Source: Pseudomonadota bacterium
GTDB taxonomy: Bacteria > Pseudomonadota > Alphaproteobacteria > Micavibrionales > UBA2020
DNA: 41,799 nt
NCBI GenBank assembly: GCA_016195185.1
Contig: JACQAA010000013.1
Coordinates: 1 to 41,799 of the forward strand
Reading direction: 5' to 3'
This document shows, piece by piece, positions 1 to 41,799 of the stretch. Positions within the stretch are counted from its first letter, which is position 1. Each line of letters opens with the position of its first letter. The position numbers were made by a program, and so were the translations under genes. The notes under the pieces were generated by a model, which was not told where the DNA came from, did no database searches, and saw only the letters and a list, made by a program, of their open reading frames with translations.

Positions 1-1
1 C

Positions 2-2014
2 AAGACGACGACGACCGAGCGCATTCTGTACTATACCGGCAAGTCGCATAAAATCGGCGAAGTACATGATGGTGCCGCGACGATGGACTGGATGGAACAG
101 GAGCAGGAGCGCGGGATCACAATTACCTCTGCCGCAACGACATGCTTCTGGAACGACCATCGTATCAATATCATTGACACCCCGGGTCACGTCGACTTCA
201 CAATCGAAGTTGAGCGCTCTCTGCGCGTTCTGGATGGCGCCGTTACAGTCTTCGATGCTGTGGCGGGTGTTGAGCCCCAGTCCGAGACAGTGTGGCGTCA
301 GGCGGACAAGTATCATGTGCCACGGATCTGCTTCGTCAACAAGATGGATCGCATCGGCGCCAATTTCTACCGCACTGTCGACATGATCATTGATCGCTTA
401 GGGGCTGTTCCGCTGGTCATTCAGTTGCCGATCGGTACTGAGTCTGAACACATCGGTCTGGTGGACCTGTTGAAAATGAAAGCCATCGTCTGGAAAGACG
501 AAGCTCTCGGCGCTGAATTCTCTGAAATGGCCATACCGGCCGACATGCTGGAAAAAGCCAAGGAATACCGCACCAAGCTGGTTGAACTCGCTGTCGAGAT
601 GGATGACAAGGCGATGGGCGACTACCTGGAAGGCAGGGAACCCGATATCGCTACCCTCAAGAAGTGCATCCGCAAGGGCACTATTAACTACAAGTTCGTG
701 CCGATCCTCTGTGGTGCCGCTTTCAAGAATAAGGGCGTCCAGACGTTGCTGGACGCTGTCGTGGATTATCTCCCATCTCCTCTGGATATCGGCGCGGTCA
801 AGGGCACTCAGCCGGATGCTGAAGATATTGAATTGCTTCGGAAGCCTGGCGAGAAAGAGCCTTTTGCCGGTCTGGCCTTCAAGATCATGAACGATCCTTT
901 TGTGGGCAGCTTGACTTTCGTGCGGATTTATTCCGGCTCATTGGAGAGCGGTTCTTACGTCATTAACAGCGTGAAAGATAAAAAAGAGCGTGTTGGTCGT
1001 ATGCTGTTGATGCATGCGAACAACCGTGAAGAAATCAAATCCGCCTCGGCGGGGGATATTGTGGCGCTGGTCGGCATGAAAGACACCACCACCGGTGACA
1101 CGCTTTGCGATCCTGACAAACCCATCATCTTAGAAAGAATGACATTCCCCGAGCCAGTCATTATGATTGCCGTGGAGCCGAAGTCAAAAGCCGATCAAGA
1201 GAAGATGGGTGTCGCTCTGCACCGCTTGGCAGCGGAAGATCCCTCGTTGCGCGTTGCTGTTGACACTGAAAGTGGCCAGACCATCATTAAGGGGATGGGT
1301 GAACTGCACCTTGACATTATTGTCGACCGTATGAAGCGTGAGTTTAAAGTGGAAGCCAATATCGGCGCGCCGCAGGTTGCCTACCGTGAAACCATCACCA
1401 AAACTGGTGAAATCGATTACACACATAAAAAGCAGTCTGGTGGCTCAGGTCAGTATGCGCGCGTTCTGATCCGTTTTGAACCAGGAGAACCTGGTTCTGG
1501 CTTTATCTTTGAAGCGGACATCACCGGAGGTTCTGTGCCGAAGGAATTTATTCCCGGCGTTGAAAAAGGCATGGAAAACCAGAAGGAAACAGGCGTTATC
1601 GCCGGCTTCCCCTGCATCGACTTTAAAGCCGTCCTGTTTGATGGTGCGTACCACGACGTGGATTCGTCGGCGCTGGCCTTTGAAATCGCGGCGCGTGCTG
1701 CTTTCCGCGAGGGAATTCCAAAGTGCAAACCGGTGTTGCTGGAACCTGTCATGAAGGTGGAGGTCGTCACGCCGGAAGATTACATGGGTGACGTCATCGG
1801 TGACCTGAACAGCCGTCGTGGCCAGATCAACAGCATGGACAGTCGTGGCAATGCCCGCGTGATCACCGGCATGGTGCCGCTGGCGAACATGTTCGGCTAT
1901 ATAAACACTCTTCGCTCTATGAGTCAGGGGCGCGCGCAATACAGCATGGAGTTCGATCACTATGCTCAGGTGCCGCAGGCTGTGGCTGATGAAGTGAAAG
2001 CAAAACTAGCATAA
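2..2014 (+). CDS. fusA: Elongation factor G (5' end outside the window)
   Basis: Open frame from the window edge: [36 protein letters not shown]; directly upstream of tuf. Confidence 0.99.
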
Positions 2015-2052
2015 TTAACCGCAATTAACTCTAAAAGAAGGAAGCGACTAAA

Positions 2053-3243
2053 ATGGCAAAAGGTAAATTTGAAAGAAACAAACCGCACGTTAACATTGGC
2101 ACCATCGGTCACGTCGATCATGGCAAAACCAGTCTGACAGCAGCGATCACCAAAATTTTGGCTGAATCGGGCAAGGCGCAATTCACCGCCTATGACCAGA
2201 TCGACAAAACACCGGAAGAGCGCGCGCGTGGTATAACAATTTCCACCGCTCACGTTGAGTATGAGACAGACAAACGCCACTACGCACACGTTGACTGCCC
2301 CGGCCATGCTGACTATGTGAAGAACATGATCACCGGCGCCGCGCAGATGGATGGTGCTATCCTGGTGGTGTCGGCCGCTGATGGCCCGATGCCTCAGACC
2401 CGCGAACATATTTTGCTCGCACGTCAGGTCGGCGTTCCAGCGATCGTTGTGTTCTTGAACAAATGCGACATGGTTGACGATGCGGAACTGCTGGATCTCG
2501 TGGAAATGGAAGTGCGTGAATTGCTCACGAAATACAAATTTCCCGGAGACAAAATCCCCTTCATCAGGGGTTCCGCTCTCTGCGCTCTCGAAGGCAAGAA
2601 CGAGAAGCTCGGCAAAGAAGCCATTCTTCAGCTCATGAACGCGGTTGATGATGCTATCCCAACCCCGACCCGTGTCAAGGACAAGCCGTTCCTGATGCCG
2701 GTAGAAGATGTGTTTTCCATCTCTGGCCGTGGTACGGTTGTCACGGGCCGTGTTGAACAGGGCGTCATCAAAGTTGGTGAAGAAGTTGAGATCGTTGGCA
2801 TTCGTCCCACGATTAAAACCATCGTTACCGGCGTTGAAATGTTCCGCAAGCTGCTTGATCAGGGTGAGGCCGGTGACAACATCGGTGCGCTGCTCCGTGG
2901 CACGAAACGCGAAGAAATCGAGCGTGGCCAGGTTCTGGCGGCCCCGGGCTCGATCAAGCCGCATACCAAGTTCAAGGCAGAAGCCTACGTTCTAACCAAG
3001 GATGAAGGTGGCCGTCATACACCATTCTTCACTAACTATCGTCCGCAGTTCTACTTCCGTACGACAGATGTGACGGGTGTTGTTCACCTGCCAGCGGGTG
3101 TCGAGATGGTGATGCCTGGTGACAATATCACCATGGACATCGAGCTGATCTGCCCGGTCGCCATGGACAAGGGTCTGCGTTTTGCGATCCGTGAAGGCGG
3201 TCGTACGGTCGGCGCCGGCGTTGTGGCTCAGATTGTAGAGTAA
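2053..3243 (+). CDS. tuf: Elongation factor Tu
   Basis: [27 protein letters not shown]; 396 aa. Confidence 0.99.
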
Positions 3244-3254
3244 CTGAATGCTTG

Positions 3255-3281
3255 CTCCCCTCTCCCGCAAGGGAGGGGGAG
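3255..3281 (+). repeat. GCAA-tetraloop GC-rich hairpin (REP-like) between tuf and rpsJ
   Basis: CTCCCCTCTCCC-GCAA-GGGAGGGGGAG; 11-bp stem with one bulge and no downstream U-tract. Confidence 0.6.
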
Positions 3282-3309
3282 AAGAAAGACAAAGAAGGAT
3301 ACTGGTAAA

Positions 3310-3618
3310 ATGGAATCTCAGGTTATTCGCGTCAGGTTGCGTGCCTATGATCATCGCGTTCTTGATCAGTCCACGAAGGAAATCGTGAACACGGCGAAAA
3401 GGACTGGTGCGCAGGTGCGTGGCCCCATCCCGCTGCCGACGCGGATTGAGAAGTTTTGCGTTTTGCGCTCTCCGCACGTGGACAAGAAGTCCCGTGAGCA
3501 ATTTGAGATGAGAACGCACAAGCGTTTACTGGATATCGTTGACCCCACCCCTCAGACGATCGATGCTTTGATGAAACTCGATCTGGCTGCCGGCGTGGAC
3601 GTCGAAATCAAGTTATAG
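3310..3618 (+). CDS. rpsJ: 30S ribosomal protein S10
   Basis: [34 protein letters not shown]. Confidence 0.99.
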
Positions 3619-3633
3619 GATAAGGACAATAAA

Positions 3634-4314
3634 ATGCGTACCGGTTTGATTGCAAAAAAACTTGGCATGTCCCGCGTCTTTGATGCGAACGGGAAGCATG
3701 TCCCTGTGACTGTTCTGAAGGTTGACGGCTGTCAGGTAACTGCCGTGCAGACGAAAGAAAAAAACGGTTACACCGCTGTCCAGCTGGGCGCTGGCAAGAA
3801 AAAAGTCAGCCGCATCAGCAAAGCGGAGCGTGGCCATTTTGCCAAGGCCAATGTGGAACCCAAGGCAAAAGTTGTTGAATTCCGCGTTGATGAAAAGAAT
3901 CTGCTGGAAGTAGGAGCCGAGCTTTGCGCCTCCCATTTTGTCGTGGGTCAGTATGTGGATGTGACGGGTGTCACCATCGGCCGTGGTTTTCAGGGCGCGA
4001 TGAAGCGCTGGAACTTCAGTGGTCTGCGCGCGACGCACGGCGTGTCCGTTTCTCACCGTTCTCCCGGTTCTACCGGTATGCGTCAGGATCCGGGCCGCGT
4101 TTTCAAAAACAAGAAAATGCCGGGCCATATGGGCGCAGCCTCCCGCACCATGGTCAACCTGCGTGTTGTCGCGATCGACGCCGAACATGGCTTGATCATG
4201 GTCAATGGTGCTGTACACGGTTACAAGGGTAGCTGGGTGACAGTAAAAGATGCGATGAAAAAAGCATTGCCGAAGGATGCGCCGAAACCGGCGGGTCTGA
4301 AAGCCAAGGCTTAA
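3634..4314 (+). CDS. rplC: 50S ribosomal protein L3
   Basis: [38 protein letters not shown]; operon position. Confidence 0.99.
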
Positions 4315-4328
4315 GGAAGGGATGAACC

Positions 4329-4946
4329 ATGAAGGTCGCCGTTAAAAGTTTGGATAATAAAAAAGTGGGTGATATTGACCTGAGCGAGGCCGTATTCGGC
4401 TTGAAGCCACGTGTCGATGTCCTGCACAGAATGGTCAACTGGCAGCTGGCAAAGCGCCGCTCCGGTAATCACAAAACCAAGGATATCAGCGAAGTGAGCG
4501 GCACCGGCAAAAAGCCTTTTGCTCAGAAGGGCACCGGTCGAGCCCGCGCGGGCTCCCTACGGAATGTGCATCATCGTGGTGGCGCCGTGATGTTTGGCCC
4601 GCATGTTCGCGACCATGCGATTGATATGCCAAAGAACTTTCGCAAGCTGGCTTTGCGCGTCGCGCTGTCTGCAAAACAGGCGGAGGGCAAGCTGATCGTG
4701 CTGGATGCGGCAAAGGCTAAATCCCACAAGACGAAGGATATGGCCAGGGCATTGTCTGACTTGGGTCTCATCTCGGCGCTGATTATTGATGAAGCCCTGG
4801 ATCAGAACTTTGTGCGCGCGGTTGGCAATATTCCAAACATGGATGTCCTGCCACAGAAGGGTATCAACGTGTATGATATTCTGCGCCGCGAGACACTGGT
4901 TTTGACCAAGGACGCAGTGGCACAACTGGAGGCAAGACTGGTATGA
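4329..4946 (+). CDS. rplD: 50S ribosomal protein L4
   Basis: QKGTGRARAGS, GGAVMFGP; operon position. Confidence 0.99.
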   Translation: MKVAVKSLDNKKVGDIDLSEAVFGLKPRVDVLHRMVNWQLAKRRSGNHKTKDISEVSGTGKKPFAQKGTGRARAGSLRNVHHRGGAVMFGPHVRDHAIDMPKNFRKLALRVALSAKQAEGKLIVLDAAKAKSHKTKDMARALSDLGLISALIIDEALDQNFVRAVGNIPNMDVLPQKGINVYDILRRETLVLTKDAVAQLEARLV

Positions 4947-5272
4947 AAAAAGCAGCCGTAAAGAAAAAAGACATCAAGGATGTCACTGAAACGCTATACG
5001 AGATGATCCGCTCTCCGGTAATTACTGAGAAGGCGACGATGGGTTCGCAGCATGGCCAGGTAACGTTCCGCGTGCCGCTGGATGCCAGCAAGACCATCAT
5101 TAAGGACGCCGTTCAGAGCGTGTTCAAAGTGAAAGTCGTGAATGTGAACACATCCACGCACAAAGGAAAAATGAAAGTCTTCAAGGGCCGCAGGGCTTTG
5201 AGAGGCGACACCAAGAAAGCAATCGTCACTCTGGCTGAGGGCCAGACGATTGACGTGGCAACGGGAGTTTAA
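4943..5272 (+). CDS. rplW: 50S ribosomal protein L23
   Basis: [29 protein letters not shown]. Confidence 0.98.
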
Positions 5273-5277
5273 GCATC

Positions 5278-6126
5278 ATGGCATTAAAATCATATCGCCC
5301 GACATCTCCAGGCCTTCGTCAGATGGTTCGCGTTGACCGCAGTGAACTGTGGAAGGGCAGGCCGGAAAAATCTCTGATTGATGGCAAGCATCACAGTGCC
5401 AATGGCCGCAACAACAAAGGTCAGGTTACTGCGTGGCATCGTGGCGGTGGGCACAAGCAAAGATACCGCATCATTGATTTCAAGCGTAATAAGTTCGATA
5501 TCGAAGCGGTGGTCGAGCGCCTGGAATACGATCCGAACCGGTCGGCCTGGATTGCGCTGATCAAGTACAAAGATGGTGAGTTGGCCTATATTCTGGCGCC
5601 GCAGCGGCTGGCTGCTGGCGACAAGATCATTGCTGGCGAGAAAGTCGATATTCTGCCTGGCAACGCGATGCCGATCAAAAATATCCCGGTTGGTACGCTG
5701 GTACATAACCTCGAGCTGACCCCAGGCAAGGGCGGGCAGCTGGCGCGCTCCGCCGGTACGTTCGTGCAAATCGTCGGTCGTGACGCGGGTTATACCCAGA
5801 TCAAGCTGACCTCCGGTGAGTTGCGCGTGGTACGTGGCGACTGCATGGCAACGGTAGGCGCCCTCTCGAACGCCGATCATATCAACGTGCAGATTGGCAA
5901 GGCCGGTCGCCAGCGCTGGCTGGGCTGGAGACCGCACAACCGTGGTGTTGTGATGAACCCGATTGATCATCCGCATGGTGGTGGTGAAGGCAAAAGTTCT
6001 GGTGGTCGTCACCCTGTGACGCCGTGGGGCAAGCCAACCAAGGGCGCGAAGACGCGTAAAAACAAATCGACAGACAAGTATATCTTGCGCCGCCGCAAGA
6101 ATAAGCGTCTGGCTCAAGGTCAATAA
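5278..6126 (+). CDS. rplB: 50S ribosomal protein L2
   Basis: [36 protein letters not shown]. Confidence 0.99.
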
Positions 6127-6138
6127 AGGAGAGAGATC

Positions 6139-6335
6139 GTGGCACGTTCCGTAAAAAAAGGCCCGTTTATAGATGGCTACCTGCTGAAGAAGGCCGATAA
6201 GGTCAGAAGTTTATTCCGGTGATGGTCACGGATAACATGGTCGGTCACAAGCTGGGTGAGTTTTCACCGACGCGTCAGTTTGTCGCGCATACGGCTGCGG
6301 GGGCAGACAAGACCGCGAAAGCGAAGGAAGGCTAA
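6139..6335 (+). pseudogene. rpsS: 30S ribosomal protein S19, split by an internal deletion with frameshift (probably an assembly artefact)
   Basis: GTG at 6139 after AGGAG encodes [22 protein letters not shown] and stops at 6222. Another frame from 6201 encodes [25 protein letters not shown]...* (6335). The central TWSRRS-containing segment is absent. Confidence 0.93.
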
Positions 6336-6337
6336 TC

Positions 6338-6799
6338 ATGTCAAAATCAGCAAATAAGCCGCGGCATGCGGAAAACGAAGCACTGGCAAAGGCTCGTTTT
6401 ATCAAAGGGAGTGAGCGCAAGCTGAACCTGCTGGCTCAGTTGATCCGTGGCAAAGCTGTGGCGCGTGCACTGGTTGATCTGGAATTTTCGCACAAGCGGA
6501 TGGCCGGTGAAGTGAAGAAAGTTTTGGAATCGGCGATTGCCAACGCGGAGAATAACCATAATCTGGATGTTGACCGCTTGGTGGTGAGAGAGGCAACGGT
6601 TGGCCGCACTATGACACTGAAGCGCTTTCACGCGCGCGGCCGTGGCAGATCCGCGGGAGTTGAAAAGCCTTTTGCAAACATTACGATCATCGTGAGCGAG
6701 AGAAGCGCAACGGCAGGCAAAAAAGACTCTAAAAAGACGGTCAAAAAGGGTTTTTCTCACAACAAGGCGGCAGAAGCCAAAACAAAAGCGAAGGCTTAA
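6338..6799 (+). CDS. rplV: 50S ribosomal protein L22, with Lys-rich C-terminal tail
   Basis: [35 protein letters not shown]. Confidence 0.98.
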
Positions 6800-6824
6800 G
6801 CAAGAAAGGTTTTAGGAGTACAGT

Positions 6825-7508
6825 ATGGGTCAAAAAATTAACCCGATATCGTTGAGACTGGGCATCAACCGCACATGGGATAGCCGCTGGTATGCAGGCA
6901 AAGACTATGCGGCCAAATTGCTGCAGGACATCAAGCTGCGCGCACATGTTTTTGAGGTGATGAAGCAGGCGGGTGTAGCGAGGGTTGTTATTGAGCGCGC
7001 GGCGAATAAAACCGCCGTGACGATTCACACCGCCCGTCCCGGTGTCATCATCGGCAAGAAGGGTTCTGATATTGAGAAGCTTCGCAAGGAGCTGTCCAAA
7101 TTTACGGGCGGCGAGGTGACGTTGAATATCGTCGAAATTCGTAAGCCAGAAATGGATGCACAGCTGGTCGCTGACGGTGTAGCACAACAGCTGGAGCGTC
7201 GTGTCTCTTTCCGTCGCGCCATGAAGCGTGCAGTTCAGTCCGCGCTGCGCTTGGGTGCCGGCGGTATCCGTATCACCTGCTCTGGTCGTTTGGCTGGCTC
7301 CGAAATCGCGCGCCGTGAGTGGTATCGCGAAGGCCGTGTGCCATTGCATACGTTGCGGGCAGATATCGATTACGCTGTTGCGCGGGCGGCGACAACCTAC
7401 GGAATTATCGGTGTCAAGATCTGGATTTTCAAAGGTGAAATTCTGGCACATGACCCGCAAGCACATGATAAGCGTTTGATGGATCAACAACCAGCGCGCG
7501 CCAGCTAA
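6825..7508 (+). CDS. rpsC: 30S ribosomal protein S3
   Basis: [39 protein letters not shown]. Confidence 0.99.
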
Positions 7509-7540
7509 GGAAGTTTTGAAGAGGAAAAGGAAGCACGACC

Positions 7541-7948
7541 ATGATGTCTCCAAAGAAAATGAAGTTTCGCAAGGCGCATAAGGGCCGTATCCATGGGGCT
7601 GCAACCTCTGGCACATACCTGGCCTATGGCTCCTTTGGTTTGAAGGCGATGTCGCCCGAGCGTATTACGGCACGCCAGATCGAAGCGGCACGCCGTGCGA
7701 TCAGTCGTTGCATCAAGCGTCAGGGCCGCCTCTGGATCCGTATTTTCCCGGATGTGCCGGTCTCCAAGAAGCCGCTTGAAGTGCGGATGGGGAGCGGCAA
7801 GGGGTCGCCGGAGTTTTATGTGAGCCGTGTGAAGCCCGGAAAAATCATGTTTGAACTGGACGGTGTACCCCGTGAAGTAGCTGAAGAGGCGTTTTCTCTG
7901 GCCTCTGCCAAGCTGCCGATCAAAGTGCGTTTTGTGTCCCGCGATTAA
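7541..7948 (+). CDS. rplP: 50S ribosomal protein L16
   Basis: [29 protein letters not shown]. Confidence 0.99.
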
Positions 7949-7959
7949 GGTAGAAGAAA

Positions 7960-8217
7960 ATGAAAACCGCAGATTTAAGAGCAAAAACCGCAGACGAATT
8001 AAAGCAGACCCTGCTTGACTTGCGTAAAGAGCAGTTCAACTTCCGGTTCCAAAAGGCAACCGGCAAGGTTGATGATACCTCGCGCATCCGCCTTGTCCGC
8101 CGTGACATCGCGAAAATCAAGACGCTGCTGAATGAACTGAAATCCGGTAAAAAACCGGTCGTTAAAACCGCTAAAAAGGTGGCCAAGATCGTAAAAGCTA
8201 CCAAAAAGAAAGCTTAA
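7960..8217 (+). CDS. rpmC: 50S ribosomal protein L29, with Lys-rich tail
   Basis: LRKEQFNFRFQKATG, IRLVRRDIAKIKT. Confidence 0.97.
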   Translation: MKTADLRAKTADELKQTLLDLRKEQFNFRFQKATGKVDDTSRIRLVRRDIAKIKTLLNELKSGKKPVVKTAKKVAKIVKATKKKA

Positions 8218-8230
8218 GGAGTAAGTTAAG

Positions 8231-8602
8231 ATGCCGCGTCGTGTACTGGAAGGCAAAGTCGTCAGTGATAAATGTGACAAGACCGTCACGGTCATCGTTG
8301 AGCGCCGTGTGAGAGATGCCAACTACGGCAAGATCATCCGCCGTTCGGAGAAGTATGCTGCTCATGATGAAGGCAATGCCTGGAAAATCGGTGATAAGGT
8401 GCGCATTGAAGAGTGCCGTCCGCTGTCCAAATCTAAAAGATGGCGCGTGATTAGCGGTGAGGCATCGGGTGAAAGCCGTGCGAAGACGGTTGATGATCTC
8501 AATCACGGAAAGGTATCCGTGAAGAAGGTCATTGCGGAGCCGACGGTGGCGAAAAAAGAAGCAAAAGCAGAGAAAAAACCTGCTGCGAAAAAAGATAAGT
8601 AG
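8231..8602 (+). CDS. rpsQ: 30S ribosomal protein S17, with C-terminal extension
   Basis: [34 protein letters not shown]. Confidence 0.98.
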
Positions 8603-8625
8603 TTTGTACAGGAAGGGCTAAACAA

Positions 8626-8994
8626 ATGATACAGATGCAATCTAATCTGGATGTTGCCGACAACAGCGGAGCGCGCCGTGTCCAGTGCATCAAGGTGCTG
8701 GGTGGTTCACATAGAAGAACGGCTGGTATCGGCGATGTGATTGTTGTTTCCGTGAAGGATGCCATTCCTCGGGGTCGTGTCAAGAAAGGCACTGTACATA
8801 AAGCGGTGATTGTCCGCACCTCCACTGCGCTGAAGCGCGATGATGGCACAAGCATCCGCTTTGACCGTAACGCCGCTGTATTGATTAATCCAGCCGGAGA
8901 GCCTGTGGGTACCCGTATTTTTGGACCTGTAACGCGCGAATTGCGCTCTAAGAATTTCATGAAAATTATCTCGCTTGCGCCGGAGGTGCTGTAA
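8626..8994 (+). CDS. rplN: 50S ribosomal protein L14
   Basis: [33 protein letters not shown]. Confidence 0.99.
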
Positions 8995-9308
8995 TGGTTA
9001 AGCTCAAAATTAAAAAGGGTGACAAGGTCATTGTCCTGACGGGTAGCGATAAAGGTAAAAGTGGTGAAGTGAAACACGTCAACCCTACTGATTCCAAAAT
9101 CACGGTACAGGGGGTTAATGTGCAGACCAAGCACCGCAAGCCATCGCAGGCCGGCCCTGGCGGTCTTGATAAAATTGAGGCGCCAATTCACATTTCTAAT
9201 GTTGCGCTGGTTGACCCCAAGACGGGCAAGTCAACTCGTATTGGTTATAAAACTGTCGGTGATCGCAAGGTGCGCGTTGCAAAGCGCTCCGGCGAACAGA
9301 TTGAATAG
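8994..9308 (+). CDS. rplX: 50S ribosomal protein L24
   Basis: KOW motif IKKGDKVIVLTGSDKGKSG; EAPIHISNV. Confidence 0.99.
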   Translation: MVKLKIKKGDKVIVLTGSDKGKSGEVKHVNPTDSKITVQGVNVQTKHRKPSQAGPGGLDKIEAPIHISNVALVDPKTGKSTRIGYKTVGDRKVRVAKRSGEQIE

Positions 9309-9317
9309 AGGTAAATC

Positions 9318-9863
9318 ATGGTAGCGCGTCTTAAAAAAGAATACTTGGAAAAAATCAAACCTGCGATGAAGCAGCAGTTTGGCTTCAAGAACGACATGCA
9401 GATTCCGCGTCTGGACAAGATCGTCATCAACATGGGTGTTGGTGAAAACGCATCCGACAGCAAGAAGATCCAGGGTGCGATTGCGGATATGACCTTAATC
9501 TCTGGCCAGAAGCCGGTGGTAGCCCGCTCTCGTAAGTCCATCGCTGCCTTCAAGCTGCGCGAGAACATCCCGATCGGCTGCAAGGTGACACTGCGCGGTG
9601 AGCGCATGTATGAGTTTCTGGATCGCCTGATCACGATTGCGATGCCGCGTATTCGTGACTTTCGTGGTGTTTCTGACAAGAGTTTTGATGGCAATGGCAA
9701 CTATGCCATGGGCATCAAGGAACAAATTATTTTCCCTGAAATCACATTCGACAAGGTCGATACGATTCGCGGGATGGATATCATAATTTGCACCACAGCT
9801 AAAACAGATGAGCAGGCAAAAGCTTTGCTGAAGGCATTCAAGATGCCTTTCAGAAAACAATAG
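9318..9863 (+). CDS. rplE: 50S ribosomal protein L5
   Basis: [34 protein letters not shown]. Confidence 0.99.
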
Positions 9864-9881
9864 TCGGAGGAATGTTCAACA

Positions 9882-10187
9882 ATGGCTAAATTAAGCTCTA
9901 TTGAGAAAAATAACCGCCGTAAAAGAATGGTAAAGAAATTTGCCAGCCGGTGGGCGAGGCTGAAAGAGATCGCCAATGACAGCAAACGTCCGGCGGACGA
10001 GCGTTTCGCTGCGCGCCTCAAGATGGCGACACTGCCGCGCAATTCGCATCCGACAAGAGTGCGTAATCGCTGCGCGCTCACGGGTCGTGCACGTGGTAAC
10101 TACAGAAAATTCGGCATTTCCCGCCTGATGTTCCGGGATCTGGCCTCCAGGGGAATGATCCCTGGTGTCACGAAATCAAGCTGGTAA
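9882..10187 (+). CDS. rpsN: 30S ribosomal protein S14 (long, non-zinc form)
   Basis: [28 protein letters not shown]; 101 aa. Confidence 0.99.
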
Positions 10188-10207
10188 GAGGAAGGGAGTA
10201 ATATTAC

Positions 10208-10603
10208 ATGGTCAATGATCCTCTTGGAGATTTGCTGACGCGCATCAGAAACGGCCAGTCGGCGAGACTGTCGGCTGTTTCGAGCCCCGCTTCCAAGCAC
10301 CGTATCAACGTGCTGGACGTGCTCAAGCGCGAGGGCTACATCCGCGACTATAACGTTAGCAAAAAAGACAATGGTTCGGCTGAGTTGAGCGTTGAGCTCA
10401 AATATTCAGAGGGCCAGCCGGTGATCCGAGAAATCTCCCGCATTTCCAGGCCGGGACGTCGGGTATATTCAAAGGTAGCGGAAGTTCCGCGTTTTTATAA
10501 TGGTCTTGGCATCTCAATCCTGTCCACACCGCGTGGCGTTCTCTCTGATAAGGAGGCGCGTGAAGCGAATGTGGGGGGCGAGCTGCTCTGCCGTGTGTTC
10601 TAA
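10208..10603 (+). CDS. rpsH: 30S ribosomal protein S8
   Basis: DPLGDLLTRIRNG, SRPGRRVY, GLGISILSTPRG, VGGELLC. Confidence 0.99.
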   Translation: MVNDPLGDLLTRIRNGQSARLSAVSSPASKHRINVLDVLKREGYIRDYNVSKKDNGSAELSVELKYSEGQPVIREISRISRPGRRVYSKVAEVPRFYNGLGISILSTPRGVLSDKEAREANVGGELLCRVF

Positions 10604-10620
10604 TTGCAAGGTATATTACA

Positions 10621-11154
10621 ATGTCCAGAATTGCCAAACATCCGATTAAGATCCCTGCCGGGGTAGATATCAAGGTCAACGGCAAGACTCTTGTCGTGAA
10701 AGGGAAAAAGGGTGAACTCACCCTCTCTCTCGTTGACGATATTTCTGCTGTTGTCAAAGATGGCGGGGTTACCTTGAAACCATTGTCGACAGCGCGTCAG
10801 GCGATGAACATGTGGGGTACCACCGCGTCAAACATCCGCAACATGATCAAGGGCGTGACCGAAGGCTACAGCGAGAGGCTGTTGATCGAGGGGGTGGGTT
10901 TCCGCGCTGCACTTAAAGGTAAGGATTTAGTACTCCAGATCGGTTTCAGCCACGAAGTTGACTATAAAACGCCTCAGGGCATTGAAATCAAAGTGCCGAA
11001 GCAGACTGAAATCGAAATTTTCGGTATCGACAAACAAAAGGTGGGTCAGGTTACGGCCGAGATCTATTCATTGAAACCGCCCGAGCCGTATAAGGGCAAG
11101 GGCATTAGGTACGAAGGACAGCATGTCCGTCGTAAAGAAGGCAAGAAGAAGTAA
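10621..11154 (+). CDS. rplF: 50S ribosomal protein L6
   Basis: [33 protein letters not shown]. Confidence 0.99.
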
Positions 11155-11165
11155 CAGGGGCCAAC

Positions 11166-11531
11166 ATGAGTAAAGTAGCAGCTAAACAGCGCCGCCAGTG
11201 GCGGGTTCGCAAGGTCCTGAAAAAGGCCGCTGAGAAGAATGAACGTCCGCGCTTGACTGTGCATCGTTCGGCGAATCACATTTATGCGCAGGTGATCAAT
11301 GATGCAACGGGCGCGACCCTGGCAGCCGCCTCCACAGTGGATACTGATCTGAAGAAAAAGTTGAAAAGCACCTCTAATAAAGACGCTGCTCAGGTGGTTG
11401 GCAAGCTGGTTGCCGAGCGCGCCAAACAGGCAGGTGTTGAGAAAGTCGCATTTGACCGCGGCTCCTATATGTACCACGGACGCGTCAAAGCTCTGGCAGA
11501 AGCGGCGCGTGAAGCTGGCTTATCATTCTAA
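11166..11531 (+). CDS. rplR: 50S ribosomal protein L18
   Basis: [39 protein letters not shown]. Confidence 0.99.
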
Positions 11532-11545
11532 AGGAAAAAAAGACA

Positions 11546-12118
11546 ATGGCGAAACCTGAGAAATCAACGAGAGAACATAAGGGTAAAGACCGGGAGAGCG
11601 AAGGCGGAGAACTCGTCGAACGCCTGGTCGCGGTCAACCGTGTTGCGAAAGTAGTCAAGGGGGGGCGGCGTTTCGGCTTCGCCGCCCTGGTTGTGGTTGG
11701 TGATGGCCGTGGCCGTATCGGTATCGGCAAAGGTAAGTCACGAGAAGTGCCTGAGGCGATCAAGAAAGCGACTGAGGAGGCAAAGCGTAAATTGGTGCGT
11801 GTTTCTTTGCGTGAAGGTCGTACCTTGCACCATGACATTGAGGCCCGCTTTGGCGCTGGTCATGTGCGTTTGCGTGCGGCGGCCCCCGGTACTGGTATTA
11901 TCGCCGGCGGCCCGCTCCGTGCTGTGTTCGAGGTTCTGGGTGTTCAGGATGTGGTGGCAAAATCGTTGGGCTCTTCTAACCCTTATAACATGGTGAAGGC
12001 CGCGTTGACGGCGTTCTCGGTCATGGAAAGCCCGCGCATGGTAGCGGGCCGTCGTGGTCGCCGCGTCAATGAGATTTTGGGCCGCAAAGGTGATGCGAAG
12101 GAGAAGTCCGATGGCTGA
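11546..12118 (+). CDS. rpsE: 30S ribosomal protein S5
   Basis: [32 protein letters not shown]. Confidence 0.99.
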
Positions 12119-12389
12119 CGCAGTAAAGAAACAGGCTGCAAAAAAAACTGCAGCGGCCTCAAAAGCTATAGCGGCCCCTAAAAAGGCAGCGGCTCCTGCA
12201 AAGTCGGGAAAGAAGCTGAAAGTGACCCAGATCGGCAGCCCGATCGGCCGTATTGACGCGCAGATGGCAACGTTGATTGGTCTGGGCCTGAACAAACGGC
12301 ATCGTTCCAAGGTGTTGGAAGATACACCGGCGGTCCGTGGTATGATTGAGCGCGTGAAACATCTCGTTGTTGTCGAGACGGCGGCCTGA
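12111..12389 (+). CDS. rpmD: 50S ribosomal protein L30, with Ala/Lys-rich N-terminal extension
   Basis: Core [12 protein letters not shown]...TLIGLGLNK...DTPAVRGMI; ATG at 12111 follows AAGGAG and overlaps the end of rpsE. Confidence 0.96.
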
Positions 12390-12416
12390 AATACGCCAGA
12401 ATAGGTAAGGATCAAA

Positions 12417-12968
12417 ATGAAATTAAATCAACTCAGAGACAATCCAGGCGCCCGCCAGACCAGACTGTGTGTCGGTCGCGGCATTGGCTGTGGCAAGGGT
12501 AAGACCTGCGGTCGCGGCGTGAAAGGCCAGAAAGCCCGTTCTGGTGTTGCCATCAAAGGATTTGAAGGTGGTCAGATGTCCCTCTTGCGCCGGATGCCGA
12601 AGCGTGGTTTCACCAATTTTACTGCCAAGTCATTTGCCGATATCAACCTGGATACCATTCAGGAAGCAATTGATTCAAAAAAGATCTCAGCCGCGAAACC
12701 AATTGATGCCGATACTTTGCTCGATGCTGGTGTTATCCGCCAGCTCGGTTCTGGTTTGCGCCTGTTGGCTGGTCGTGGTGCCTTGAAGACAAAGGCGACT
12801 TTCGTTGTGGTCGGGGCTTCTGAGAGCGCTCTCAAGGCAGTTGAAAGGGCGGGTGGCAAGGTTGAGATTCTGCCTGCAAAAGTGAATAAGCTCCTGAAGG
12901 GCAAAGTGCCGAAGAAGGAAAAATCGCGTGCTGATAAGGCGGCGAAGGCAGTTGCCGGCAAGAAGTAA
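12417..12968 (+). CDS. rplO: 50S ribosomal protein L15
   Basis: VGRGIGCGKGKTCGRGVKGQKAR, GFEGGQM, PKRGF. Confidence 0.99.
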   Translation: MKLNQLRDNPGARQTRLCVGRGIGCGKGKTCGRGVKGQKARSGVAIKGFEGGQMSLLRRMPKRGFTNFTAKSFADINLDTIQEAIDSKKISAAKPIDADTLLDAGVIRQLGSGLRLLAGRGALKTKATFVVVGASESALKAVERAGGKVEILPAKVNKLLKGKVPKKEKSRADKAAKAVAGKK

Positions 12969-13093
12969 ATTTCTTCTGTTGTTCCTCTCACACCAAATAT
13001 GAAATCCATGTAGAAACATGGCGGTGGGATTGTCGCCGTGTCTCTTGTCATGGCCAGGAAAGAGCTCTGTGTGACGCAGCCGCAATGCAAGTC

Positions 13094-13122
13094 TTGACCC
13101 CTCATTCTCCACCGCTTAGAGT
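13094..13122 (+). promoter_or_regulatory. Putative sigma70 promoter for secY-adk
   Basis: TTGACC-17 nt-TAGAGT, ending 31 nt before the secY ATG in a 185-nt intergenic gap. Confidence 0.5.
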
Positions 13123-13153
13123 ATTGTCGGATAAGCAATAGAAGGGCTCTCAC

Positions 13154-14500
13154 ATGGCATCAGCCGTCGAACAATTTGCTGCTAATCTCAATCTGGGTTC
13201 TTTTGCCAAAGCTGAAGAACTGAAGCAGCGCCTGTGGTTTACGTTAGGTGCGCTGGTTATTTACCGCATTGGCACCTATATACCGCTCCCTGGTATTGAC
13301 CCCCACGTTTGGCAGCAGATTTTCCAGCAGAAGCAAGGCGGCGTGCTGGACATGTTTGACATGTTCTCCGGCGGTGCTTTGCACCGGATGAGTATTTTTG
13401 CGCTGAACATCATGCCGTATATCTCGGCGTCCATCATTATGCAGCTGCTGACATCAATGAATCCGCGGCTGGAGTCCATGAAGAAAGAAGGCGAATCCGG
13501 GCGCAAGAAACTCAATCAATACACACGCTATTTCACGATCATTTTGGCCATCGTTCAGTCTTACGGGCTGGCGGTTGGTCTTGAAAATATGCACAGCCAA
13601 ACGGGCTCCGCGGTGATCCATGCCGGCATGTTCTTCCGTATCAGCACAGTCATCACGATCGTGGGGGGGACGATCTTTTTGATGTGGCTCGGCGAGCAGA
13701 TTACCGCTCGTGGCGTGGGCAACGGAACTTCTCTGATCATCTTTTCGGGCATCGTCGCGGGTATCCCCCGTGCCGTGGCCGGTACGCTGGCACTGGGCCA
13801 AGAGGGGGCCATTTCTCCCCTGACCATTCTCGGAATAGTCTTGATGGTGGTGGGGGTGGTGGGCTTTATCGTATTCATGGAGCGGGCGCAGCGTCGTGTG
13901 GTGGTACAGTATCCCAAGCGCATGGTTGGTAACCGCATGTCCGGTGGTGATTCCAGCCATATGCCATTGAAAATGAACACTTCGGGTGTTATCCCACCGA
14001 TTTTCGCCTCGTCGCTGCTGCTGCTGCCGCTGACGATTGTTGGTTTTTCTGGTGTTGGGCAGGGCAACGATTTCATGGATATGATCGCGCGCTATTTGCA
14101 GCATGGTCAGCCCGCCTATATGGCCCTCTATGGCGGTTTGATCGTATTCTTTGCCTTCTTTTATACGGCTATCGTGTTTAATCCCGACGAGACCGCCGAG
14201 AACCTGCGTAAATACGGCGGGTTTGTGCCTGGTATCCGTCCTGGAAAAGCGACGGCGGATTATCTTGATTACGTACTGACGCGCATCACCGTCGTTGGTG
14301 CTGCCTATCTGGTTTTTGTTTGTTTGTTGCCGGAGATTTTGATCGCCAAATTTAGCTTGCCATTTTATTTTGGCGGCACCTCCTTGCTGATTACAGTATC
14401 GGTCATGATGGATACTGTGGCGCAGATCCATTCTCACTTGATTGCGCATCAGTATGAAGGGTTGATTAAGAAATCAAGGCTGAGGGGGACGCGCAAATGA
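13154..14500 (+). CDS. secY: Preprotein translocase subunit SecY
   Basis: IMPYISASIIMQL, WLGEQIT..GVGNG, GVIPPIFASS, IRPGK; multiple hydrophobic segments. Confidence 0.99.
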   Translation: MASAVEQFAANLNLGSFAKAEELKQRLWFTLGALVIYRIGTYIPLPGIDPHVWQQIFQQKQGGVLDMFDMFSGGALHRMSIFALNIMPYISASIIMQLLTSMNPRLESMKKEGESGRKKLNQYTRYFTIILAIVQSYGLAVGLENMHSQTGSAVIHAGMFFRISTVITIVGGTIFLMWLGEQITARGVGNGTSLIIFSGIVAGIPRAVAGTLALGQEGAISPLTILGIVLMVVGVVGFIVFMERAQRRVVVQYPKRMVGNRMSGGDSSHMPLKMNTSGVIPPIFASSLLLLPLTIVGFSGVGQGNDFMDMIARYLQHGQPAYMALYGGLIVFFAFFYTAIVFNPDETAENLRKYGGFVPGIRPGKATADYLDYVLTRITVVGAAYLVFVCLLPEILIAKFSLPFYFGGTSLLITVSVMMDTVAQIHSHLIAHQYEGLIKKSRLRGTRK

Positions 14501-15189
14501 GAATCATTCTGTTGGGACCCCCTGGCGCCGGCAAAGGCACACAGGCGCGGATATTGATGGAGAAAGAGGGCATTGCGCATATCTCAACTGGCGATCTGTT
14601 TCGTGAGAATGTCAAAAACAAGACAGTACTGGGACAGCAGGTTGAGTCTATTCTGAAGAGTGGCAAGCTGGTTCCAGACCAGATCACCATCAAAATGATC
14701 TCAGAGAGATTGGATGCGGACGACTGTAAAAACGGATTTATTCTGGACGGGTTTCCTCGCAATGAGGCACAGGCCGAGGCGCTAGAGAAAATGCTCCAGG
14801 AAAAAGGCATCAAGTTGGATGCCGTTGTGCAGATTGAGGCCGATGATGAGAAGCTGGTAGAGCGAATTTCTGGCCGCCTTACCTGTTCTGGCTGTGGAGA
14901 GGGGTATCATGACAGGTTCAAAAAGCCCCAGCATACCGATTCTTGCGATAAATGCGGGGCCACCGGCAAATTTACCCGCCGCGCCGATGATAATGAGAAA
15001 ACGGTTCGTGAGCGGCTGAATGTCTACCATGGTCAGACTAAGGCGATTCTCCCCTTCTACGAAGGCCGGGGCATGCTGAAAACGGTCGATGGGATGGCTC
15101 CCATGGAAGATGTCACCGCCCAAATTGAGGCTGTTTTGAAGGGAGGTAAGGGGGGGGATCGTCCGTCGTCACCCCGCCCGGGCGGTTGA
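14497..15189 (+). CDS. adk: Adenylate kinase (Cys4 zinc-type LID)
   Basis: GPPGAGKGT, HISTGD, GFILDGFPR, CSGC...CDKC, RADDN. Confidence 0.98.
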   Translation: MRIILLGPPGAGKGTQARILMEKEGIAHISTGDLFRENVKNKTVLGQQVESILKSGKLVPDQITIKMISERLDADDCKNGFILDGFPRNEAQAEALEKMLQEKGIKLDAVVQIEADDEKLVERISGRLTCSGCGEGYHDRFKKPQHTDSCDKCGATGKFTRRADDNEKTVRERLNVYHGQTKAILPFYEGRGMLKTVDGMAPMEDVTAQIEAVLKGGKGGDRPSSPRPGG

Positions 15190-15234
15190 GGGCCAAAAAG
15201 GGTCATTTTTCTCACAAATAGGGTAAATATCCTG

Positions 15235-15270
15235 TTGACGTTTCCGGACTGCATCTTATAATGCGCGGTC
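15235..15270 (+). promoter_or_regulatory. Putative sigma70 promoter of the rpsM (alpha) operon, with GC-rich discriminator
   Basis: TTGACG-16 nt-TATAAT followed by GCGCGGTC; AT-rich upstream tract. Confidence 0.7.
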
Positions 15271-15386
15271 TCGCTGCCTTTAAGGGGTAACGAGTCTGTT
15301 TTGCGTCCCTGTATTGTGAGGGGGTGCGGGACATATGGCCGGCAGGTGGTCTGTCGGTAGAATAGACAGTTTTGAGGAGCATCCGC

Positions 15387-15770
15387 GTGGCACGTATCGA
15401 AGGTGTCAATATCCCGGCAGATAAGGTCATCGGCATTGCGCTGACATATATTTTTGGTATCGGTCGTACCAGAGCGAAAAAAGTTCTTGAGACAGCAAAG
15501 GTTGTCTGGGGCAAGCGCGTGAATGCATTGTCTGAAGATGAGCTGAATCGTATTCGTGACGCCATCAAGGCAAATTACAAAGTAGAGGGTGAGTTGCGTC
15601 GTGAAGTGGCCATGAGTGTCAAGCGCCTGATGGATCTTGGCTGCTATCGCGGCCTGCGTCATCGCAAGGGTCTTCCGGTTCGCGGTCAACGTACCAAGAC
15701 GAATGCCCGTACACGCAAGGGGCCCCGCAAAACCATTGCGGGCAAAAAATTAGCGCCGACCAAGAAATAA
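15387..15770 (+). CDS. rpsM: 30S ribosomal protein S13
   Basis: GTG start after GAGGAG; [28 protein letters not shown]. Confidence 0.98.
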
Positions 15771-15792
15771 TTGTTGAGGGTGAACACAAGAA

Positions 15793-16224
15793 ATGGCTAA
15801 GGAACAAAAACAAAAAGCAGCGGAAGCGGCCGATCAGAAGAAGGCGGCTCCCAAGGCACGCAAAAAGGAACGTAAAAACGTTACCACGGCAACTGCCCAC
15901 GTTAACTCTACATTTAATAATACGATTGTTACCATCACCGATGCCCAGGGCAATACGCTGGCGTGGTCGACGGCCGGTCACAAAGGTTTTAAGGGATCGC
16001 GTAAATCGACCCCTTATGCGGCGCAGATTGCCGCCGAAGATGCAGGTATCAAGGCAAAAGAACATGGCGTGAAGACTCTGGAAGTTCTGGTCAAGGGTCC
16101 TGGTTCGGGCCGCGAATCGGCTTTGCGGGCGCTTCAGTCAGTGGGGTTTATCATCAATTCGATTGTAGACATCACACCCATTCCGCACAATGGCTGCCGT
16201 CCACGTAAACGCCGCAGAGTTTAA
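15793..16224 (+). CDS. rpsK: 30S ribosomal protein S11
   Basis: [32 protein letters not shown]. Confidence 0.99.
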
Positions 16225-16300
16225 GTTTTAATATTAGGTGGGTGCCCGTTATTACTGGTACCCGTTTATGGTTGGTTAAACATGCAAAGAGGGGCTTACC

Positions 16301-17317
16301 TTGATACAAAAAAACTGGCAAGAGCTTATTAAACCCAACGAGGTTGACATCAGCACATCAAAAGATCCGCAGCGTTTTGGCACTGTCGTCGTTGAACCGT
16401 TGGAGCGCGGCTATGGTTTGACACTTGGCAACGCGTTGCGGCGCGTTCTGCTGTCGTCATTGCAGGGGGCTGCTGTTACCTCAATCAAGATTGACGGTGT
16501 TTTGCACGAGTTTTCGTCTATTGACGGCGTTCGTGAAGACGTCACCGACATCGTCCTGAATATCAAAAACATTGCACTGCGCATGCATGCTGAAGGAACC
16601 CGTAAGGTTCATCTCCGTGCGGAAGGTCCTTGTGAGGTCAAGGCGGGCATGATCGAGACCAGTGCTGATATTGAAATTACTAACCCGGATCTGGTGATCT
16701 GCACGCTCGGCAACAAGGCCAAGCTCAATATTGAGCTGACGATTGGCAATGGCAAGGGCTATCGCCCGGCTGTGCAAAACCGTCCGGAAGATGCGCCGAT
16801 CGGGTTGATCCCGGTTGACAGCATTTTCAGCCCGGTACGCCGCGTCTCCTACAAGGTGGAAGATACCCGCGTTGGCCAGATCACTGATTACGATAAGCTG
16901 GTCCTTGATCTCGAGACCAATGGCACTATTCGCCCGGAAGATGCGGTTGCCTATGCAGCGCGCATTCTGCAAGACCAACTGCAGGTGTTTGTCAACTTCC
17001 AGGAGCCAGAGTCTGTTGCCAAGGAAGAAGCAAAGGATGAATTGCCCTTCAGCCGTCACCTGCTGCGTAAGGTCGAAGAGTTGGAGCTGTCTGTTCGTTC
17101 GGCTAACTGTCTTAAGAACGACAACATCATTTATATTGGTGACCTGGTTCAGAAAACCGAAGGCGATATGCTGCGTACACCAAACTTTGGCCGCAAGTCA
17201 CTTAACGAGATCAAGGAAGTTCTTACCAATATGGGCCTCCACCTCGGCATGAAAGTTGAGGGCTGGCCGCCAGAGAACATTGAAGATCTGGCAAAGAAAC
17301 TCGAAGAGCCATTTTGA
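16301..17317 (+). CDS. rpoA: RNA polymerase subunit alpha
   Basis: TTG start; [44 protein letters not shown]. Confidence 0.99.
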
Positions 17318-17415
17318 ACCAAAGGGTTGGCTACCCCAACAATACTGCTGACATCAGGGTATTGTGTGTTTAATCTGCCTTATGCGTAAGGCGATCGTAG
17401 AAGGAGGGCGTTATC

Positions 17416-17892
17416 ATGCGTCATGGAAAAGCAGGCCGTAAACTCGGCGTTACGACATCACACCGCAAGGCTATGTTTGCAAACATGGCTGTCGCCCTGA
17501 TTAAGCACGAGCAGATTTCAACCACGCTGCCGAAGGCAAAAGAACTGCGCGGCTTTGTTGAAAAACTGATCACGCTCGGCAAGAGCGGTACGTTGGCCGA
17601 CCGGCGTTTGGCGCATTCCCGCTTGCGTGATGATGCGATGCTCAAAAAGTTGTTTGATACTTTAGGCCCCCGCTACAAGGACCGTAGGGGCGGCTATACC
17701 CGTGTTTTGAAAGCGGGTTTCCGCTATGGCGATAACGCGCCGTTAGCGATTATTGAGCTGGTTGACCGTGACCGCGCTGCGAAGGGTCAGGATAGCGGCC
17801 CTGTTAATGTCGATGATACTCCTCCAGCATCGGCACCGGCTCCGGAAGCCAAAAAGGCTGCACCAAAGAAGAAAAAAGCGGCTGCCGGCTAA
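17416..17892 (+). CDS. rplQ: 50S ribosomal protein L17, with Pro/Ala/Lys tail
   Basis: [40 protein letters not shown]. Confidence 0.99.
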
Positions 17893-17944
17893 TCTTTTCT
17901 CGTTTCTAGAATTATCGCGCATCATCCCCTCTGGGGAAGGCATA

Positions 17945-18682
17945 GTGGCACCTGTAAATATCATCTCTGTTCATTCCCTGACTAAAAGATTCGGTCAGGT
18001 TGCAGCTGTTGAGGGAATCTCTTTTGCTATTCCCCGTGGCAGCATTACGGCCCTGCTCGGCGGCAACGGGGCGGGAAAAACTACCACAATTGCCATGCTA
18101 CTCGGTATTTTGCAGCCGACATCCGGGACGATCTCTATCCTTGGTCATGATATGTTGGCCAACCGTTATGGTGCCTTGAAGAAGATGAATTTTTCGTCCC
18201 CTTATGTTGACTTGCCCCGCAAGTTGACCGTGCGTCAAAATCTGCGCATCTATGGCAAGCTTTATGGCGTCAGAAATCTTGAGGAGCAGATTGAGAATTT
18301 GGCTGTCGCTCTTGATCTAAAGACGTTTTTGGATCGTCAGGTTGGTAAACTATCGGCGGGCCAGCAGACTCGAGTCTCCCTCTCCAAGGCGTTGATCAAT
18401 ACGCCGGAACTACTGCTGTTAGATGAGCCAACGGCTTCTCTGGATCCCGACACGGCGGACCGTATTCGCGGCATGCTGGAAAGGTTCTGTCGGCAGAACT
18501 GCACCACAATCTTGATGGCTTCGCATAACATGCGCGAGGTGGAACGCCTCTGCGATTACGTGTTGATGATGCGCAAGGGGACAATTGTTGACCGTGGCAC
18601 ACCGGCAGAGTTGATGAAGCGGTATGACAGGCAAGGGATGGAAGAGGTATTTCTTGATATCGCCCGGGGAGACGCTGCATGA
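17945..18682 (+). CDS. ABC transporter ATP-binding protein (ABC-2/DrrA-like)
   Basis: Walker A GGNGAGKTT, signature LSAGQ, Walker B LLLLDEPT, H-loop SHN; GTG start at 17945 chosen after GGGAAGG. Confidence 0.93.
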   Translation: MAPVNIISVHSLTKRFGQVAAVEGISFAIPRGSITALLGGNGAGKTTTIAMLLGILQPTSGTISILGHDMLANRYGALKKMNFSSPYVDLPRKLTVRQNLRIYGKLYGVRNLEEQIENLAVALDLKTFLDRQVGKLSAGQQTRVSLSKALINTPELLLLDEPTASLDPDTADRIRGMLERFCRQNCTTILMASHNMREVERLCDYVLMMRKGTIVDRGTPAELMKRYDRQGMEEVFLDIARGDAA

Positions 18683-19479
18683 GCGAGAGCCTCCAGCGCA
18701 TTTATGCTATCTTGCTCCGACATTTTTATATTTTGCGCGGCTCACCGGCGCGGCTGATAGAAATTATCTACTGGCCGACAATGCAGATGATCTTGTGGGG
18801 ATTTATCAGTCAGTTTTTCGCGCATAAAAGCTTGCTGCCGATGAACTATGCGATGGGCACCTTGCTAGGGGCTGTGCTGTTATGGGACCTTTTGTTTCGT
18901 TCGCAACTAGGCGTGTCACTGTCATTTTTGGAAGAAGTCTGGTCGCGCAATCTTGGGCATCTGTTTGTGAGTCCTTTAAGGCCGTTGGAGTGGTGGGTTT
19001 CCATGATGTTCTATAGCATCGTGCGCGCCCTGCTGGGTATGGGGCCGGCGGTTGTGCTGGCGATCCCGTTCTACGGGTTTTCTATTTTTGGTTTGGGATT
19101 ACCTCTGCTGTTATTGTTCTTAAATCTAATGATCATGGGCTGGGCGCTTGGTTTTTTGATCACCGCCGTCTTGATCAAAGCGGGGCCGGGGGCTGAAAGT
19201 ATCTCCTGGGGCCTGACATTTTTCTTGGCGCCCTTCTGCGCTGTTTATTATCCGGTGGCTATGCTGCCGGCATGGCTGCAAAAAATTTCCTACGCTTTGC
19301 CCGCTTCTCATGTTTTTGAGGGGTTGCGAACGTTGGTGCAGGAAGGCGGAGTGGATACTTACCAGCTGTCCACGGCTTTCGTATTGAACTGTGTTTATAT
19401 TATTATTTCCATAATTTTATTGCAAATGTCTTTTAACAATGCCAGAAAGCACGGGACGCTGTTGCAAATTGGGGAATAG
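18679..19479 (+). CDS. ABC-2 type transporter permease
   Basis: About six hydrophobic segments, YYPVAMLPAWLQKISYALPASHVFEGLR; ATGA overlap with the ATPase gene. Confidence 0.9.
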   Translation: MSESLQRIYAILLRHFYILRGSPARLIEIIYWPTMQMILWGFISQFFAHKSLLPMNYAMGTLLGAVLLWDLLFRSQLGVSLSFLEEVWSRNLGHLFVSPLRPLEWWVSMMFYSIVRALLGMGPAVVLAIPFYGFSIFGLGLPLLLLFLNLMIMGWALGFLITAVLIKAGPGAESISWGLTFFLAPFCAVYYPVAMLPAWLQKISYALPASHVFEGLRTLVQEGGVDTYQLSTAFVLNCVYIIISIILLQMSFNNARKHGTLLQIGE

Positions 19480-19572
19480 TTGATTAATTCGTATTCAGGG
19501 AATTGTGCGCTCGGAAAAACCATGCTACTTATTTAGCATATTTAATTACAGTATTTTTGTTGGAGGAAAACC

Positions 19573-20439
19573 ATGAAGTTCGCCGAATCAGGATTGCCGA
19601 ATAACAAGCTGGTTGAAGACGCCTTCAACTACAGCCATGCGAACGTGATGAGCTATCGTGACGAAGTCATGAAGGATTTTACCCAGCAGATCAACCAGTC
19701 GCATGCTGCGCAGCTCAGACAACTGGATGCTGACAAAGTTGCGGGTACTTTGTCACCGGATGATTACAAGAAAGAAAAAGAGGCGCTGGATAAAATGCGC
19801 GATGAACAAATGAAAATGGGTCCACGGATCGTTGATAGGGAGTTGGATAACAATTTTAATCAGCGCCGCCTGGGTCCGGCCCAAGAGCTTGTCAATAACG
19901 GGGAGAAGGCCTCGCCGGAATTGCTGGCCGCTGTCATTCTGAATGAATGCGTTCGGTCTCCCCTTGACTATCTGAAACTGGCTAAAAAATTTGGCGACAA
20001 GGTTGCCGATGTTATAGCTCAAATGCAGCATATTGACGTTTATCCGGGCGAACGTGACGCCAATCTTGCTGCAGCGAACAGCGACGTGAAACGTGCTTAT
20101 ATGGCGCAGCTGATCACGAATCTGGGCGACATCATGTCGCAGGTCAAATTGATGGCAAAGGTCAGCCCGGGACAGAAGGTCATGTTTGCAGACGGGCAGG
20201 AAGAGGCGCTGTTTGGCAACGCCAAATCGGTCTGGGGTAATGATAAAAAACTTGATCAGAGATTTGTAGCGGTTTTTAATAGCGCGGCAGAAGCGACGAC
20301 TTCTCCCTTCAGAATGGAAGTCGACGAAAAGAACAATTTGGAATTGATCAAGAGCAATTTGAACCCGCCGACTGGCCCCAAAGTTACCCCTCCCAAAGGT
20401 CCCGGCGACAAGCACGGTCTGGGAGATGATGTGTTTTAA
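19573..20439 (+). CDS. Hypothetical protein resembling a degenerate RelA/SpoT-type HD domain
   Basis: Strong GGAGG RBS and downstream terminator. ELLAAVILNECV...LAKKFGDKVADVI follows the IAAALLHDVVED...IEEKFGxEVAxLV pattern with HD replaced by NE. The CDS is secure; the fold call is by eye. Confidence 0.75.
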   Translation: MKFAESGLPNNKLVEDAFNYSHANVMSYRDEVMKDFTQQINQSHAAQLRQLDADKVAGTLSPDDYKKEKEALDKMRDEQMKMGPRIVDRELDNNFNQRRLGPAQELVNNGEKASPELLAAVILNECVRSPLDYLKLAKKFGDKVADVIAQMQHIDVYPGERDANLAAANSDVKRAYMAQLITNLGDIMSQVKLMAKVSPGQKVMFADGQEEALFGNAKSVWGNDKKLDQRFVAVFNSAAEATTSPFRMEVDEKNNLELIKSNLNPPTGPKVTPPKGPGDKHGLGDDVF

Positions 20440-20459
20440 GTAAGACTAATAGACCGAGT

Positions 20460-20495
20460 GAAAACGCGCCTCTTCAAGAGGGCGCGTTTTTCTTT
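20460..20495. terminator. Bidirectional intrinsic terminator
   Basis: AAAACGCGCCTCTT-C-AAGAGGGCGCGTTTTTCTTT between convergent genes, with T/A tracts on both sides. Confidence 0.85.
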
Positions 20496-20503
20496 AGTGG
20501 CAC

Positions 20504-21448
20504 TTAATGTCCTGCCTTCTCCCCCGCCGGGTTTTCCACTGTTTTTAGTGCATCAGCCAGTCTGTGTTGGGCAGTACCGGGCCTTAATGGCTTTGGCTGG
20601 CTCATGTGTGGTGCCCAGCCAATGGCATAAACGACTTGAAATGTTGCCGGTATTTTTCCGTCTGCATCGGCAAATTTTTCCTGATACAGCCGAGTTGCTT
20701 CTAAAATGACTTGTCGTCGTGTTGGTTGTAGCAACCGGTTATAAGTGGCATTGCTGGCTCCCATTCCACGTAAATCCTGCATCAGCTTTAATAGACTCGA
20801 GTAATGCACGGTGATAGTATCACTGTCGATCACGGGCAGGGCAAAGCCGGCGCGCTGCATCAGGGCTCCCATATCGCGGGGGTCGATGAAAGGCGATACG
20901 CGGGGGCTCGCTCCCCCACTTACCGCCATTTCTGCTTCCATCAGGCATTGGCGTAGCTCACGCAGACTTTCCCCACCCAGCAGTGCTGCCAGAAACAGGC
21001 CGTCCGGTTTCAGTGCTTGCTTGATCTGCACCAACGCGCCAGGCAGGTCGTTGACCCAATGCAGGGTTAAGTTGCTTATCACAGCATCCAGGCTGCAAGA
21101 GCGGAAGGGTAAAAATTCCTCATCGGCCACAACGGCGGGGGTTGTCGTCTGGCGCGTCATGTCAAAGGAAGTATCCATGCAGATGACATGTTCCGTTCCT
21201 ATACGTTGTTGCAGACGCTCTGCAAGGCCACCATAAGCGCCGCCCAAGTCCACTATCAGAGGAAAGTTCCTTTTCACCACATCGAGTCGTTCGATCAGCC
21301 GTTCGGCCACTTCGGTCAACAAGAAATCAAACTGGCGGATATTTTGTGCCGCGCGATCACGCCGGCGGCGCAGCAGACGCCGGTCAAAGACAGCGGGGGG
21401 TCGGTTGTGCTGATTATTCATGCCTATCAACGTCACTTTTTGGGGCAT
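20504..21448 (-). CDS. Class I SAM-dependent methyltransferase, BioC/NDUFAF5-like (usual comF neighbour)
   Basis: VFDRRLLRRRRDRAA, ADEEFLPF, LHWVNDLPG, LKPDGLF, SPRVSPF, LQRAGF-like motif; start could be ATG 21421. Confidence 0.9.
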   Translation of the reverse strand: MPQKVTLIGMNNQHNRPPAVFDRRLLRRRRDRAAQNIRQFDFLLTEVAERLIERLDVVKRNFPLIVDLGGAYGGLAERLQQRIGTEHVICMDTSFDMTRQTTTPAVVADEEFLPFRSCSLDAVISNLTLHWVNDLPGALVQIKQALKPDGLFLAALLGGESLRELRQCLMEAEMAVSGGASPRVSPFIDPRDMGALMQRAGFALPVIDSDTITVHYSSLLKLMQDLRGMGASNATYNRLLQPTRRQVILEATRLYQEKFADADGKIPATFQVVYAIGWAPHMSQPKPLRPGTAQHRLADALKTVENPAGEKAGH

Positions 21449-21450
21449 CT

Positions 21451-24102
21451 CTAATGTCGCCCCTTAGGCTTGTCGCTTGGTGGCGTTGGTTCCAGCTTGT
21501 TATGCCTGGTTGGAAAGAGACTCTTGGAGATGGCGTTAATATTCCGATCGATTTTCTCTATGCCGGGGTTTTCTTTAACGTGCAGCTTGGTCTGAGCATA
21601 GCTGAGGCTGAGTTTTTTTCCGCTTGCCGCCGCTGCCGCGCTTTCGGGTGTATTGTGTGTCGGCTCTGGTTCTTTCCTGGTTTCGTCCCCTGCCATGCCG
21701 CGCTGGCCCAGAATGCGTGACGGTATTGCGGAATAGCTGATATTTTTTACATCGACGGCTACTTTCTCGGTGGAGAGGGAGAATCCTTTATTTTTCTGGT
21801 GCTGCAGATCGCGTTGTGCAGCCAGGCCGTAGCCATCATTGGCCTGCATCTGTACCCGCGCCAGTAATTTGAGTGTATCGCGGGCTATGCGACCGACCCG
21901 GCAGTATTTATCCACTTTCTTCATCATCGTATATCTCATGACGCTGCCCGCGCTGGATTCGGGAGCCGAGACGACAGTGAAGGGATAGATCCGTTGCGGT
22001 GTAACGCCCACATGCGTGAAATAACTTTCACCAAGCTGGTTAACCTGTTCTGGGGATACCCCGAACTTGCTGGCAATAAAGGCTTTGGCGTCTTCGACCG
22101 TTCTAACATCTTTGGGCAGCACAAAACTGGGGGCATTGAGCATGGCCCCATCACCGCCGAGGCGGTTGGGCACGGGCATGATTTTTGGATCGAGTGCAAC
22201 CAGCAAATTGTTGTCCCAATCCCGGGTAATCGGCAGAATGACGGCAATGTTTTCTACCCCATCATCCGAAACAATGAACTCGATATCCTGCGCTGACAAG
22301 CCGCGAGTTGTTCGTCCTACTTTTCCTTCTTCGATAAACACGGCTTTAACCGGTTTTAAATGTAGTGATTCTGTTTTTTCTTCTTCAAATTCAGTACGTT
22401 CCGGCTCTTTCAGTAAATCATCTGGTTCATAGATTTTTTTAACTGCCTGACCCGGCAGCTTGGGCATGCTTTCCCCGATCCAGCGTGGCAGGGGGATATT
22501 ATAGCGTGTCATCAGATCAAAAACATACATCTCCAACCGCGGCTCGGGCAGGAGGCCGACCTGAGAGGCGAGGATAATATCAGCGCCGTCCAGTTCGGTG
22601 ATCATGCCCAGCTCGGTAAAAAGGGAACTTTTGTCCGTTGGCAGAGGCCATGAGGTTTTATAGGGGTTTTCCACCTCGATAAATACCGGTTCAATTGCTT
22701 CATCAATGCGGTCGGGTGAGGGGAAGTAGGTGTCTCCTATGTACCAGCTCCCCTCCGTTTTGGGGCGCAGGCCAATATTGTGGCGTACATACTCAAAAAT
22801 CATATGCCGGTTCCCTTCGGCATCCTCGGACATCTCTACTGTGTCCATGGCAATGGGTTCGATCAGGTGTCCTGACCACTTTTTACCATCCAAGTTGGAA
22901 CTGCCGCGTGTGACGGCGTTGACGATGGGGCGCGGGTAACCGCTGCGGACAAAAATAACTAAGCGGTTGTCCGGGGTAATCCGATAGGGAATGATGTCAC
23001 AGTGTTCCCCGGGGCGCTTGACCAGTTCGTGCAGGGCACCGCCTTTCTTATCGCGCACCACCATGATTTGCAATTCACCGACGGGGTTCTGCGACGGGCG
23101 TCTCTCTTCTAATACCAAACTTTGTTTGTCGGCTACTTTTTGCGAGACTATAAAATAGTTCGTAGCCGGATAGCTCATGGGTTTGTATTCTCCCGAATAA
23201 AGCTGGAAGCGGCCCTTGAAGCAATTTTTCACTACCCAGGGGTTCCAGTACGGAGCAGAAAAAGTCATTCTCATGCCGATCCGTGCGAATTCCCGACGGT
23301 AATCCTGATAGGTAAAGAACGTATATTCCTCGCGAATTTCTTGGTCCCAGTGAGCGCGGTAATTCTTGCGGTGAATAAATTCGATTGCCCATTTGTGTGG
23401 TAAGCGGAAGAGGCGCGTACCATCGCGCCGCGGCTTCAGTTCTTCAATAAAAAATCCTTCGCACCCGCCTGCCGGTAACGGGCGAGCTGACTGGGAGAAT
23501 AACAACAGCAGATCTGCCTCGGAAAGATGCGGGATCCCCATGCCTTCGCTGGGCGTGTCGGGCAGCTCCAGCAGTACGAATTCCCCTTCCGGTGGCATCA
23601 TGTAGTCACGGATCAGCATGGTACCGCCGGGTTTCAGCTTGTGAATCTGTTTCTCCAGGAGGAGGCTCACGTCTATCTGGTTGTAGCCGGCGGCTGAATA
23701 AATTCCGTGCAGGATATTGGAATTGATAATTGCGTCCAGCGATTCATCTTCAAGTTCGGGTATCGAAATATCTGACAGGCGGAAGGACAGGTTCGGCAGC
23801 TTGTAATTTTTGCGGGCAAATTCAATGGCGGCGGGATCGTGGTCAACGCCGATCAGCTCGGCACGCGGATTGAGCTGGGCCAGAACATAGGTTATTTCTC
23901 CCGTTTCGCACCCCATATCGACAATGCGGGAGCCAGAGGGCAGCAGGAGGTGGGCAGAGATCAGGGCCGCTTTTTGCTGGATAAATTCCGGTAGCTCAAT
24001 CACGGCCTTTTGGCGTGACCCCTCATCCTTTGCCCGGGAGGAAAAGTTTTTGATGCTAGCGGCGATTTGCTCATTAATCTCTGTTTTGTCGATCTTTGAC
24101 AC
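21451..24102 (-). CDS. 883-aa multidomain protein: class I methyltransferase domain plus two NUDIX-like domains
   Basis: N-terminal IVDMGCETG, LIGVD, DAIINSNILH, LKPGGTMLIRD. Two repeats resemble NudF-type strands (GDTYFPSPDRIDEAIEPVF; LGESYFTHVGVTPQRIYPF). Confidence 0.8.
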   Translation of the reverse strand: MSKIDKTEINEQIAASIKNFSSRAKDEGSRQKAVIELPEFIQQKAALISAHLLLPSGSRIVDMGCETGEITYVLAQLNPRAELIGVDHDPAAIEFARKNYKLPNLSFRLSDISIPELEDESLDAIINSNILHGIYSAAGYNQIDVSLLLEKQIHKLKPGGTMLIRDYMMPPEGEFVLLELPDTPSEGMGIPHLSEADLLLLFSQSARPLPAGGCEGFFIEELKPRRDGTRLFRLPHKWAIEFIHRKNYRAHWDQEIREEYTFFTYQDYRREFARIGMRMTFSAPYWNPWVVKNCFKGRFQLYSGEYKPMSYPATNYFIVSQKVADKQSLVLEERRPSQNPVGELQIMVVRDKKGGALHELVKRPGEHCDIIPYRITPDNRLVIFVRSGYPRPIVNAVTRGSSNLDGKKWSGHLIEPIAMDTVEMSEDAEGNRHMIFEYVRHNIGLRPKTEGSWYIGDTYFPSPDRIDEAIEPVFIEVENPYKTSWPLPTDKSSLFTELGMITELDGADIILASQVGLLPEPRLEMYVFDLMTRYNIPLPRWIGESMPKLPGQAVKKIYEPDDLLKEPERTEFEEEKTESLHLKPVKAVFIEEGKVGRTTRGLSAQDIEFIVSDDGVENIAVILPITRDWDNNLLVALDPKIMPVPNRLGGDGAMLNAPSFVLPKDVRTVEDAKAFIASKFGVSPEQVNQLGESYFTHVGVTPQRIYPFTVVSAPESSAGSVMRYTMMKKVDKYCRVGRIARDTLKLLARVQMQANDGYGLAAQRDLQHQKNKGFSLSTEKVAVDVKNISYSAIPSRILGQRGMAGDETRKEPEPTHNTPESAAAAASGKKLSLSYAQTKLHVKENPGIEKIDRNINAISKSLFPTRHNKLEPTPPSDKPKGRH

Positions 24103-24204
24103 GATACGAACCTTCTTAACAATGCCCCTTGTATATTATATTAATACGGAAAACAATAGATTTTTTTGTTGATATGTAAAGCATCTTCGGGCACCTTGTC
24201 CAGT

Positions 24205-24963
24205 ATGCCATCGGCAATAAAAAAGAAGAATAGATTTTCTGACCTGTGGGAGGCCACCATTAACGCGCTGTTGCCACCGCGCTGTGTGGCGACCGGAGAG
24301 ATTGTGGATGCGCAGGGGATGGTAAGCCCCGTTTTCTGGGCGCAACTGCAGTTTATCGAGGATCCGTTTTGCAAGACCTGTGGCAGCCCTTTCAGTTTTA
24401 ATCTTCCGACTGGTGCACTTTGTGCCGCCTGCATGGAGCAGGAACCGTTGTTTGACCAGTCACGCTCCGCTGTTACCTACAACGAGGCCAGCCGGAAACT
24501 GGTGCTGGCTTTCAAGTACGGCGATAGACTGCATACGGTTCACACCTTCGTGCCGTGGATGATCCGTGCCGGACAGGAGTTGATCGGGCAGGCGGATTGC
24601 ATTATCCCCGTGCCGCTGCATGCGCGGCGGCTGCGGGAGCGGCGTTTCAACCAGTCAGCTCTGCTGGCGCAGGCAATTGCCACAAGAACGGGAAAAGATT
24701 ATCTTCCCGATACCCTGTTACGCATCCGCCATACCACCCCGCAAAATGGCCTCAGCGCCAAAGACCGCGACCGGAATGTGCGGGGTGCTTTTGTGGTCAA
24801 GAAGTGCAGTCATGCCACCGTTCGTGATAAGAATCTCCTATTGATTGACGATGTGTTTACGACTGGTGCCACGCTCAACGAATGTGCACGGATTCTCAAA
24901 TCAGCCGGGGCTGAGACAGTCAACGTCCTGACAATTGCTCGGGTGGCAAAAGAAGAGTTTTGA
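24205..24963 (+). CDS. comF: ComF family protein (double zinc ribbon + phosphoribosyltransferase)
   Basis: LPPRC, CKTC, CAAC, PVPLH..R..ERRFNQS, LLIDDVFTTGATL; start uncertain (24166 or 24205). Confidence 0.92.
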   Translation: MPSAIKKKNRFSDLWEATINALLPPRCVATGEIVDAQGMVSPVFWAQLQFIEDPFCKTCGSPFSFNLPTGALCAACMEQEPLFDQSRSAVTYNEASRKLVLAFKYGDRLHTVHTFVPWMIRAGQELIGQADCIIPVPLHARRLRERRFNQSALLAQAIATRTGKDYLPDTLLRIRHTTPQNGLSAKDRDRNVRGAFVVKKCSHATVRDKNLLLIDDVFTTGATLNECARILKSAGAETVNVLTIARVAKEEF

Positions 24964-25038
24964 TGCGGATTAGCCGGAATCTGAAACTGATTGATGCCTA
25001 TATTATCAACATATTTTCCCTATATAGGCGTATTTAGG

Positions 25039-25824
25039 TCATGTTCCGCCGCCGTAGCTCTGAACGAGCGACCCGGCGATCAGGTGCCAGCCGTCAACCA
25101 GCACAAAAAAGATGATCTTGAAGGGCAGGGAGATCATCACCGGTGGCAGCATCATCATCCCCATCGACATCAGGATGGAGGAGGTCACCATATCAATAAT
25201 GAGAAATGGTAAAAAGATCAGGAAGCCAATTTCGAACGCACGGCGCAGTTCCGAAATCATGAAGGAGGGGATAACTACCTGCATCGGTGTTGCCATGGCG
25301 TCCTCCAGTTTCGGTGTCTTGCTCAGATTCATAAACATCGCCAGATCTTTCTCCCGCGTGTGCTTGAGCATAAACTGCTTAAATGGCATAGCTGCTTTTT
25401 GCATTCCCTCCATTTCATCCATTTCCCCGCTCATGACAGGTTGGACGCCTTGTTCGTAAGCGGTGTGCAGGGTGGGTGACATGATAAAAAATGTTAGAAA
25501 TAACGCCAGGCTCAACAAGACGGTATTGGGGGGCGTTTGTTGTGTCCCCAGCGCGGTGCGCAGGAAGGACAGCACCACGACTATCCGTGTAAAAGAAGTC
25601 ATCATCATCAGGATGGATGGCGCCAGCGAGAGGACCGTCATTAACACCACCATCTGGATAACGCGGCCGGCAACTGAAGTGCCGCCAGCACCATCTGCAG
25701 CACCGGCTTTGTCACCGCCCAGATCGAGCGTCAGGCTTTGTGCCCAGACGTGGCCGGGAATGAACAGTAACCCAGCCACCAAGAGCAACCCGGCAATCAG
25801 TGTGAAGAGCTTAAGCCTGGACAT
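25039..25824 (-). CDS. fliP: Flagellar export pore protein FliP
   Basis: LAPSILMMMTSFTRI, QQTPPN, SMGMMMLPP, FVLVDGW. Confidence 0.98.
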   Translation of the reverse strand: MSRLKLFTLIAGLLLVAGLLFIPGHVWAQSLTLDLGGDKAGAADGAGGTSVAGRVIQMVVLMTVLSLAPSILMMMTSFTRIVVVLSFLRTALGTQQTPPNTVLLSLALFLTFFIMSPTLHTAYEQGVQPVMSGEMDEMEGMQKAAMPFKQFMLKHTREKDLAMFMNLSKTPKLEDAMATPMQVVIPSFMISELRRAFEIGFLIFLPFLIIDMVTSSILMSMGMMMLPPVMISLPFKIIFFVLVDGWHLIAGSLVQSYGGGT

Positions 25825-26125
25825 TTTTCTGATCCTTCAAAAATCCGACAACATTGTCACTCCCTGCCGGAATGTTGCTTTCCACCACGGTCTCCCCCTG
25901 CGGCCCCAGTACCAAAAGATGTTCCTGGTCGTCGCGCTTGATCAGGACCAGGCGGCGACGGTGGTCAAGGGGCAGGAATTCAATCACCTTCAGCCGTCGC
26001 TTGCCGGTGGCGGGTGTCAGGGCGCCTGAAAGTCCGATTCTTTTCATGACCAATGAGAGCAGTAGCATCAGGATAATAACAAAAGCAAATGCGCTAAAGA
26101 ATTTAAGAAGCAACATAGTATCCAT
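25811..26125 (-). CDS. fliO: Flagellar biosynthesis protein FliO
   Basis: One N-terminal TM helix, RRLKVIEFLPLDHRRRLVLIKRDDQEHLLVLG; directly upstream of fliP. Confidence 0.9.
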   Translation of the reverse strand: MDTMLLLKFFSAFAFVIILMLLLSLVMKRIGLSGALTPATGKRRLKVIEFLPLDHRRRLVLIKRDDQEHLLVLGPQGETVVESNIPAGSDNVVGFLKDQKNVQA

Positions 26126-26128
26126 AGG

Positions 26129-26410
26129 CTATCTCACCCCCGGTGTGTTAAAAGCATCCTGTTGTTGCTTCATGGTGCGAGCAAGGGTCTCGAGAGATTC
26201 AATCAGATGGCTCATTTGTTTTTCCAAGGCGCGGCCGTCATTTTTTGGCAGTTTGGCGACGGCATCGCACACTTTCATCACGTTTTTGTCCAGGCCTTGC
26301 AAGTCCATGATTTCGCCCCTGGTCACCCGTGCTTGACAATCACGGACGTAGTCGACAATGCCTTTTATTTTTTTTTCGACTGTCGTCGTGTCAAGATTAC
26401 TTTCTGTCAT
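26129..26410 (-). CDS. Small helical hypothetical protein in the fliOP operon
   Basis: 93 aa, tightly packed between the FlhB-C-like gene and fliO; amphipathic helical pattern (GEIMDLQGLD). Confidence 0.7.
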   Translation of the reverse strand: MTESNLDTTTVEKKIKGIVDYVRDCQARVTRGEIMDLQGLDKNVMKVCDAVAKLPKNDGRALEKQMSHLIESLETLARTMKQQQDAFNTPGVR

Positions 26411-26765
26411 TGTCCTGTGTTCTGCCAGTATCGGGGTTTGTCTCTTTCATAGATTGATACGTTCCGTTCTCTTTGTAAACATAGGCCAGAATTTCCGCAA
26501 TGGCGACCAAGGCTTCGGAGGGAATATCACTATCCAGTTCGATCGCGGCGAGCATTTGGGCAAGGTCTTTGTCCTCTCGGACGTTAACGCCATTATCGAA
26601 AGCCAGTTGGAGGATTTCTTCAGCCAGTTTACCGTAGCCGGCGGCTACGACCTTGGGGATGGAGCTTTCGTCGAGCCCAAACTTCTTGAGGGCCACGGCG
26701 GCACGCCGCCGTGGATCGGGGTCTTTTTCAGGGCCTGTGGGCCCATTGTCCAGAATATCAACCAT
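26397..26765 (-). CDS. Stand-alone FlhB C-terminal-domain protein (EscU/YscU/HrcU switch family, FlhX-like)
   Basis: AVALK...PKVVAAGYGKLAEEILQLAFDNGVNVRED..LA..L....IP.EALVAIAEILAYVY parallels the post-NPTH part of FlhB at 30844-31920. Confidence 0.88.
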   Translation of the reverse strand: MVDILDNGPTGPEKDPDPRRRAAVALKKFGLDESSIPKVVAAGYGKLAEEILQLAFDNGVNVREDKDLAQMLAAIELDSDIPSEALVAIAEILAYVYKENGTYQSMKETNPDTGRTQDNDRK

Positions 26766-26800
26766 GTATTCCCTAGTATTTAGAAACAAGTGTAGCAAAA

Positions 26801-26817
26801 GTTTACGAGATGTTAAC
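26801..26817. promoter_or_regulatory. Putative CtrA-binding site in the divergent flagellar promoter region
   Basis: GTTTA-CGAGATG-TTAAC is one mismatch from TTAA-N7-TTAAC on either strand; cckA lies in the same cluster. Confidence 0.55.
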
Positions 26818-26886
26818 GACAATAATGCCACAATTGTTGAAGGAACAGTGCTACACTAAAAACCGGGGGTAAACGGGAGTTTGGGC

Positions 26887-27300
26887 ATGGCGACACAGGA
26901 CTTGAAGCTCTTACAGGCGGCTATCGAGAAAGTGCACTGGCACGAACAGCGCCAGAAGGTTTTATCCCAGAACATCGCCAATGCGAATACTCCTGGCTAT
27001 CAGGCCCAGGACGTTGCTCCGCTGGATTTCAAGACCTTGTTGGAAGGATCTTCCAGTTCGCTTTCGTTGTCCATGGCAACCACCGATCCAAAACATTTAG
27101 GCCTAAACGGGACTTCGGTTTCCAGGCAGCATGCCGTCCAGAAACAAAAAAACACCTATGGCGTGTCGCCGAACGGCAATTCAGTGGTCATGGAAGAGCA
27201 ACTGTTGAAAATGAACGAGAACTTCACAGATCACCGCCTGACAACGACGATCTACCAGAAGAATATCGACATGCTGAAGAGTTCGATCAGATCCCAGTAG
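26887..27300 (+). CDS. flgB: Flagellar basal-body rod protein FlgB
   Basis: RQKVLSQNIANANTPGY, SPNGNSVVMEEQ. Confidence 0.95.
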   Translation: MATQDLKLLQAAIEKVHWHEQRQKVLSQNIANANTPGYQAQDVAPLDFKTLLEGSSSSLSLSMATTDPKHLGLNGTSVSRQHAVQKQKNTYGVSPNGNSVVMEEQLLKMNENFTDHRLTTTIYQKNIDMLKSSIRSQ

Positions 27301-27326
27301 GCGGATTTTAAAGACGGGAGATAAAC

Positions 27327-27737
27327 ATGGATTTACTTGATGCGATGACGCAGGCTGCCAAGGGGATGAAAGCTCAGGGCGCCCGCATGCGTGTCATCTC
27401 CGAGAACATCGCCAACGCGGACAGCTCCCCCAAGGGGCCGGGCCAGTTGCCCTATCAGCGTAAGGTAATTACCTTTAAGTCCCTGCTCGACAAGGCAAAC
27501 GGGCAGCAGGAAGTTGAGGTTGACAGGATTTTGCCGGATCAATCTGAGTTCGTCACTAAATATGACCCCAGCCACCCTGCGGCAGATAAGAATGGTTTCG
27601 TCAAGATGCCTAACGTTAATCCGTTGGTGGAAATGATGGATATGCGGGAAGCGCAGAGATCTTATGAAGCCAACCTGGGTGTTATCGATATGGCAAAGGG
27701 AATGCTCATGCGTACCCTTGACCTACTGAGCCGATAA
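27327..27737 (+). CDS. flgC: Flagellar basal-body rod protein FlgC
   Basis: RMRVISENIANADS, YDPSHPAAD, MPNVN, RSYEANL. Confidence 0.97.
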   Translation: MDLLDAMTQAAKGMKAQGARMRVISENIANADSSPKGPGQLPYQRKVITFKSLLDKANGQQEVEVDRILPDQSEFVTKYDPSHPAADKNGFVKMPNVNPLVEMMDMREAQRSYEANLGVIDMAKGMLMRTLDLLSR

Positions 27738-27749
27738 GGAGAATAAAAC

Positions 27750-28049
27750 ATGGCCAATATAAAAGAAGCGACGAGTGCCTATGCCAGCGCCTTGAATCAG
27801 CTGAAACAGCCGCTGAGCGGTGGTGCCGATGAAAGTTCCGGTGCGGCTTTTGGCGACCTGCTGAAACAGTCGCTACAAACGGCCGTTGATGCACAACACA
27901 AGAGTGAAAAAGTATCCGGAGCGGCACTGGCTGGCAAGGCGGACATGACCGAAGTTTTACAAGCCGTGACCTGTAGGGATACCAGAGATGCGGCATTTTC
28001 ATGGATGAAACCGAGATCATTGACTTCACGCGCGAAGCCATCATGCTGA
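27750..28049 (+). pseudogene. fliE: Flagellar hook-basal body protein FliE with its C-terminal helix deleted (similarity ends near 27971)
   Basis: FGDLLKQSL..AVDAQHKSE......GKADMTEVLQAVT then unrelated sequence running into fliQ; the usual VRD..V.AY..I..M.I end is missing. Confidence 0.82.
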
Positions 28050-28267
28050 CAATTCAAATCTCGGCGCCGGTGATGGTTGTCGGTCTGATAGTTGGTGTTG
28101 TTATTTCTCTGGTGCAGGCGCTCACGCAAATTCAAGAAATGACTCTGACGTTTGTGCCGAAGATAGTTGCCATTTTTGCCACCATTTTCGTTATGTTTCC
28201 GCTCATGATCGCGACACTGGTGACGTTTACCCAGAAAATTGCAGACAAAATCGTCGCGATGGGTTAG
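28001..28267 (+). CDS. fliQ: Flagellar export protein FliQ
   Basis: VQALTQIQEMTLTFVPKI; 88 aa, hydrophobic. Confidence 0.97.
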   Translation: MDETEIIDFTREAIMLTIQISAPVMVVGLIVGVVISLVQALTQIQEMTLTFVPKIVAIFATIFVMFPLMIATLVTFTQKIADKIVAMG

Positions 28268-28932
28268 ATCTTGCCCAGCACGTAGGGGTGCGGGTCTGGA
28301 AAGTCTTCTTTCGAAACGGGTGGTGATCTGTAGCCGTCAACAGCTTCCGGGTTGCCGTTCTTGGCCCGTTTCATCTCCCTCTCCGATACCATCTGTACAT
28401 GAAGGTGCGGGAACCAGACACCGTTTTCATGGGGCTTGCCTATATGCCCGACAAGAGTACCTGCTTTTAGTTTTTGCCCTAAAGACACGGTATCGTCCCA
28501 GGCCAGATGACCGTAGTATAGATAATCTGCTCCCTTGTAGGGCGGTTTATCGAGTCGAAAGACCAGCACACCGCCCCAGCCGCCAAAGCTGCCGTCCCGG
28601 CCGACGTGCATAACTTCAGCATCCGAGAGAATAATGACCTTTGTGCCGGCTGGCACATTATAGTCCACGCCGAGGTGTGCTTGTGGTCCCTTTGGCAAAT
28701 AATGTCCGCGCCATAAATGCGAGCGGTCTTCTAAATATCCGCCATAGGTATAATCAACATGGTGTTGTGCAGCAATTTTCTTGACCCAGTCATCGCATTG
28801 CTGGGGATCGATCAATGGATTGCTTTTACCATTGAATTCCTGCCGCGACAGGGCGTCCAGGCTGACTTCAGCCCATGTGGCCCTAGCCAAATCGGGGAAA
28901 ATTTTTATGCCGCTGGATAAGCCGTTTTTCAT
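28264..28932 (-). CDS. M23 family Zn metallopeptidase with no evident signal peptide
   Basis: HLGVD (HxxxD), YGHL and PHLHVQ (HxH) zinc-ligand motifs are intact. Confidence 0.88.
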   Translation of the reverse strand: MKNGLSSGIKIFPDLARATWAEVSLDALSRQEFNGKSNPLIDPQQCDDWVKKIAAQHHVDYTYGGYLEDRSHLWRGHYLPKGPQAHLGVDYNVPAGTKVIILSDAEVMHVGRDGSFGGWGGVLVFRLDKPPYKGADYLYYGHLAWDDTVSLGQKLKAGTLVGHIGKPHENGVWFPHLHVQMVSEREMKRAKNGNPEAVDGYRSPPVSKEDFPDPHPYVLGKI

Positions 28933-29139
28933 CTTCTCTGCCTTATTGGTCCCTATGGGCCTATTTTAACCACGAGAATTTAAAGTTAGTGGAGATTTTC
29001 GGCATAATCATCTCTAGTCAAGAAAGATCGTTGACATATCAAAGAGAAATATGGCACATTTGCGCTCATTGCACAGAAAACGGTTGGCATCTCTAGGGTA
29101 AATACGGTTTTGGCGCTCATCAAATTATTAGATATGTAA

Positions 29140-29970
29140 ATGAAAAATCTACACAAGAAAATTAAACCTCAGTTTAATGAACGAGCCGATAGCGCCCTGA
29201 AGTGGACCAAGTTCAAAGGTCATGATGTACATATCGTAGAGGCGGGCAACCCGTCGTCCATTGATTTGCTGGCAAAAGCCTACAAAGATGTTTATGAGCC
29301 TGCCTTCCCGATCGCAGAAGAGCGGGAGACAATGAGTTCCCTTCTCAGCGGGCTGGACGGCACGGACTCGGGGCTTGGCAACATCGTTATCGCCATTATC
29401 AGCGACAATATCAATACAACAGATCCTGCTATTAAGGGGATTGTCGTGGGATATTATTATCACAAGGAAGATGTGGGTTTACTGGCTTATACGGCCACAG
29501 CTCCTGAATATAGGAATCAAGGCTTAGGGCATATACAAGTTGAGATTTTGGGACAGGCCTTCCTGCGGATGGCGAAGAAAAATGGCGGCAAACTGGGCGG
29601 CTACTTCCTGGAATGTAATGACCCACTGAAGGTAAAGCCTGAAGAAGACAGTTTCGACCCGGCCACCCGGATAAAAATATTTCAAAAGTGGGGTGCCAAA
29701 ATTATGCCTATAGATTACGTGCAGCCCCCTTTGGAAGCTGGGGCTAAGAAGTGCACGTCGCTCAAATTACTGGCCTACCCTCATCCAGAGACAGGCAAAT
29801 ACCCCACTTTAGAGGCAATCAAGGGCTTTGTAAGGGGTATATACACAGCTCTTATCAGATATTCCGGAATCTTTCTTCAGGCGGACCCTGATTACGTCCG
29901 GATGATGCAGCAGATCGATGCTCTGGCTGCAACCCGCAAGCCGCCTGCTCACAAGCCACCCACTCCCTGA
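29140..29970 (+). CDS. GNAT-fold acetyltransferase-like protein
   Basis: Acetyl-CoA motif A LAYTATAPEYRNQGLG; VYEPAFP..EERE; FLECNDP; RIKIFQKWG; YVQPPL. Confidence 0.8.
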   Translation: MKNLHKKIKPQFNERADSALKWTKFKGHDVHIVEAGNPSSIDLLAKAYKDVYEPAFPIAEERETMSSLLSGLDGTDSGLGNIVIAIISDNINTTDPAIKGIVVGYYYHKEDVGLLAYTATAPEYRNQGLGHIQVEILGQAFLRMAKKNGGKLGGYFLECNDPLKVKPEEDSFDPATRIKIFQKWGAKIMPIDYVQPPLEAGAKKCTSLKLLAYPHPETGKYPTLEAIKGFVRGIYTALIRYSGIFLQADPDYVRMMQQIDALAATRKPPAHKPPTP

Positions 29971-30069
29971 TTTTGGTGGTGGCAGCCTTTCCCTGGGCCT
30001 ATAATGGATTTCCGCTTCCGCAAGGGATGCTGGCGGGGCCGGGGGAGGGGTATACACATCCAACACTTT

Positions 30070-30831
30070 TTGCAGGAATTGGTTGTTGGGAATATCTTTG
30101 CCTTTCTGCTCATTTTCATGCGCTTTGGCACCGCGCTGATGATCATGCCAGGTATCGGGGCTACGTTTGTCCCTGCCCAGATCCGTTTGTTGTTTGCGTT
30201 AGCGCTTAGTTTTGTCCTGACTCCCGTTCTTGCACCGCATTTGCCAACCATCCCGGAGAATACCAGCGCGTTTCTGGCGCTTCTTATCTCCGAGGCGGTC
30301 ATTGGCTTTTTTATTGGGACGGTAATGCGGATTCTGGTGTCGGCGCTGGATACGGCCGGGACGATTGTCTCAATCCAGGCTGGGTTTTCGAATGCCACTT
30401 TGTTTAATCCCGCCGCGGATGCTCAGGGGTCAATCATGAGTGCGGTTTATTCGTCGCTGGGGGTAACGATTATGCTGGCCGCTGATCTGCATCATCAGAT
30501 GTTGGCGGTGGTGGTAGACAGTTACCAGTTGTATCCTGCCAACGGTGTACTGTTAGACATGGACACGGCTTCGGACACTATTGGTAAGATAGCTGCTGTG
30601 GCCTTTAAAATTGGCACGCAGATTGCTATCCCCTTTCTGATCGTTGGTACGTTGGTACAGATGGGGTTTGGCGTGTTAGGGCGGTTGCTGCCGCAGGTCC
30701 AGGTCTTTTTCCTGGCCATGCCGGCGCAGATTTTTCTGAGCATGCTGATACTGGTGCTGACTTTGACCGCTGGCATCGTTTACTGGCTGAACGGATACGA
30801 AACTATTCTGTCCCAAGCCTTGGTTCCTTAA
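30070..30831 (+). CDS. fliR: Flagellar export protein FliR (start uncertain)
   Basis: FLLIFMRFG....MPGIG, EAVIGFFIG, GRLLPQVQVFFLAMP; upstream of flhB. Start may be TTG 30070 or further upstream. Confidence 0.94.
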   Translation: MQELVVGNIFAFLLIFMRFGTALMIMPGIGATFVPAQIRLLFALALSFVLTPVLAPHLPTIPENTSAFLALLISEAVIGFFIGTVMRILVSALDTAGTIVSIQAGFSNATLFNPAADAQGSIMSAVYSSLGVTIMLAADLHHQMLAVVVDSYQLYPANGVLLDMDTASDTIGKIAAVAFKIGTQIAIPFLIVGTLVQMGFGVLGRLLPQVQVFFLAMPAQIFLSMLILVLTLTAGIVYWLNGYETILSQALVP

Positions 30832-30843
30832 CGGTGAGTTGAA

Positions 30844-31920
30844 GTGGCCGACGAAGAGACAACAGACGAGAGTCAGAAGACAGAAGACCCAACAGCCAGA
30901 AGGCTGGAGGAGGCTCACGAACGTGGGCAGGTCGTTAATAGCCGGGAAGTCAATAATTGGGTGATCTTATTCACAGCCACCATTGTGGTGGCGATGGGTG
31001 GTCCAGGCATCATGTCCGACATCCAAAACCTGTTTAAGAATTTTTTGGAGCAAGCCTATGCTATTCCCATGGATTCGGTGGGATTGGGGCGCGTTCTGAA
31101 GCTCCTCTTCCTGCGCATTGGCGGCGATATTATTCTGCCCTTGCTTTTGCTGTCGTTTGCGGGGGCGTTTTCAGGATTTATGCAGACGGGGCCGCTTTTT
31201 ACCCTGGAGCCTCTACGTCCAGACTTGTCAAAAATATCTATTTTTCAGGGCTTCGGGCGGCTTTTTTCTAAGCGTTCGCTTATGGAGCTGGGAAAGGGGT
31301 TAATCAAAATTGCTTTGGTGACAATCGCAGCCGTCATGGCGCTGCAGCCATATTTTGATAACGTAGAACATTTTGTCGGTCTCGATTTTTCCCAGGCGTT
31401 GTTTGAGCTGAAAGCATTGTTTCTGAGGATGATGATCGCCGTCCTGAGCATATTATTTATTCTGGCTGTTCTCGATTATATTTTCCAGCGGTCTGAATTC
31501 ATGAAGACCATGCGCATGAGTAAACAGGAAATAAGGGAAGAACACAAGCAGACCGAAGGTGACCCGCATGTCAAGAGCAAGCTGCGCCAGCTGCGTGAAC
31601 AGAAAGCCCGCCAGCGCATGATGCAGGCTGTTCCGACCGCTGATGTTGTCATCACCAACCCGACGCACTACGCCGTCGCCCTAAAGTATAATTCGCTGGA
31701 GATGGATGCCCCCACTATGGTTGCCAAGGGCATTGATAGTCTGGCGGAAAGAATCAAAGCGGTTGCCAAAGAACACAATATACCCGTCGTTGAAAATGCT
31801 ACGTTGTCGCGCGCTCTCTACTCTTCCATGGAGATTGACCAGACTATCCCGCGGGAACATTATAAGGCGGTCGCTGAAGTAATCTCCTATGTATTCAAAT
31901 TGAAAGGGCGCCGGACCTAA
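30844..31920 (+). CDS. flhB: Flagellar export switch protein FlhB
   Basis: KTEDPT, EGDPHVK, autocleavage motif ITNPTHYAVAL. Confidence 0.98.
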   Translation: MADEETTDESQKTEDPTARRLEEAHERGQVVNSREVNNWVILFTATIVVAMGGPGIMSDIQNLFKNFLEQAYAIPMDSVGLGRVLKLLFLRIGGDIILPLLLLSFAGAFSGFMQTGPLFTLEPLRPDLSKISIFQGFGRLFSKRSLMELGKGLIKIALVTIAAVMALQPYFDNVEHFVGLDFSQALFELKALFLRMMIAVLSILFILAVLDYIFQRSEFMKTMRMSKQEIREEHKQTEGDPHVKSKLRQLREQKARQRMMQAVPTADVVITNPTHYAVALKYNSLEMDAPTMVAKGIDSLAERIKAVAKEHNIPVVENATLSRALYSSMEIDQTIPREHYKAVAEVISYVFKLKGRRT

Positions 31921-31922
31921 TC

Positions 31923-34082
31923 GTGACTATGCCCCCTTCAAACTCCGGATTTTTTCTAGACAAGCCGCCTGAAGGGCAAAAATCTCTTTTAATGCGTCGC
32001 AACAGCAAGGCGCTCATCTTGTTTTTCCTGAGCGCCGCCTATGGGTTATTTATTTATTTCATTCTTGATATTGGGCTCCGAGGACATCAGAACGTGTCCA
32101 TGTTCGTGTTGTATGTCTATGGACTGGTGGGTGGGTTTGGATTCTTACTGCTTAACCAATTCTATACGGGAGTTGACCGCAGCCGAAAAATTCTGATTGA
32201 GGTGCTGGAAAAAAGTGCGGAAGCCAGAGTGATAACCGACCCAGACGGAAATACGATCTATGCCAATCCACGTTTCAGTAAACTGGTGAGCGGGGCAGAA
32301 AATCCCCCCCTCTTTAGTTTTGCGAGAATGTTTGAAGACCCTCGGTCTGTTGAGAAGGATCTGGAAGAGCTGCGGCGTCGGGCGCTGCCGGCTGGGGCGG
32401 CTATGACAGAATTTCAAACTAACGTCAGGGGAAGGTCTCTGTGGTTCCAGGTAACATGTCAGCATATCATCGGGTGGCCCGGCTTTATCCACTGGCGCTT
32501 TGAGGATATTACTCACCGCCACCAAATGGAAGCTGCTATACGCGCCGAACGGGAAAAACTCCGGGATTTCATGGATAATGCACCGGTCGGATTTTTCTCT
32601 GTTGATGAAGGGGGAAAATTTCTCTTTGCCAATGAGATGTTGCTGCGTCTTTTAGGCACCGACTTTCAGACGCTGGTTGGGAAGGGAACCCTTCATGATT
32701 TTCTGGTTTCTCCGCCACAGAATGCCAGACCGTATGACTTTTTTGATACCGGTGGTTTGCATCAGCGTGGTGAGTTGCTCATGAGGGGGTCCGGAGAGCG
32801 TGTATTTAAGGCGGCGGTTACGCACTCCATTGCCGAATCTGAAGAAGGCGTAATTATTTCGCGTTCAGTCGTTTATGATCTCACGGCACATGCTGGATGA
32901 TCAGAGAGTGGTCAGTGATGCCAACCAGGCGCTTGCCCACATGTTGCATCTGCCGGTTCGAGTCATTAACGGTCAACCCCTAGTGTCGCATATCAGTGAA
33001 GAATCGCACAAGCGTGTGGAAGATTGGTTGCGGCGGCTTTCCAATGGGGAAGCGGTTGAGCCGTTCATTGAGGTTCCCTTGAAAGGGATGTATGGCACTG
33101 TGACGCAGCTGTATGCGCGCAAATTTAAGGGTAGCAATAACTTTGTGCTGCATTTTATCGATTTGACAGAGCAGAAAAATCTGGAGAAACAGTTCACTCA
33201 ATCGCAGAAAATGCAGGCAGTGGGGCAGTTGGCCGGCGGTATTGCGCATGACTTTAACAACCTTTTGACGGCAATGATAGGCTTTGCGGATTTGCTGTTG
33301 TTGCGTCACAAGCCGGGGGACCCTTCTTTCGCGGATATCATGCAGATCAAGCAAAACGCCAATCGTGCCGCTAATTTGGTGCGTCAGCTGCTGGCCTTTT
33401 CACGCCAACAGACCCTGCAGCCGCGTGTTTTAGACTTGGCAGATGTCCTTACCGAACTTTCTCACCTGTTGCGGCGGTTGATCGGATCGAATATTGATCT
33501 GCGTATATTGCACGGCAGCGATGTCGGTTTGATCAAGGCGGATCAGGGGCAGATGGAACAAGTCCTGATTAATCTGGTTGTCAATGCGCGTGATGCCATG
33601 CCACAAGGCGGGAAACTGGTGATCAGTACTGACAGATTTGTCAACTTGACTGGTCTAAAGTTGAACAGTGAGGAAACGCTGCCACCCGGAGAGTGGGTGA
33701 CTATCTCCATTGAAGACACGGGGGTCGGGATAAAGCCCGAGATTCTGCCGCGGATATTTGAACCTTTCTTTACCACCAAGGATATTGGCGCCGGCACAGG
33801 CCTTGGTCTTGCCACGGCTCATGGTATCATCCATCAGACAGGCGGATTCATAACAGTTAAATCCGTACTGGGAAAGGGTACGACGTTCAACCTTTATCTA
33901 TGGATGGCACGATGTTAGCCAAGATTGTCCGGGAAAAATACCCAGAAATAAAAATCATCTTTATTTCTGGGTATGCGGAAGATCGTTTCAAGGAGCATCT
34001 TGGCGCCAATGTTTACTTTCTGCCCAAACCTTTCACTCTTAAGCAATTGGCAATGAAGGTAAAGGAAGTGATTGAGAGTTAG
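31923..34082 (+). pseudogene. cckA: Cell-cycle hybrid histidine kinase CckA, split into three frames by two internal deletions
   Basis: 2 TM helices + PAS domains (31923-32888); PAS, HisKA VGQLAGGIAHDFNNLL and HATPase [24 protein letters not shown] (32890-33899); receiver C-half MDG..LAK......IIFISGYAED (33900-34082); conserved position after flhB. Confidence 0.88.
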
Positions 34083-34158
34083 CCAAAAGATATGAGTCAA
34101 TGGGGATTATCCTGGTTGGCGTATAACCCGGTTGTCGTTAGTGTGTTGTTTGACGCCT

Positions 34159-35297
34159 CTATTGTAGCTTCTTTATCACTTTGCGGTAGCGCTCCAGAAT
34201 GTGCTCTTCTCGTTTGTGATGACGGTTGCGTACGACCCATCGCCCGCCGACCATGACGTCCTTGACTGGATTTTCATTGGAGGCGAAAATCGCGGCGTCC
34301 AGAACATGATCGCGGACTTTTTCTGCCATAAAGGGTAGGTTCGTATCCAGCACCAGAAAATCAGCACGGTGGCCGATCTCGATTCTGCCGATTCTCCGGC
34401 CCAGCGCCCGGGCTCCGCCGGAAACAGACTGTTCAAACAGAGAGGCGCCGACAGAAGGGTTGTCGGGTTGCTTGATCAGAGTGCGCTCGCGGTGCATCAG
34501 GCGCTGCACGTATTCCAACCAGCGTAATTCCTCCATGACGCTCACAGAAATGTGGCTGTCGGAACCGATGCCGAAGGTGCCGCCGGCATTAAAAAACTTT
34601 ACCAGTGGAAAAATACCATCGCCAAGACTAGCTTCCGTCGTTGGGCACAGGCCGGCTACAATACCAGAGGCGGCGAGTGATATGATTTCTCCTTCAGTCA
34701 TATGGGTGCAATGCACGAAGGTCCAGTTCTGATCGACATCTCCGCTTTGCAGCAGCCATTCAACGGGTCTTTTCTTTGACCAAGCCAGGCATCCCTCCCG
34801 CTGTAGGCATAGAGCACTGGCATATGCGTCAGTGCGATACCGGTTTCCAGCGCGGCCTTGATAATCTGCCGGGATAAAATAGCGCGGTCCGCATAAGGTG
34901 TTCCGCCAGGCTGGTGGTGAATATAGTGAAATTCCCCCACGGTCGTGTAGCCAGCCTTCAGCATTTCGACGTAGACTTGCGCTGCCAAGGCCTCCATATC
35001 TTCCGGGCCGATATGAGAAAGGAAACGATACATCGTTTCGCGCCAGCTCCAAAAGTTATCCTTCTTGCCGCTGGCACGTTCGGTTAATCCGGCGATTGCC
35101 CGCTGAAAGGCGTGAGAATGCACATTGGGCATGCCAGCTATTACCGGCCCGGCGACAAATTCAGCATCCGCGTTTCCGTGTTGGGGGGATTTGAAGCTGT
35201 CGACACCGATGATCCAGCCGTCCTTATCATATTCGATCAGGACGTTATCTGCCCAGCCGTCCGGCAAAAGCGCAGTTTGCGCAAAAATCGTTGTCAT
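34159..35297 (-). pseudogene. hutF: Formimidoylglutamate deiminase, split by an internal deletion near 34798
   Basis: N-part ALLPDGW, MPNVHSHAFQRA, EMLKAGYTTVGEFHY...LYAYSG; C-part in another frame EGCLAWS..RPVEWL, CPTTEASLGDG, GSDSH. Confidence 0.9.
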
Positions 35298-35350
35298 GTC
35301 GGAACACCCCCTCTATAAATAGTAAAGCACAGCTTCAAAAAGGCAATCCT

Positions 35351-36616
35351 ATGTTTGACAGCCTCTGGGTAAATGTTCACGCGGCGACGATGGCTGAAGC
35401 GGGAAGTCCTGGCATTATCAAAAACGCAGCGATTGGTATTCAGGATAAAAAAATTGCCTGGATTGGGCCGCAGAAGGAGATGCCACAAAAACCGGAACCT
35501 CTTTCTGAACATGTACACGACGGCGGGGGGAGGTGGGCTACGCCCGGTCTGATTGATTGTCACACACATCTGATTTATGAAGGTGATCGCGTACATGAAT
35601 TTGAGCAACGCCTGCAGGGTCTTACGTACGAGGAGATCGCCAAAGCTGGCGGGGGGATCATGTCCACCGTTAAATCTACGCGCACCGCTAGCGGGCAACA
35701 GCTTTATGACTCGGCGCTGGTGCGCATTCAAGCTCTTCTACGCGAAGGTGTTACTACTATCGAAATAAAATCCGGCTATGGATTAGATGTGGCAACTGAA
35801 GAAAAAATATTACGTGTAGCCACGGACATACATGATACTTCGGGGCTACGTATCCAACGCAGTTTCCTGGGCGCCCATGCCGTGCCGCCGGAATATGCCG
35901 GCCGCCCAGATGATTACATCAATTTTGTTTGTCAGGACATGCTACCTGCGCTCCACCAGAAGCATCTGGTCGATTGCGTTGATGGATTTTGTGAGAATAT
36001 CGGCTTTACCCGTACGCATATTGAAAAAGTTTTTAAAAGGGCCAAAGAGTTGGGGTTGCCGGTCAAATTACACGCTGAACAATTATCTAACCAGCGAGGT
36101 GCCGCGTTGGTCGCGCAATATGGGGGCCTGTCAGCTGACCACGTGGAATATCTTGATGAGGCGGGGGTTAAGGCTATGGCTAAAGCTGGGACAGTTGCCG
36201 TTCTTTTGCCTGGCGCTTTTTATTTCCTGCGCGAAAAACAGCTGCCGCCGGTGGATTTATTCAGGCAATATAAAGTGCCAATGGCTATTGCCACGGATCA
36301 CAACCCCGGCACTTCGCCGACACTTTCTCTTCTATTGATGCTGAATATGGCCTGTACTTTGTTTCGTTTAACTCCGGAAGAGGCGCTGGCGGGGGTGACT
36401 CGTCATGCGGCGCGAGCTCTTGGTTATCAAGATATTTGCGGTACGCTGGAACGAGGCAAGGCTGCTGACTTCGCGCTCTGGGACATCACGCACCCACGTG
36501 ATCTCTGCTATTATTTTGGCCGCAATCCATGTATGGGAGTGGTGAGGGCGGGATGTCTCTGTGACTTCGAGAGCAGCCCACCACTATTCTTCGAGCAACG
36601 CCAGGCGGTATTTTGA
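35351..36616 (+). CDS. hutI: Imidazolonepropionase
   Basis: PGLIDCHTHL, GGGIMSTV, EIKSGYGL, KLHAEQL, ATDHNPGTSP. Confidence 0.97.
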   Translation: MFDSLWVNVHAATMAEAGSPGIIKNAAIGIQDKKIAWIGPQKEMPQKPEPLSEHVHDGGGRWATPGLIDCHTHLIYEGDRVHEFEQRLQGLTYEEIAKAGGGIMSTVKSTRTASGQQLYDSALVRIQALLREGVTTIEIKSGYGLDVATEEKILRVATDIHDTSGLRIQRSFLGAHAVPPEYAGRPDDYINFVCQDMLPALHQKHLVDCVDGFCENIGFTRTHIEKVFKRAKELGLPVKLHAEQLSNQRGAALVAQYGGLSADHVEYLDEAGVKAMAKAGTVAVLLPGAFYFLREKQLPPVDLFRQYKVPMAIATDHNPGTSPTLSLLLMLNMACTLFRLTPEEALAGVTRHAARALGYQDICGTLERGKAADFALWDITHPRDLCYYFGRNPCMGVVRAGCLCDFESSPPLFFEQRQAVF

Positions 36617-36862
36617 AACCTTACTGTCTTTTGTCAGGACGCGTCTGACCACCCAGATCTGAATGGCAATGATCACAAAAGCGCCCAAAAAGACGCTGAG
36701 CGATGTAACAAGATGGATGTCCAGTTTCAGCAGGGCGCCCACAAATCCCACCAATATGCCCAGGATAATGCCTCCCAACATTCCAAACACGACGTATCTC
36801 CAGAAGACATGCCACCAGACTCTGAAGGCCAGGCCCCATGGGATTTCTTTACAGATATTCAT
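36584..36862 (-). CDS. Small two-TM membrane protein, hypothetical
   Basis: 92 aa, WGLAFRVWWHVFWR followed by two long hydrophobic segments; starts 1 nt after the hutG stop. Confidence 0.7.
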   Translation of the reverse strand: MNICKEIPWGLAFRVWWHVFWRYVVFGMLGGIILGILVGFVGALLKLDIHLVTSLSVFLGAFVIIAIQIWVVRRVLTKDSKVSKYRLALLEE

Positions 36863-36863
36863 C

Positions 36864-37775
36864 TTATTTTCTCTTTCTGCCCCAATCCAATAGGGCGGTT
36901 AAAACATTCTTTAAAACACCCTGTAGTTTTTCTGCTTTTGCTCCATCATACTGATAAGGATAGTTTTCGTCCATGTAATTGATTTGCGCCAGCTCCGTTT
37001 GCAAGGCATGAATATTGTGCTGTGGTTGCCCGTAATGGCGCGTGATATATCCGCCGATAAAGCGCCCGTTCACCACCGACGAATAACCGTGACCGGAGGT
37101 AGCTTTATATGCCGCCTCCACCATCGCTGGAGCGCAGGAAGTTCCATGGGCTGACCCCAGGGTTAGGTCAGGTAACTGGCCGCTGAACAGACGCGGTACA
37201 ACCGATTTTATTGAATGTGCATCATATAAAATAGCATAGCCAAACTCCTGTTTGATACGCTGCAACTCGGCTGCCAGTGTTTCATGGTAGGGAACCCAGT
37301 AGGCGGTGACGCGATTGAGTTTCTCAATGGCATTGGGCTCTTCCCCGGCCTTGTAGATCTTCTCCCCGGCAAATGTTTCCAGTGGGCAGAGCCCTGTTTT
37401 CACGTACTGAGGCAAAGGCTCCTGCGGGGTGGTTTTTTGGCCGCCTTTAAGCCAACTTTTATCCAGGTCGAGTTCCAGCGCGCCTTGTAACTTGGGCGCG
37501 GCGGCCGGCTCTGCTTTTTCCTGTCCCGGATAGAGATGGCTATCATCGGGTGGGCGGTTAAGGTCGACTACGTAGCGTGAATGAGCGGACATCAGAAGGC
37601 TCGCGCCCATATCCACGGCGAACCAGTAAAGTTTATCCAAACTCCAGTCGGTATCGGGGAGTTTGAGTGCGGCGTCGGTCATGCGGCCTTTAATATCGGG
37701 GGGCAGAAATGTTCCCATATGCGGAATGCTGATCAACAGGGGGGTTGGGCCGCGGATAAGCCTTCTTATTTGCAT
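36864..37775 (-). CDS. hutG: N-formylglutamate deformylase/amidohydrolase with a ~39-aa internal insertion
   Basis: [57 protein letters not shown]. Confidence 0.93.
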
Positions 37776-39301
37776 GTAAATAATCCTTGGGGCATGAATT
37801 CACTGAATATGCCGTCTTCGACCATGGCAGTTGCGACGCGGATATCCGGTGCGAAATAGTGGTCCTCAGAGTAATGGCTAACCCGTTCACGGACCACCTT
37901 AATTGCCTGTTGCAGCAGCTTGGATGTTTTTAGTGGTTTATGAAATTCTACGCCCTGGGTTGCCGCCAGCAGCTCCACACCGATGATAGTGGCTGTGTTA
38001 GCGGCCATATCACCCAGACGTCGTGCCGCAAAAGTTGCCATGCTGACATGATCTTCCTGATTAGCGGAGGTGGGTAGACTATCGACGCTGGCCGGATGTG
38101 CGAGAGATTTATTTTCGCTTGCCAGCGCTGCTGTTGTTACATGGGCGATCATGAAGCCGGAATTGATCCCTGCATCCTGCACCAGAAAGGGCGGCAAGCC
38201 GCTGATGGTGTGATCAATCAGCATGGCAATACGTCGCTCGCTCATAGAGCCGATTTCCGCAATGGCCAGCGCCAGTGTATCCGCAGCCATCGCGATCGGT
38301 TCGGCGTGAAAATTCCCGCCAGATTTTATGTCCCCCGTTTTAGGGAACACCAGCGGATTATCCGTGACGGCATTAGCCTCGCGCCAGAAAATATCTGCAG
38401 CAAAACGGATATGGTCAAGACAGGCGCCCATCACCTGAGGCTGGCAGCGCAGCGAGTAGGGATCCTGTACCTTAGGGTCATGCTCATGTTTATGAGATGC
38501 GCGGATCTCACTACCCTTCAGAAGCTCGAGATAGACTTTGGCAATATCCATTTGTCCCCGCTGACGGCGCACCCTTTGTATCTCAGGATCGAAAGGGGTT
38601 GTGCTGCCTTTAGCCGCGTCAACAGAAAGGGCGCCGGCAACCATCGCTGCTGCGAAGCAATCGTGGGTGGCAAATAGACCCATCAGCGCCAGCGCTGTGG
38701 AGACTTGCGTGCCATTGAGAAGTGCCAGCCCTTCCTTTGGCGCCAGTTTCAGAGGCTGTAACCCATGCTTCTTCAGTTCAGACTTGGCGTTTTTAATCTC
38801 ACCTCTGATCCGTACTTGCCCTGCGCCCAGCAGAGGCAAACTCAAATGCGCCAGCGGCGCTAGGTCTCCCGACGCGCCAACCGAACCTTTCTCGGGGATA
38901 CAGGGGTAAATTTGTTTGTTATAGAGCGTGACCAGAAATTCAATAATTTCACGGCGCACACCGGAATATCCTTGCGCCAACGCGTTAATTTTCAGCAGCA
39001 GGATCAAGCGTACGGTGTTATCGCTAAGGAATTTCCCCACGCCGGTTGCATGCGAGAGCACGATATTGCGTTGTAGGGTCTCAAATTTATCCTCGGTGAT
39101 ACGCACCTTGGCTAGGGCACCGAAGCCGGTATTGATGCTGTATACAACGCGGCCCTCATCAATGATATCATCGATTGTTTTTTTGCTGGCATCAATTGCG
39201 GTATAGGCGGTTTTCGACAATGCAATCGGTGTGTGTTGTCGTGCGATGGCACGCAGGTCATGCAGGGAAAGGGTGCCCGGCCTTAGGGCGAATTTTTTCA
39301 T
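37766..39301 (-). CDS. hutH: Histidine ammonia-lyase
   Basis: MIO-forming [51 protein letters not shown]. Confidence 0.98.
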
Positions 39302-40995
39302 GTTACGCCTGTCAGCATGGGGAGGTTGAGGTGATGTTCTTCGGCGCAGGCAAGGGCCTTCTCATAGCCTGCATCTGCATGGCGCATCACCCCTGTGGCT
39401 GGATCATTCATTAAAACACGTTCAAGACGCCTTGCCGCTTCCTTGCTGCCGTCGGCGACAATCACCATGCCGGCATGCTGCGAAAACCCCATACCGACGC
39501 CGCCGCCGTGATGGAGCGATACCCAGGTCGCCCCACTGGCGCAATTTAATAGTGCATTCAGCAGCGGCCAGTCAGACACGGCATCAGAGCCATCTTTCAT
39601 ACTCTCGGTTTCACGGTTGGGGCTGGCGACGGAGCCGCTATCGAGATGATCTCTGCCAATCACGATGGGCGCTTTCAGTTCGCCGCTGGCTACCATCTCG
39701 TTGAAGGAAAGGCCGAGCCGAGCGCGGTCCCCGAGGCCGACCCAGCAAATCCGTGCCGGCAAACCCTGAAATTTGATGCGCTTGCGTGCCATGTCAAGCC
39801 AGTTATGCAGATGTTTGTTATCGGGCAGTAGCTCTTTTACTTTTTTGTCGGTTTTATAAATATCTTCCGGATCGCCAGACAATGCCACCCAGCGGAACGG
39901 CCCGATGCCGAGGCAGAACAGAGGTCGGATATAAGCCGGCACAAAGCCTGGAAATTCAAAGGCGTTCTTGACTCCGGTTTCCAGCGCCATCTGACGAATG
40001 TTGTTGCCGTAGTCGAAGGTTGGCACACCCATGTACCAGAAATCCAGCATGGCTTTGACGTGTATGGCGATTGATTCTTTAGCCGCTTTGATGACGCCAT
40101 CAGGATTGGTGCGGCGGTGTTCTTCGGCGTCTGCCCACGTCCAGCCTGCGGGCAGGTATCCGTTAAGAGGATCATGCGCGCTGGTCTGATCTGTGACGAC
40201 ATCGGGGCGATATTTTTTGTCTTGTACTGCTCGCTTGGCGAGTTCGGGGAAAATATCTGCCGCATTCCCAAGCAATCCAACCGATACCGCTTGCCCCTTT
40301 GCATCTGCATCGTGAATAATGTTGATCGCTTCATCAAGGGCTCCTGCCTTGCGGTCAAGATAACCCGTAGCCAGACGGCGCTCGATACGGCTGGCCTGAC
40401 ATTCGACACCGAGCAATGAGGCGCCGGCCATCGTTGCCGCCAGTGGCTGTGCGCCGCCCATACCGCCGAGCCCCCCGGTCAGAATCCATTTTCCCTTCAG
40501 GTTGCCGCCGAAATGCTGCCGGCCGACCCCGGCGAAAGTTTCGTAAGTACCCTGCACAATGCCCTGCGTACCGATATAAATCCAGGATCCCGCTGTCATC
40601 TGCCCGTACATCATCAGGCCTTTGGCATCGAGTTCGTGAAAAGTCTTCCACGTCGCCCAGTGCGGCACGAGATTGGAATTGGCGATCAGCACGCGCGGAG
40701 CATCGGCATGGGTTTTAAATACGCCAACGGGCTTTCCGGACTGTATGAGCAGGGTTTCATCCCCATTCATCTTTTTGAGAGTATCGACGATATGATCAAA
40801 GCACTCCCAGTTTCGTGCTGCCTTGCCGATGCCACCGTACACCACCAACTCATCAGGGTTTTCCGCGACATCAGGGTCAAGGTTATTCATCAGCATCCGC
40901 AGCGGCGCTTCGGTCAGCCATGATTTGGCCGCGAGCTTGGAGCCCTGCGCAGCGCGGATGATGCGTTTGTTGGCAAGGGCCGGCTGGGCTGTCAT
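39298..40995 (-). CDS. hutU: Urocanate hydratase
   Basis: [59 protein letters not shown]. Confidence 0.99.
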
Positions 40996-41005
40996 CAGGT
41001 ATCCT

Positions 41006-41799
41006 TTAAATATGTATTGCCCGGCCGCCCACCGCCAGCGCTGCTTCTTTTACCGTTTCATTGAGTGTCGGGTGAGCATGGCAGGTGCGGGCGATATCTT
41101 CGGATGACGCGCCAAATTCCATGGCCAGCGCAATTTCGGCGATCAGTGTTCCCGCTTCCGCGCCGATGATATGGCAGCCGAGGACGCGGTCGGTTTTGGC
41201 ATCGGCGAGGATTTTGACAAAGCCGTCTGTTGCCGCTATGGCGCGGGCGCGGCCGTTGGCCATATAGGGGAATTTCCCGACTTTGCATGCAATACCTTTT
41301 TCTTTCAGTTGTTCCTCCGTAGCGCCGATGCTGGCGACCTCAGGGAAAGTATAAACCACGTTCGGGATGGCATCGTAGTTGATATGACCGGATTGTCCGG
41401 CGATGATTTCGGCGACCACAATGCCCTCATCTTCGGCTTTGTGGGCCAGCATGGCGCCGCGCACTACATCGCCGATGGCATAGATGCCCTCCACATTGGT
41501 CTGGAAATGATCATTAATGTCAATGCGTCCGCGATTGTCGACTTTTATCCCTGCTTTTTCGAGTCCGAGCCCTGTCGTATAGGGACGGCGTCCGATGGAT
41601 AGCAAGACCGTTTCAACTTCAAGCTTTTCAGCAGGGCCATCTGCTGCCGCTTCCAGTGTCAACGTCACTTTTCCTTTGGAGGTCCGCGCACTGGTTACCT
41701 TGGTGGAGAGTTTAAACTCCATCCCTTGTTTGGTCAGGATTTTTTTCATTTCCTTTGACACTTCCATATCCATACCGGGCATCAGGCGATCCATAAATT
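41006..41799 (-). CDS. lpdA: Dihydrolipoamide dehydrogenase (5' part outside the window)
   Basis: [37 protein letters not shown]; frame is open to the window edge. Confidence 0.96.

Follow-up and report, generated by a model that had tools for sequence, protein, structure and literature searches.

A class I methyltransferase fused to two tandem Nudix-fold modules that lack the Nudix box: a conserved, uncharacterized bacterial protein family

Introduction

The NudF/NudK-type nucleoside-diphosphate-sugar pyrophosphatases (the ADP-sugar pyrophosphatase NudF of E. coli, YffH/NudK, human NUDT5 and the ADPRase of M. tuberculosis) work as homodimers. ADP-ribose is the effector of the regulator NrtR, as the name of an NCBIfam model also reflects. 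According to the account in PMC2330246, NrtR proteins carry a Nudix-like effector domain in place of a hydrolase. A different arrangement is found in EvaA, a dTDP-sugar 2,3-dehydratase. As outlined in PMC8987622, a single EvaA chain has two Nudix folds in tandem, neither with the box; pocket A is active and pocket B a remnant, and the enzyme requires two glutamates of its first pocket, E139 and the E190 that lies 51 residues further on.

Here we analyze a gene from a bacterium of the Micavibrionales (Alphaproteobacteria; assembly GCA_016195185.1). The window is the whole stretch of DNA analyzed, the 41,799 nucleotides of contig JACQAA010000013.1. Like EvaA and other NDP-hexose 2,3-dehydratases (4J7G/4J7H), the encoded protein is a single chain in which two box-less Nudix folds follow each other as a pseudo-dimer. 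Unlike EvaA, it carries a fused methyltransferase, and whereas EvaA belongs to gene clusters for deoxysugars and antibiotics, the gene studied here lies between comF and a gene for a BioC-like methyltransferase. The fold of each module is that of the NudF/NudK-type pyrophosphatases, from which the protein differs in lacking the Nudix box and in fusing two folds to a methyltransferase; the tandem fusion would mimic their homodimer. NrtR matches PF00293 whereas the two modules do not, and it lacks the combination of two Nudix folds with a methyltransferase. The generic class I small-molecule methyltransferases (Methyltransf_11/25/31; 3MGG, RebM, CmoA, phosphoethanolamine N-methyltransferases) share the N-terminal fold and its residues D62, G64, G68, D87 and D111, but not the glutamate at the central glycine of motif I, the large lid with an invariant Glu241, the attached tandem Nudix module of ~430 residues or the disordered tail.

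Results and Discussion

The gene (21451..24102, minus strand) comprises 883 codons and a TAG stop (21451-21453), as read from the list of open reading frames and the translation, and its GTG start is supported by homologs that align with the 883-residue product from residue 1 onward. The open reading frame is genuine and its family is large: 217 close homologs match over the full length at 41-77% identity, 173 species genomes contain the family, and clustering at 50% identity gives at least 413 protein clusters that match the C-terminal region. The product is a conserved, uncharacterized bacterial protein of a kind publicly annotated only as ‘SAM-dependent methyltransferase’, and neither Pfam nor NCBIfam has a model that extends over residues 323-756. 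The original prediction knew of no characterized protein with this architecture. For the whole methyltransferase plus tandem Nudix chain this agrees with our literature searches, which found no description, but the C-terminal half does have a precedent in EvaA.

In most of the 150 representatives listed, the tandem region follows an N-terminal region of methyltransferase size, and Pfam found methyltransferase models in 12 of 28 hand-picked representatives. Short matches with an apparently standalone tandem region, 13 of which were inspected, all begin inside the methyltransferase or inside module 1, which suggests that they are truncated gene calls. Extra domains in other family members are an APH-type or Zeta-type kinase or, as in the relative P0198, an additional canonical NUDIX domain.

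At its N-terminus the protein has a SAM-dependent methyltransferase domain of class I (residues ~36-322; 23137..23997, minus strand) with an inserted lid at ~175-322, as defined with Pfam and Foldseek. Five Pfam methyltransferase models scored above their own cutoffs, among them Methyltransf_31 over residues 56-168 (E 1.3e-16) along with related models, and no NCBIfam equivalog reached its cutoff. A Foldseek search with the full model returned class I methyltransferases only, aligned over about 290-350 columns. These structural neighbors are mostly small-molecule enzymes (RebM, CmoA, MitM, phosphoethanolamine and arsenite methyltransferases), with the tRNA methyltransferase METTL6 also ranking high.

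Motif I of this domain reads I-V-D-M-G-C-E-T-G in the translation (residues 60-68; 23899..23925, minus strand), with Glu66 (codon GAA, 23905-23907) in place of the central glycine, just as the original prediction had read it in an 883-residue frame. The substitution did not prove to be a family signature when its conservation was checked in homologs. Among 63 close relatives, position 66 is E in 28, G in 25, D in 5, A in 2 and S, N or R in one each, and among 103 diverse, more distant relatives its six commonest residues are G (65), D (9), A (8), R (6), E (3) and N (2). Judged from these alignments, the glutamate is lineage-specific and alternates with the canonical glycine. D62, G64, G68 and D87 are all retained in 60 of the 63 close relatives and D111 is conserved beside them, so the copy studied here is probably an active methyltransferase and not a pseudoenzyme, although Glu66 could impair SAM binding in this very copy. 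Of the three catalytic signatures first described as altered, the two Nudix boxes are indeed missing, as described below, and motif I is altered at its central glycine, with the other SAM-site residues kept.

The lid contains the most conserved residue of the protein. Its helix region at residues 230-250 (23353..23415, minus strand; R-L-F-R-L-P-H-K-W-A-I-E-F-I-H-R-K...), delimited by conservation, bears Glu241, which is invariant in all 103 diverse members and lies outside the set of SAM-site residues; A239 (98/103), F242 (99/103) and R245 (89/103) are conserved nearby. Nine matches to the pattern ‘RE.xEE’ in close homologs fall at about residues 253-260, also in the lid and outside the Nudix modules. 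Of the 103 diverse relatives, 27 lack one or more of the SAM-site signature positions, several of these being fully degenerate, and Glu241 is retained even there. Because Glu241 persists where the SAM site has decayed, methyl transfer may not be the core function of the family.

These patterns bear on whether the protein turns over any substrate at all. A ligand sensor or scaffold devoid of catalysis, with no turnover by any of the three modules, would fit the glutamate in motif I, the decay of the SAM site in the 27 diverse relatives, the loss of the box from both Nudix modules and the position of the most conserved residue outside the SAM site. We nevertheless consider a pseudoenzyme very unlikely, given that 60 of the 63 members of the window’s clade keep all four SAM-site positions, that 25 of the 63 have the canonical Gly66 and that Pfam and NCBIfam detected no fused output domain (DNA-binding, kinase or cyclase) in the protein.

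The C-terminal half contains two modules, both confidently modeled as NudF/NudK-type Nudix folds. Module 1 (residues ~328-545; 22468..23121, minus strand; AF2 pLDDT about 90) and module 2 (residues ~572-755; 21838..22389, minus strand), the latter delimited also by conservation and hhalign, are joined by a linker at residues 546-571 (22390..22467, minus strand) assigned from secondary structure and lower conservation. The model of the tandem region reached a pLDDT of 88.4 and a pTM of 0.89. In structure comparisons, made with predicted models of pLDDT 82-88, residues 339-540 matched a NudF-type cluster of the Atlas (TM 0.71/0.66) and residues 568-753 a GDP-mannose pyrophosphatase-type cluster (TM 0.81/0.72). 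The best PDB match to residues 323-756 was EvaA (4j7g_A; E 4.2e-10, TMq 0.54, TMt 0.53), which covered both domains in 489 aligned columns at an identity of 10-11% and an rmsd of 7.8 Å. It was followed by single-domain matches (TMt 0.58-0.69) to the GDP-mannose hydrolase YffH, ADP-ribose pyrophosphatases and NUDT5, and a viral structure library likewise gave single-domain matches, nearly all to annotated Nudix proteins.

An internal duplication of the modules is supported by profile comparison. BLASTP gave nothing convincing, and hhalign with a narrow alignment fell short of significance (probability 0.7%, E 0.08). With the 103 diverse members, hhalign aligned the modules collinearly over 155 columns at a probability of 73-78% and an E of 4e-6 to 2e-5. 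The original prediction had proposed two internally similar NUDIX-like modules lacking the box, and quoted four strings from them that are present at residues 358-385, 607-637, 456-474 and 690-708; all of this stood.

The absence of the box extends through the family. The Nudix box GX5EX7REUXEEXGU and three relaxed patterns had no match in the protein, and the full pattern had none in 120 close family sequences or in 148 representatives. PF00293 did not match the protein at E up to 1, the 72 tandem fragments compared with Pfam gave no match to a NUDIX or sugar-dehydratase model even at E up to 10, and a profile search of PDB sequences found no Nudix chain. In module 1 the box-equivalent stretch (residues 411-445; 22768..22872, minus strand) has a secondary structure of strand, loop, a helix at 428-443 and G444-L445, and E-Y-V-R-H-N replaces REUXEE. 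The columns of this helix are variable across the family, and the metal-binding REUXEE positions are non-acidic. The E. coli NudF box (97-119) was placed on the same stretch by hhalign, in a collinear but insignificant alignment.

Other residues of module 1 have been kept. The loop P-S-P-D-R-I-D-E (residues 461-468; 22699..22722, minus strand), picked out by its conservation (P461 80/103, P463 92/103, E468 82/103), is the counterpart of S-P-G-G-T-S-E in NudF, whose SPG (133-135) and E139 aligned with it in hhalign (E about 0.1, not significant). Conserved polar residues of the module are R391, N395, D405, G411, H/Y412, E415, E468, R522 and E524. R391, G411, E415, P463 and E524 are held in at least 85% of the 103 diverse members, where D405 is kept in 84, N395 in 74, H/Y412 in 98, E415 in 92 and E468 in 82. 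In module 2, by contrast, the positions at 85% or more in the same members are structural (F589, P624, P643, P658, L662, P663, G691, P702 and P707), and N618 is kept in 85 of 103. Conservation is thus asymmetric, with polar residues in module 1 and mainly structural ones in module 2, an arrangement that mirrors the functional pocket A and remnant pocket B of EvaA as outlined in PMC8987622.

The acidic residues of module 1 (D405, E415, D467/E468 and E524) could support catalysis and not mere binding. One form of catalysis would be hydrolysis, in which these non-canonical residues cleave a pyrophosphate or related bond, making the protein a bifunctional methyltransferase/hydrolase acting on an ADP-ribose- or NAD-related nucleotide. 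Their conservation, the collinearity of the P-S-P-x-x-x-D-E loop with that of NudF and an NrtR- and NAD-kinase-like gene context in one lineage (see below) are consistent with this. We doubt it strongly, as the REUXEE metal positions are variable and non-acidic, there is no box anywhere in the tandem region, the alignment with NudF is not significant and the canonical NUDIX domain of P0198 would be redundant were the tandem module hydrolytic.

Another form would be that of EvaA. A bifunctional NDP-sugar-modifying enzyme, with a non-hydrolytic module of the dehydratase/isomerase type working through the module 1 glutamates and a methyltransferase that methylates its product or substrate, is possible but on the unlikely side. 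In its favor, no other solved structure matches the two domains together as well as EvaA does, E415 and E468 are 53 residues apart where E139 and E190 of EvaA, as reported in PMC8987622, are 51 apart, RebM, a sugar O-methyltransferase, is among the methyltransferase neighbors and relatives carry kinase fusions. The two glutamate pairs, however, are compared by spacing only, the structural match to EvaA combines low identity with a high rmsd, and none of the 72 tandem fragments matched a sugar-dehydratase or NUDIX model. The gene context also argues against an NDP-sugar pathway: no deoxysugar-pathway genes (4,6-dehydratase, aminotransferase or glycosyltransferase) were seen in the window, and among four non-syntenic loci only L057 had a glycosyltransferase. 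EvaA is instructive in another respect, since its catalysis without a box means that box loss alone does not imply a sensor. The original prediction had inferred a ligand-gated methyltransferase or a nucleotide-binding pseudoenzyme scaffold; of this, binding of a nucleotide-linked ligand is still the best reading.

The protein ends in a variable C-terminal tail (residues 756-883; 21454..21837, minus strand), described at first as low-complexity and predicted here to be disordered, with pLDDT <50 over 759-791, 806-845 and 864-883. A short conserved motif lies near 776-800, where L776, K780, S795 and G799 are held in at least 90% of the 63 close relatives, and the tail is missing from relatives of ~740 residues.

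In the window the gene is surrounded by ribosomal, ABC-transporter, comF, methyltransferase and flagellar genes. Downstream on the same strand is a class I methyltransferase gene that is BioC-like (20504..21448, minus strand; TIGR02072 126 bits, below the cutoff of 185). The TAG stop, 2 nt and the ATG of this gene follow one another, the spacing originally noted, and the two genes are probably co-transcribed. Upstream and divergent is a comF/gntX-like gene (24166..24963, plus strand), with a double zinc ribbon (Pfam DZR_2) and a phosphoribosyltransferase domain (Pribosyltran) and with NCBIfam ComF/GntX matches below cutoff. In 78 loci, searched for the window’s own neighbor genes only, comF occurs in divergent orientation in 66 and the BioC-like gene occurs in 60; the latter is on the same strand and abutting in 52 of the 59 loci where both genes could be placed. 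The position between comF and the BioC-like gene is conserved in most of the 78 loci.

Such tight coupling to the BioC-like methyltransferase would suit an enzyme that methylates a macromolecule (protein or RNA), with the tandem Nudix region as a recognition module or scaffold, for instance for a nucleotide-capped RNA 5' end or for a partner such as the BioC-like protein. The presence of METTL6 among the structural neighbors and the conserved short motif in the disordered tail point the same way. There is little likelihood of this, however: most of the structural neighbors act on small molecules, the Nudix modules look like enzymes that act on NDP-sugars and ADP-ribose and not like decapping enzymes, Pfam and NCBIfam detected no RNA-binding domain in the protein and the ~740-residue relatives do without the tail.

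A different context was found in one distant lineage, in Bradyrhizobium lablabi (L061) and an Acetobacteraceae MAG (L065), where an NrtR-type regulator gene directly precedes the homolog. This separate gene encodes NUDIX and NrtR_WHD domains (NCBIfam ‘ADPR responsive repressor’, 220 bits, below the cutoff of 400), the winged-helix NrtR_WHD giving no Pfam match in the fusion protein itself, and the pair adjoins a weakly NAD-kinase-like gene. The two cassettes are 65-75% identical, so the link to NrtR amounts to about one independent observation. In the window’s own clade the NrtR-type neighbor is absent and the neighbors are comF and the BioC-like gene. A more far-reaching idea, which we consider quite unlikely, is that the methyltransferase and the double Nudix region form a composite active site around Glu241 and the module 1 pocket, converting a nucleotide derived from ADP-ribose or NAD by an as yet undescribed reaction other than hydrolysis (e.g., to a methylated ADP-ribose-type metabolite), under NrtR control in some lineages and with an activity that goes without methyl transfer in relatives whose SAM site has decayed.

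The reading we tentatively favor, at somewhat less than an even chance, is that an EvaA-like tandem of box-less Nudix folds acts as a non-hydrolytic holder of an NDP-linked ligand and is coupled to a SAM-dependent small-molecule methyltransferase. In this picture a small-molecule methyltransferase shares its chain with two NudF/NudK-type folds, which pair as an intramolecular pseudo-dimer and would no longer hydrolyze pyrophosphate. We infer that the tandem module would bind a nucleoside diphosphate-X, with an NDP-sugar or an ADP-ribose/NAD-derived nucleotide as candidates. Most of the binding would fall to the conserved module 1 pocket, and module 2, left over from the duplication, would be largely structural. 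The methyltransferase active site under the lid that bears Glu241 could then receive the ligand or one of its groups from the tandem module; alternatively, the tandem module may gate the methyltransferase allosterically.

Conclusion

There is at present no Pfam or NCBIfam model for about 430 conserved, confidently folded residues that occur across 173 species genomes and at least 413 protein clusters (50% identity). They would represent another use of paired Nudix folds without the box, an arrangement of which EvaA has so far been the solved example, and a family in which this fold is joined to a methyltransferase would widen the known box-less roles of the Nudix fold. Repeated decay of the SAM site alongside an invariant lid glutamate offers a natural series of variants for following how an enzyme fold changes. 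Should the link to NrtR hold, the family may also lead to a new step of NAD/ADP-ribose metabolism.

Predicted Fold of the C-Terminal Region

Residues 323–756 of the 883-aa protein (P0001), which follow its methyltransferase (MTase) domain, were fitted by no Pfam model when searched together with 71 homologous fragments at E-values up to 10; only scattered chance matches were returned. Against PDB sequences, a profile of this tandem region brought up seven designed TPR proteins but not a single Nudix chain, and every match of a whole-family profile was either a methyltransferase or a spurious designed TPR protein. The C-terminal modules had been proposed to be NUDIX-like, and structure comparison of each module agreed with this. 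Module 1 (residues 339–540) matched NudF-type ADP-ribose pyrophosphatase clusters in the Atlas (TM 0.58–0.71 by query), and module 2 (568–753) matched clusters of GDP-mannose pyrophosphatase type (TM 0.70–0.81). A separate AlphaFold model of residues 323–756, built from 72 sequences (pLDDT 88.4, pTM 0.89), had as its best PDB match the dTDP-sugar 2,3-dehydratase EvaA (4j7g_A; E = 4.2e-10, TM 0.54/0.53, 489 columns, 10% identity). The next matches were to single domains, namely the E. coli GDP-mannose hydrolase YffH, ADP-ribose pyrophosphatases, human NUDT5 and M. tuberculosis ADPRase (target TM 0.58–0.69), and a viral structure library likewise gave single-domain matches, nearly all to annotated Nudix proteins.

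The four peptide strings that the original prediction had quoted as lead-ins and post-box strands were all located in the protein, at residues 358–385, 607–637, 456–474 and 690–708. Its description of the modules as internally similar holds for profiles from a diverse alignment (hhalign of module 1 against module 2, probability 73–78%, E = 4e-6 to 2e-5), but BLASTP of residues 301–560 against 561–780 gave nothing convincing and hhalign on a narrow alignment (0.7%) was not significant.

Loss of the Nudix Box and Asymmetry of the Modules

As had been stated from the sequence, neither module carries the GX5EX7REUXEEXGU box: P0001 matched neither the full pattern nor any of three relaxed ones, and scans of 120 close family sequences and of 148 representatives with the full pattern were empty too. 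Matches to RE.xEE, among the examples printed, fell only in the MTase lid or in the extra canonical NUDIX domain of one database representative (P0198). The helix at the box position of module 1 (residues 428–443, ending at G444-L445) has E-Y-V-R-H-N at the REUXEE site, and these columns are variable across the family. In E. coli NudF (from NC_000913) the box spans residues 97–119 and is followed by an S-P-G-G-T-S-E loop at 133–139. Alignments of NudF with each module profile in hhalign were collinear and not significant (E ~0.1); they placed the box onto residues ~412–445 of module 1 and 655–683 of module 2, and the S-P-G loop onto P-S-P-D-R-I-D-E (461–468) and H-V-G-V-T-P-Q (697–703). The consensus of the module 2 loop in the wide family is S-P-G-V-T-P-E. 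Compared with the Nudix superfamily, the protein has the fold but lacks both the box that defines it and a match to the family model. A non-canonical hydrolase, retaining the fold of the pyrophosphatases among its neighbors and acting through some other set of residues, seems improbable to us beside these empty scans.

Polar conservation was concentrated in module 1, where among 103 diverse members we found R391 in 91, N395 in 74, D405 in 84, G411 in 95, H/Y412 in 98, E415 in 92, E468 in 82, R522 in 82 and E524 in 98. The positions of module 2 conserved in at least 85% of the same members are Phe, Pro, Leu or Gly, and N618 occurs in 85 of the 103. According to a review (PMC8987622), the EvaA subunit has two Nudix-superfamily domains and two nucleotide-sugar pockets, pocket A being the active site, in which E139 and E190 are essential, and pocket B an inactive leftover of gene duplication. 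The concentration of polar conservation in one module of our protein resembles EvaA, where one pocket works and the other is a remnant. The separation of E415 and E468 (53 residues) is also close to that of E139 and E190 in EvaA (51), a suggestive likeness in spacing only. By analogy and from the model, the C-terminal half would work most like EvaA. A bifunctional protein, in which an EvaA-like enzyme is joined to the MTase, is a doubtful though serious alternative: the glutamate spacing is suggestive of it, whereas the protein lies outside the EvaA family both by sequence and by gene context.

The tail (residues 756–883; window 21454–21837, minus strand) is predicted to be disordered, is variable and is absent from relatives of ~740 aa. 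A short motif near residues 776–800 is conserved in close relatives, with L776, K780, S795 and G799 each at 90% or more.

The Methyltransferase Domain

Five class I MTase models of Pfam scored above their cutoffs over residues ~56–168, with no match past residue 170, and NCBIfam gave no equivalog at cutoff. All PDB matches of the full-length AlphaFold model (pLDDT 82.1, pTM 0.81) were class I MTases, and because these align over ~290–350 columns the domain, with a large lid, is taken to reach about residue 322. Motif I at residues 60–68 reads I-V-D-M-G-C-E-T-G, and a single transition would turn the codon of Glu66 (GAA) into one for Gly. The replacement of Gly by Glu that had been proposed as an altered signature is therefore present, but it does not mark the family, Gly being common among relatives at this position: 63 close relatives have E in 28, G in 25, D in 5, A in 2 and S, N and R in one each, and 103 diverse representatives have G in 65, D in 9, A in 8, R in 6 and E in 3. 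D62, G64, G68 and D87 are all present in 60 of the 63 close relatives, and D111 and N127-S128 are also conserved. Certain active MTases, catechol O-methyltransferase and FtsJ among them, likewise do without the central Gly of motif I. The N-terminal domain belongs to the class I MTases, although its motif I is atypical, and given the conserved SAM-site residues and these active precedents it is probably active.

Two observations count against activity. At least one of four signature positions of the SAM motifs is gone in 27 of the 103 diverse representatives (among them P0136, P0160, P0162, P0189, P0192, P0196, P0199 and P0211), several being fully degenerate. Outside the SAM site, lid residue Glu241 is the most conserved of the family, as it occurs in 103 of 103, and A239, F242, R245, R278 and K322 are each kept in 89–99 of them. 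Because a quarter of distant relatives have decayed SAM motifs while Glu241 is invariant, a fully non-catalytic sensor stays in consideration; set against the largely intact SAM site of the close relatives, we give that explanation little credence. The same combination keeps alive the idea of a composite active site, which might include Glu241.

Family Size and Domain Variants

A word-index search returned 217 homologues. Among the 120 matches listed, most were 820–990 aa long with 41–77% identity over the full length, the only name was "SAM-dependent methyltransferase", and the sources were Micavibrio-like and other alphaproteobacterial MAGs. Scanning one genome per species gave 173 relatives; the 78 loci retained from them include those of Micavibrio aeruginosavorus HCB189 and Bradyrhizobium lablabi. 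With residues 323–756 alone, an exhaustive profile search gave 413 clusters (50% identity) at E ≤ 1e-3 and 341 at E ≤ 1e-10. The tail-less form of ~740 aa is common (540 matches); the few of its 120 listed matches that have a taxon name belong to Alphaproteobacteria and Acidobacteria.

Variants were surveyed with Pfam in 28 representatives hand-picked by length class from 150 listed, of which 12 had an MTase match and 15 no match at all. Additional domains were found at the N-terminal side, a canonical NUDIX domain in P0198, an APH-type kinase domain in P0213 and a Zeta-toxin-type kinase domain, together with a degenerate MTase motif I, in P0190. No convincing case of a standalone tandem protein emerged. 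All 13 of the 15 Pfam-blank representatives that were inspected start in the last strand or lid of the MTase or in module 1, and since these starts fall inside domains we read the short sequences as truncated gene calls. A word-index search for a standalone tandem gave mostly fragments on short contigs, and the Atlas matches of the modules name a 387-aa Myxococcota cluster.

Genomic Setting and Conserved Neighborhood

The gene occupies positions 21451–24102 on the minus strand (883 codons), and its GTG start is supported by homologues that align from residue 1. Two bases separate its TAG stop from the ATG of a same-strand BioC-like class I MTase (20504–21448, minus strand), and a comF/gntX-like gene (24166–24963, plus strand; Pfam and NCBIfam) lies divergently upstream, an arrangement that bears out the original description of the locus. 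The BioC-like neighbor is probably not a true BioC, since it scores 126 bits against TIGR02072 (cutoff 185); PDB sequences gave it generic methyltransferases only. The phosphoribosyltransferase domain of the comF-like protein matches the PADLOC models PsyrT and ShosT, probably by generic domain similarity.

Further out, the window carries a ribosomal-protein/secY/adk/rpoA block, an ABC transporter, and genes for flagellar export and the flagellar rod. The region is ordinary chromosome, with an even G+C content over the length of the gene. A mobile element was rejected, tblastn finding no match to the protein in plasmid or phage collections, as was a riboswitch or leader (Rfam, 20300–25100, no relevant match); promoter- and terminator-like sites around the gene did not exceed shuffled expectation. 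For a defense system, PADLOC gave the protein only a generic methyltransferase match (mad2). Neither Pfam nor NCBIfam recognizes the 288-aa ORF (19573–20439, plus strand) that lies between the BioC-like gene and the ABC transporter. Two plus-strand ORFs between fliP and flgB (25854–26336 and 26358–26783) have no Pfam matches, and they are probably unannotated flagellar genes because similar ORFs adjoin fliP in related loci (5 and 8 cases, respectively).

Among the 78 homologous loci, a divergent comF-like gene lies upstream in 66 and a BioC-like MTase downstream in 60; several of the loci that lack one or the other stop at a contig edge. In all 59 loci where the target and the BioC-like gene could both be placed, they share a strand, and in 52 of these the BioC-like gene is projected to start no more than 60 nt from the target's stop. 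As the comF/target/BioC-like order persists down to ~35% identity, M. aeruginosavorus included, the gene and the BioC-like MTase look like a conserved operon.

Four loci (L057, L061, L064 and L065) are without the comF/BioC-like context. In two of them, from Bradyrhizobium lablabi (L061) and an Acetobacteraceae MAG (L065), the homologue comes directly after an NrtR-type regulator on the same strand, within ~20 nt. This regulator has NUDIX and NrtR_WHD domains and scores 220 bits, under the cutoff of 400, against the NCBIfam model "ADPR responsive transcriptional repressor". Divergent and upstream of the pair are a Band_7/SPFH gene and a weakly NAD-kinase-like gene (E = 5e-7 and 2e-7; protein of 312–317 aa). 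The two cassettes (L061:3133–5902 and L065:54–2883) are 65–75% identical and so amount to roughly one independent observation. The NrtR founding paper (PMC2330246) lists nrtX and nrtY, unnamed, among NrtR-regulated genes. An SNF2-family helicase downstream of the homologue in the Acetobacteraceae MAG (L065:6500–9001) matches the defense helicase models DpdE and ZorD; a defense link through it was rejected, the helicase not being conserved with the gene and none being seen in B. lablabi.

Proposed Function

The original prediction had offered a ligand-gated methyltransferase or a nucleotide-binding pseudoenzyme. Of this, a Nudix pair binding an NDP-linked ligand forms part of our best reading, but the MTase is read as probably active. 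On the structural models, we tentatively favor a small-molecule SAM-dependent MTase fused to an EvaA-like, non-hydrolytic pair of NudF/NudK type that holds an NDP-linked ligand. Pyrophosphate hydrolysis would have been lost from the pair, the ligand would be bound mainly in module 1, and it may be either the methyl acceptor or an allosteric effector of the MTase. We infer the class of ligand because the structural neighbors are NDP-sugar and ADP-ribose enzymes, one lineage is NrtR-linked and relatives carry kinase and NUDIX fusions. An MTase acting on a macromolecule, with the Nudix modules as its recognition element, would also account for the fusion, and next to these small-molecule associations we consider it unlikely.

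A literature search at the level of titles and abstract starts, with preprint supplements and subscription journals outside its range, found no paper on an MTase fused to tandem Nudix folds; the earlier remark that no characterized protein with this architecture was known is upheld for the whole fusion, but the C-terminal tandem has a precedent in EvaA. The significance of the protein lies in its large family, its 430 uncatalogued residues and a possible link to NAD/ADP-ribose metabolism.
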